Shown here one piece after another: positions 1 through 64,000 of a DNA stretch of 64,000 nt (its first letter is position 1; every line of letters starts with the position of its first letter). Source of the DNA: Mustelus asterias (lineage: Eukaryota); contig NC_135828.1 in the NCBI RefSeq assembly GCF_964213995.1, positions 30,628,001-30,692,000 of the forward strand. The letters run 5' to 3'. A program made the translations under genes and the position numbers. Under the pieces are notes generated by a model that worked only from the letters and a program-made list of their open reading frames with translations, made no database searches and had not been told where the DNA came from.

Positions 1-420
1 GGCGCGCGCACACACACACAGACACACACTCACATAAATACATGATTATACAAGTAACAGAACGCCACACACATAGAGATATATAGTTATCCCACACAAA
101 CCCCTACACTCACAGAAGCACGAAGTGACACACAAATTCTGATGTGCACACGGATGAAGATGTTCAGATGCAGAAACAGGGAAACACAGACATTCTCACA
201 AACACGCACACAAGCTCAAACACATGCACACTCATCCACGCACTGACAGGCAGAGAGACGTGCAGATAGAGAAACACAGAATCCCTCCCAAACACACATT
301 CATAAGCACCTATACAAACACTGACACATACAGCCACAAACTCGCTGACACACAGGAAGGTACACACGAAGGACAGATGTCCTCAAACAAACATTCCCAC
401 ACACAAAGACGGACAATATT
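1..420. repeat. Degenerate (CA)n-rich low-complexity tract
   Basis: Runs of cacaca/cagaca throughout; ORFs 164-367 and 224-424 are V/C- or T/H-rich artefacts. Confidence 0.85.
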
Positions 421-555
421 GTGAATTAATAATGATCTCACTCTCGGCACCCTGGGGACAGCCGAAGTGTAACACAAACAACGTTAGCATTCTGAGTGAA
501 TTTTGTATTTAAATGATGAAATACTCACAGCCAAGGGTGTAAATGTAATTCATGA

Positions 556-1922
556 TGTTACGGCACAGAGGTTAATCCCCTTTACCTCGCGTCATAATTA
601 AGGTACAGTTCGACTGGAATGCTGTTCGAATATTGCAAGGAACATTCATTACCAAAATAGTAATAACGGATTTTTGTCATTCTCAAATCAATTATATAAC
701 CAGGTCTGATAGAACATAGAACATAGAACAGTACAGCACAGAACAGGCCCTTCGGCCCACGATGTTGTGCCGAGCTTTATCTGAAACCAAGATCAAGCTA
801 CCCCACTCCCTGTCATCCTGGTGTGCTCTATGTGCCTATCCAATAACCGCTTAAATGTTCATAAAATGTCTGACTCCACTATCACTGCAGGCAGTCCATT
901 CCACACCGCAACCAAGTAAAGAACCTACCTCTGATATCCTTCCTATATCTCCCACCACGAACCCTATAGTTATGCCCCCTTGTAATAGCTCCATCCACCC
1001 GAGGAAATAGTCTTTGAACGTTCACTCTCTCTATCCCCTTCATCATTTTATAAACCTCTATTAAGTCTCCCCTCAGCCTCCTCCGCTCCAGAGAGAACAG
1101 CCCTAGCTCCCTCAACCTTTCCCCATAAGACCTACCCTCCAAACCAGGCAGCATCCTGGTAAATCTCCTCTGCACTCTTTCCAGCGCTTCCACATCCTTC
1201 TTATAGTGAGGTGACCAGAACTGCACACAATATTCCAAATGTGGTCTCACCAAGGCCCTGTACAGTTGGTCCTGATAGCATGCGGAAGTTTTGGAATTCT
1301 TTGGTAGTTGTCCGCATTCTATTTGAGCTGTCAGATTTGGGACCTTTTGCTGGGTAGCGAGTGATTTATCTTAAGACTGGCAGAGTTAGGGACTGACTGC
1401 TCCAGTTGATCTAACTGCCCTTAAATGTATTTAGCTGCTTCAGGTGATCGAGCTCTGCTTATGGTTGAACTCCTGGCTCAACACTGGTGGAACTGAACTC
1501 AAGGCAGTTAATTAATAATCATTTTTATAATCATTTTGACCTATCAATATTCCTGTATACTCAGATTTGCCTGATGTTCACAACAACAGCAAATTCAAAC
1601 CTCACAGGTTAGCTTTCGCTGAGCGTTTTCTTTAAACTGACAGGCTGTTAGCTGATTGCCATATTTAAATTCATCGGCAAACAAAATGCAAAAATCTACA
1701 GAGCCGGTTAACAAGGCAACCGTTATGCTTGGTGCTCGCATCAAATGCTGCAACTTAGAGTCTGTGTGTACTCTGCATTTTAAACATCTCAGCATTGAAT
1801 AATTTCAGCTTCTGAAGGCATTGACACACCAGCTTTTAAAGGGAACACGCACTGCTTTCCCCGACAGTGTTTGACATTATTTACAGACACTCTGTACGTC
1901 TATTAAACTCAACTTGACAACA
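556..1922 (-). repeat. 3' LTR of the Gypsy element (interrupted by a CR1 fragment)
   Basis: On the minus strand it begins TGTTG at 1922 right after the PPT and ends TAACA at 556. 556-1505 aligns by eye with 8847-9392, apart from a ~150-bp indel and the CR1 insert. Confidence 0.85.
713..1271 (-). mobile_element. CR1/HER1 LINE 3' fragment inserted in the LTR
   Basis: ORF 882-1253 is the CR1 RT C-terminus (RPHLEYCVQFWSP...ERVQRRFTRMLPG). (TTCTATG)n-type tail at 713-730. ctgatag is repeated at 706-712 and 1272-1278 (probable TSD). Confidence 0.9.
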
Positions 1923-1935
1923 CCTCCCCCCTTCC
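1923..1935 (-). other. Polypurine tract (plus-strand primer) of the LTR element
   Basis: Minus strand reads GGAAGGGGGGAGG immediately followed by the TG of the LTR. Confidence 0.8.
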
Positions 1936-2038
1936 GGATAAAAATGTGCCATCAACATGAGACAATGGCTTCCTTGTTTTTCTTCCGTGGTCTGAGACAT
2001 TTTGAAATACTTTTCAAGTCTGTCCAAGAGATCTAGTT

Positions 2039-2632
2039 TTAGTTCTTTCAGACTCTTCCTCCTTAAACAACGTCTTAATAATCTCTTCCTTTTTGGCGTG
2101 CCAACGTTCTTCATGGCGCCTATGAACCTCCTTCCTCCTGTGAGTTTCAGCCTGGACAGCCAGTCGCTTCTTGCGAGCCTTGTCTACATTTTAGTTTGTG
2201 AATGTGCTCCACCAAGATACGTTTATTCTTGAAGACAGTACCCTTGCCCTTCAGATACATGTTGTGATACATGTGGCGATCGATCTACTTGGGCCCAACG
2301 TATCTGCGAAGTAGACGCCTCAGAGTTTTCATTCTCCTCATCAAGGCCACTTTCTTCTGCATGCGAGCATTAGCTCTATCCATTCGCTTATTGAAGCCCA
2401 TGTTCCATTCCTTCCTGTGCGTAAGGGTGTTCTTCCTGCATCAAACATGCGAGGGTACAGTCACAGGCTTGCGGATAATTTAACCATCTTTCATTAATTT
2501 TCTGATTTGTTGACGGGAATTGGCATTGGCCATCTGATCCAGCCATACCTTCGCCTTGCCACAGCGCAAAACGTCGGAGGCCAGCCTCTTCTGAAGCCCG
2601 AGCCTAATCATTGCCGCTTTTCGACGGAAAGG
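2039..2632 (-). pseudogene. RPL19: Processed (intronless) ribosomal protein L19 (eL19) pseudogene
   Basis: Manual translation from ATG 2611: [25 protein letters not shown]...[24 protein letters not shown]...NARMQKKV...RRLLRRY...[38 protein letters not shown]...[15 protein letters not shown], which matches vertebrate RPL19 end to end. It has three in-frame stops, a frameshift and no introns. A TOP-like CCTTTCC lies at 2632-2626. Confidence 0.95.
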
Positions 2633-2698
2633 CAATTTTCAGTACCCACGAACTAAGTCCAACTTCATGATGTAAGTATCCTGTCCTCCTTTTTCCCA
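2630..2698 (-). pseudogene. Gypsy RT remnant continuing past the PLE insertion
   Basis: Reads WEKGGQDTYIMKLDLVRGY*KLP, the expected continuation (xxKLDLxxGYWQxP) of DAYPIPKLEDCWEKG at ~5852-5900. Confidence 0.8.
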
Positions 2699-2757
2699 GT
2701 AAGAAGTTTACCAACACCAGGTTAAAGTCCAACAGGTTTATTTGGTAGCAAAAGCCA

Positions 2758-2794
2758 CACAAGCTTTCGGAGCTGCAAGCCCCTTCTTCAGGTG
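2758..2794 (-). ncRNA. Minimal hammerhead ribozyme motif in PLE tail
   Basis: Reverse complement of 5715-5751: cac-CTGAAGA-stem II-GAAA-gctt-gtg. Confidence 0.7.
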
Positions 2795-5714
2795 AGTGGG
2801 AATTCTGTTCACAAACAGAGCATATAAAGACATAAACTCAATGTACATGAATAATGGTTGGAATGCGAATACTTACAACTAATCAAGTCTTTAAGAAACA
2901 AAACAACATGAGTGGAGAGAGCATCAAGACAGGCTAAAAAGATGTGTATTGTCTCCAGACAAGACAGCCAGTGAAACTCTATGGGGGTTACAAATAGTGG
3001 GACATGAACCCAATATCCCGGTTGAGGCCGTCCTCGTGTGTGCGGAACTTGGCTATCAGTTTCTGCTCAGCGACTCTGCGCCATCGTGTGTCGCAAAGGC
3101 CACCTTGGAGAACGCTTACCCGAATATCAGAGGCCGAATGCCCGTGACCGCTGAAGTGCTCCCCAACAGGAAGAGAACAGTCTTGCCTGGTGATTGCCGA
3201 GCGGTGTTCATTCATCCGTTGTCGCAGCATCTGCATAGTTTCCCCAATGTACCATGCCTCGGGACATCCTTTCTTGCAGCGTATCAGGTAGACAACGTTG
3301 GCCGAGTTGCAAGAGTATGTACCGTGTACCTGGTGGATGGTATTCTCACGTGAGATGATGGCATCTGTGTCGATGATCCGGCACGTCTTGCAGAGGTTGC
3401 TGTGGCAGGGTTGTGTGGTGTCATAGTCACTGTTCTCCTGAAGGCTGGGTAGTTTGCTGCGGACAATGGTCTGTTTGAGGTTGTGCGGTTGTTTGAAGGC
3501 AAGAAGTGGGGGTGTGGGGATGGCCTTGGCGAGATGTTCGTCTTCATCAATGACATGTTGAAGGTTCCGGAGGAGATGCCGTAGCTTCTCCGCTCCGGGG
3601 AAGTACTGGACAACAAAGGGCACTCTGTCCACTGTGTCCCGGGTTTGTCTTCTGAGGAGGTCGGTGCGGTTTCTCGCTGTGGCGCGTTGTAACTGTTGAT
3701 CAATGAGTCGAGCGCCATATCCTGTTCTTATGAGGGCATCTTTCAGCGTCTGGAGGTGTCTGTTGCGATCCTTCTCATCTGAGGAGATCCTGTGTATACG
3801 GAGGGCTTGTCCGTAGGGGATGGCTTCTTTAACGTGTTTAGGGTGGAAGCTGGAGAAGTGGAGCATCGTGAGGTTATCCGTGGGCTTGCGGTACAGTGAG
3901 GTGCTGACCTGACCGTCCTTAATGGAGATGCGTGTGTCCAAGAAGGCAACCGATTCCGTAGAGTAGTCTATGGTGAGTCTGATGGTGGGATGGAACTTGT
4001 TGATGTCATCATAGAGTTGTTTCAGTGATTGTTCACCATGAGTCCAAAGGAAGAAAATTTCATCGATGTACCTAGTGTATAGCATCGGTTGAAGGTCCCG
4101 TGCTGTGAAGAAGTCTTATTCGAACCTGTGCATGAAGATGTTGGCATATTGAGGTGCGAATCTGGTCCCCATGGCTGTTCCGTGTGTCTGGATGAGGAAC
4201 TGGTTGTTGAAGGTGAAGATATTGTGGTCTAGGATGAAGCGGATGAGATGTAAAATTGCATCTGGAAACTGGCAGTTGTTGGCGCTGAGCACTGAGGCCG
4301 TTGCAGCAATGCCATCGTCATGGGGGATGCTGGTGTAGAGTGCCAAGACATCCATTGTGACGAGTAGTGCTCCTGGTTCAACTGCTCCATGTGTGCCGCG
4401 TTTCTGTAGGAAGTCTGTCGTGTCGCGACAAAAGCTGGGGGTTCTTTGTACAATGGGTTGCAGGATGCCCTCGACATAGCCGGTGAGGTTCTCGCACAGG
4501 GTCCCATTGCCCGATATGATGGGACGGCCGGGTGTGTTTGCCTTGTGTATCTTCGGGAGGCAGTAGAGATCTCCAACGCGGGGAGTACGTGGGATGAGAG
4601 CACGGAGGGTGTTCTGAAGGTCCGGATCAAAGGTCTTGATCGGAGTGTTGAGTTGACGGGTGTGTTCTTTGGTCGGATCTGCAGGTAACTGTCTGTAGTG
4701 TTCCTCATTGTTTAGTTGTCAGTAAACTTCTTTGCAGTAATCCGTTCTGTTCAGTATGACGATGGCCCCTCCTTTGTCTGCTGGTTTGATAACAATGTTG
4801 CAGTTGGTCTTGAGAGCGTGGATGGCGTTACGTTGTGCTTTGGTGATGTTCGGGGCTGTCTTGTGAGTGCGGCTGATGAATTTGGTGTTGACGCACCTCC
4901 TGACAGCTTGGGCATACATGGAGCGGAGAAGCTATGGCATCTCCTCCGGAGCCTTCAACATGTCATTCATGAAGACGAACATCTCGCCAAGGCCATCCCC
5001 ACACCCCCACTTCTTGCCTTCAAACAACCGCACAACCTCAAACAGACCATTGTCCGCAGCAAACTACCCAGCCTTCAGGAGAACAGTGACCATGACACCG
5101 CACAACCCTGCCACAGCAACCTCTGCAAGACGTGCCAGATGATCGACACAGATGCCATCATCTCACGTTTGAACACCAGGTACACGGTACATACTCTTGC
5201 AACTCGGCCAACGTTGTCTACATGATACGCTGCAAGAAAGGATGTCCCGAGGCATGGTACATTGGGGAAACTATGCAGACGCTGCGACAATGGATGAATG
5301 AACACCGCTCGACAATCACCAGGCAAGACTGTTCTCTTCCTGTTGGGGAGCACTTCAGCGGTCACGGGCATTCGGCCTCTGATATTCGGGTAAGCGTTCT
5401 CCAAGGCGGCCTTCGCGACACACGACGGCGCAGAGTCGCTGAGCAGAAACTGATAGCCAAGTTCCGCACACACAAGGACGGCCTCAACTGGGATATTGGG
5501 TTCATGTCTCACTATTTGTAACCCCCACAGAGTTTCACTGGCTGTCTTGTCTGGAGACAATACACATCTTTTTAGCCTGTCTTGATGCTCTCTCCACTCA
5601 TGTTGTTTTGTTTCTTAAAGACTTGATTCGCTGTAAGTATTCGCATTCCAACCATTATTCATGTAAATTGAGTTTGTGTCTTTATATGCTCTGTTTGTGA
5701 ACAGAATTCCCACT

Positions 5715-5751
5715 CACCTGAAGAAGGGGCTTGCAGCTCCGAAAGCTTGTG
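5715..5751 (+). ncRNA. Minimal hammerhead ribozyme motif in PLE tail
   Basis: cac CTGAAGA aggggc-ttgca-gctcc GAAA gctt gtg: CUGANGA and GAAA core, stem II, palindromic AAGCTT stem III, cac/gtg stem I, as known for PLE minimal HHRs. Confidence 0.72.
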
Positions 5752-5851
5752 TGGCTTTTGCTACCAAATAAACCTTTTGGAAGTTAACCTGGTGTTGTTA
5801 AACTTCTTACTGTGTTTACCCCAGTCCAACGCCGGCATCTCCACATCATGA

Positions 5852-8709
5852 CTCCTTTTTCCCAACAATCCTCCAACTTTGGAATTGGATATGCGTCGAA
5901 TTTAGTTTCCGTGTTGACCTTTGGATAACTTACACAGAACCGTTGAACACGATCAGGTTTGGCAAACAACACGATCAGCGAACTTCACTCGCTTTGACTA
6001 TTATATCGCCTTCTAACATCACTTCCACTTCCTTTTGACCCTGCAGTGCTTTGTGGGGGTTCAGCCAATATGGAATTTGTTTTATCGGAACATCACTCCC
6101 TCTGTCAACATCATGTACTTCGCCGTTAGTCTTGCCTATGTTATTTTTACATAGGTCCTCATCGCACAAGGTTTTTTTTCAATTCAGTGCACTGACCTTA
6201 GGACACATAGCTCAATACCCTACTCCTGTCTTTATGGACTTATTCGTTATTTAATTTATCTTCAGGTGCATCAATATCCTCATCATCGGGATGGGATTCG
6301 TCACTCAGTGCCAGTAGGATGGATTCCTCACTGTGTGGCTCTACTATTAAAATCCTTTATCAGCTCATCTGTCTGTTGTAACTCCTTTATTTATTTTTCA
6401 GAACTAAACATTTCTGCCTGATCTACCGAGGACTTTCCCCTACCACCTCATCAAACCGAGTGTCAGCCAACTGGACCTCAAAGCGCTCCTCTTTCTCTTT
6501 TGCTCTCCCTTCATTTTTTAACTTATGGCTGTGCGATCTTGTTACCTCACAGTCCGGAAAGATTTCCGGGTATTTTTCGTTTAACTCCTCAGTTCCCTTG
6601 TTCTCTTTTGGCTTTTCGACTATCATGGGCACCACGCCCACTTGTGCTCCAGCTGTATAATTTCCATCAATAAACTATATCCGTGGAATAACCAGATTTC
6701 CCATCACTCCCACTAACACTTCCCCAGACTGGATTGGACTCTGGAGTCTTATTATGCACAGGTGAATACGACTCCTTTCTCCATTTATTCCGCAGATTTT
6801 CTCGGGCAGTATTTCAGAAGGAATGCAAATATCCGCATCTTTTACGATTAGAGAAAGACTAGCTCCCGCATCTCTCAACAGTTTAACGTATTTACCTACT
6901 CCCCCTGTTATACCGAGTCAACCTTTTCCACACAGGTGAAGTATTTCAAAAGATCGGAATCTACGACATCCTCCATCCTGTGCCAAGTCTGTGCACTCTC
7001 CTTCAGCTCCTCGACTTCGCTCGATATTTCTTTCACTCCTTTAACTAATCCCACTGGTTTAGCCTCTTTTACCACACCTTTTTTCCCCAGTGCCTTTCTT
7101 AAGCCTTTGTGTGTCCCACCTTAACTCACTGAAAACACATGAGGACTTCCGCCTCTTTCCTCCCTTCTTGGGTATCTTTTTTAACAGGGGATAAACAGTT
7201 CCCAGTGTTATCTACTTTTGCTTTTTCATTGAAGGAATTCCCTCTTTCCCAATTGCTTCCCTCACAGACTGAAATACCTGCCGGAAACCAAATTGCAATT
7301 TATTTACTATTGCGTGTTCATGCGCCATCTCTACAGCTTTTCTCGTTGTCTTAACTTTCTATTCCTTAACATTAATTCTTATCACTTCTGAAAGTGAGTT
7401 TTTAAATTCCACCAGCAATATAATATATCTCAGGGCCTCATAACACTTTTTCAAATTTAATATTTTCAACCCTCTCTCCAGGTTGTTCTGGTTAATTCTT
7501 TCAAACTCGATATATGCCTGACCTGGTTCCTTCCTCACATTCCTGAACCTTTGTCTATATGCTTTTTGTACCAATTCGTAAGCACTCAAAACAGCCTTCT
7601 TTACTTCGTCATACTTTCCTGACACCTCCTCTGACAACACACGGTGGCACAGTGGTTAGCACTGCTACCTCACAGCGCCAAGGACCCCGGTTCGATTCCA
7701 GTCTCGGGTGACTGTGTGGAGTCTGCACGTTCTCCCCGTGTCTGCGTGGGATTCCTCCAGGTGCTCCGGTTTCCTCCCACAGTCCAAAGATGTGCGGTTT
7801 AGGTTGATTGACCATGCTAAATTGACACTAGTGCCAGGGGGATTAGCTAGGGTAAATACATGGGGTTACGGGAATAGGGCCTGGGTGGGATTGTGGTCAG
7901 TACAGACATGATGGGCCGAATGGCATCCTTCTGTACTGTAGGGATTCTATGATTCTATGAATGGTGCAAGCATCTCAGTCGCCCTGTCGACCAACTTGCT
8001 CGGAATTAACATTACCCACACATCCTCTGGCCATTCCATCTGTGTGGCCAATTTCTCAAAGGATATGGAAAATATCTTCTGCGTCAAATTGTGTTAATGT
8101 CTGGACATATTTGTATATATCCTTACCAGGCGGTTGGCTGTGCTGAGTCTACTCACTATTACTTCTATCTGGTACTCCTTCTGCTGTAATTTGAAACCTT
8201 TTTGTTCCATTTCCAACTTCCTCTTTTCTAACTGAAGCAAACTTTCTCTTTCCCTTTCTGCTCCCTCTTTTTTCCATTCCTCTGTTAGTGCCTTCCCCTC
8301 TCTTTCCTTTTCTTTCTTCCGTCTCTTTTTCACTTTCTTCTACTCCTGCCTTCCTCTCTTTCCTTCCATTCTGCTGGTGCCTTCATCTTTCTTCCTTTTT
8401 TGTTTCTTTTGTCTCTTTTCCCCTTCTCTTCTCTTTATGACTGCAGCCTTTTAATTTCTTTCGCTAACTCCAAGTTATTTTTCATATATTTCTTTTCCAA
8501 CGTCACTGCACTTGACTGTCTTTCTGCTAGACCTCGATGCTTGATGAACTCCGTTCAAATTCAGCTTTCTTATTTGCCCTGGTTGAACTCAATTTTCGTC
8601 TGTTGGCTAATTTTACAAGTGTCAGCTTGCTTTGTTTCTCTAAAGTCTCTTGGCAAATTTGGAAAGCATCTGCGACCTGCAGAACCTCTCCAATAATGAA
8701 AAGATCCAT
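5852..8709 (-). pseudogene. Fragmented Gmr1-like gag-pol: coiled-coil/SCAN-like gag, aspartic protease, RT N-terminus; integrase missing
   Basis: 7359-7640 YDEVKKAVLSAYELVQKAYRQRFR (SCAN-related gag). 6675-6878 RDAGASLSLI (protease D-T/S-G-like). 5975-6169 PIKQIPYWLNP. 5852-5972 KPDRVQRFCVSYPKVN..TKFDAYPIP. Confidence 0.82.
7638..7960 (+). mobile_element. HE1-type tRNA-derived SINE inserted in gag
   Basis: A/B boxes (tggcacagtgg, ggttcgattcc), V-SINE core (ccggtttcctcccacagtccaaagatgtg), LINE-like tail (gattctat)n. Confidence 0.88.
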
Positions 8710-8823
8710 GTCCTCGCATAGGTTTATTTTAAAGATTTAAGAGTGTTTAGATCCCTCACTTAGCGTCGATTTAAAGATTTAAGACAGTTCAGATCCAGGA
8801 CACGAGGATCTTTGACTGTTCAA

Positions 8824-8843
8824 ATCTCGGACATGAGCCCCCA
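8824..8843 (-). other. Primer-binding site, tRNA-Pro type
   Basis: TGGGGGCTCATGTCCGAGAT, 3 nt after the 5' LTR end (AACA); resembles TGGGGGCTCGTCCGGGAT, the complement of the tRNA-Pro 3' end. Confidence 0.8.
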
Positions 8844-8846
8844 TTC

Positions 8847-9392
8847 TGTTATGATACAGAGGTTAATCCCCTTTACCTCGCGTCACAATCTGCTGGAAAT
8901 ATTTGGGAATGTCTTAGCTGTTCTCAATTAACCTATAGAGGTTCATTAATCTCAAGGCCTGACACTCTCTTTAAGCGAATAATTAACAAGGTATTTATTC
9001 AAATGACCAGGAATTTTAAGTGAAGAGATAACATATTAAGTAAGGTATGGTTCGACTGGAAAGCTGTCCGAATAATGCAAGGAACATTCATTCCCAAAAT
9101 AGTAATAATGGAATTTTTGTCGCTCTCAAAGAAATTTTATAACCAGGTCTCATAGCGTTAGGAAGTTTTGGAGTTTATTGGCAGCTGTCCGCTTCCTATC
9201 AGGGCTGTCTGATTTGGGACTTTTCGCTGGGTAGCGGGCATTTTATCTTAAGGCCTATCTGAAGTTGGCAGAGTTAAGAACCAACTGCTCCAGTTGATCG
9301 AAGTGCCCTTTACTGCCTTTAAATGTTTTAGGTGATCGGGCCCTGCTGCTTTTTGAACTCCTGGCTCAATCTTGGAGGAACCAAACTCGAGG
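8847..9392 (-). repeat. 5' LTR of the Gypsy element, truncated by a PLE
   Basis: Homologous to 556-1505; similarity stops where PLE RT sequence (ctctcatcccacgtactccc) starts. Confidence 0.83.
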
Positions 9393-10570
9393 CTCTCATC
9401 CCACGTACTCCCTGCGTTGGAGAACTCTACTGCGTCCCGAAGATACACAAGGCCAAGACACCCCGCCGTCCCATCGTATCAGGCAATAGGACCCTATGTG
9501 AGAACCTCTCTGGCTACATCGAGGGCATCCTGAAACCCATTGTACAAAGAACCACCAGCTTCTGTCGCGACACTACGGGCTTCCTATAGAAACTCAGCAC
9601 ACATGGAGCAGTTGAACCAGGAGCGCTCCTCCTCACAGTGGATGTCTTGGCACTCTACCCCAGCACACCGACGATAACGCATTGCAGCAACTGCCTCAGT
9701 ACTCAACGCCAACAACTGCCAAACTCCAGATGCAATTCCACAACTAATCCGCTTCATCCTGGACCTTCAACAACCAGTTCTTCATCCAGACACACGGAAC
9801 AGCCATGGGGACTAATTTCGCACGTCAGTATGCCAGCATCTTCATACACAGGTTCGAACAAGACCTCTTCACCGCACAGGACCTTCAACCGACGCTATAC
9901 ACGAGACACATCGATAACATTTTCTTCCTTTGGACTCCTGGCGAACAATCACTGAAACAACTATATGATGACATCAACAAGTTCCATCCCACCATCAGAC
10001 TCACCATGGGCTACTCTCCGGAATCGGTTGTATTCTTGGACAAACGCATCTCCATCAAGGACGGCCACCTCAGCACTTCACTGTACTGCAAGCCCACGGA
10101 TAACCTCACGATGCTCCACTTCTCCAGTTTCCACCCGAAACACGCTAAGGAAGCCACCCCCTACGTACAAGCCCTCCGTATACACAGGATTGGCTCAGAT
10201 GAGGAGGATTGCAACAGATACCTACAGACACTGAAATACGCCCTCAGAAGAACAGGATATGGTGCGCGACACATCGATCGACAGTTCCGACGTGCCACAG
10301 CGAAAACCCGCACCGACCTCCTCAGAAGACAAACCTGGGACACGGCGGACAGAGTATCCTCCACTGTCCAGGATTTTCCCAGAGCGGAGAAGCAATGACA
10401 TCTTCTCCCAAGCCTTCAACATGTCATCGATGAAGACAAGCATCTCGCCAAGGCCATCCCCACACCCCCACTTCCGGCCTTCAAACAACCGCACAACTTC
10501 AAACAGACCATTGTCCGCAGCAAACTATGCAGCCTTCAGGAGTGACCACGACACTACACAATCCTGCCAC

Positions 10571-13500
10571 ACAACAAAGAACAATACAGCACAGGAACAG
10601 GCCCTTCGGCCCTCCAAGCCCGCGCCGCTCCCCGGTCCAGGATTGAATCCTGAATCCAGGATCGCCGCCCAATTTTCCAGCCTATCTAGATCCTAGTATC
10701 CTATCCACCGAGCTGTCCCTCACAGCTACGATGCTTTGTTCATCACAACCTATTAACTCACCCCCACCCCCCCATTCCAGACCATGTGATCTCCAGGGAG
10801 AGGCGAAAACCCAGAGTGAAAACCCCAGGACCAATATGGGGGAAAGAAATCTGGGAAATTCCTCTCCGACCCCCTGTGGCGATCGAAACGAGTCCAGGAG
10901 ATCACACTGGCCCTGATCAGAAAATGCTTCCCAACCCTATTCATTTCCACTTCTGCTTTACGAACACCATCTGAGTTCCCTGCCCCCGAGACAGGTTCCC
11001 AACTTTCCGCAGTCTCGCTCTGTACTGGCACCAGCAAGATGATCATAGAATGAAGCCTTGAAACGAAAAACAAAGAACAATTAGCCCGCGCCGCTCCCTG
11101 GTCCAAACTAGACCACTCTTTTGTATCCCTCCATTCCCACTCCGTTCATATAGCTGTCTAGATAAGCCTTAAACGTTCCCAGTGTGTCCGCCTCCACCAC
11201 CTTGCCCGGCAACACATTCCAGGCCCCCACGACCCTCTGTGTAAAATATGTCCTTCTGATATCTGTGTTAAACCTCCCCCCTTCACCTTGAACCTATGAC
11301 CCCTCGTGAACGTCACCACCGACCCGGGGAAAAGCTTCCCACCGTTCACCCTATCTATGCCTTTCATAATTTTATACACCTCTATTAAGTCTCCCCTCAT
11401 CCTCCGTCTTTCCAAGGAGAACAACCCCAGTTTCCCCAATCTCTCCTCATAACCAAGCCCCTCCATACCAGGCAACATCCTGGTAAACCTCCTCTGTACT
11501 CTCTCTAAAGCCTCCACGGCCTTCTGGTAGTGTGGCGACCAGAACTGGACGCAGTATTCCAAATGCGGCCGAACCAACGTTCTATACATCTGCAACATCA
11601 GACCCCAACTTTTATACTCTATGCCCCGTCCTATAAAGGCAAGCATGCCATATGCCTTCTTCACCACATTCTCCTCCTGGGACGTCACCTTCAAAGATCT
11701 GTGGACTTGCACACCCAGGTCCCTCTGCGTCTCTACACCCTTTATGGTTCTTCCATTTATCGTGTAGCTCCTCCCTACATTATTCCCACCAAAATGCATC
11801 ACTTCGCATTTATCAGGATTGAACTCCATCTGCCATTTCTTTGCCCAAATTTCCAGCCTATCTATATCCTTCTGTAGCCTCTGACAATGTTCCTCACTAT
11901 CTGCAAGTCCTGCCAGTTTTGTGTCGTCCGCAAACTTACTGATCACCCCAGTTACTCCTTCTTCCAGATCATTTATATAAATCACAAACAGCAGAGGTCT
12001 CAATACAGAGCCCTGCGGAACACCACTAGTCACAGGCCTCCAGCCGGAAAAAGACCCTTCCACTACCACCCTCTGTCTTCTATGACCAAGCCAGTTCTCC
12101 ACCCATCTAGCCACCTCCCCCTTTATCCCATGAGATCCAACCTTTTTCACTAGCCTACCATGAGGGACTTTGTCAAACGCTTTACTAAAGTCCATATAGA
12201 CAACATCCACGGCCCTTCCTTCGTCAACCATTCTGGTCACTTCTTCAAAAAACACCACCAGGTTAGTGAGGCATGACTTCCCTCTCACAAAACCATGCTG
12301 ACTATCGTTAATGAGTTTATTCCTTTCTAAATGCGCATACATCCTATCTCTAAGAATCTTCTCCAACAACTTCCCCACCACGGACGTCAAGCTCACCGGC
12401 CTATAATTAACCGGGTTATCCTTCCTACCCTTCTTAAATAACGGGACCACATTAGCTATCCTCCAATCCTCTGGGACCTCACCTGCGTCCAGTGACGAGA
12501 CAAATATTTGCGTCAGAGGCCCAACGATTTCACCTCTCGTCTCCCTGAGCAGCCTTGGATACATTCCATCAGGCCCTGGGGATTTGTCAGTCTTTATATT
12601 CTCTAACAAACCTAACACTTCCTCCTTTGTAATGGAGATTTTCTCCAACGGTTCAACACTCCCCTCAGAGACACTCCCAGTCAACACATCCCTCTCCTTT
12701 GTGAATACCGACGCAAAGTATTCATTTAGGATCTCCCCTACTTCTTTGGGCGCCAAGCATAAGTCCCCACTTTTGTCCCTGAGAGGTCCAATTTTTTCCC
12801 TAACAACCCTTTTGTTCCTAACGTATGAATAAAATGCCTTGGGATTCTCCTTAATCCTGTCTGCCAAGAACATTTCGTGACCCCTTTTTGCTCTTCTAAT
12901 TCCCCATTTGAGTACTTTCCTACTTTCTTTGTACTCCTCCAGAGCTCCCTCCGTTTTTAGCTGCTTGGACCTAACATACGCCTCTCTTTTCTTTTTGACC
13001 AGTCCCTCAATTTCCCTGGTTATCCACTGTTCTCTAATCCTACCCTTCCTATCCTTCTTTTTTACAGGGACATGCTTGTCCTGTAGCCCCAACAACTGTT
13101 CCTTAAAAGACTGCCACATACCAGATGTGGATTTACCCTCAAACAGCCTCTCCCAATCAAGAGCTGCCAATTTCTGCCTGATCCCACTAAAGTTAGCCTT
13201 CCCCCAATCCAACACCTTACCCTTCTTGGGACACCACTCATCCTTTTCCATCACTATCCTAAAGCTAACAGAATTGTGGTCACTATTTGCCACATGTTCC
13301 CCTACCAAATCTTTGAAGACCTGACCGGGCTCATTCCCCAGTACCAGGTCCAGTATAGCCCCCTCTCTAGTCGGGCTGTCTACATATTGTTCCAACGAAC
13401 CCTCCTGTACACATTTTACAAATTCCTCCCCATCCAGAGTCCCTGCCCTCAGCGATTTCCAGTCTATACCAGGGAAATTGAAGTCTCCCACTACAACAAC

Positions 13501-14719
13501 CCTATTTTTCCTGCACCTATCCAGTATCTCCTGACTTATCCATTCTTCCACTTCCCTTGGGCTGTTGGGGGGCCTGTAGTACACCCCAACATAGTGACTG
13601 CGCCTTTCCTGTTTCTAAGCTCCACCCAGAGTGACTCGCTACACGACCCCTCTGAATTGTCCTCCCTCTGCACCGCTGTAATATGCTCTCCAACTAATAC
13701 CGCTACTCCCCCACCTCTTTTGGCCCCTCCTCTGTCTCGCCTAAAACACTTGTACCCTGGAATATTCAGCTGCCAGTCCTGTCCCTCTTTCAACCAAGTC
13801 TCTGTCACCGCAACCACATCCAAATTCCTCGTGCACATTAAGGCCCCAAGTTCGTCTGTCTTACCTGCTACGCTCCTTTCATTGAAGTATAAGCATTCCA
13901 GACCTCCAGGCCCAGTGAGGTCGTCCTCCCCCAGAGTGCTCTTCTTCTTTGCCAGCCTTGTCCCAGCCCCAAGTTCGTCCCCAGCCTCCACACTTGTAGA
14001 CCTAATATTTTGATCCCCACCCCCCTGCCATACTAGTTTAAAGCCCCCGAACTGCACTAGCAAAGCTCCCAGCCAGGATGTTTGTGCCCTTCCAACTTAG
14101 TTGTGACCCCTCCCTCTTGTACAGGTGCCATCCTCTCCTGAAAACTTCCCATTGATCTATGAAAATGAAGCCCTCCCTCCTGGACCAGTCCTTTAGCCAG
14201 GCATTCATTTGTACCAACTCCCTATTCTTAGCCTCACTGGCACGAGGCATTGGGAGCAGCCCAGAGATGGCCACCCTAGTGACCCTACTTTTTAACCTAT
14301 TTCCCAACTCCCTGAATTGCTCTCTTAGGATCCCCCTACTCTTCCTATCTACGTCATTTCCACCAATGTGTATAATGACATCCGTTTCTTTATCTTCCCC
14401 TTTTAATATGCCTCCTATCCGCTCGGAGACATCCGTGACCCCAGCACCAGGTAGGCAGACTACCATCCTGGAGTCCCGTTCGCACCCACAGAATCGCCTG
14501 TCTGTGCCTCTAACTGATGCATCCCCCACCACTATCGCTCTCCTAACCCCTCTCTTCCCTTTCCGGGCCACAGAGCCTGACTGTGTGCCAGTGACCTGGT
14601 CACTGTGTCTTACCACTGGAGAGGCACACTCCTCCACACTATCCAAAACAATATACCTGTTTTGGAGTGGGACAACCACAGATGACCCCTCTTCTAACTG
14701 TTCACTCCCCTCCCCTCTT
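10571..14719 (-). mobile_element. Near full-length CR1 LINE (partial ORF1 esterase; frameshifted APE-RT ORF2)
   Basis: 14038-14679 SGNH-esterase ORF1 (IVVGDASVRG). 13536-14063 plus 11158-13584 APE (VTETW, GDFN, SDH) and RT (KFADD). (TGTTCTT)n-type tail at 10571. Confidence 0.93.
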
Positions 14720-14845
14720 GCAACCTCTGCAAGACGTGTCGGATCATCAACACGGATGCCATCATCTCACGTGAGAACACCATCCACCAGGTACACAGAT
14801 CCTGTGCACATAGACCCTTTGTCTATGTGAGCACAACTCTTCACT

Positions 14846-14880
14846 CACCTGAGGAAGAAGCAACACTCCGAAAGCTTGTG
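14846..14880 (+). ncRNA. Minimal hammerhead motif (diverged) in PLE tail
   Basis: cac CTGAGGA agaagcaacactcc GAAA gcttgtg; stem II is imperfect. Confidence 0.55.
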
Positions 14881-14929
14881 CTACTAAATAAACCTGTTGG
14901 ACTTTAACGTGGTGTTGTGAGACTTCTTT

Positions 14930-17060
14930 CAATCATTTGAGTCCCAGGACACTACTGCACGACTTCTTCGGGTAAGTGTCCCAAGCCCAACCATGATCAA
15001 TGATCTCCCTTCCATCATAACGTCAGAAGTAGGGATGTTCACAGATGATTGCACAATGTTCAACACCATTCGCGGCTGCTTAGATACTGAAGCAGTCGCT
15101 GTCCAGATGTAGCAAGACCTGGACCATACCCAGGCTTAGATTGAAAGGTGGGAACCAACATTCATGCCAGAAAAGTGCCAGGCAATGATCATCTCTAACA
15201 AGCGTACCAGAGGACAGGAAATTAGTTAATGTAACACCGCTTTTCAGAAGGGAGGGAGGCAGCAGACGGACAATTATAGGCACGTAAGCCTGACTTCGAT
15301 CACTGGCAAGATTTTAGTGTCCATTATTAAAGATGAGATCGCAGAGTAGTTGGAATTGCATGATAAAGTAGGGCTAAGTCAGCACGACTTTGTCATGGGA
15401 AGGTCATGCCTGACAAATCTGTTCGAGTTCTTTGAGGAGGTAACAAGAAACTTAGATTAAGGAGCACCAGTGGACGTGATTTTTTTAGATTTCCAGAAGA
15501 CCTTTGACAAGGTTCCGCCCAGCAGACTCTTAAATAACTTAAGTGCGCTTGGTGTTAAGGGTTCGATCCTGGCATTGATAGAGGATTGGCTGACTGGCAG
15601 AACAAACAACAAACAAAGAACAAAGAAAAAAGAACAATACAGCACAGGAACAGGCCCTTCAGCCCTCCAAGCCCGTGCCGCTCCCTGTTCCAAACTAGAC
15701 CATTCTTTTGTATCCCTCCATTCCCACTCCGTTCATGTGGCTATCTAGATAAGTCTTAAACGTTCCCAGTGTGTCCGCCTCCACCACCTTGCCTGGCAGC
15801 GCATTCCAGGCCCCCACCACCCTCTGTGTAAAATATGTCCTTCTGATATCCGTGTTACCTCCCCCCCTTCACCTTGAACCTCTGACCCCCTCCTGAACGT
15901 CACCACCGACCTGGGGAAAAGCTTCCCACAGTTCACCCTATCTATGCCTTTCATAATTTTATACACCTCTATTAAGTCTCCCCTCATCCTCCGTCTTTAC
16001 AGGGAGAAGGCAGAGAGTGGGGATAATGGTGCCCTTCTCAGGCTGGCAGCCGGTGACTAATGGTCTGCCTCATTGGTCAGTACTGGGGCCATAACTTTTC
16101 ACAATATACATTAACGATTTGGAGGAAGGAAGTGAAGGCACTGTTGCTAAGTTTGCAGATGATACAAAGATATGCCAAGGGACAGGTAATATTGAGGAAG
16201 CAGGGGGGCTGCAAAATGACATGGACAGGTTAGGAGAGTGAGCAAAGAAGTGGCAGATGGAATGCAATGTGGAAAAGTTATGCACTTTCGAAGGAGGAAT
16301 GGAGACATAGACTATTTTCTAAATGGGGAAATGCTTAGTAAATAAGAAAGACAAAGGGACTTGGGAGACATTGTTCAAGATTCTCTAAAGGTTAGCACGC
16401 AGATTCAGTCGGCAGTTAGGAAGGCAAATGCAATGTTCGCATTCATGTCGAGAGGGCTGGAATACAAGAACAGGGATGTACTTCTGAGGCTGTACTAGGC
16501 TCTGGTCAGACCCCATTTGGGGTATCGTGAGCAGCCTTGGTCTCCATATCTAAGGAAGGATGTGCTGGCCTTGGAAAGGGTCCAGAGGAGGTTCACAAGA
16601 ATGATCCCTGGAATGAAGAGCTTGTCATATGAGGAACGGTTGAGGATTCTGGGTCTGCACTCCTTGGAGTTTAGAAGGATGAGGGGTGTCTTATTGAAAC
16701 TTATAGGATACTCAGAGGTCTGGATAAAGTGAACGTTGAGAGGATGTTTCCACTGATAGGATAAAATTAGAACCAAAGGGCACAATCTCAGGCTAAAGGG
16801 ACGATCCTTTATATCAGCGATGAGGAGGAATTCATTCAGCCAGAAAGTGGTGACTCTGTTGAACTCTTTGCCGTAGAAGGCCGTGGAGGCGAAATCATTG
16901 AGTGCCTTTAAGACAGAGATAGATAGTTTCTTGATTAATAAGTGGGACAGGGGTTATGGGGAAAATGGGAATGAGAAAAATATCAGCCATGATTGAATGG
17001 CGGAGCAGACTCAATGGGCCGAGTGGCCTAATTCTGCACCTATCTCTTATGGTCTTATGA
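14930..17060 (+). mobile_element. Old LINE RT fragments (14930-15200; CR1 15210-17060) with a younger minus-strand CR1 3' end inserted at 15601-16007
   Basis: Degenerate RT motifs (DFQKTFDKVP, aagtttgcagatgat = KFADD, LERVQRRFTRMIPG); ORF 15745-15987 is an antisense CR1 C-terminus. Confidence 0.8.
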
Positions 17061-18070
17061 TGTTATGGAGGCGTGAAACGAAGACCACTATCTGCATGTC
17101 ACCGACTCGAGAGGAGTCTGCCACTACCCACGGTAAGTGTTATAATTCGGGCAGGAAGTGCAGCTAATCAAGATGAGGAAGATCTGGTGTGACCGGTGAA
17201 ACAGAATCCAGCAGGACATCCATGAAATTGCATTTTGTTTCTGGGAGACCCCTACTGGAATTGTACTCGTAAAGTTGACCAACCGAGTTTTGAAGTACCC
17301 CCGAGTTAGAAACGACTTGTACAATTAACTCATCAGGGTATCAGGAAGGTGTATTGTAATGCCCGTACAGCTGTTGGAAAATGCAATGCTTTATATTGGT
17401 AACCAGGCAGCCTCCATGCCCATAAAAAAACAAAGGCCAATCGTGAGCCATTTCGTCTAACGAACAAATCGTCAATTAAACGACAACTATTGGTTCCTGT
17501 GAAGCCTACTAAATCGATGCATTTTTGCGGAGTATCTTGGACCACTTTTCCCTTTATGAAGGCATAGACATATTCTCGTTTGTGTAGAGGTTACATGGCC
17601 CTTCTGCCGACATGAATCCAAGGAACCTGTTCCAGAAACCACACTTGACGACACCATTATTGACATTTTTACTGTCGCTGGTCCTGCACTCCGACCTGGG
17701 TAGAGACTTTTAATTTGAATCGACCGTATTCTCTTCTCCAGAATAGAGAAAATTATATTGTGTTTTTAATGGCAATGTTGGGTAGATTCTTGACGAACAA
17801 AGTGTGTTATTGGGGTTAAGCAAGAAATGTAGCTGAGTCCACGATGACATAATCAACCACCGTATCAAATGGCAGAGCAGGCTCGAGGACCCGAATGGCC
17901 GAAATCCGGTGCAAATTCGTACCTTAGTAACGCCCGAATTCAACAGTGGAAAGAGAACCTCTTCATATAACATCAGGAGAAAGAAAGAGATAGGAAGCAC
18001 TCAATCTGTGTTTGCATATATAATGAAATGCATTCGAAACAGTTACATAAAAAAAGGAGCTGCTTATAAC

Positions 18071-20277
18071 AGGGTTGAAGTTCTGAACTGGAAAAAGGCC
18101 AAATTTGATGAAATGAGAAGGGATCTGGGAAGTGTGGATTGGCACAGGCTGTTCTCTGGTAAGGATGTAAATGAAAAGTGGGAGGCCTTCAAAGGAGAAA
18201 TTTTGAGAGTGCAGAGTTTGTATGTTCCAGTCAGGATTAAAGGCAAAGTAAATAGGAATAAGGAACCTTGGTTCTCGAGGGAGATTGTAACACTGATTAA
18301 GAGGAAGAGAGAGTTGTATGAAATGTACAGGCAGCAAGGAACACATCAGATGCTCGAGGAGTATAAAAAGTGCAAGAAGCTACTTAAGAGGGAAATCAGG
18401 AGGGCTAAAAGAAGACATGAGGTTGCTTTGGCAGACAGAGTGAAGGAAAATCCAAAGAGCTTCTATAGGTATGTTAGGAGCAAAAGGATAGTGAGGGATA
18501 AAATTGGTCCTCTTGAAGACCAGAGTGGTACACTGTGTATGGAACCAAAAGAGATGGGGGAGATACTAAATGGTTTTTTTGCATCCGTATTTACTGAGGA
18601 AACGGGCATGGAGTCTACGGAAATAGGGCAAACTGGTAGGGAGGCCATGGAACCTTTACAGATTAAAGGGGAGGAGGTGCTCGCTGTCTTGAGGCAAATC
18701 AGAGTGGATAAATCCCCAGGACCGGACAGGGTATTCCCATGGACCTTGAGGGAAGCTAGTGTTGAACTTGCAGGGGCCCTGGCAGACATATTTAAAATGT
18801 CAGTATTCACGGGGGAGGTGCCAGATGATTGGAGGGTGGCTCATGTTGTTCCGTTGTTTAAAAAAGGTTCCAAAAGAAATCCGGGAAATTATCGGCCAGT
18901 AAGTTTGACGTCGGCGGTGGGCAAGTTATTGGAAGGTGTGATACGGGATAGGATCTACAAATATTTGGATAGGCAGGGACTTATTAGGGAGAGTCAACAT
19001 GGCTTTGTGCGTGGTAGGTCATGTTTGACCAATCTATTAGAGTTTTTCGAGGAGGTTACCAGGAAAGAGGATGAAGGGAAGGCGGTGGATGTTGTCTACC
19101 TGGATTTCAGCAAGGCCTTTGACAAGGTCCCTCATGGGAGGTTAGTTAGGAAGGTTCAGTCGCTAGGTATACATGGGGAGGTAGTAAATTGGATAAGACA
19201 CTGGCTCAATGGAAGAAGCCAGAGAGTGGTTGTGGAGGATTGCTTCTCTGAGTGGAGGCCTGTGACTAGTGGTGTGCCGCAGGGATCAGTGTCGGGTCCA
19301 TTGTTGTTTGTCATCTATATCAATGATCTGGATGATAATGTGGTAAATTGGATCAGCAAGTTTGCTGATGATACAAAGATTGGAGGTGTAGTGGACAGTG
19401 AGGAAGGTTTTCTAAGCTTGCAGAGGGATTTGGACCAACTAGAAAAATGGGCTGAAAAATGGCAAATGGAATTTAACGCGGACAAGTGTGAGATATTGCA
19501 CTTTGGAAGGACAAATCAAAGTAGAACGTACAGGGTAAATGGTAGGACTCTGAAGAGTGCAGTTGAACAGAGAGATCTGGGAATACAGGTACAAAATTCC
19601 CTGAAAGTGACGTCACAGGTGGATAGGGTCGTAAAGAGTCCCTTTGGTACATTGGCCTTTATAAATCGCAGTATCGAGTATAAAAGTTGGAGTGTTATGG
19701 TAAGGTTATATAAGGCATTGGTGAGGCCGAATTTGGAGTATTGTGTACAGTTTTGGTCACCTAGTTACAGGAAGGATGTAAATAAGAATGAAAGAGTGCA
19801 GAGAAGGTTCACAAGGATGTTGCCGTGACTTGAGAAGCTGAGTTACAGAGAAAGATTGAATAGGTTGGGACTTTATTCCCTGGAGCGTAGAAGATTGAGG
19901 GGAGATTTGATAGAGGTGTATAAGATTTTGATGGGTATAGATAGAGTGAATGCAAGCAGGCTTTTTCCGCTGAGGCTAGGGGAGAAAAAAACCAGAGGGC
20001 ATGGGTTAAGGGTGAAAGGAGAAAAGTTTAAAGGGAATATTAGGGGGGGGGGGCTTCTTCACGCAGAGAGTGGTGAGAGTGTGGAATGAGCTGCCAGATA
20101 AAGTTAAATGTTAAAGTTTAACATTTAAGAAAAACTTGGACGGGTTCATGGATGAGAGGGGTGTGGAGGGATATGGTCCAAGTGCAGGTCAGTGGGACTA
20201 GGCATAAAATGGTTCGGCACAGACAAGAAGGGCCAAAAGGCCTGTTTCTGAGCTGTAATTTTCTATGGTTCTATGGT
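18071..20277 (+). mobile_element. 5'-truncated CR1 LINE
   Basis: ORF 17909-19828 carries the full RT domain (KSPGPD, NYRPVSL, GVPQGS, KFADD) with a premature TGA at 19826. Tail ttctatgg repeats at ~20260-20277. Confidence 0.93.
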
Positions 20278-21619
20278 AACAGTACGTGGAGTTCGTTGAT
20301 AAAAAATATTATGCCAGGACACAGTGCCGCAGGTTGCAGTGAGCTACAGCCCCCGCTAGTGGAAACAACGAACACGTACACTTCTGCACCAAGCCGATGT
20401 TCCTGCTCAACAAGTCACTTCCCAAAATGTAAGCTGGGCTGATTGAGAGTAATTTTTTTTGTTATGTGCAGATGTGCATTAACTTCACAGATGTATACAC
20501 AGCGAGTACACAGTACATGTAAAACAATGGGCGAAAAGTGGTCAAGTTACCCACAGTCAGAAACCATGTGACAGAAGCCACTCTATAAATGTTTATGTGG
20601 ATTTCTGAAAACAGTGAGCAAACGGTTTTTAAACACATCCTCTATCCGTGTCAGGAAGCAGGTGTTCCAGGGTGAACGCATCTGCAGAGCCGCTCCAGCC
20701 TTGCACTGACAGAAAATCTAAGCGTTCTCAGAGGAAATATTTTCATTGTGTATGTGGGTTTGGACGCTGTACTTCTTCCGTCGTTATAGAAAAACTCAGC
20801 AGAATGTTGTGGGATGATGCATTTCAGTGACGTCCAGAGATTGGAGAAGGTAACTGTCTGAAAGTAGCGAGTGTGAGTGAAAGACAGAATATAGACAAGC
20901 ATTAATAAATTACAGTATTAAACGAGGATCTGTCCTTGGATCTGTGAATACTAATTGCATTATTTAAAAATATATAGGTGTTGATGGAGATAAGTAGATT
21001 TAGGTTAAGTGAACATAGAGACGTATATCTAGATAAATATTTTTTTAAAAGTCAGGGAGAGATCGGCGGAGAAATGCCGAGACAGAGAGAGGAGGCTATA
21101 GAGAAAAAAAGGTAGACAGATAGCTACCGGTCGACGGAGAGGCAGAGAGAGAAACTACTGACTTTATATGTTGAAATATGGATATAGAGCGAATGATACC
21201 GTTAGAATCAAAACAGCACCGGTATGAGGAGAGATACTTGGCGAGAGAGGTTGGTGGATGCATGGCCGGATGACAAAAAGACGGGCAACTGAAATACAAA
21301 GGCATATGACGATTCTTAGCACTCCCTCGCTCGCACAAATTTTCTCAATTTCAAGATTCAGGCAAATTTCACCCATTATCTTCCTTATTTGTCGATTCGA
21401 AAATTCTCGTTCTTTCTTCTTCGTGTCCGGCCAGCTCGGCCAGGCTGGAATGCTCACTCCCAAATCTGCTTCAGGTTTACACAGTTTCCAGCCAAGGGGG
21501 GTCGGGGGGCCGGCACCACCGTTTATTGTTCGACTCGAATTACCGTCTTTGTCCGTATGTCTATCTGTTTGGCTATGGAGAGATTATAACCCGTGTGGCG
21601 CTCATGTCTCAGGCGGTGG

Positions 21620-21658
21620 TGTTTCTGTAGCACTCTTCAGCCCGAATGTATCACTGTG
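21620..21658 (-). other. 23-bp-spacer recombination signal sequence of V segment 1
   Basis: CACAGTG (21658-21652), exactly 23 nt, then ACAGAAACA (21628-21620). Confidence 0.93.
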
Positions 21659-23032
21659 CATCACTGGAGGAACAGAAATACTGAGCCTGATCGTTCAGCT
21701 GCAAGTCCTCGATCTTCAGATCGAAGGAGCCCTCTGAAGTCTTCTGCGCCCTAAACCGCTCCGGGATCCCGTCTGACCTGATCGGCTTACCTTCCCGCAC
21801 TGCATACAAGAGGTCCTGGAGTCCCAGGCCCGGGAACTGACGGTACCAGTACATGTAAATATCAGTACCGCCCTGGTTGCACGGGATAGTCACATTCGCT
21901 CCCTTTCTCACCGAGACAGTTTCCAGGGACTGCACGATATTCTGAGACTCTCCAAGTCCTGGAATAAAATGAATACAGGAATCATCAATAAGACAAACTC
22001 TTTGCATTAGACATTCCTCCTTCGATGTCCCATTTCTATCACATTATTGCAATTGAACACCATGGTTTGTCTCCTACAATCCAGTGGAGACTGTGGGCAG
22101 GGTTGTCTGTGGAGATTGACGGAAATCATTGTCTAGTAGAGTCCATGGCTCATATCTGGCAGCATGTCGCGATGTCCAATTAAATAAATCCAGGCTTGGA
22201 CGAACGCAAGGCTAAACGTTAACCAATCAGAGGGTTATGTAGGGGCAATAATGGTTTGCAACAAAGGCTCTTCAATGGTGGAACAATACAGACGGCACCA
22301 TGATCTGGTTGAATCCTGGAATAGACTGAGGGCGTTGCGTGCCTTTATGTCCCTGTGTTGAGAATTGGCAAATTATATCTACTGTCGTCGGGAAAATCCA
22401 AAATAAAAGTAGTATAGACATAGAAACCCTACAGTGCAGAAGGAGGCCATTCGGCCCATCGAGTCTGCACCGACCACAATCCCACCCAGGCCCTACCCCA
22501 CATATTTACCCACTAATCCCTCTAACCTACGCATCTCAGGACTCTAAGGGGCAATTTTTAACCTGGCCAATCAACCTAACCCGCACATCTTTGGACATGC
22601 CGGTGATATCTATAGTTAGATGGGCTCCAGTTGATTATTGAGCTCCCATTCTAATTTGCGCTGGCACCCGAAAGTGTACTCAGTCAGTCAACCTGTCTGG
22701 GACATTTTCCTGCAGAAGCTACCCAATAAAAGATCTCTTTTCATTATCAATGGATATGCACCAAATAAGTGTTTAACAATCCACTTGCTGGTTTTGTTGT
22801 ATTTCGTGAAATCATCCGTTCATTCCTTACTTCCTCCGTTCCCTCAATCTCTATTTTCTTCTCTCACTTAAACCTCCTTTTTAGATTTCATGCGTACACT
22901 CCTTATTAAATATTTGGCATTTGGAATTGATCGTTCCTTTGCGGCCCACTCCTGAATTGACACCGGTCTCACTTTTGACTTACCCACCAATTGGAACACG
23001 ATCGATGCACGGAGCAAGAGTAGAGACCGCAT
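21659..23032 (-). CDS. T-cell receptor V gene segment (V-beta-like), apparently intact: leader exon 22984-23032, V exon 21659-21958
   Basis: Leader MRSLLLLRASIVFQLV-G then gtaagt; acceptor ttttattccag. The phase-1 join gives GLGESQNIVQ...VTIPCNQGGTDIYMYWYRQFPG...ERFRAQKTSEGSFDLKIEDLQLNDQAQYFCSSS with conserved C, W and D-x-A-x-Y-x-C, followed by a 23-RSS. Beta assignment is from motif resemblance. Confidence 0.9.
22419..22597 (-). mobile_element. HE1 SINE 3' fragment inside the leader intron of V segment 1
   Basis: Closely matches 33194-33375 (ccctacagtgcagaag...ccattcggcccatcgagtctgcaccga). Confidence 0.85.
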
Positions 23033-23124
23033 GGTCCTGGACAGAGATTCCGAAAACAGAGACCGAACGCTTTTTTCTATTTCCAGAGACAACACATGTG
23101 CATAAGTCGTTTTGCAAGTTCTGA

Positions 23125-23240
23125 GAAAATGACGGATATAAGCAAGGGGAATCCTTTAACAGGTCCCGCCCCATCCTTTCGGATTGCCAGCCCCATCCTC
23201 CTCCACAATTCCAATTCCGCCCACCATTTCCTGATTGGCA
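23125..23240 (-). promoter_or_regulatory. Candidate promoter of V segment 1
   Basis: 100-210 bp upstream of the ATG: CCAAT (23238-23234), GC box GGGGCGGG (23172-23165), half-CRE TGACG (23130-23134). Motif-based only. Confidence 0.35.
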
Positions 23241-23749
23241 GCCCTGGCTCGCTTACTGTGATTGACAGCTCAGAATGCCAGCTCAACACTGCCCTCTATG
23301 CTTGACACCCAAGCCTCCTGCCTCCATGAGACAGTCCTGCCCTTCAGGCGCTAATTGACAGACCAAACCACATTCTCTCATCCACCAGCCGGACCGAAAA
23401 ATTTAAAACCAGTTTTCCACTCTCTGAATGACAGCTCTGATGCCCCCCAGCCTTTCCACCAAAATCCAGAAGCTTCACTTCGACTTACTTGCTGCGATTG
23501 ATTCTCACTCGAGTATTCACATTTTCGCTGTCCTTTCTCCGCCAATAATTGCTCTGCTCTGTCTTGCTTTCAGTTCTTCAGCACGAATGAGCTGCCGAGA
23601 CAATTAATTTGTGGGGTGTGCTGCATATATTGGATTTGCTTCCGCATGATAATACAATATTGAAGCGTCAACTAATGCAGTTTTAAATGTTTATAACACA
23701 TGACGGATGATGGAAAAAAATGGTGACAACGTCCAGAGTACAGGAAGAT

Positions 23750-26585
23750 AAGAACGAGAAGCAGGCATCGGCAATGCAGCCCCTCGACCCTGGTCTGGCA
23801 TTTAATGCGATCTTGGCTGTTCTTGGACGTCAGTGTGATCTGCACCTTACAGAATATGCAACAAGGGGAAATATCCGCTCTACATCTGCCGTGTCAATAC
23901 CCTTTAGTAACGTATATAACGTAATTAGAACTCGTCTCATTCTTCTAAACTCCAGCCAGTGTAGGCCTAAACTGCGCAATCCCCTTTCAATAGACAAGTC
24001 ATTTATTGCTGGAATCAATCGAGTGAACCTCATATGAACCGCCTCTAATGCATTTCTGCCCTTCCTTACATAACGCCATCCAAAATACGTACAGTACAGA
24101 AGTCACAGTGCGCGATTCAGTTGCGAAATCGCTTCTTTACTTTTATAGTGCATTCCATTAAGAATTAATGTTAAAAATGTATTTACCTTACTTAGTGGCT
24201 TCTACACCTGCATATGAACTTTCTAGGATTCATGCATGAGGACACCCAGATCTCTCTGCACTGAAAATGAATAAGTTGTCTTCCATTTAGGTACTAAGTG
24301 CTTTTACATTCCTTGGACAAATGCAAATAATTTCCCAATCATCCGAATTGAATTCCACCTGCCAAATATTGTCCCACTCACCCAACCTATCCATACCCAC
24401 TTATAAATTCCTGATTTCCACATTGCACCTTTGTTTCCCACTTATTTGAGTGCCATCTGCAAATTTGGATACAGTACAGTATATTGCTGTGTCCGAGTGA
24501 TTAACATCGTCCGTAAGTAGTTGGGGCCTTTGAGATAGCCAGGAAGGACCTGAAGAGAGAGCTAAGAAGAGGTAGGAGGGGATATGAGAAGTATTTGGCA
24601 GGTAGGATCAAGGAAAACCCTAAAGCTTTCTATAGGTATGTCAGGAATAAAAGATTGACTGGGGTAAGATTAAGGCCAGTCAAGGACGGTAGTGGGAAGT
24701 TGTGCGTGGAGTGCGAAGAGATAGGAGAGGTGCTAAATGAATATTTTCCGTCAGTATTCACACAGGAAAAAGACAATGTTGTCGAAGAGAATACTGAGAT
24801 ACAAGCTATTAGACTAGACGGGATTGAGATTCATAAGGAGGAGGTGTTAGCAATTCTGGAAAGTGCGAAAATAGATAAGTCCCCTGGGCCGGATGGGATT
24901 TATCCTAGGATTCTCTGGGAAGCTAGGGAGGAGATTGCAGAGCCTTTGGCTTTGTTCTTTATGTCGTCATTGTCTACAGGAATAGTGCCAGAAGACTGGA
25001 GGATAGCAAATGTTGTCCCCTTGTTCAAGAAGGGGAGTAGAGACGACCCTGGTAATTATAGACCAGTGAGCCTTACTTCTGTTGTGGGCAAAGTTTTGGA
25101 AAGGATTATAAGAGATAGGATTTATAATCATCTTGAAAGGAACAATTTGATTAGGGATAGTCAATACGGTTTTGTGAAGGGTAGGTCGTGCCTCACAAAC
25201 CTTATTGAGTTCTTTGAGAAGGTGACCAAAGAGGTGGATGAGGGTAAAGCAGTTGATGTGGTGTATATGGATTTCAGTAAAGCGTTTGATAAGGTTCCCC
25301 ACGGTAGGCTATTGCCGAAAATACGGAGGCATGGGATTGAGGGTGACTTTGCGGTTTGGATCAGAAATTGACTAGCTGTAAGAAAACAGAGGGTGATGGT
25401 TGATGGGAAATGTTCATCCTGGAGTTCAGTTACTAGTGGTGTACCGCAAGGATCTGTTTTGTGGCCAGTGCTGTTTGTCATTTTTATAAATGACCTGGAT
25501 GAGGGCGTAGAAGGATGGATTCGTAAATTTGCGGATGACACTAAAGTCGGTGGAGTTGTGGACAGTGTGGAAGGATGTTGCAGGTTACAGAAGGACATAG
25601 ATAAGCTGCAGAGCTGGGCTGAGAGGTGGCAAATGGAGAATAATGCGGAAAAGTGTGAGGTGATTCACTTTGGAAGGAGTAACAAGAATACAGAGTACTG
25701 GGCTAATGGTAAGATACTTGGTAGTGTGGATGAGCAGAGAGATCTCGGTGTCCATGTGCATAGATCCCTGAAAGTTGGCACCCAGGTTGATAGGGTTTTT
25801 AAGAAGGCGTACAGTGTGTTCGCTTTTATTGGTAGAGGGATTGAGTTTCGGAGCCACGATATCATGTTGCAGCTGTACAAAACTCTGGTGCGGCCGCACT
25901 TGGAGTATTGCGTGCAGTTCTGGTCGCCGCATTATAGGAAGGATGTGGAAGCATTGGAAAGGGTGCAGAGGAGATTTACCAGGATGTTGCCTGGTATGGT
26001 GGGAAGGTCTAATGAGGAAAGGCTGAGTTACTTGAGGCTGTTTTCGTTAGAGAGAAGAAGGTTAAGAGGTGACTTAATAGAGACATACAAGGTGATCAGA
26101 GGATTAGATAGGGTGGACAGTGAGAGCCTTTTTCCTCGGATGGTGATGGCTAACACGAGGGGACATAGCTTTAAATTGAGGGTGATAGATATAAGACAGA
26201 TGTCAGAGGTAGGTTCTTTACTCAGGGCGTGGAATGTCCTGCCTGCAGCAGTAGTGGACTCGTCAACATTAAGGACGTTTAAAGGGTCATTGCATAAATA
26301 CATGTGGATGATATTGGAATAGTGTACGTTAGATGGGCTTTAGATTGGTTTCAATGATCGGCGCAACATCGAGGGCCGAAGGGCCTATACTGCGCTGTAA
26401 TGTTCTATGTTCTAACTGCGGCGCACCACGAGTGACATATTGCCACTTAAACAAGGACCCGTTTATCCACACTCGCTGCTTTCTTTCGGTTGTCAAATCC
26501 TCTATCCAAGCTAATATTTAGTCTCAGCCCCATGCGATCTTACCTTGTGTCTTAATCTTTTGTGCAGCACCTTATCAAACGCCAT
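23750..26585. mobile_element. Old minus-strand CR1 (23750-24530, 26414-26585) split by a plus-strand CR1 (24531-26413)
   Basis: ORF 23830-24033 is a degenerate CR1 C-terminus. ORFs 24595-25371 and 25393-26322 are CR1 RT with one stop, ending in a tgttcta tail. Confidence 0.88.
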
Positions 26586-29190
26586 GTGGGCTGAGGGAAT
26601 GGTTTACTGTCGCAGACGCAATCGAGAGAAAGCCGCTGTAGTGACGGAGCTCCATCTTGCAGTCATTGATGTACTGAGCTCACTTACACGTGGACGTGAA
26701 ACTTCGCCTCACTCCAATTTTGGGAGTGCCTCTGTAAATAATTGCCCTAGAAAGAATAGTGGTTAAACCTTTTCGTGCATATGTCTGAAAGGCTTATTTG
26801 ACCATTTCACAGGATAATTAATAGTCTTAGGCACTAAGGTAAGGGTGGCAGACGTCCAATCAAAAGAAGATCAGCGAATAATAGGACTTTTGGATCAATT
26901 AACTAGCTTTGTGGCAATGATTATGATAATTAATATTGCAATCCATCAATAGTTTCATGGAATTTAACTTCCATTGCAGCGTGCTGCATTTTAATGAATA
27001 CCTTGGGGTAATTTCTCCAGTTCTCCGGATTCGTACTATGACTACTGTGCTTCAAGAATTACAGTTCTATCCAGGAATTGAAGGATTACCATGTCCACCA
27101 TTATCAATTTCTTTGCAAAACACATCAAAACGAAACCTCGACAAGCGAAAAGACTGTTTGCAGTACCTTGTGAAACCGCAGAAAGGGAGCAGGTGTCCCA
27201 GAGTTGATGGTATCGGGACAGGTGTCTCGAATTTTCAGGAAGTGAACCTTGTTGTGGCATTAAACTCTTACGTATGGCGAGTTTAGTACCATTTGTATCG
27301 TGGTTTGGCTGCTATAGTGCAGCACACCTTCCGCGCCCTCCGCCCCTACCCCCCCCCCCCCGCCCCCCGCCAGTGCATACTCACAAAGCGTCCTCTCCAA
27401 AGCATGCGTCCAAGGGAGACAACGATTTTCAGTATGCAATGTACTCCTTCGCTCTTCATGTCTTCGATTACTCGGTGATGGGGTTGGGGAGGGGGGAGGG
27501 GGGGTGGGGGGCGCGGTGACATATCGCTCTTATAATTGGGTTAGTAATCCACAGAACAATGTTATTTCTCTGTGCATCCATGTTCGATTCCCAGCACAAC
27601 AAATGATTAAATTTGAATCCAACAAAAATCCGGCATTTTATGTCTAAAAAGCCCACATGGTTTGGTAATGTTGTTTAATTAAGGATCTATTCTGACCTAC
27701 ACGTGCCTCCAGACCCTCTGAAACGTAGCAACACTCAATTGAAGGATAATTAGAAATAGGAGATATTTCGTGAGCCAGCCAATGACGGCCACATCCCATA
27801 AAATAATGAATTTGTAGAAATGTTGTTCTTTTAATCATCTTTAATTTCCACGTCTGCAACATCAATGCTCTGTCAGTATAACATCTAATCTGAAGTTAAA
27901 AGTTTAATGGCGAACATAAAATTTACATGGATTGTCCTGAAAAAACTAAGTGACCTACATGTAAATTTAGATCCACAGCAATGTGGTTTATATTTAATGC
28001 CCTCTAAAATGGTCTGCGACGTCATTCAGTTCAACGACAATTAGGGATAGGCACAGCCAGCGTCAACCTATATTTCAGGACTGAAACAAAGCACTCTAAT
28101 TGATTTCCCTGGGTGAGTCCGGATTATATTTGACTGTCAAAACGTATTCCGACGTCAAATGTCTGTCCCGCCTCCTTAACACGTCCCATTTACAGCGTCA
28201 TCTTTGTTCATTCTCCTTTACACATTCTGCCATTCCAACATCGGCGGCAAACTTCCAGCAGACGCAAGTGCGCCACACGTCGGTGAACAGCTGAATCTAG
28301 GCGTTTTTCGCTGCTTCTCTCCAGGGGCAACAGGGTTGATCTTCGCCAGAAACAAGATGCTGCCCTGAAGCCTAAATGACGTTCTGCCTACCACACAATG
28401 TAATTAGTATTCATTGCAGGTGTGGTACGAGGTGTATGGGCTCGATGTTCCAAAGACTGGCAGCTGGTGTCAAATGACGAGTCCCTTCGGCTGTGGGCAA
28501 CTCGCAAAAGACTGACAGTATCCAGCCAGCCGATGCTTTCGAGATTCAAAACGCAGTGTTCAACATTAAATTTGCTTCCGCGTTTGGGTAACATTCGCTC
28601 AACAATGGTTAGCGTGGTAAGAATTATACTGAACGAGATTTCAGATGGTCAGACGGTTTCACCGTGTGCAGCACTTGCTCCGTGTCTAATTAATACACAG
28701 GACCCTGCTCTGTGCAGAAAACGCAGACATGTATATGCATTGCCCAATTGTCGACTATAAATAGGTGACAGCCATGCTCCCATGGCAACACCCTGACTAT
28801 TTTGAGTCCAAGTGCTACTACACTTGAATTTCAACAGAGTTTGGTATTTAATTGTCCGTCATCAGCTAACTTTCACTTTCTCCAGGGGAATGCCTCTGTA
28901 CCAATCCGAATCAATTTGCTAACCAATCAACATTAAGTGTTTATGAAGTTTTAATTATTGTTCTTTTTAAATTTGGAAATCTTGTAATTGCAAGATGAGT
29001 GCCAGACGAGAAGCTTCCAGGTGTCTATTTTCTAGTGATAGTCAAATTCCGTAACATCGAGCGACCGCCACCTTCTGTTCAAATCTTTCTCTTCTTCTTG
29101 GGAAAAGTACTGCCTTCCTGCAAAACGCTCTCAAAAAGGACGAGGTAACGCACGATTTGGTGTGCAACAAGTGTTTTGCTGCCACATTCG

Positions 29191-29229
29191 GGTTTCTGAT
29201 ATACGGTTGCATCTTTCTGAGTCACTGTG
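29191..29229 (-). other. 23-RSS of V segment 2
   Basis: CACAGTG (29229-29223), 23 nt, TCAGAAACC (29199-29191). Confidence 0.9.
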
Positions 29230-29671
29230 AAGAATCCAGGTGCAGAAGTATACGGCTGTCATCCGCCTGCAGGCTGGAGGAAGTCAGATTGAATACAGTG
29301 TCACTCGGTCTATCTGCCTTAAACCTGTCCACCTTTACATTCGAATTTCCGTTCTGTATTGATAGGGAGTAAAACATCAGCTGCGGCTGCTTCCCTGGAT
29401 ATTGCCTGTACCAGTACATGTAAGGGTTACTCGTGCCCTCCACATTGCACCTCATGTTGGCTGACTCCCCCAGAAATCTGGAGAGGGCTTTGGGAGTCTG
29501 ATAGCCTGGGCGTTCACTTCTGGCAATGAGATGGGGAGAGGAGAAGATCAGTAAACAGGGATATTCTGAAAATTAAATCGAAAGACGGTAAAGTAACGTA
29601 AAGCAACAATGTATTTTTTTTCAAAATCCCTTACCGTGAAGCAGAGTTAAAAGAGCCAGGAACAAATGCAT
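29230..29671 (-). pseudogene. TCR V-beta pseudogene, TRBV30-like (leader 29635-29671, V exon 29230-29519)
   Basis: Leader MHLFLALLTLLH then gtaagg, 115-bp intron. V exon reads EVNAQAI/QTPKALSRFLGESANMRCNVEGTSNPYMYWYRQYPGKQPQLMFYS...FKADRPSDTVFNLTSSSLQADD/AVYFCTWIL, with frameshifts near 29500 and 29257. Confidence 0.9.
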
Positions 29672-30872
29672 TTTTCTACATGTACTATCCTACTAAAAGA
29701 GGTAGCGAGATCAGGAGCATTGAGTACTCTGAGGTGAAAACACTGCCGCTTTTAAAATAATTCAGGAAACATGAGAAGAATTGACTGTATTGTTGGACTT
29801 GCCTTTTTAGTTGAAGCAACCAACCTGAATCTATTTGGTTGCCAGTAGCCATGCCTGTCTCAATTGCATGGCGTTGGGATCCGCAACAAGGGCAGCTGTT
29901 GTTCTATATTCCAGTTGAATTTCCTTACGTTTCAGAACTGGCCAATTATTCACAGATTCACAGAATTGCTGTGCAGATCGGGGCCTTTTGGCCTTTCGCG
30001 TCCGCAGCGGCTCTCTAAACGAGGATCATGATTTAATGTCATTCCTGCGATGTCCATGTCCCTGGCTGGGTGATCATTTCTTGCCCATCTCTAATAGGAC
30101 TTGAACTGGGTGACCTGCTTGACCATTTCAGAGGTCATTCCAGAGTCGCCCTCATTGATGCAGAGTGGAGTCTCATGAACGCCAGGTCAGGTTTGGCAGC
30201 AGATTTAGTCCTCGAATGGGAGGCAGTGAAACATACAGATTTTTTACAACAAAATTTCAGATATTCTATTGTGTTCAAATTCACCTGCAGCGTTGCAACT
30301 CGAACTCGATCCCCAGCGTATTGTCACGTGTCTCTGGATTACTAGCCAAGTGAAAAAAGACATTGCGCCACCACCTTCACTACGCTAAGTGCATCGAACC
30401 ACAGTGGCATGAGACAGGACAGGGGTCTCAAGCAAGTGGAAAATTATCCATTTGACACTTGCTACTATCTGCACACTGAGATGGTTCAGGCTCAGCTTTG
30501 GACCGCTGATAACAAGGAGACCTATAACTCTATTCATTAGCTGGTGAACCTAAACATTATCCAAAGATTCAGACAGCAGCTAATCCATTACACTGCGGAT
30601 ACACACTCCATCAGTTGGAAGACGATTCATCCCTGATGTGTTTGCAGCTGCCCTCAATATCAGTGAATGGAGCGAGCACCTTTTTTCTGTAAATAACCAA
30701 CCCGTTGATTACAAATATCGGGCGAGAGCATAGGAGCCATAATTGCAATAGAAGGCTTTTTTCTGCTAACACCCAACTTCAGCAAATCGTCAGCTTTTGG
30801 TAACTAATGTCTCTTTATTCTTCGACCAATATGATTCGTTGTCACCTCTTTTGAATGTTTTCTTTAACAAGG

Positions 30873-30986
30873 GGGAGGTGATGGCCTAGTGGTATTATCG
30901 ATAGACTATTAACACAGAAACTCAGTGAATGTTCTGGGGACTCGGGTTCGAATCCCACCACGGCAGAAGGTGGAATTTGAATTCAA
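30873..30986 (+). mobile_element. 5' part of a second tRNA-derived SINE family
   Basis: tggcctagtgg (A box) and gggttcgaatcc (B box), followed by ggaatttgaattcaat. Related decayed pieces at ~27540-27680, 27940-28070 and 49440-49750. Confidence 0.6.
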
Positions 30987-30987
30987 T

Positions 30988-31428
30988 TATGGAGGGTCTT
31001 AACTATGAGGAGAGATTGGGTAGACTGGGGTTGTTCTCCTTGGAAAGACGGAGAATGAGGGGAGATCTAATAGAGGTATATAAGATTATGAAGGGTATAG
31101 ATAGAGTGAACAGTGGGAAGCTTTTTCCCAGGTCGGAGGTGACGATCACGAGGGGTCACGGGCTCAAGCTGAGAGGGGCGAGGTATAACTCAGACATCAG
31201 AGGGACGTTTTTTACACAGAGGGTGGTGGGGGCCTGGAATGCGCTGCCAAGTAGGGTGATGGAGGCAGGCACGCTGACATCGTTTAAGACTTACCTGGAT
31301 AGTCACATGAGCAGCCTGGGAATGGAGGGATACAAACGATTGGTCTAGTTGGACCAAGGAGCGGCACAGGCTTGGAGGGCCGAAGGGCCTGTTTCCTGTG
31401 CTGTACTGTTCTTTGTTCTTTGTTCTTT
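30988..31428 (+). mobile_element. Young CR1 3' fragment
   Basis: Nearly identical to 59723-60164; (tgttctt)n tail. Confidence 0.9.
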
Positions 31429-32280
31429 ATGATTATTACACGTTTTGCAATTGCTATTGAAGGATCAAAGAACACAGAACAAAGAACAGTATAGCACTGG
31501 AATAGGCATTTCGGCCCTCCAAGCCTGTGCCGATCATGATTTCTGCCCAAACTAAAACTGTATGCACTTACAGAGTCTGTATCCTTCCCTTCCTATCCTA
31601 TTCACGTAGTCGTCTCGGTGCCCCATAAATGCCGCTATCATACCTGCTCCCAAAACCTCCCCGGGCAGCGCGTTCCAGACATTAACCACCATCTGTGTAA
31701 AAAACATCTCCTCTAAACTTTTCCCAACGCACCTTTAACCTATGTCCCCTGGTTATTGACTTTTCGGCCCGAGGAAAGAGCATCTGACTATCCACTCTGT
31801 CGATGCCACTCATAACCTTTTAAACCCATATCAGGTTGCCCATCAACTTCCGTCCTTCCAGTGAGAACAAACCGAGTTTACCCAGCCTCTCCTCATAGCT
31901 AATACCGTGCACACCAGGCAGCACCCTGGTAAACCTCTTCTGTGTTTTCTCCAAATAAGCCACATCCCCCTGGTATTGTGGCGACCACAATTGCACATAA
32001 TATTCTAAATCAGGTAAATGAGGCCAAACTAAGATTCTGTACAGCTGCAGCATGACCTGCCAATTTTTATACTCAGTGCCCAAACCAATGAAGTCAACCG
32101 TGTCGTGTGCCTTTCTGATGACCTTATCCACCTGCGTTGCCACTTACAGTGATCGGTGGACATGTGCGCCCAGATCTTGCTGCCTGTCAATTATACTATT
32201 CGTTCTTCCATTTACTGTGAAATTCCTACATGCATTGGACCTTTCAAAACGCATTACCTCACATTTGTCCGGATAGACTC

Positions 32281-32907
32281 TGAAGTGGGGAAAATATACA
32301 GATGAGTACACTTTAAAAAATGACTGCCTGGCACATAAACAGTCACCTGGGAAAGAGACATTAAACAGGCACTGACGTTTAGTACAGACAGCCACCTGAG
32401 ATTAAAACATAAAGGACAGGCAGCTATTTAAAGTTAAATATGCAGGAATCAGATCCTGCAGGAAGCCAGCCAGGGCTTGAGACACCCTTTAGGATAAGGA
32501 CAATAAAGTTGGGTAAAGAGATTAGCTACAGGTGGGATCGGGAATACATAAATGCAGGAAAGCCAATTATTATATGAATGAGCCGAAACTAAAACCATTG
32601 ATGGTCACTATCGTAGGAAATGTATCCATTCATAGAACAATGCGATGTTAACATGCCAGTCATAACCTGTCTGTATATGTCTATGACGATGTGTTAACGA
32701 TCGATCACCTACTTGATTACAACGATGTGATAATGGCTAGATGTCCGGTCCATCTATGTGTAAAGGGTACAAAGATGGACCGCTCCTATTGTCTCATTGA
32801 GAGAAGGTTTGCTACTTGTTAGTGCCTTGTCTCCACGAAGCCTCGTTAAAAAAAAAAACTGTATTCTTGAAATCGTCAAGCCTGACTCAGGTACATTTCC
32901 CACAACA
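32281..32907. mobile_element. Solo LTR (627 bp)
   Basis: TG...CA ends, imperfect terminal inverted repeat (tgaagtggggaaat / atttcccacaaca), 5-bp TSD gactc at 32276-32280 and 32908-32912, interrupting a colinear CR1. Confidence 0.8.
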
Positions 32908-33193
32908 GACTCCATCTGGCATTTCTCCGCCCAAATCTCCAACCGGTCCACATATTGCTGCACCTTCTGACAATCCTCTTCACTATCTGCAGCTATATGG
33001 GTTTTTGTGTCGTTTGCGAACGTACAAGTCAGACCAGCTACATTTTCGTCAAAATAATTTATGTGGAATACTGCTAGTCACAGCCTTCCATTCAGAAACG
33101 CACCCGTCTCCTGCTACCCTTTGTATTATGTGCCCAAGCCAGTTCTGCATCCATCTTGCCAGTTCTGCCCTGATCCGGTGCGACTTTACCTTT

Positions 33194-33526
33194 CATAGAA
33201 ACCCTACAGTGCAGAAGAAGGCCATTCGGCCCATCGAGTCTGCACCGATCACAATCCCACCCAGGCCCTACTCCCACATATTTTACCCGCTAATCCCTCT
33301 AACCGACACATCCCAGGACTCAAAGGGGCAATTTTTTAACCTGGCCAATCAACCTAACCCGCACATCTTTGGACTGTGGGAGGAAACCGGAGCACCCGGA
33401 GGAAACCCACGCAGACACGAGGAGAATGTGCAAACTCCACACAGACAGTGACCCGAGCCGGGAATCGAACCCGGGACCCTGGAGCTATGAAGCAGCAGTG
33501 CTAACCACTGTGCTACCGTGCCGCCC
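33194..33526 (-). mobile_element. Full-length HE1 SINE
   Basis: Minus strand starts gggcggcacggtagcacagtggttagc; B box gggttcgattccc; V-SINE core. Confidence 0.9.
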
Positions 33527-33816
33527 TAAATTAAACGTCCTTCAGCGTATCCATCAATCTGCAAATTAAAGCAAGGCTCCGCCGCTTTCATACCAGTCTA
33601 CCAGGAGGTACCTTGTCAAAGGCTTTACTGAAGTCCATGCACGCAAAATCCACTGCCTTTCCCTCATCTAACACCTTCGTCACTTCCTCAAAAAGCTCAT
33701 TCAAGTTCGTGAGGCAGGACCTCCCCTTCATAAAACCATGGTCTTTACCAAGAATAAGTCCATTTGTTTCCAAATGTGAGTACAGAATGTCTCTAAGAAT
33801 CTTTTCAAATAATTGA

Positions 33817-34164
33817 GGGCAGCACGGTAGCACAGTGGTTAGCACGGCTGCTTCACAGCTCCAGGGACCTGGGTTCGATTCCCAGCTGGGGTTACTGTCT
33901 GTGTGGAGTTTGTACATTCTTCCCGTGTCTGTGTGGGTTTCCTCCACGTGCTTCGGTTTCCTCCCACAGTCCAAAGATGTGCGGGTTAGGTTGATTGGCC
34001 ATGCTAAAATTGCCCCTTCGTGTCCTGAGATGCGTAGGTTAGAGGGATTAGCAGGTAAATGTGTAGGGATATGGGGGTAGGGCCTGGGTGGGATTGTGGT
34101 CGGTGCAGAATCGATGTGCCAAATGCCCTCTTTCTGCACTGTTGGGTCTCTATGATTTCTATGA
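33817..34164 (+). mobile_element. Full-length HE1 SINE
   Basis: gggcagcacggtagcacagtggttagc...gggttcgattccc...tctatgatttctatga. Confidence 0.9.
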
Positions 34165-34414
34165 TTTTCCCGACCACTGACGTAAGACTCACCGGTCTAT
34201 AGTCAGTATTTGTTCCTTATTCGTAAGGCAGAAGTGTTATCGGGTGTGTGATGCTGAAGGGTTACCGATGAGCCTGGTCAATGTTTATGGCTTTCGCGAT
34301 ACTTATTTCTTTATTCTTGTCCGGGAAATGTTTAGTCCTTATTTAACACGAATGAAACATACATTTGCCTGATTCGGCACGTGTGATTTTTTTCCCCCCA
34401 CATATTCAATATTT

Positions 34415-34585
34415 AAATACTGACTGCCCTTCAAATTAAGTACACGATTGGATGCTCTCTCTTGCCTATTCCAATACATGGTGTAGGAGCTCTTGTTCGC
34501 TCCCTCCAAACTGCAAATGAGACCGAGATTCTCTCCCTCTGCAAAGGCAGCCTCGGCCGGGAGGCAGTGGATGCAGATGCATCCC
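34415..34585 (-). pseudogene. Truncated V-segment relic (FR1-CDR1-FR2), same family as V segment 4
   Basis: Acceptor ctatttcaag, then GDASA/IHCLPAEAAFAEGENLGLICSLEGANKSSYTMYWNRQE/PIVYLI. Frameshifted, with no FR3, RSS or clear leader. Confidence 0.68.
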
Positions 34586-35024
34586 CTTGAAATAGGTACA
34601 ACGAAAAATGAAATGCCGAGACAACTAGAATGATCCAACACAGAGGGCACTCAGCCCATCGTGAAAATGCCAGCACTTCACAGGATTATCTAATCTTGAC
34701 TCTTCCCGCTATCTGTGTAAAGATACATCTCCATTTGCTATCCACCCACCCCCATTAAACCAATCAAAATTTGCTCCCATGTATTCACAAATGGACGGTA
34801 CTCCACTTCTTTTAATTTTCCAAAGCATATTTCGATGCTTAATTCTGACAACAGCTCCAATGGCCCGTCTATTCGGTGAAACAATATGAAGAACAATTGA
34901 GATGTGAGTCCCCTCTCCCTCGTTATGAGGGACTTGGAGAGTTAATGAGGCATAACCTGCTAGCAAGCAAATTTTCCCTCCCAGCGGAAGTCTCACAATA
35001 TGGAAGCGAGCTGCACTTGGAGAA

Positions 35025-36100
35025 ACATAGAAACATAGAAAGCTACAGCACAAAACAGGCCCTTCGGCCCCACAAGTTGTGCCGAACATATCCCTACCTT
35101 TTAGGCCTACCTATAACCCTCCATCCTATTAAGTCCCATGTACTCATCCAGGAGTCTCTTAAAAGACCCTATTGAGTTTGCCTCCACCACCACTGACGGC
35201 AGCCGATCCCACTTGCCCACCACCCTCTGTGTGAAAACCTTCCCCCTAACGTTTCCCCTGTACCTACCCCCAGCACCTTAAACCTGTGTCCTCTCGTAGC
35301 AGCCATTTCCACCCTGGGACAAAGCATCTGAGTGTCTAGCCGATCCATGCCTCTCAACCTCTTATATACCTCTATTAGGTCTCCTCTCATCCTACGTCTC
35401 TCCAAGGAGAAAAGACCGAGCTCCCTCCGCCTATCATCATAAGGCATGCCACTCAATCCAGGCAACATCCTTGTAAATTTCCTCTGCACCCTTTCAATCT
35501 TTTCCACATCCTTCCTGTAATGAGGCGATCAGAACTGAGCACAATACTCCACGTGGGGTCTGACGAGGGTCTTAAATAGCTGCATCATTATCCCGGATTC
35601 CTTAAATAAATCCCTCGATTGATCAAGACCAGTACACCATACGTCTTCTTAACCACCTCCTCCACCTGCGGGGCCGATTTTAGAGTCCTATGGACCCGGA
35701 CCCCAGGGTCCTTCTGATCCTCTACCGTACTAAGAGTCTTTCCCTTTATATTGTACTCCTTCATCCCATTTGACCTGCCAAAATGGACCACCACGCATTT
35801 ATCTGCTTTGAAGTCCATCTGCCACTTCTTCGCCCAGTCGTGCACCCTATCTATGTCCCTCTGTAACTTCTGACGTCCCTCCAGACTATCCACAACCCCA
35901 CCAACCTTCCTGTCGTCGGCAAACGTACCAACCCATCCCTCCACTTCCTCATCCAGATCATTTATGAAAATGACAAACAGCAAGGGTCCCTGAACAGATC
36001 CCTGGGGCAAACCAATGGTGACCGACCTCCAATTAGAAAAAGACCCATCTATACCCACTCCTCTGCCTCCTTTGGGCAAGCCAGTTCTGGATCGATGAAC
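35025..36100 (-). mobile_element. CR1 3' fragment
   Basis: ORFs 35588-36136 (GLPQGSV, TFADD) and 35169-35507; tail at 35025-35045. Confidence 0.9.
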
Positions 36101-36429
36101 CAGTAGTGTGCTAAGCCAGGTCAATAGATTGAGCAAATGAGAAGTATTTCATTTTTTCGTACTGTGTGCATTCGCAAATGTGATGATGCAATACAAACGG
36201 CGAGCTCTAATTTCGAAATTAAACAGTGTTGTGCCAATGAAAACAGTCATTAGCAATGGTTATATCTCAAACTCAAATGTCACTCTGAGGAAATAAAGGA
36301 CCCTGACAGCCCGTTGGGCGATGTTGGACTCTTCCCGTGTATAAAGTAGCAATTGATTTACCTACGTTATTGTAATGGTTGCACTTGAAATATTAGAAAT
36401 CATAGAAGAAAGAGAATCGAAAGGCGGAA

Positions 36430-37000
36430 TTGCACTTCATAACAACAAAAATCACTGATGTTACTCTGGACATTTATCAAATCCTTAATTCGCCGCAGCT
36501 ATAGATTTGCAACCACTTTGATCAGAACATTTTAGGAAGTGTGCGGGTGTCCTTCTGAGTTTGGAAAGGATAATTACCGGAATGGTAAGAGTACTGAGGG
36601 AATTCAGCAAAAAGAATAGTTTCGAGAAATTGGATATTTTCTACTTAGATGAAAATCAGTTGAGGACAGATTGCATGCAGGTATGCAACACAATGTTAGG
36701 CTTAAATAAGGTACGCAATAAAAGCTGTCATCCTCAGTTACTGTGCACGGAAAAGGGGACAAACATTTGCAATTAAACGAGTCATACAGGAAGGATATGA
36801 GGGATCTATTGTTTATGCAGCAAGTGCTGAGGACTTGGAGCTCCTCGTCGATGAGGGAGGTGGAAGCGACGAACATGAGCAACTTTTTTAATGGAAGTAA
36901 AATTTCAGGGGAAATCAATTTGCAGAGCTTACGGATATGAACGGGGGGGGGAGGACTTTGACTGTCTTGCTCTAATTAAGCCGATATTGCCTCGATGGTC
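36430..37000 (+). mobile_element. Highly decayed CR1 3' end
   Basis: ORF 36561-36776 retains traces of ER..ITGM..L...LEKL.IF.L....LR.D. Confidence 0.55.
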
Positions 37001-37199
37001 TTCCAGCAGTGCAGGCAAAAAACATGCTTCATTGTAGGAATGAATCAATTACTCTTTGCCGATTTAAATTTAAAACGCGTTGAGATGTCCTGGAGTCATA
37101 GGGATAAGCGGAGGAATAGAAATTAACTTCATCAATTGCGGAGCATTGTGGACAGTGCTGATCACGAGTTGGATTGCGTGCCCGTTGGGACGATGATGA

Positions 37200-37238
37200 A
37201 GTTTTTGCGTCGCTCTGCGGGAGTGCTGCGTCATTGTT
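37200..37238 (-). other. Inactivated 23-RSS of V segment 4
   Basis: AACAATG (37238-37232, first C lost), 23 nt, GCAAAAACT (37208-37200). Confidence 0.75.
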
Positions 37239-37885
37239 CCACACGAGCAGCACAGTAAGTTCCAGAGTCTGTTGGCTGGAGGCCGCTCAGCTGCAGAGAG
37301 AAGCAATTGTTTGCAGAGTCCAGTTGTACCGTAAAACGGCTACCGAAAAGAGGATCACAGATGCTGTTTTCATTACAAATTCAGTCAATGACCTTTCCTT
37401 GTTGTCTGCACCAATGCATGGTGTAGCTGCCCATGCAATCTCCCTTCATACTGCAGTCCAGAGTAAAGGATTTTCGCCCTTCAATAGCGATCGTAACTAA
37501 AGACTGGAATACAGTCGGCGCAGCCCTTACCCCTAGAACATGTTTTGAGAAGGACAATCGTTGGAATCGAACACTAAATGCAATAGGATATCGTAAAAAT
37601 ATCTCGCACTCTACCGTATCACTGTAGGACCTTTGATGGAGTTCGCCCCTGGTCTCACTCTTATACTTTAATTTTCTAATGAGATTGGAGGAATGTTTTA
37701 TCGTTGAATAGTTTTCAATGATACAAATATTCAGTTGTGAATTATTGTGTTTGTCTGATTTTCAACACGAGATACGGGAACAGGGAGAGACCAGTATCGG
37801 TGTGCTGCGGTAAAAGTACGTTCAAACCACGATACTTACAGCAATGCCAGAATTCGAGTAACAAGGTGAGTAAAATTGAAAACAT
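37239..37885 (-). pseudogene. Antigen-receptor V pseudogene, VH/V-delta-like motif set (leader 37840-37885, V exon 37239-37532)
   Basis: V exon is absent from the ORF track. Leader MFSILLTLLLEFWHC then gtaagt, 307-bp intron, acceptor ttctag. V exon: VRAAPTVFQSLVTIAIEGRKSFTLDCSMKGDCMGSYTMHWCRQQGKVID*ICNENSICDPLFGSRFTVQLDSANNCFSLQLSGLQPTDSGTYCAARV, with one in-frame TGA and one Tyr codon missing. Confidence 0.88.
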
Positions 37886-39739
37886 TTTAGCTGAGACTGT
37901 CATTGCCCTTCCGAAAACCTTAGCCACAGCGTGACCTGAACGCCAGACAGGGGCAATGACATTTCACGCCTGTTGAAGGGCATGGCAAGGGATGTGACGA
38001 ATTGAACGCAACGAATGGTTAGCAAATCTTGGGCGCCGCAACGGAGGAGATGAACAAACTGAGGAGCGTTTTTCAGTAATTTGCGTTGCGCTTTGCGAAA
38101 TCGTCCAAGTCCTTCTTTCCTATTTATTCACTGCAGATGCTCGTTCATTCTACTCGTTTCGTCCAGATCTTTGAAGGAGATCAGGGTTTAAGGATTCAAT
38201 TAAACAAAGTAAAACATTGGATGAAAATGAGAACAGATAAAGGTGTAGCTTTAAGCAGGGTTTTAAGCGATAAGCGAAATGGGTTAGCATCAGGGGAATA
38301 ATTGTTTCCTTAACTGACTGGCAAACAATGGAAGGATATAATTTAATGTGTGAAAACATTGGCAAAGGTGAGTTTAAAGTGGAGAGCTGAAAATACAGTT
38401 GATGCTTATATGTTAAAAAAACTTGGTCCAAGACGTTGATTCGATAGATAAAATCAAGAGAAAGACAGTACGGTTAGCTTTGCACTGAAGGAGAAGAGGA
38501 GGACAACAGCGGATAAGCAGTCACGACAATAGCCAAGATAAGACTGGAAAAATAGTTCTCCCAAGGGCAAGTATTCTAGGTTCCATGCAGCTATTTGTAA
38601 ACCCCATAGAAATCCTACGTTGAACGAAAGAAAAGCTGCCGAGCCTTGGGCATAACACGTGTGTGGGAACTATTTGCTGGATTTGCCTCACCGAGTTATC
38701 CTACATGGGATGCTGATTTCGGACGAATAACGTACATAGAAGACAACCGGGGATAATTCCAGAAGGTACACTGTTCGTGTTGCCATTATTTCAGTTAAGT
38801 GTTTGTTTCTTTCGTATCGTGACTTTTCTTGGGTTTTTTTTCATTTACATTCATAAACATTGTTTCATTTGAATGCAAAACCTTACCGATCCTCATAGGT
38901 TTGCATTTCTTTCCTCATAATCTGCGAAATCACAAACTACACCATTAAGAAGGTATTCCATGTTTCCCTTCTGGGTTTTGGTATAAACTGACATCCATCA
39001 TCAGTGGAATTCTTTACACTCTCTGTTCACTCCGGTGTGATGTGGTTTTAATGTCAATTATTCAAGCGGAGTTGATTAGAATGCTCTGCAACAATTCCGT
39101 CCTCTGGTGTTTTAGCATATAAACGCTTAAAGCTCACTTGGCAGTAACCTCCAAATTGAGCAGTTCAGGGCAAGCCATCTGAAATACAGTCTGCAGGTTT
39201 ATGCCGCTTTCAATGTTTTCAGACGTGTTTCGTCAAACTGCTTACTTTGTCATGGAGTTTTCTTTCAGCACAGTCTCCCGAATTTCTGGAAACGTGAGAG
39301 CCCATTGGAAAATGCAGCAGCGTTGTTCAGGAAAGGGAAGAGGGAGAATGCTTGGGGAAAACGTCTGTCATTTGCGAGATGGAAGTAGAAGCAAGTCATC
39401 CAGTAAATCAGAACACAATCAGGTTGAGTCATGTTGTTGTAATGTTTTAAGTGTAAAAGTAAAAGTAATTTAACGGGAGAGGGTATTTCGTCCGTTCGCA
39501 ATTCAATAAGATCAGAACAGATCCGAATATGGTACCACCTCATCTTTCCTCTTTGACTTTCAAACCGCTTGTCTCCCTGGCAGATCGATAAACAGCAAAT
39601 TAATTTAATTTTGTTAACAATGAGCATTCTATTATCCTCTCCCTCACCTCCATTAGAAATACAAACATTTTTGCGATTAGCTACTGGAAATTGGGGAAAA
39701 TAGTTGCAGTGATATTTGCAGCCTCTTATATCTTGCCAG

Positions 39740-40900
39740 ATTGATGAAGACTTGTACTCTAATATGTCGAAGGGCTTGGAGCGCAGATACATGGGAACAC
39801 CACCACCTGCACTTAACGTTCAAAGCCATTCACCACCCTTCCGTGGAAACATATTGCTGTTTCTTTGAAGTCGCTAGGCTGGAACTCCATCGTAAGCAGC
39901 ACCTTTGAAGTACCAAATGAAAGGAAAGGGTTTAATGAGTTAGCTCACCATTATTTTCTAAAGGGCAACTCCGCATGAGCAATACACCTGGATTTGCCAG
40001 ATTTGCCCACATGCAGTTAAATAATCACTTAGAATTTAGCTTCCCCTGTGTGGGAATCAAAAGTTCTGGATTCGAATCTCACCCCAGGACACAATCAAAC
40101 AACAAGTTATGTTTGCAATCAGTTAGATTGGGAATGTGCTGGTGGAAAGAATGTAACAATTCTCTGGTCCACTAAGTGGTGAAAAGGATGTTTGAACCTT
40201 TTCCATCACGACCACAGCTCGAGAATATAACATGCATGTCAGCAATACATGCTGGCACAGCTGTAATGCGCCACTGCCACATACAATACTGGCAAGGAAG
40301 CACCACCTCAGGCCGAACTGGCCGATCCTAAAGGACATAGCTGCTAATCTGGGTCTGTGTCAGGTGGAGAGGGAACTAACCAGGTAGAAAAAGATAGTTG
40401 ACCTGATCCTTATCATCCTGCCTTCCGCAACAGCATCTACACATGGCAACATTTGCAGGAGTGACAACCACACAGTCCCTGTGCGGACAAAATTCTTTCC
40501 TCACATTGAAGAATCACTCAATCGTGCTGTGTGATACTAAAAGCGACCTGAATGACAAAAAATTCAAATAGATCTGGTAACTCAAGGTTGGCATCCATGA
40601 GATGCTGTGGACCATTAGCAGCTGCATAGTATGAAACCTCATAGCCTGAAGTACCCCTCAATCTACCATTACCAGCGATTCAGGTGATCAACGTTGCTTT
40701 AATGTAGAGCGCAGCAGGACATTTCAGAAGAAGCACCAGGCATACCTAAAAATGAGGTGTCAACCTGCCGAAGCTGTAATCAAGTGCAGCCTGCGTGTCA
40801 AACAGCAGAGAAAAAAAGTCATAGCAAGATATTAGTGATTCCACAACCAACGGTTCAGACCCAAGATTTTAGTGCTGACACAATCCCTAAAGTAGGAAGG
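39740..40900 (+). mobile_element. Decayed fragments of another LINE family (3' end ~39740-40020; endonuclease region ~40295-40900)
   Basis: Endonuclease-like remnants (gttgacctgatccttatc ~ DLIL, agtgacaaccac ~ SDH). Probably the same family as 14930-15200; recognised by eye only. Confidence 0.5.
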
Positions 40901-43668
40901 TAATTATTTCCTTCTGCAGACGAATGGAGATAATCAAATGACCGAGGGGCAAACGCTTCAATAGTTTTTTGTAGGGCCACACAGACCAATAAAAAGTATT
41001 ACTTTTACCTAAACAGAGTTGGGTTTTTGTTCCATGTCAGAGGAATCCAATAGTTCTCCCCCACCAAAGGAACAAAAAATATGTTTCTCTTTTTTAATGT
41101 GGTCTCGCGAAATAGAGTCAGGATCAAAGAACGTTGCAGTCATTTCATCATTGACACTGGAATTTCAAACTCACGGCGAATGTTTAATGTTTTAATGTCT
41201 ATTTATTCGTGTCACAAGTCGGCTTGCATGAGCCCTGCAATTAAGTTATTGTAAAAATCCCCTAGTCGCCACACTCAGGCGCCTGTTCGCGTACATTGAG
41301 AGATAATTTAGCATGACTAATGCAGCAAGGACATTGTTCTTCCCTGCAATACATGCAGTTTTAGCTTGACATGGAGGGGTTCTGGAGAGTTAATGTGGGC
41401 GGTGGGAGCTTCGAAATCTGTCTCGACTGGAGAAGTCACTTTGATGGACAAAGTTCTAAATTTGTCTCTGTTCGGGATCAGGCGTGAGGAAAACTATTCC
41501 TTTTCGACTGCTGTGCCAGTCCTAATCTTGGTTATTTATCTCCTAAAGTGTCTGGGCATTATACATAGTCGTTCACATCCAGGTGATTAATTATGGTTGA
41601 CTGCTGCGGGCTACCTACAGGGGAATTCCGAATTTCTCCTTGTTCATTGCCAGGTCTTTACATCGTGACTCTCAGCTGCATTTGTCCAATTTCATTCCTC
41701 TCTGCCCGCTGTGGTGACATGCTCAAATCATGGCTCAAATCATGTCCTCTTGTCAGGATGATTTCATGGATATTGAGCTCTCTTGAACCTTATGCTAGCC
41801 CCTTTCAGCAATTCTGGTGCATTCTCCAGCTTGGCTGCGAGACTGCTCTGGTAACTCGTGGTAAGCGCTATGGGTTCCCACTGCAAACGACGGATAATCT
41901 TCTTCAGAACCTGGGAAAGATTTATTAACTCCCATGAAAATGTGCTGCATTAGCAACGGGGTTTCTCTCACATCCACATCTGGAACTAATGCATTAGCAA
42001 CGGGGTTTCTCCCACATCCACATCTGGAAGTGTTAGAGTGATGCAACATGGTGTGTTGTTGCACGTCATTTTATTGCAGGTGCAGCCGTATAAAGATGAC
42101 TCCTGCGAATCCTGGGAGTATGGGGTCCAATTATGTTGGAAATATTCCGTTGGTCAGGTGCATTTTATTTCTCGCAAAGTAGGTTCGACTTTCGTCTTTC
42201 TTAAATTCATTGTTGTTGTTCAAGGCTTTCCTTTCTGCTTGGGAGATGGGTTTTCTTCTGAGATGTCCCATCACTTTTACAACACTTAACGTCTTCGATG
42301 CACCCCAGAACAGTTCTTCCTTCAACTGAATTTTCGGTTCCGGCTACACTACCTTGTGACTCTAGAGCTGAGAGAAGCGTCTCACGCATTTCCTAGCTGC
42401 TTTGTCGCACCTATTTACATTTGGAAAGATTATTTCTACCAACATACTTCCAGAAATAGCTCAACCTTTATCATTACGATTTTAATAATTTGTCTTCCCT
42501 CGAGCTCGTTAACCACGTGGAACAACATATTCTCTATCGCCTTTGCTGCTCTGAGACTTTTATTGTCCCTGTATAATTTTGGGACATCCTGTGTGATGAG
42601 ATTTAAAGAATATTGGCCCTTCTTGGTCCTCTTTGAAATCTACTGGGCGACCTTCATCGTCATTAAATTCTGGTAGGTCTAACGCAGTGCTTATGCGCTC
42701 TATTTCACTCCGTCAGGCCTCAGAGCATTCCCCAACTCTCTGCCTTCCTGCTGAATTCTAATGACTGATGTATTTTCTTTTGCTAGCTAGCATGTTGTTG
42801 CAGTGTTGCTTGAGAGGAGGAAATCGATTCCTGCCGCTGATAGTTCACAGGCAAGGTCGACAGTAACCCGATGGAACCCAAGTGGATTCTTCCCCAATTC
42901 CATTCATATGTTTTCTCTGAAATACAATCGGAGGAGGTGCAACACGTTCCCTTTTACATCCTCCCTGCTCACCACGCAAGAACCTAAATACACCTTTCAC
43001 GTACATCTTCATTAATCTTGTCTATTGCATTCGCTGCTCCCAATGTGATCTACTCTACAACGCACAGACCAAACGCAGACTGGGTGACTCCTTCGCAGTA
43101 CATCTCCAGCCCGTCTGCAAGAATGATGTTTTCATTTGGTTTGATTTATTATTATCACATTTAATGAAAGTATTGTTTCTTGCGCACTATAAAGACAAAG
43201 CATACCTTTGATAGAAAAGGAACGCAGACAGTGCAGATCAACTTAAAGCGAGCTAGGTCCATTCAAAAGTTTGATGGCAGCAAGGAAGGAACTGTTCTTG
43301 AGTCTGTTGGTACGGGTCCTCAGACTTTTGTGTCTTTTTCTCGATGAAAGAATGTGGAAGAAAATATGTCCGGGGTGCGTGGGGTCCTGGATTTTGCTGG
43401 CTGCTTTTTCCGAAGCAGCGGGAAGTGTCAACACTATCAATGGATGGGAGGCTGGTTTGGTGATGGGTAGGGCTTCGTACACCACACCTTGTAGTTCCTT
43501 GCGGTCGTGAACAGAGCAGGGGCCATACCGAGCTGTGATACAACCGGAATAAATGCTTTATATGGTGCATTTGTAAAGGTTGGTGACAGTCATAGCGAAC
43601 ATACAAAATTTCCTTAGCCTTCTGAGCAAGTGGAGACGTTGGCGGGCTTCCTTTTCTACAGTGTCGGC

Positions 43669-43962
43669 AGTTTCGGGAGCTGTTCGGAGGAGGAGGAGCA
43701 GTCTCTGGGTGAGTATAAAAACTCACTTTAACCCGGGGATCGAGGCCTAGTTTCGGGAGCTGTTCGGAGGAGGAGGAGCAGTCTCTGGGTGAGTATAAAA
43801 ACTCACTTTAACCCGGGGATCGAGGCCTAGTTTCGGGAGCTGTTCGGAGGAGGAGGAGCAGTCTCTGGGTGAGTATAAAAACTCACTTTAACCCGGGGAT
43901 CGAGGCCTAGTTTCGGGAGCTGTTCGGAGGAGGAGGAGCAGTCTCTGGGTGAGTATAAAAAC
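43669..43962 (+). repeat. Perfect 80-bp tandem array (3.7 copies) forming the CR1 5' end
   Basis: Unit agtttcgggagctgttcggaggaggaggagcagtctctgggtgagtataaaaactcactttaacccggggatcgaggcct starts at 43669, 43749, 43829 and 43909. Confidence 0.97.
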
Positions 43963-44118
43963 CTAACGGTAACTTCCTGTTTTCCACTTTTTCTTTCTTC
44001 AAAAGTGACGTCAGAGGGAAGCTGTGATCTTGATTGGTTGATAGCAAATCTGCCCCGAATTTAAAAAAAAACACAGCTCAACTCGTAAACTTAAATTAAA
44101 CTAATTAATTAATTAGAG

Positions 44119-45075
44119 ATGGCTGGTCAGGTGATGTGCTTGAGCTGCTTGATGTGGGAGCTGGCAGATCCCATTGCGAGCTACAGCGACCACATCTGCA
44201 GTAAGTGTTGGCTGCTTGAAAAACTCCGGCTCAGAGTTGATGAGCTGGAGTCTGAGCTTCAAACACTGAGGCACATCCGGGAGGGGGAGACTTACCTGGA
44301 CACTGTGTTTCAGGAGGCAGTCACACCTGTCAGAGTAAATAGTTTAAATCCTGCCAGTGGCCAGGGACAGCAGGGTGTGAGTGCAAGTCAGGCAGGTAAA
44401 GGGAACCAGCAGTCAGGAACTCAGGAGCCTCAGCCCTTGACCCTGTCCAACAGGTACGAGGCACTTGCTCCCTGTGTGGATGGCAAACAGGGCTGCAGGA
44501 AGGATGAGTCAGCTGACCAAGGCACCATGGTTCAGCAGGCCATTCAAGGGGAGGAAGTAAATAGGCAAGTTGTAGTTGTAGGGGATTCTATTATCAGGGG
44601 GATAGATAGTATCCTTTGTGAGCAGGATAGAGTGTCCCGCATGGTATGTTGCCTGCCCGGTGCTAGGGTGCGGGACATCTCTGACCGACTTGAAAGGATA
44701 CTGGAGAGGGAGGGGGAGGATGCAGTTGTTGTGGTCCATGTTGGTACCAACAACATAGGCAAGTCTAGGAAAGAGGACCTGTTTAGAGATTATAAAGAGC
44801 TAGGATTCAAATTAAAAAACAGGTCCTCAAGGGTCATAATCTCCGGATTACTGCCCGAGCCACGTGCAAATTGGCATAGGGAGGCAAGAATAAGGGAAGT
44901 TAACACGTGGCTGAAAGAGTGGTGTGGAAAAGAGGGGTTCTTTTTCATGGGACACTGGCATCAGTTTTGGGGCAGGGGGGACCTATACCGTTGGGATGGT
45001 CTCCATCTGGACCGAGCTGGGATCAGTGTTCTGGCGAAGAGAGTAAATGGGGTGGTCAATAGGACTTTAAACTAG
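44119..45075 (+). CDS. CR1 ORF1 protein (zinc finger/leucine zipper + SGNH esterase-like domain)
   Basis: CxxC...CxxC, heptad LRLRVDELESELQTL, GDSIIRG, HVGTNN, DGLHL. Confidence 0.9.
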   Translation: MAGQVMCLSCLMWELADPIASYSDHICSKCWLLEKLRLRVDELESELQTLRHIREGETYLDTVFQEAVTPVRVNSLNPASGQGQQGVSASQAGKGNQQSGTQEPQPLTLSNRYEALAPCVDGKQGCRKDESADQGTMVQQAIQGEEVNRQVVVVGDSIIRGIDSILCEQDRVSRMVCCLPGARVRDISDRLERILEREGEDAVVVVHVGTNNIGKSRKEDLFRDYKELGFKLKNRSSRVIISGLLPEPRANWHREARIREVNTWLKEWCGKEGFFFMGHWHQFWGRGDLYRWDGLHLDRAGISVLAKRVNGVVNRTLN

Positions 45076-48000
45076 AGATTGGGGGGGAAGGGAAAATCAG
45101 GGAACCAAGAGGTGAAGGAATCAGTGGGAAGCGTAGCTGCTTAGGATTACAAAAAATCACGAAAAGACAGCACTCAGGAGAGGTTACGATAGTCCCCATC
45201 TCACAAAATATGACACAGTGTCTGGAAAGGCTCAGTAAACCAAGGTCCACCACACTACGAAAACAAAAAGGGACGGTCAATAGGGAATTAAAGGTGCTAT
45301 ATTTAAATGCCCGCAGTGTCCGGAACAAGGTAGATGAGCTTGTGGCCCAGATTGTGACTGGCAGGTATGATGTGGTAGGCATCACAGAGATGTGGTTGCA
45401 GGGGGTTCAGGACTGGCAGTTAAACATCCAGGGATTCACAACCTATCGAAAAGACAGAGAGGTGGGTAGAGGGGGCGGGGTTGCCTTGTTAATTAGAAAT
45501 TAAATTAAATCAATAGCACTAAACGACATAGGGTCAGACGATGTGGAGTCTGTGTGGGTAGAGCTGAGGAACCACAAAGGCAAAAAAACCATAATGGGAG
45601 TTATGTACAGGCCTCCTGACAGTGGTCAGGACCAGGGGCACAAAATGCACCACGAAATAGAAAGGGCATGTCAGAAAGGCAAGGTCACAGTGATCATGGG
45701 GGATTTCAATATGCAGGTGGACTGGGGAAATAATGTTGCCAGTGGACCCAAAGAAAGGGAATTCATTGAATGTTTACAGGATGGCTTTTTGGAACAGCTT
45801 GTGATGGAACCCACGAGGGAACAGGCTATTCTGGACTTAGTGTTATGTAATGAGCCAGACGTGATAAAAGATCTTAAAGTAAGGGAACACTTAGGAAGCA
45901 GTGATCATAATATGGTAGAATTCAGTCTGCAATTTGAAAGAAGGAACGCAGAATCAGATGTGAAGGTTCTACAGTTAAATAAAGGTAATTACAGGCGCAT
46001 GAGGGAGGAACTGACAAAAATCGACTGGAAGCAGAGCCTAGTGGGAAAGACAGTAGAACAACAATGGCAGGAGTTTCTGGGAGTAATTGAGGACACAGTG
46101 CAGAGGTTCATCCCAAACAAAAGAAAGGTTATCAGAGGGGGGATTAGGCAGCCATGGCTGACAAAGGAAGTCAGGGAATGCATCAAGGCAAAAGAGAGAG
46201 CCTATAATGTGGCAAAGAGTAGTGGGAAGTCAGAAGATTGGGAAGGCTATAAAAACAAACAGAGGATAACAAAGAGAGAAATAAGGAAGGAGAGGATCAA
46301 ATATGAAGGTAGGCTAGCCAGTAACATTAGGAATGATAGTAAAAGTTTCTTTAAATACATTAAAAACAAACGGGAGGCAAAAGTAGACATTGGGCCGCTC
46401 CAAAATGACGCTGGTAATCTAGTGATGGGAGACAAGGAAATAGCTGAGGAACTTAATAAGTACTTTGCGTCAGTCTTCACAGTAGAAGACATGAGTAATA
46501 TCCCAACAATTCAGGAAAGTCAGGGGGCAGAGTTGAATATGGTTGCCATCACAAAGGAGAAAGTGCTAGAGAAACTAAAAGGTCTGAAAATTGGTAAATC
46601 TCCGGGCCCAGATGGGCTACATCCTAGAGTTCTAAAGGAGATAGCTGAAGAAATAGTGGAGGCGTTAGTTATGATCTTTCAAAAGTCACTGGAGTCAGGG
46701 AAAGTCCCAGAGGATTGGAAAATCGCTGTTGTAACCCCACTGTTCAAGAAGGGAACAAGAAAAAAGATGGGAAATTATTAGGCCAATTAGCCTAACCTCA
46801 GTTGTTGGCAAAATTCTAGAATCCATCGTTAAGGATGAGATTTCTAAATTCTTGGAAGTGCAGGGTCGGATTAAGACAAGTCAGCATGGATTTAGTAAGG
46901 GGAGGTCGTGCCTGACAAACCTGTTAGAGTTCTTTGAAGAGATAACAAATAGGTTAGACCAAGGAGAGCCAATGGATGTTATCTATCTTGACTTCCAAAA
47001 GGCCTTTGACAAGGTGCCTCACGGGAGACTGCTGAGTAAAATAAGGGCCCATGGTATTCGAGGCAAGGTACTAACATGGATTGACGATTGGCTGTCAGAC
47101 AGAAGGCAGAGAGTTGGGATAAAAGGTTCTTTCTCAGAATGGCAACCGGTGACAAGTGGTGTCCCGCAGGGTTCAGTGTTGGGGCCACAGCTGTTCTCTT
47201 TATATATTAATGATCTAGATGACGGGACTGGAGCATTCTGGCCAAGTTTGTCGATGATACAAAGATAGGTGGAGGGGCAGGTACTATTGAGGAGGTGGGG
47301 AGGCTGCAGAAAGATTTAGACAGTTTAGGAGAGTGGTCCAAGAAGTGGCTGATGAAATTCAACGTGGGCAAGTGCGAGGTCGTACACTTTGGAAAAAAGA
47401 ATAGCGGCATGGACTATTTTCTAAACGGTGACAAAATTCATAATGCTAAAGTGCAAAGGGACTTGGGAGTCCTAGTCCAGGATTCTCTAAAGGTAAACTT
47501 GCAGGTTGAGTCCGTAATTAAGAAAGCAAATGTAATGTTGTCATTTATCTCAAGAGGCTTGGAATACAAAAGCAGGGATGTACTTCTGAGGCTTTATAAA
47601 GCACTGGTTAGGCCCCATTTGGAGTACTGTGAGCAATTTTGGGCCCCACACCTCAGGAAGGGCATACTGGCACTGGAGCGGGTCCAGCGGAGATTCACAC
47701 GGATGATCCCAGGAATGGTAGGCCTGACATACGATGAACGTCTGAGGATCGTGGGATTATATTCATTGGAGTTTAGGAGGTTGAGGGGAGATCTGATAGA
47801 AACTTACAAGATAATGAACGGCTTAGATAGGATGGACGTAGGGAAGTTGTTTCCATTAACAGGGGAGACTAGGACGCGGGGGCACAGCCTTAGAATAAAA
47901 GGGAGTCACTTTAGAACAGAGATGAGGAGAAATTTCTTCAGCCAGAGAGTGGTGGGTCTGTGGAATTAATTGCCACAGAGGGCTGTGGAGGCCGAGACGT

Positions 48001-49844
48001 TGAGCGTCTTCAAGACAGAAATTGATAAATTCTTGATTTCTCGAGGAATTAAGGGCTATGGGGAGAGAGCGGGTAAATGGAGTTGAAATCAACCATGATT
48101 GAATGGTGGAGTGGACTCGATGGGCCGAATGGCCTTACTTCCGCTCCTATGGGGTCTTTTAAGAGACTTCTGGATGAGTACATGGGATTTAATGGGATTG
48201 AGGGCTATAGATAGGCCTAGAGGTGGGGATGTGATCGGCGCAACTTGTGGGCCGAAGGGCCTGTTTGTGCTGTGGCTTTCTATGTTCTATGTTCTATGTC
48301 TTATGGTCTTATGGAGAGACCAGGGCAGGTTGTTAGTGATCTGGACGCCTAAGAACTTGAAGCTTTCTACCTTTTCTATTTCCTCCCCATTGATGAAGAT
48401 AGGGGCATGATTTTGCTGACATTCGGGGAGAGATCATTGTCGTGGCACCTTTTCACCAGCTTCTGTATCACTTTCCTGTACTCCGTCTCGTAATTGTTTA
48501 AGATCCGACCCACTACTGTGGTGTCATCAGCAAACTTGAAAATTGAGTTGGAGGAGAAATTGTCCACAAAGTCAGACGTGTATAAGGGGCTGATGACACA
48601 GTCTTTTGGGGCACCACTATTGAGGATGAGCCTGGAGGAGGTGTTGTTGCCTATCCTTCCTGTTTGCCACAGACCTTCCTGTCGCTTGCCATTTCAACAG
48701 AACATGCTGCTCTCCTGTACACATGTCCATACTTGGACTTTTGAAATGTTCCATTAAACCCCAATGCAAACTGAAGGAATTGCACCCAATCTTTCATTTA
48801 GGCACTTTACAGCTTAGCATTGAGCTCACCAACTTCAGACTGCGAACACTTTCCCCTAACTTCACTCAATTTCCATCAGTTTGTTTTTCTACATGTATTT
48901 TTTTAACTTTTTAAAAGTTTTTCCATTGATCCATTTACAATCTCCCTAATTTTAAACCCCGCTTGCCATGATCTTTTCACTTACCACTGTCTCCACTGCC
49001 CTCACCCCACTCGGACCATTTGGTATCTCTTCCGAGTTGTCTTTTGACACACTGCTTATCTTTGTTCTGCAATTAAAAAATTCTAATCTCTTAATGTGCC
49101 ACTATCGACACCCTCCTTTGGCATGATTACCATAATTTAAATTCCATGTTTCTTTTCGTCCTTGACAACTGTGTCAAGCTCTCCCTGCTTTGAATTTATT
49201 TCTGGCACACTATAACACACCATAGCCCCCACAGCGTATCCACGGACGCCCCCCCCCCCTCCCCAGGCGCCCATCCCCCCCTTTCCCCGCTCACGCCACA
49301 ACATTATAAATCCCACCCTGTGTATAATTTTCTTCAGCTCTAACGAAGTCATTCAGAAGTGAAGCATTATCTTCGTTCTCTCCACAGATGCTGTCAAATC
49401 TGATGAGATTTTCCAGCATTTTCTGTTTTATTTTGTAATGCTTTGGGTGCGCAAGTCCGAATCTCACTGAGGCAGTTGGCGAAATTTGAATTCAATTTCA
49501 AATTTCTGGAATTCGAAGTCTAATGTTGATCATGAAACCGTTGTCGATTGTCACTAAATCACATCTTGTTCACTGATGCCTTGCCACCCTTCTACAACCT
49601 TACCTGGGCGGGACGGCACGTGACTAAGTCCCACAGCAATGTGCTTGACTTTCAAATGTTCCAGCAGGCCATTCAGTTCAAGGGCAGTTCAGGATTGGCA
49701 ATAAATATTTGCCCAGCCAGTGAGCGCACTCATTCCCTGAACAAATAAAAGCTGTTCACACATAAATCCATGCGGCAGTCCAGCAGAGAGCAAAAACAAT
49801 TTGTCATTTTTAAAATGACGCTTTTGACTTGTTGGATACGAATC

Positions 49845-52800
49845 ATAGAACATAGAACATAGAACATTACAGCGCAGAACAGGCCCTTCGGCCCACGATG
49901 TTGCACCGACCAGTTAAAAAAAAAAACTGTGACCCTCCAACCTAAACCAATTTCTTTTCGTCCATGAACCTATCTACGGATCTCTTAAACGCCCCCAAAC
50001 TAGGCGCATTTACTACTGATGCTGGCAGGGCATTCCAATCCCTCACCACCCTCTGGGTAAAGAACCTACCCCTGACATCGGTTCTATAACTACCCCCCCT
50101 CAATTTAAAGCCATGCCCCCTCGTGCTGGATTTCTCCATCAGAGGAAAAAGGCTATCACTATCCACCCTATCTAAACCTCTAATCATCTTATATGTTTCA
50201 ATAAGATCCCCTCTTAGCCGCCGCCTTTCCAGCGAAAACAATCCCAAATCCCTCAGCCTCTCCTCATAGGATCTCCCCTCCATACCAGGCAACATCCTGG
50301 TAAACCTCCTCTGCACCCTCTCCAAAGCCTCCACATCCTTTCTGTAATGTGGGGACCAGAACTGCACACAGTACTCCAAGTGCGGCCGCACCAGAGTTGT
50401 GTACAGTTGCAACATAACGCTACGACTCCTAAATTCAATCCCCCTACCAATAAACGCCAAGACACCATATGCCTTCTTAACAACCTTATCTACTTGATTC
50501 CCAACTTTCAGGGATCTATGCACACATACACCTAGATCCCTCTGCTCCTCCACACTATTCAAAGTCCTCCCGTTAGCCCTATACTCAACACATCTGTTAT
50601 TCCTACCAAAGTGAATTACCTCACACTTCTCCGCATTAAACTCCATCCGCCACCTCTCGGCCCAACTTTGCAACCTGTCTAAGTCTTCCTGCAAACTACG
50701 ACACCCTTCCTCACTGTCTACCACACCACCGACTTTGGTGTCATCAGCAAATTTGCTAATCCACCCAACTATACCCTCATCCAGATCATTAATAAATATT
50801 ACAAACAGCAGTGGCCCCAAAACAGATCCCTGAGGTACACCACTTGTAACCGCACTCCATGATGAATATTTACTATCAACCACCACCCTCTGTTTCCTAT
50901 CCGCTAGCCAATTCCTGATCCAATTTCCTAGATCACCCCCAATCCCATACATCTGCATTTTCTGCAGAAGCCTACTATGGTGAACCTTATCAAACGCCTT
51001 ACTAAAATCCATATATACCACGTCCACTGCCTTGCCCCCATCCACCTCCTTGATCACTTTCTCAAAAAACTCAATAAGGTTAGTAAGGCACGACCTACCT
51101 GCCACAAAACCATGCTGACTATCACCTATCAATTCATTACTCTCCAAATAACTATAAATCCTATCCCTTATAATTTTTTCCAACATCTTGCCGACAACAG
51201 AAGTGAGACTCACCGGTCTATAATTCCCGGGGAAGTCTCTGTTCCCCTTCTTAAACAATGGGACAACATTCGCTAACCTCCAATCTTCTGGTACTATACC
51301 AGAGGCCAACGACGACCTGAAGATCAGAGCCAGAGGCTCTGCAATCACTTCTCTTGCCTCCCAGAGAATCCTTGGATAAATCCCATCCGGACCAGGGGAT
51401 TTATCTATTTTCAGACCCTCCAGAATATCCTGCACATCCTCCTTATCAACTGTAATACTGTCTATTCTACTCCCTTGCAACCCAGTGTCCTCCTCAGCTA
51501 TATTCATGTCCCCTTGCGTGAACACCGAAGAGAAATATTGGTTCAATGCTTCACCAATCTCCTCCGGTTCCACACATAACTTCCCTCTGCCATCTATAAC
51601 TGGCCCTAAACTTGCCCTAACCAACCTTCTGTTCTTGACATACCTATAGAACGCCTTAGGATTCTCTTTAACCCTATCCGCCAAAGTCTTCTCATGTCCC
51701 CTTTTAGCCCTTCTAAGCTCGCTCTTCAACTCCCTCTTAGCCAATCTAAAGCTTTCTAGTGCACTACCCGAGTGCTCACGTCTCATCCGAACATAAGCCT
51801 CCTTTTTCTTTTTAACCAACAAAGAAACTTTTTTGGTGCACCACGGTTCCCTAGCCCTACCAATTCCTCCTTGCCTGACAGGGACATACCTATCACAGAC
51901 TCGCAGTAGCTGCTCCTTGAATAAACTCCACATGTCGGACGTTCCCAGTCCCTGTAATCTCCTAGTCCAACCTATGTTTCCTAATTCTCTCCTAATAGCC
52001 TCATAATTACCCTTCCCCCAGCTAAAACCATTGGCCCGAGGTTCATGCCTATCCCTTTCCATCACTAAGGTGAACGTAACCGAATTGTGGTCACTATCAC
52101 CAAAATGCACACCAACTTCCAAGTCTAGCACCTGGTCTGGCTCATTTCCCAGCACCAGATCCAATATAGCCTCACCTCTAGTTGGCCTGTCTACATACTG
52201 AGTCAAAAAACCTTCCTGCACGCTTTGAACAAAAACTGACCCCTCTAACGAGCTAGAGCTATAACAATTCCAGTCAATATTAGTCAAGTTAAAATCCCCC
52301 ATAACAATTGCCCTATTACTTTCACTCCTAAGCAGGATTGACTCCGCAATCCTTTCCTCAACCTCTCTAGAACTTTTAGGAGGTCTATAAAAGACTCCCA
52401 ACAGGGTGACCTCTCCTCTCCTATTTCTAATCTCCGCCCATACTACCTCAACAGATAAGTCCTCATCAAACCTCCTCTCTGACACTGTGATACAATCTCT
52501 GACCAATAATGCTACCCCTCCCCCTCTTCTACCTCCTTCCCTACTTCGACTAAAACATTTGAACCCCGGGACCTGCAGCATCCATTCCTGCCCCTGCTCT
52601 ATCCATGTCTCTGAAATAGCCACAACATCGAAGTCCCAGGTACTGATCCACGCTGCAAGTTCACCCACTTTATTGCGAATACTCCTGGCATTGAAGTATA
52701 CACATTTCAAACCCTGCTCCACCCCACCTCTGCAATGCCGTGCATTGCAGTCCCCATCCATGCATCCCTCACTTTCAGCCCCACTACTCAGGATCCCTCC

Positions 52801-53790
52801 CCCCCCCCCCGAATCAGTTTAAACCTCCCTGCATGGCCTTAGCAAATTTACCCCCCAGGATATTGGTCCCCTTCTGATTAAGGTGTAGACCATCCTTCTC
52901 ATAGAGGTCACACCTTCCCCAGTACGAGCCCCAATTGCTTAAGTACCTGAACCCCTCCCTCCTGCACCATCCCCTCAGCCATGAATTCAAACCTTCCCTC
53001 TCCCTATTCCTCTCTAAACTATCCCGTGGTACAGGCAAGAGTCCAGAGATAACCACTCTGTCAGTCTTGGCCTTTAGTTTCCACCCCAACTCCATAAATC
53101 CCTGCCTAATATCCCCTTCCCCTATCCTCCCTATGTCGTGTGTCCCCACATGTACAATAACTTGTGGTTTATCTCCCTCCCCCCTAAGAGTCCTGAATAC
53201 CCTGTCAGACACATCCCGGACCCCAGCCCCTGGTAGGCAACACACCAACCCTGAGTCCCTACCTTTAGTTCCGACCCTCCTATCTGTCTCCTTAATTGTG
53301 GAGTCCCCAATCACAAGGCCCAGTCTTTTACAGCCCCTAACCACCTGAGCTTTCTCACTCGGCTCACCCCCAGAGATCTGCTCTCTATGCTCAGTTGATT
53401 CCTCCTCAACTGTAGCCTCCAGCACCGAAAACCTATTATGGAGGGGAACCGCCCCAGGGGATTGTCTTCCCTATTGCTTCTTACCCCTCCTCCTGGCATT
53501 GACCCAAGCCTCATTTCTAGGAGTTACTATTTCTCTATAACTCCTATCAACTTCCACCTCCACCTCCCGAATTATGCGGAGTTCCTCTACCTCCCCCTCC
53601 AGCTCCTTTACACGCTCCTCCAGAAGCTGCAATCTAATGCACTTCTTACAACTAAAATCTCCTGAAACACTACTGGATTTCCTCACCACATACATCCCAC
53701 AGGAGATGCAGCATACTGCCTGAACTGCCATCCCTGAAGCCATTACCAGCAAGAAAAAAAAGAAAACAAAAAAACTTCCCCACACTTCCC
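49845..53790 (-). mobile_element. Near full-length CR1 LINE: ORF1 frameshifted once (~53743-52814), ORF2 intact
   Basis: ORF1 in two frames (CCISC...CKKC; GDSTIK, HVGTHD, DGLHL); (TTCTATG)n tail at 49845-49868. Confidence 0.94.
49942..52761 (-). CDS. CR1 ORF2, uninterrupted 939-aa AP-endonuclease + reverse transcriptase
   Basis: YFNARS, ISETW, MGDFN, GDSDHN, KSPGPDG, NYRPVSL, DFSKAFD, GVPQGS, KFADD and the CR1 C-terminus are all in one frame. Confidence 0.93.
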   Translation of the reverse strand: MDGDCNARHCRGGVEQGLKCVYFNARSIRNKVGELAAWISTWDFDVVAISETWIEQGQEWMLQVPGFKCFSRSREGGRRGGGVALLVRDCITVSERRFDEDLSVEVVWAEIRNRRGEVTLLGVFYRPPKSSREVEERIAESILLRSESNRAIVMGDFNLTNIDWNCYSSSSLEGSVFVQSVQEGFLTQYVDRPTRGEAILDLVLGNEPDQVLDLEVGVHFGDSDHNSVTFTLVMERDRHEPRANGFSWGKGNYEAIRRELGNIGWTRRLQGLGTSDMWSLFKEQLLRVCDRYVPVRQGGIGRAREPWCTKKVSLLVKKKKEAYVRMRREHSGSALESFRLAKRELKSELRRAKRGHEKTLADRVKENPKAFYRYVKNRRLVRASLGPVIDGRGKLCVEPEEIGEALNQYFSSVFTQGDMNIAEEDTGLQGSRIDSITVDKEDVQDILEGLKIDKSPGPDGIYPRILWEAREVIAEPLALIFRSSLASGIVPEDWRLANVVPLFKKGNRDFPGNYRPVSLTSVVGKMLEKIIRDRIYSYLESNELIGDSQHGFVAGRSCLTNLIEFFEKVIKEVDGGKAVDVVYMDFSKAFDKVHHSRLLQKMQMYGIGGDLGNWIRNWLADRKQRVVVDSKYSSWSAVTSGVPQGSVLGPLLFVIFINDLDEGIVGWISKFADDTKVGGVVDSEEGCRSLQEDLDRLQSWAERWRMEFNAEKCEVIHFGRNNRCVEYRANGRTLNSVEEQRDLGVCVHRSLKVGNQVDKVVKKAYGVLAFIGRGIEFRSRSVMLQLYTTLVRPHLEYCVQFWSPHYRKDVEALERVQRRFTRMLPGMEGRSYEERLRDLGLFSLERRRLRGDLIETYKMIRGLDRVDSDSLFPLMEKSSTRGHGFKLRGGSYRTDVRGRFFTQRVVRDWNALPASVVNAPSLGAFKRSVDRFMDEKKLV

Positions 53791-54931
53791 CAACTGTCAC
53801 TCTCCCAGTAGAATCCTCTCTACTTGCTACTATTTGAAACGAAACGTATCTTCTACAGTGACCTATTATGTGGAACATTATCAATTGCCATCTGCTAAGC
53901 CAAATATAGCATATTTTTCGTACCACTTTACCACATTGCGTGTTACAACATTAAATGACTAATAAATTCGTCGATCAGGATTTCCCATTCATAACGCCAT
54001 GTTGTTTGTGAATGATTGCGTTCAGCATTTCCAATTATTGCTTCCTTCGCAACCTTTTCAAGCATAGTGTCAATGTCAGATATTAGGCTGACTGAGGAAT
54101 TGTTTACTGTATTCTGTCCCTCTCAATTTTTCCTCCGTGACATTTTTGTTGCAGTTTACAAAGCGCTTATACCTTTAGCTCAATCATTTACCACTCTCCC
54201 TCTCTCGAATAATTTCGATTGCTGTATGTTCCTCACTCCTTTTTCTCCTTTTTCCGCTATTCTTGTTTTCTTTCAATATTTTGCTTTGTAAAGACAGCTG
54301 CAAAATACATGTTTGAATCCCTGTGATTTCGTTTTTTTCCCCCATTAGTAATTCTGAAGCACCATTTGTAAAGGACCAATAGGGTCTGTAGTTATTCATT
54401 CTCTTTGTGTACTTGAAGATGCAGATATATCTGAATCTTGTTAGTATTATTAGGTTTCTAATAACTAACCTGGTCAATCTCTGTTATTTTTTCTGGCAGG
54501 TTTCTCACCGTTTCCTGATAATTTGATCTATCAATTATCATCACAGAACTGTACTCATTTTCCTTCCAGTCGATAAAATCCGAACTTCCTTAAATAGCTA
54601 AGAGCCATCCTTCTCCAAAACAATGCTTCTTTCTGGAGCACATCTTCGTATAGATTTATGAAATATATTCTTAAATCTCAGCCAATGCTGCACTACAAGC
54701 CTACACTTAAAGCTATTTTTCCCGAGCTAATTTAGCGAATTCTAGTTTGCTATCCTTGCAACTGCTTACTATTATGAGACGGGCACTGAGTAAAGGAATA
54801 ATGAAATATTTCCACAATTGTAAATGACGTTGGTGAAACGACACCTAGAATGTTTCGTGCAGTTTTGGTCTTTATTTTGAAGGAATAATATATTAACATC
54901 AGTAGCAGATTGGTTACTGACATGACACATA

Positions 54932-55250
54932 GGGCGACAAATTGGCACAGTGGTTAGCACTGTTTCCTCACAGTGCCAGAGATCCAGCTTCGATTCGAGC
55001 CTTCGGTGACTATCTGTTTGAAGTTTACATGGTCTCCCCCTGTGTGCGTCTGTTTCCTCTGGGTGCTCTGGTATCCTCCTAAAATCCAACAATTTAAAAG
55101 TTATGTTGATTGGCCATGCTAAATGCCCGTTAGTGTCCAAGATTTCTGGGTTAATGGGGTTAGCAGTTTCTGGGCAAGATGCACGGAACGGGGAGTCGGT
55201 GCAGACTCGATGGGCCGAATGACCTGTTTCTGCATTGTAGGGATTCAATG
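54932..55250 (+). mobile_element. Degenerate HE1 SINE within ancient CR1 debris (~53800-55450)
   Basis: ggcacagtggttagcactg...gcagactcgatgggccgaatg...gtagggattc. Confidence 0.75.
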
Positions 55251-57469
55251 ACAATGTGGGCTCATCAAGAGTCAGATTAATTTGGGTTATGCTGTTTTGA
55301 GTTTAGAACATTGGGAGATGATCTCATTGAAATTTATATGATTGGAAAGAGGAATTAACAACTTAGACATTATGAGGTTATTTTCTCTATCTGGGGAGTT
55401 TAGAACATGGTGACACAGTCTAGAGGTGAGGAAGCAGTCATTTATAATCGCGAGGAAGATAATTTTCAGTCACCATTTTTTAATTTTATTTTACCATGCC
55501 CCATTATGACTCTCATGAAACCAAGTCTTTGACAACGCATTTGAACATATTACCGAATACTTCCCGGTACGCCCTGAGATTATGCGACATCATCTGTCCA
55601 ATATCCCCCAACCGAGGTGACCATTTCTGCCAGAAAGCGTACTTTTTCCTTTCCAGAATGAAAAATAAACACAAGCTACATGTAACCCGATGAAAAATGA
55701 TCGCGTGCAGGTAGCCTATCCTATAAGACAACGAACTGAAGTGGTCAAATCCCCCGTCTGTGCCTCCTCTGTTTATAGAAAGAACAGTGAATACACCCCA
55801 CTCCTGGAATATAAATTGTCAGAACTTCCTGTCACAAGTATGGTCCAATCCGGCAGCTACACATCTGCAAGATTGATCGATCGGGTTCCAATACACCTTG
55901 CAATATTGATCAATCGTGTTAACGCCACCTTTCCCAAAATATGGATCGATCACGCTCTCCCTTCTCCCATTCCTCCTGTTGTGCTGCTTTTATTGCTCTC
56001 CCAATTTGATTTCCATTATTTCACGCTATTATCACTATTGTTCCAAAAAGCCACGCATTTCCCTCAGTATGCCCTTTCTTCATTCCCCCACATCAAATAT
56101 CAACATATATATCATACCAGGGGCTATTTCCATCCCCTTCCCAATTTTGATCTCTCCAATTCGCATCCACTTCATCCCTTGCCCTTTCCCCCTCTGAAAT
56201 TCGCCATTATACAAACCTGCATCCCTATTCTCCCGCCCGAACTCCTTTTTTTAGATTTTTCCCTCTCCATTTCGAACCCACAATTCAGGCTCACGACTTA
56301 GCCTCCCACATAGCCCTCGTTATTTCCTCCTCTTTATTTCTCTTCCACCAATTCCCACTTTCCATTCCTGCAACTTACTTTTTCCGTCCATCTGCCTGCA
56401 CCATTCTCCGTCCGATACACAATTCCCCCAACAACCAGCCTCGCTGGTTGATGCTCATGCTGGACAAATCTGAGTAGTGTGGCACCTCAAGGATCAACAC
56501 TTGGACCGAAGTGTCAAAGATTTGGCTGTGTTGACTAAATGCAGTTTTTACAAGTTTGCAGAAAGGTAGGTTGGAATATGTGTTGTGAATATAATGCAAA
56601 GGGGATTCAAGAAAATCTGGACAGAGTTAGTGAGCAGTCAAGAACGCAGCTGATGCAACAAACTTATGAAAAATATATTTAGCTAGCCACATTGTTATGA
56701 GAAAGAAATGTGCAGTGTAGTTACTATTTGGTAAGCACTTAGGATTATATATAAGGGACCTCAGTATCGTCGTCAGTAAGTCCCAAAAATGTAACATGTC
56801 GACATTGAGATAAGGTGGAAAATGACAGAGGAAGAAAGTGGAGAAATATGATTTGTTTCATTTCTTCACTGGCAACATAATGTGACAACAGAAAATAAAA
56901 CAAACAAATAAAATGCATGCAGTGTGAATGTACTATTGTATAATGTACACACAGGCACACAAAGCTGGATTGCACATGCTGTGAGGCAGTAGTCCAACCG
57001 TGCCACCCATTTTTCTTTCTTGTGATTTCTTCACGAAACCTGTCCCATATTTCAGCATAAAATCACACATGACCTTTTTGTTCTTAAGAAGAATATGCTG
57101 TCTGAATTTTTGGACTGAAGTGAAACAGCATCTTGAGAAATATAAAGCTATTTTAATAAATACTTCTTTTATCCAGCAATTTGTGTTAGATATCTAATAT
57201 AGCTACCGATGCCAATGACAAAGGGATAGAAATGGTGCTTCTTGAAGATTAGAGTGACTGGTTTGGCAATTACCTTTTTAAGAGATTGATAATGTGCAAG
57301 TTAAATATGTGACTTTGATTGTCCTATAAAGAAATACAGCTGAAACGCTATCGGTTAGAGAACATCTTGTAAGTGAGTACGCCTGAGGAATTGTCTCACA
57401 ATAAACAGGTTTGTACCTGAAATATAAGTCTGGCTTGATTATTCCACTATAGTCACACATGGTGAGTAT

Positions 57470-58720
57470 CATGCAGGGACAGAAGGATCTGGGCCTATAT
57501 GCAAATTATTCGTTGAAGTTTGCAAGAACAGATTGAGATTGTGAAACATCAAATACGAAAATATGATAGGGCAAGAACAGAAAATGAATCGTCCTATCTT
57601 CACATTTCAGAAGACCCATGCTCAGCCTCAACTCGAATGTTGATTCCAGTTCTGGGTGACACAAGAGAGGAAAGATATGAATACACTGCTGAGTGTGCTG
57701 TATGGATTGACGGAATGGATCCAGGGATGCGGAACTTCATTTATGATGATAGATTGTAGAAGTTGGTATTGTCTTCCTTGGAAAGAAGAAGGCTGGGAAA
57801 AGGTCTGATAGAGGTAGTCAAAACTACGATTGGTGAGGAAACAACGTGTGGAGAAATGAAGGAATGGAGAATTAGAGGGCGCAGAGCTAAAGCAATTGTC
57901 ATAAAAGTAAAGAAACCATCATTACAAATTATCATTTCACGAAACGAATGATAAGGATATTGTATGCCCTTCCTGAGAGTGTTCTGGAGGTCACTGTAAT
58001 GGAGGCATTCAAGGAAGAATTAGAGTGTTACATGCAAAAGTAACGTGCAGGATAACTGGGAGAAGACCAGTAAATGACACGCAAGAAAGGGCACTTTCAG
58101 AGATCTGGTACAGACACGATGGTCCGAATCATCTCTGCTATGCTGCAATACAACTGTACTTCTGTCATAAACCTGGCAGAGAAGTAACTTTCCAAGTTCA
58201 ATGTCAGTTAGTGCTTGATGTGGGTCAACGTCAAAGGTTGCTGTGAGGGACAATGTTTTTGTTCAGAATGGAATTCCCTATACACAGGAAAGAATCTAAG
58301 GTTGCTAAAGTTGCTAAATTTGTTGATGGGCATGTATAAGTAATAACATTGGCTTTGAAGAAGGCATTCGGAGGACACATACATGTAGGCGTTTCCGTGA
58401 GTAGAAAGTAACATTAGCCGATATAGCCTCATATGGAAAAATGTGAGGTTGTCGAATTTTGCAAGAACAAATATCAAAACAAAGCAATACTTTGTTTGGG
58501 TGGAACGGTCAACTGAACTCGGTCGTGGAGGAGGGTCTGAAGTTTTCCGGTAAATGGATCACAAGAAGCGAATAGCGAGGTACCGCAAGTATCTGGGTAG
58601 TCACAAATAATATGTTGCTATCGAAAGGGAGCCAAGGATCAAGATAGGGAAGTGTTTCTGCAAGTTTGCAGTCCGCTTTTGAGTTCACAGCGTGGTTACT
58701 TTTTTGTCACTTTTCATTTC
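57470..58720 (+). mobile_element. Ancient CR1 3' fragments
   Basis: ORF 57763-57951 SLERRRLGKGLIEVVK; aaatttgttgatg (KFxD) at ~58316. Confidence 0.55.
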
Positions 58721-58734
58721 ATGAATAAGCATGA

Positions 58735-60164
58735 CTGATGTGGTCCCGTTGTTTAAGAAGGGTAGCAGGGATAATCCAGGAAATTATAGGCCGGTGAGCT
58801 TGACGTCCGTGATAGGGAAGTTGTTGGAGAGGATTCTTAGAGACAGGATGTATGTGCATTTAGAACGGAACAATCTCATTAGTGACAGACAGCATGGTTT
58901 TGTAAGAGGGAGGTCGTGCCTTACAAATTTGGTGGAGTTTTTTGAGGAAGTGACAAAAACGGTTGATGAAGGAAGGGCCGTGGATGTCGTCTACATGGAT
59001 TTCAGTAAGGCATTTGACAAAGTCCCACATGGCAGGTTGGTTAAGAAGGTTAAGGCTCATGGGATACAAGGAGAAGTGGCTCGATGGGTGGAGAACTGGC
59101 TTGGCCATAGGAGACAGAGGGTAGTGGTTGAAGGGTCTTTTTCCGGCTGGAGGTCTGTGACCAGTGGTGTTCCGCAGGGCTCTGTACTGGGACCTCTGCT
59201 ATTTGTGATATATATAAATGATTTGGAAGAAGGTGTAACTGGTGTAATCAGCAAGTTTGCGGATGACACGAAGATGGCTGGAATTGCGGATAGCGAAGAG
59301 CATTGTCGGGCAATACAGCAGGATATAGATAGGCTGGAAAATTGGGCGCAGAGGTGGCAGATGGAGTTTAATCCGGATAAATGCGAAGTGATGCATTTTG
59401 GAAGAAATATTGTAGGGAGGAGTTATACAATAAATGGCAGAGTCATCAGGAGTATAGAAACACAGAGGGACCTAGGTGTGCAAGTCCACAAATCCTTGAA
59501 GGTGGCAACACAGGTGGAGAAGGTGGTGAAGAAGGCATATGGTATGCTTGCCTTTATAGGACGGGGTATAGAGTATAAAAGCTGGAGTCTGATGATGCAG
59601 CTGTATAGAACGCTGGTTAGGCCACATTTGGAGTACTGCATCCAGTTCTGGTCGCTGCACTACAAGAAGGACGTGGAGGCATTGGAGAGAGTGCAGAGAA
59701 GGTTTACCAGGATGTTGCCTGGTATGGAGGGTCTTAGCTATGAGGAGAGATTGGGTCGACTGGGGTTGTTCTCCTTGGAAAGACGGAGAATGAGGGGAGA
59801 TCTAATAGAGGTGTACAAGATTATGAAGGGTATAGATAGGGTGAACAGTGGGAAGCTTTTTCCCAGGTCGGAGGTGACGATCACGAGGGGTCACGGGCTC
59901 AAGCTGAGAGGGGCGAAGTATAACTCAGACATCAGAGGGACGTTTTTTACACAGAGGGTGGTGGGGGCCTGGAATGGGCTGCCAAGTAGGGTGGTGGAGG
60001 CAGGTACGCTGACATCGTTTAAGACTTACCTGGATAGTCACATGAGCAGCCTGGGAATGGAGGGATACAAACGATTGGTCTAGTTGGACCAAGGAGCGGC
60101 ACAGGCTTGGAGGGCCGAAGGGCCTGTTTCCTGTGCGGTACTGTTCTTTGTTCTTGTTCTTTGT
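58735..60164 (+). mobile_element. Young 5'-truncated CR1 with open RT frame (58731-60083)
   Basis: 450-aa uninterrupted RT and C-terminus; tgttctt tail. Confidence 0.94.
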
Positions 60165-60580
60165 TATTCCTGGGATTAGGGGCCTTCTGAATATGGAAGG
60201 TTGGCAAGCTCGGCTTTTGTCCAATGGAGTCAAGAAAAATGGACGATTATATTATTTACTCATAAAATATTGAGCGATGGCGCATGTGGAGAGGAACTTT
60301 CCCCTTATGGTGCGACAATAACTATGGGAAAGAAATAATAAAGATGGGGCCCCACCTTTTAATCGGAGAAGATGAGATATCTTTCTGTCACCCTGACATT
60401 CCTCAGCCTGTTGTATTCTCACTCTCATGGTCATTGGATACTCTTATTCGTGGTTCACCAGGAATAAAATAGATATAGGGTGCATTCAGGAAAATGGAAC
60501 TGAACCGAATGGCCCACTCTGCAACCAGGATGACGAACCGAATGGCCCACTTTGGAACCGCATGTAAGAACTGCTGCAAA

Positions 60581-63500
60581 TAGAAACATAGAAACATAGA
60601 AAAACTACAGCACAACACAGGACCTTCAGCACACAAAGTTGTGCCGAACATGTCCCTACCTTAGCGATTACTAGGCTTACCTATAACCCTCTATCTTACT
60701 AAGTTCCATGTACTTATCTAAAAGTCCCTTAAAAGACCCTATCGAATCCGCCTCCACCACCGTTGCTGGCAGCCCATTTCACGCACCTACCACCCTCTGA
60801 GTGAAAAACTTACCCCTGACATCTCCTCTGTACCTACTCCCCAGCACCTTAAACCTGGGTCCTCTTGTGGCAACCATTTCAGCCCTAGGAAAAACCCTCT
60901 GATTGTCCACTCGATAAATACCTCTCAACATCTTATACACTTCTATCAGGTCACCCCTCATCCTTCGCCTCTCCAAGGAAAAAAGGCCGAGCTCACTCAA
61001 CCTATCCTCATAAGGCATGCTCTTCAACCCAGGCAACATCCTTGTAAATGTCCTCTGCACCCTTTCGATGGCTTCCACATCCTTCCAGTAATGAGGCGAC
61101 CAGAACTGAGCACAGTACTCCAAGTGAGGTCTGACCAGGGTCCTATATAGCTGCAACATTATCTCACGACTCCTAAACTCAATTCCTCGATTGATGAAGG
61201 CCAGTATACCATATGCCTTCTTAACCACAGCCTCAACCTGCACAGCTGCTTTGAGCGTCCTATGAAATCGGACCCCAAGATCCTTCTGATCGTCCACACT
61301 GCCAAGAGTCCTACCATCAATATTATATTCCGCCATCCTATTTGACCTGGCAAAATGAGCCACCTCACACTTATCTGGGTTTAACTCCATCTGCCACTTC
61401 TCCACCCAGGTTTTCATCCTATCAATGTCTCGCTGCAACTTCTGACATCCCTCCACACTGTCCACAACACTTCCAACCTTTGTGTCATCAGTAAACTTAC
61501 CAACCCATCCCTCCACTTCCCCATCCAGGTTATTTATAAAAATCACAAAGAGTAAGGGTCCCAGAACAGATCCCTGGGGCACTCCACTGGTGACCGACCT
61601 CCATGCAGAATATGAACCATCTATAACCACTATTTGCCTTCTGTGGGCAAGCCAGTTCTGGATCCACAAAGCAATGTCCCCTTGGATCACATGCCCCCTC
61701 ACTTTCTCAATACGCCTTGCATGGGGCATCTTATCAAATGCCTTGCTGAAGTCCATATATACTGCATCTACTGCTCTTCTTTCATCAATGTGTTTCGTCA
61801 CATCCTCAAAAAATTCAATCAGGCTCGTAAGGCATGATCTGCCTTTGACAAAGACATGCTGACTATCCTGAATCATATTATACCTCTCCAAATGTGCATA
61901 CATCCGTCCTCTCAGGATCGTCTCCATCAACTTACCAAACACTGAGATTAGACTCACTGGTCAATAATTTCCAGGGCTATCTCTACTCCCTTTCTTGAAT
62001 AAAGGAACAACATCCGCAATCCTCCAATCCTCTGGAACCTCCCCCGCAGCATTGATGATGCAACGATCATCGCCAGAGGCTCAGCAATCTCCTCCCTCGC
62101 CTCCCACAGTAGCCTGGGGTACATCTCATCCAGTCCCGGTGACTTATCTAACTTGATGCTTTTCAAAAGCTCCAACGCATCCTCTTTCTTAATATCTACA
62201 TGCTCAAGCTTTTGAGTCCGCTGCAAGTCGGCACTGCAACCACCAAGATCTTTTTCCATAGTGAATGCTGAAGTAATGTATTTATTAAGTATCTCTGCTA
62301 TTTCTTCCGGTTCCATACAAACTTTCCCACCGTCACACTTGATAGGTCCTATTCTTTCAAGTCTTATCCTCTTGCTTTTCACATACTTGTAGAATGCCTT
62401 GGGGGTTTCCTTAATCCTGCCTGCCAAGGCCTTCTCATGACCCTTTTAGGCTCTCCAAATTTCCTTCTTAAGATCCTTCCTATTAGCTGTATACTCTTCT
62501 AGATCTCAAACATTACCGAGCTCCCTGAACCTTTTGTAAGCTTATCTTTTCTTCTTGACTAGATTCATTACAGTCTTTGTATACCACTGTTCCTGTAACT
62601 TACCATAACTTCCCTGTCTCATTGGAACGTTGCTATGCAGAACTCCAGACAAATATTCCCTGAAAATTTGCCACATTTCTTCCGTACATTCCACTGAAAA
62701 AACCTCTTTCCAATTTAAGCCTCCAATTTCCTGCCTGAGAGCCTCAGAATTCCCCATACTCCAATTAAACACTTTTCTAACTTGTCTGATCCTATCTCTC
62801 TCCAATGCTATTGTAAAGGAGATATAATTATAATCACTATCTCCAAAATGCTCTCCCACTGAGAGATCTGACACATGACCAGACTCATTTCTCAATACCA
62901 AATCAAGTGCAGCCTCTCCTCTTGTAGACTTATCTACATACTGTATCAAGAAACCCTCCTGAACAAACCTAAAAAATTCCTCCCCATCTACACCCCTTAC
63001 TCTAGGGAGATTCCAATCAATATTTGGGAAATTAAAATCTCCCATCACGACAATTCTGTTATTATTACACCTTTCCAGAATCTGTTTCCCTATCTGCTCC
63101 TCAACATCTCTGTTACTATTGAGCGGCCTATAGAAAACACCCAGTCAAGTTATTGACCCCTTCCTGTTCCTAACCTCCACCTACAGAGACTCCGTAGATA
63201 ATCCCTCCATGGTGTCCATCTTTTCTGCAGCCGTGACACTATCTCTGATCAACAGTGCCACTCCCCCAGCTCTTTTGCCTCCCTCCCTGTCCCTTCGGAA
63301 ACATCAGAAACCCAGCACTTGAAGAAACCAGTCCTGTCCCTGAGGCATCCAAGTCTTTGTAATGGCCACCACATCATATTTCCAAGAAGTGATCCACGCT
63401 CTAAGCTCATCCACTTTGTTCACAACACTCCTTGCGTTAAAATAGACACATCTCAAACTTTCGGTCTGAGCGCTCCCCTTCTCTATCACCTGCCTGTCCT

Positions 63501-63675
63501 CCCTCTCACCCTGTCGGCAAGCTTTCTCTATTTGTGAGTTAACCTCCTCTCTCCCAGTCAGTTCAATTTGATTCCCACTGCCTCAACCATACTAGTTTAA
63601 ACTCTCCCCAGTAGCCTTCGCAAACCTCCCTGCCAGAATATTGGTCCCCGTGGGATTCAAGTGCAACCCATCCTT
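60581..63675 (-). mobile_element. CR1 LINE with fragmented ORF2
   Basis: ORFs 63304-63489 (YFNARS), 62542-63048 (GDFN), 61954-62427 and 60779-61957 (RT); tail at 60581-60600. Confidence 0.92.
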
Positions 63676-64000
63676 TCATGTGGCTATCTAGATAAGTCTG
63701 AAACGTTCCCAGTGTGTCCGCCTCCACCACCTTGCCCGGCAGCGCATTCCAGGCCGCCACCACCCTCTGCGTAAAATACGTACTTCTGATATCCGTGTTA
63801 AACCTCCCCCCCTTCACCTTGAACCTATGACCCCTCGTGAACGTCACCACCGACCTGGAAAAAAGCTTCCCAGCGTTCACCCTATCTATGCCTTTCATAA
63901 TTTTATACACCTCTATTAGGTCACCTCTCATCCTCCGTCTTTCCACTGAGATCAACCCCAGTTTACCCAACCTCTACTCATAACTAAGCCCTTCCATACC
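63676..64000 (-). mobile_element. CR1 3' fragment (same subfamily as 10571-14719), runs off the window
   Basis: Closely matches 11145-11470 and 15732-16007. Confidence 0.88.

Follow-up and report, generated by a model that had tools for sequence, protein, structure and literature searches.

Retroposition of cellular mRNAs by LTR retrotransposons has been described across animals, with multi-gene chimeras, re-mobilisation of the products and a recurrent A-rich switch site in BLASTOPIA (Tan et al., 2016; PMC5131818). The Drosophila copies reported there cover only part of the transcript (a median of 26%), are truncated at the 3' end and lack poly(A), and two have more than one insertion site. 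Maize Bs1, as presented in the same source, is an LTR element that holds pieces of three cellular genes, was re-mobilised and has common switch points; it is given as present in 1-5 copies, with one cargo out of frame and a reported functional hybrid gene (PMC5131818). Mouse IAP I-delta-1 is a non-autonomous LTR element with an in-frame internal deletion and no host cargo (PMC6466679), and its gag-pol fusion is reported to act in cis on retrotransposition (PMC6466679; PMC10924933). Placement of the integrase upstream of RT is the order described for Gmr1 elements (PMC8220671), and Gmr elements are reported with a single gag-pol ORF (PMC11117352).

The locus analysed here lies in a window of 64,000 nucleotides, the whole stretch of Mustelus asterias DNA that was examined, and very probably represents a dead copy of a multicopy Gypsy chimera, in which RPL19 was likely captured by template switching and which was likely spread by helpers. 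It shares with the cases of Tan et al. an mRNA copy that replaces part of an internal ORF, microsimilarity at the switch points, retention of both LTRs, multi-gene chimeras, further retroposition and an A-rich return site; it differs in that RPL19 is copied in full, between its 5' end and its poly(A) site, in that one A-tract receives the ends of two mRNAs, and in its 18 old loci with nested subfamilies (PMC5131818). In contrast to Bs1, the present family has a neutrally evolving cargo and dead copies, and stages intermediate in the capture are preserved as subfamilies. The in-frame rearrangement of IAP I-delta-1 has its counterpart here in five multi-locus junctions, although the cis effect of that element is for this family an analogy only. 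As in the Gmr1 clade, integrase precedes RT in the non-chimeric relatives and gag may run into pol, whereas the chimeras lack RNaseH and most of both RT and integrase; the likeness to the clade is one of domain order (PMC8220671; PMC11117352). The literature searched holds no report of a family bearing RPL19, NSA2 and DRC7; the supplements of Tan et al. may list comparable full-length or fish cases. The mechanism is thus already known (Tan et al., 2016; maize Bs1), and the family is unusual in its completeness: full-length cargo, preservation of donor and intermediate stages, and a possible frame bias.

A first-pass annotation of the window had noticed the RPL19 copy and read it as a host mRNA transduced into a chimeric LTR element. 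The observation itself is confirmed and the interpretation supported, with template switching suggested by the anatomy of the junctions. Three points had escaped it: the 3' end is the poly(A) site of the mRNA, RT and RPL19 are fused in frame, and NSA2 and DRC7 were later captured by a subfamily.

Table 1. Parts of the chimeric element in the window, in window coordinates, from its 3' LTR to its 5' LTR.
Feature	Positions	Strand	Remarks
3' LTR, TG…CA	556..1922	-	LINE fragment inserted at ~709-1268
Conserved pre-PPT segment and PPT	1923..1971	-	PPT at 1935-1923
A-rich tract	1972..1987	-	mRNA poly(A) end meets the element's A-tract
Copy of spliced RPL19 mRNA	1988..2631	-	20-nt 5'UTR; disrupted CDS (ATG 2611-2609, stop 2041-2039); 3'UTR to the polyadenylation site
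CTTT	2628..2631	-	common to the Pro-Leu codons of the donor RT and the first 4 bases of the RPL19 mRNA model
Final RT codons before the switch, with second TSD copy (2698-2686)	2632..2698	-	81-91% to non-chimeric relatives
Later Penelope-like insertion	2699..5851	.	3.15 kb; inverted terminal arms of 639 nt, 97% complementary; 13-bp TSD
Linker and N-terminal part of RT	5852..6320	-	ends in first TSD copy (5864-5852)
Junction of integrase deletion (type I)	6320..6380	-	deletion of ~1.18 kb
Decayed gag and presumed protease region	6380..8730	-	73-77% to L036 and L039
SINE-like insertion in gag/protease region	~7640-7960		
PBS-like site just inside 5' LTR	8824..8843	-	from sequence; same position in other copies
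5' LTR remnant, inner 550 nt	8847..9393	-	79% to the L036 LTR over 552 nt; remaining part not found in the window

The order LTR-PBS-gag-PR-RT proposed for the element (Table 1) holds in the window, but the family has an integrase upstream of RT that was lost here through the separate deletion. The PBS-like site presumably resembles the 3' end of tRNA-Pro, the Penelope-like class of the insertion is presumed from ORF motifs, and the protease is assigned from a motif, with no Pfam match. The 13-bp duplication that had been described around the Penelope-like insertion is present on both of its sides. A second Penelope-like insertion (9392-10542) severed the outer 5' LTR, and the element's own TSD is unreadable because that outer part is missing. 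The two LTRs are 19.5% divergent (K2P 0.195), a figure based on only 388 compared nucleotides. They are unlikely to stem from independent insertions, since in a natural copy, L036 (C23), the two LTRs enclose an internal region of the same structure. The window copy of the element is dead. Beyond it, the window contains an 818-aa open LINE-like RT frame (11158-13614, minus strand), presumably CR1-like.

The host RPL19 gene has six exons (C11:102.81-102.83 Mb). The window copy crosses all five exon junctions and covers 641 of the 662 columns of the spliced mRNA model (K2P 0.183); it is disrupted by stops and frameshifts. The RT frame, …KLDLVRGY*KLP, passes into this copy (2631-1988) without a spacer and the whole intronless CDS follows, just as had been read after removal of the Penelope-like insertion. 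The reconstruction is matched by L036, which lacks that insertion and has RT and cargo contiguous between its two LTRs (90% identical over 902 nt); an intronless RPL19 copy is there bracketed on both sides by a single LTR element, as is characteristic of an LTR-mediated retrocopy. The copy occupies the place of the remaining RT and RNaseH, as had been proposed: compared with L039 and other relatives, ~945 nt comprising the 3' half of RT and RNaseH are absent from the chimera.

Both ends of the cargo appear to coincide with ends of the mRNA. At the 5' end the switch falls on CTTT, the four bases with which the pyrimidine tract of host exon 1 opens; a longer shared string, CCT(TT) at 2632-2628, had been suggested, of which CTTT (2631-2628) is truly common, the preceding base in the host being T. 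The cargo thus starts where host exon 1 starts, at the same tract at which an independent retrocopy, L058, begins. The TOP/TCT motif is a mark of cap sites, and on the strength of this motif and of L058 CTTT is likely the cap site of RPL19. At the other end, the cargo includes a 51-nt 3'UTR up to the very base where poly(A) takes over in retrocopies L055 and L058. About 100 bp had been placed between RPL19 and the PPT and 3' LTR; that order stands, but about half of this length is RPL19 3'UTR reaching to the polyadenylation site, followed by the A-rich tract. The 3'UTR extends to this site and then meets the A-rich tract, and on these grounds the poly(A) end of the RPL19 mRNA appears to have been captured. 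The statement that poly(A), AATAAA and TSD are absent is literally true of poly(A) in the decayed window copy, where the cargo end merges with the A-tract of the element, and the cargo has no TSD; however, AATAAA is retained in copy L050, and the poly(A) end of the mRNA was evidently the switch point. The cargo therefore seems to be a whole spliced mRNA, likely from cap site to polyadenylation site, replacing the 3' half of RT and RNaseH.

A LINE could instead have made an RPL19 retrocopy within an LTR element; the RT and RNaseH next to it would have been deleted at the time of insertion or later, and the element so damaged would then have been mobilised. In favour of this, a copy that is full length and ends in poly(A) can be the work of a LINE. 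LINEs that look active are present in the genome, as are three RPL19 retrocopies of independent origin, two of which have a clear poly(A), and the A-tract of the element could have served as a target. Against this sequence of events, the cargo has no TSD, and RT does not resume colinearly beyond it, as would be seen around a processed pseudogene with poly(A) and TSD. Moreover, the lost segment stops exactly at the first base of the mRNA, at the common CTTT. Together with the structure of the second and third cargos (see below), this makes the LINE explanation quite unlikely, and capture by template switching is preferred.

The first-pass annotation had called for a search of the genome with the junctions and predicted a mobilised chimeric, non-autonomous element. 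In the 3.68 Gb searched, the RT-RPL19 junction occurs in 24 of 29 RPL19-bearing stretches, and, with duplicates collapsed, 18 independent loci on 13 contigs carry it, with unrelated 3' flanks and TSDs of 4-5 bp. Two further copies (L044 and L060) have lost the junction yet fall inside the family clade; the other three stretches (L055, L058 and L062) are RPL19 retrocopies outside the family, and the poly(A) ends of L055 and L058 mark the host polyadenylation site. The chimeras form one clade (99% UFBoot), which is star-like, with short stems and terminal branches of ~0.04-0.15. Among eight chimeric loci examined, four have perfect TSDs (three of 4 bp, one of 4-5 bp), L061 has one mismatch, L052 two, and two loci are not scorable; different loci carry different TSDs.

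Copies might also have multiplied as DNA, by segmental duplication rather than retrotransposition, and for some of them this is true. L034, on C73, is ~98% identical to the window over >18 kb including flanks; the region (G000:C73:7.098-7.118 Mb, L034 and L035) duplicates the window start with a few different insertions and is a haplotig, a sex-linked homologue or a segmental duplicate. A cluster of six copies at G000:C16:88.57-89.11 Mb (L053, L063-L067), each with a chimeric element, is 92-99% identical over 6-10 kb. L034 (as duplicate of the window) and L063-L067 (of L053) were collapsed for the locus count and dropped from column counts and tree, three of them being kept in the tree only. 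After collapsing, 18 loci are left, their 3' flanks are unrelated (0 of 36 pairs match among nine loci) and the tree is star-like; for loci with distinct TSDs DNA duplication is refuted, and as a general account it is scarcely credible. Non-autonomous LTR families are recognised by dispersed insertions that agree in internal structure and have TSDs of their own. The RT-RPL19 chimera was thus re-mobilised as a multicopy family, since its copies form one clade and four have 4-5 bp TSDs.

LTR pairs in nine chimeric loci differ by K2P 0.044-0.278. The proposed comparison of this divergence with that between retrocopy and parent was made, but LTR divergence does not track cargo-host distance (0.115-0.19), and for this reason LTR-pair dating was dropped as a clock and no age is given. 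L050 (C20:13.88-13.89 Mb) combines an LTR pair 28% divergent with a perfect 4-bp TSD. L061 (6940-8760; C1:197.93 Mb) is a hybrid in which RT leads into the initial ~90 nt of RPL19, then into a SINE-like piece and the RT motif again, which continues into RT/RNaseH; its LTRs are 25% divergent, and it is possibly a recombinant of a chimera and a donor copy. The LTR matches that were sampled are all solo (type II, 20 of 20 stretches at 19 loci; type I, 18 of 18); the first-look LTR candidate numbers, 1140 and 2471, are not copy numbers. One solo type-II LTR (L147, L148; C2:134.97-134.98 Mb) is repeated 10.7 kb apart with identical flanks, representing a tandem duplication or an assembly repeat.

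The donor family can be recognised in relatives without cargo. At the switch codon all ten non-chimeric relatives continue in RT (one has an internal deletion), and from there the remainder of RT and RNaseH, the A-tract, the pre-PPT segment, the PPT and the LTR follow. Pfam matches in L039 occur in the order Integrase_H2C2, Integrase_p58_C, RVT_1 and RT_RNaseH, the integrase matches being below the curated cut-off, with weak matches to SCAN and a zinc knuckle; L068 has rve upstream of RT, above cut-off. This is the PR-INT-RT-RH order of the Gmr1 clade, and the element is accordingly classed, by its domain matches, as a Gypsy LTR retrotransposon that appears Gmr1-like by domain order. In L070 the zinc-knuckle frame extends towards the protease region; all copies are decayed. 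Matches to Endotoxin_N and MbeD fell below cut-off and were taken as chance, and a protein search gave no named relatives of gag, which is weak evidence. Loss of integrase is separate from cargo capture and came about through three or more distinct deletions affecting separate lineages, of which that of type I measures ~1.18 kb. Across 50 loci with the pre-PPT motif, the last 16 nt ahead of it contain a median of 11 A. Five of these 50 loci are non-chimeric relatives with a type-I-like LTR, and another five have a type-II LTR 3' of the motif, all of them cargo-bearing. Among 40 scored candidates, none is a helper with a subfamily-II LTR or a closer RT. Screening for further cargo gave no new one among 50 of 60 pre-PPT matches (seven were RPL19 or NSA2 types, and six had no upstream match to the part library) and none among the 30 of 41 RT matches examined. 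Six loci (L112, L113, L116, L122, L126 and L132) have the pre-PPT motif with another, common upstream segment and a different LTR, and probably belong to a sister family with a longer 3' region. A tandem array at L196:3176-3781 (C463) repeats a ~30-nt unit from the RT/RNaseH region of a donor-type copy.

A derived clade carries sequence from two additional genes. This NSA2-type clade is nested in the family (100% UFBoot), and the capture order, RPL19 before NSA2 and DRC7, would follow from that nesting. Its copies lose the end of RPL19 at column 567, have ~590 nt of other sequence and then reach the same A-tract. The added sequence comprises two spliced NSA2 exons (E 5e-33), two spliced DRC7 exons (E 4e-14; Pfam MORN_DRC7 2e-21) and the NSA2 3'UTR, DRC7 thus lying inside the NSA2 piece. 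The NSA2 3'UTR ends 14 nt past AATAAA, at a point where the genomic NSA2 gene continues T-rich; the NSA2 cargo, too, evidently ends at a poly(A) site, on the same element A-tract as RPL19. Some or all of the NSA2/DRC7 sequence is found at 11 independent loci, and all 14 non-host DRC7 matches are element loci. The switch points of the subfamily share GGAAG (RPL19-NSA2), four of six nucleotides (NSA2-DRC7, imperfect) and GATGCAA, so that the microhomologies across the switch points are 4, 5, 4-of-6 and 7 nt, in addition to the A-tract/poly(A) match at the 3' end. A LINE origin is hard to reconcile with these features, as NSA2 ends on the same A-tract and is joined at a 5-nt microhomology with the RPL19 end lost, and as the internal DRC7 exons are bounded by microhomologies and have no poly(A).

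The segment from integrase C-terminus to RT 5' part in the NSA2-type clade differs from its relatives mostly synonymously (pN/pS 0.17), a pattern suggesting that the original segment was likely exchanged for that of a more distant autonomous lineage; no donor lineage was found among the 40 scored candidates. A fragment at G000:C9:47132152-47132607 is 87% identical to the subfamily-II integrase C-terminal segment and is possibly another copy or a helper trace. Three loci, L082 (C2:55.84 Mb), L083 and L084, are NSA2/DRC7-end fragments with no RPL19 upstream. In the mouse, Drc7 is reported as testis-enriched (PMC6994161); by analogy, the DRC7 cargo suggests the male germ line as the tissue of capture.

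Junctions at poly(A) ends are familiar from retroviral and Ty1 transduction. In the mechanism proposed here, minus-strand synthesis past the PPT would copy the A-tract of the element, and the nascent T-rich end would anneal to an RPL19 mRNA packaged alongside, at its poly(A) tail. On reaching the 5' end of that mRNA, reverse transcriptase would be forced back to the element RNA, at CTTT within RT. The resulting chimera, retaining LTRs, PBS and PPT, could then be mobilised in trans. In the derived lineage, a jump at the same A-tract to NSA2 mRNA would have been followed by re-entry into the RPL19 cargo at GGAAG, and two spliced DRC7 exons would have been acquired within the NSA2 piece. Counting against this account, the 4-nt microhomology at the 5' end is short, that between NSA2 and DRC7 is imperfect, and the TSDs are imperfect or not scorable in four of eight loci.

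The cargo has not been conserved as a protein. Its lineage-II changes are 13 nonsynonymous to 3 synonymous, against a neutral ratio of 3.5; those on the family stem are 3:1, and private changes have a pN/pS of 0.94. The RPL19 cargo evolved neutrally. The cargo might nevertheless have been kept for a function exerted by the fusion, as protein or as RNA, such as tethering of the element RNA to ribosomes or the nucleolus through an RPL19 or NSA2 moiety; two of the three cargos are 60S-related, all are sense and in frame, and type-I-only changes are 5 nonsynonymous to 6 synonymous, although these numbers are small. The neutral ratios in lineage II and on the stem, the occurrence of the NSA2/DRC7 end without RPL19 at L082, and the expectation that abundant mRNAs become cargo by mass action render such a function unlikely.

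The frame of the junctions follows a different pattern. In 13 of 16 scorable copies the RT frame continues across the 20-nt 5'UTR into that of RPL19, and the junctions RPL19-NSA2 (6/7 copies), NSA2-DRC7 (9/10) and those of the integrase deletions (type I, 3/4; type II, 6/9) are also mostly in frame; the junction from DRC7 to the 3'UTR, at an A-run, is in frame in only three of seven. These counts come from the anchor test, with the second J7 row (L054) left out as mis-assigned. Five junctions, each common to at least three loci, all keep the frame (P 0.004 at a chance of one third each, 0.019 at 0.45, both post hoc and on five events). In addition, 12 copies share a 6-nt deletion in the cargo, and two more integrase deletions, each in a single copy, are both in frame. 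Taken with the neutral cargo, these features hint that what was selected is an RNA that can be translated, not a ribosomal protein, and a role of translation in cis would explain an open frame without conservation of the protein. By analogy with IAP I-delta-1, rearrangements that keep the frame open may have been favoured through an aid of translation of the element RNA to its mobilisation in cis, a proposition for which we hold the chances to be even.

Alternatively, the capture holds and the in-frame junctions reflect chance together with a codon-phase bias of the microhomologies, with no selection on translation; the probability of this lies a little short of one half. Only five multi-locus events are available, and the null may reach 0.45-0.5 for each: microhomology gives 0.28-0.45 for an in-frame junction, and among the CTTT sites of the relative, 8 of 16 would give an in-frame junction in any case. 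Four group-specific 1-nt indels, each in 3-5 copies, may also count against a maintained frame, and bovine D-type ERVs are reported to mobilise well without intact ORFs (PMC10924933). Of the private indels, 87 of 349 are in frame. Chance would have to account for five of five junctions in frame as well as for the 6-nt deletion and the two single-copy integrase deletions. A stop is never the commonest codon in any scored backbone column, an observation confounded by inheritance from autonomous ancestors; the cargo-only stop test was not significant (P 0.29). A pooled test for absence of stops among shared changes (P 0.001) was discarded, since part of the change in the backbone was inherited from autonomous lineages; its single 'stop' reflects single-site classing and is never a commonest codon.

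Combining these strands into a broader picture is a tentative step, with the balance somewhat against it: the A-tract by the PPT might act as a built-in oligo(dT) hook for germ-line mRNAs, only chimeras with an open frame from gag to PPT might spread, and the element might have been a serial, frame-preserving exon shuffler (Gag-PR-RT'-RPL19-NSA2-DRC7). Hundreds of solo LTRs may stem from the three-gene subfamily, so that it may have outnumbered its helper.

A recent vertebrate survey ties retrocopy numbers to non-LTR elements (bioRxiv 10.64898/2026.06.26.734816). In this genome an LTR element is the origin of most RPL19 pseudogenes (26 of the 29 stretches examined) and of every one of the DRC7-like copies found. 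The family documents, step by step, how an LTR retrotransposon of a vertebrate transduced mRNAs, with donor family, one-gene chimera and three-gene chimera in one genome and with mappable switch points. If the frame bias is true, a model in which translation in cis promotes non-autonomous mobilisation would be testable through counts of junction frames across genomes.
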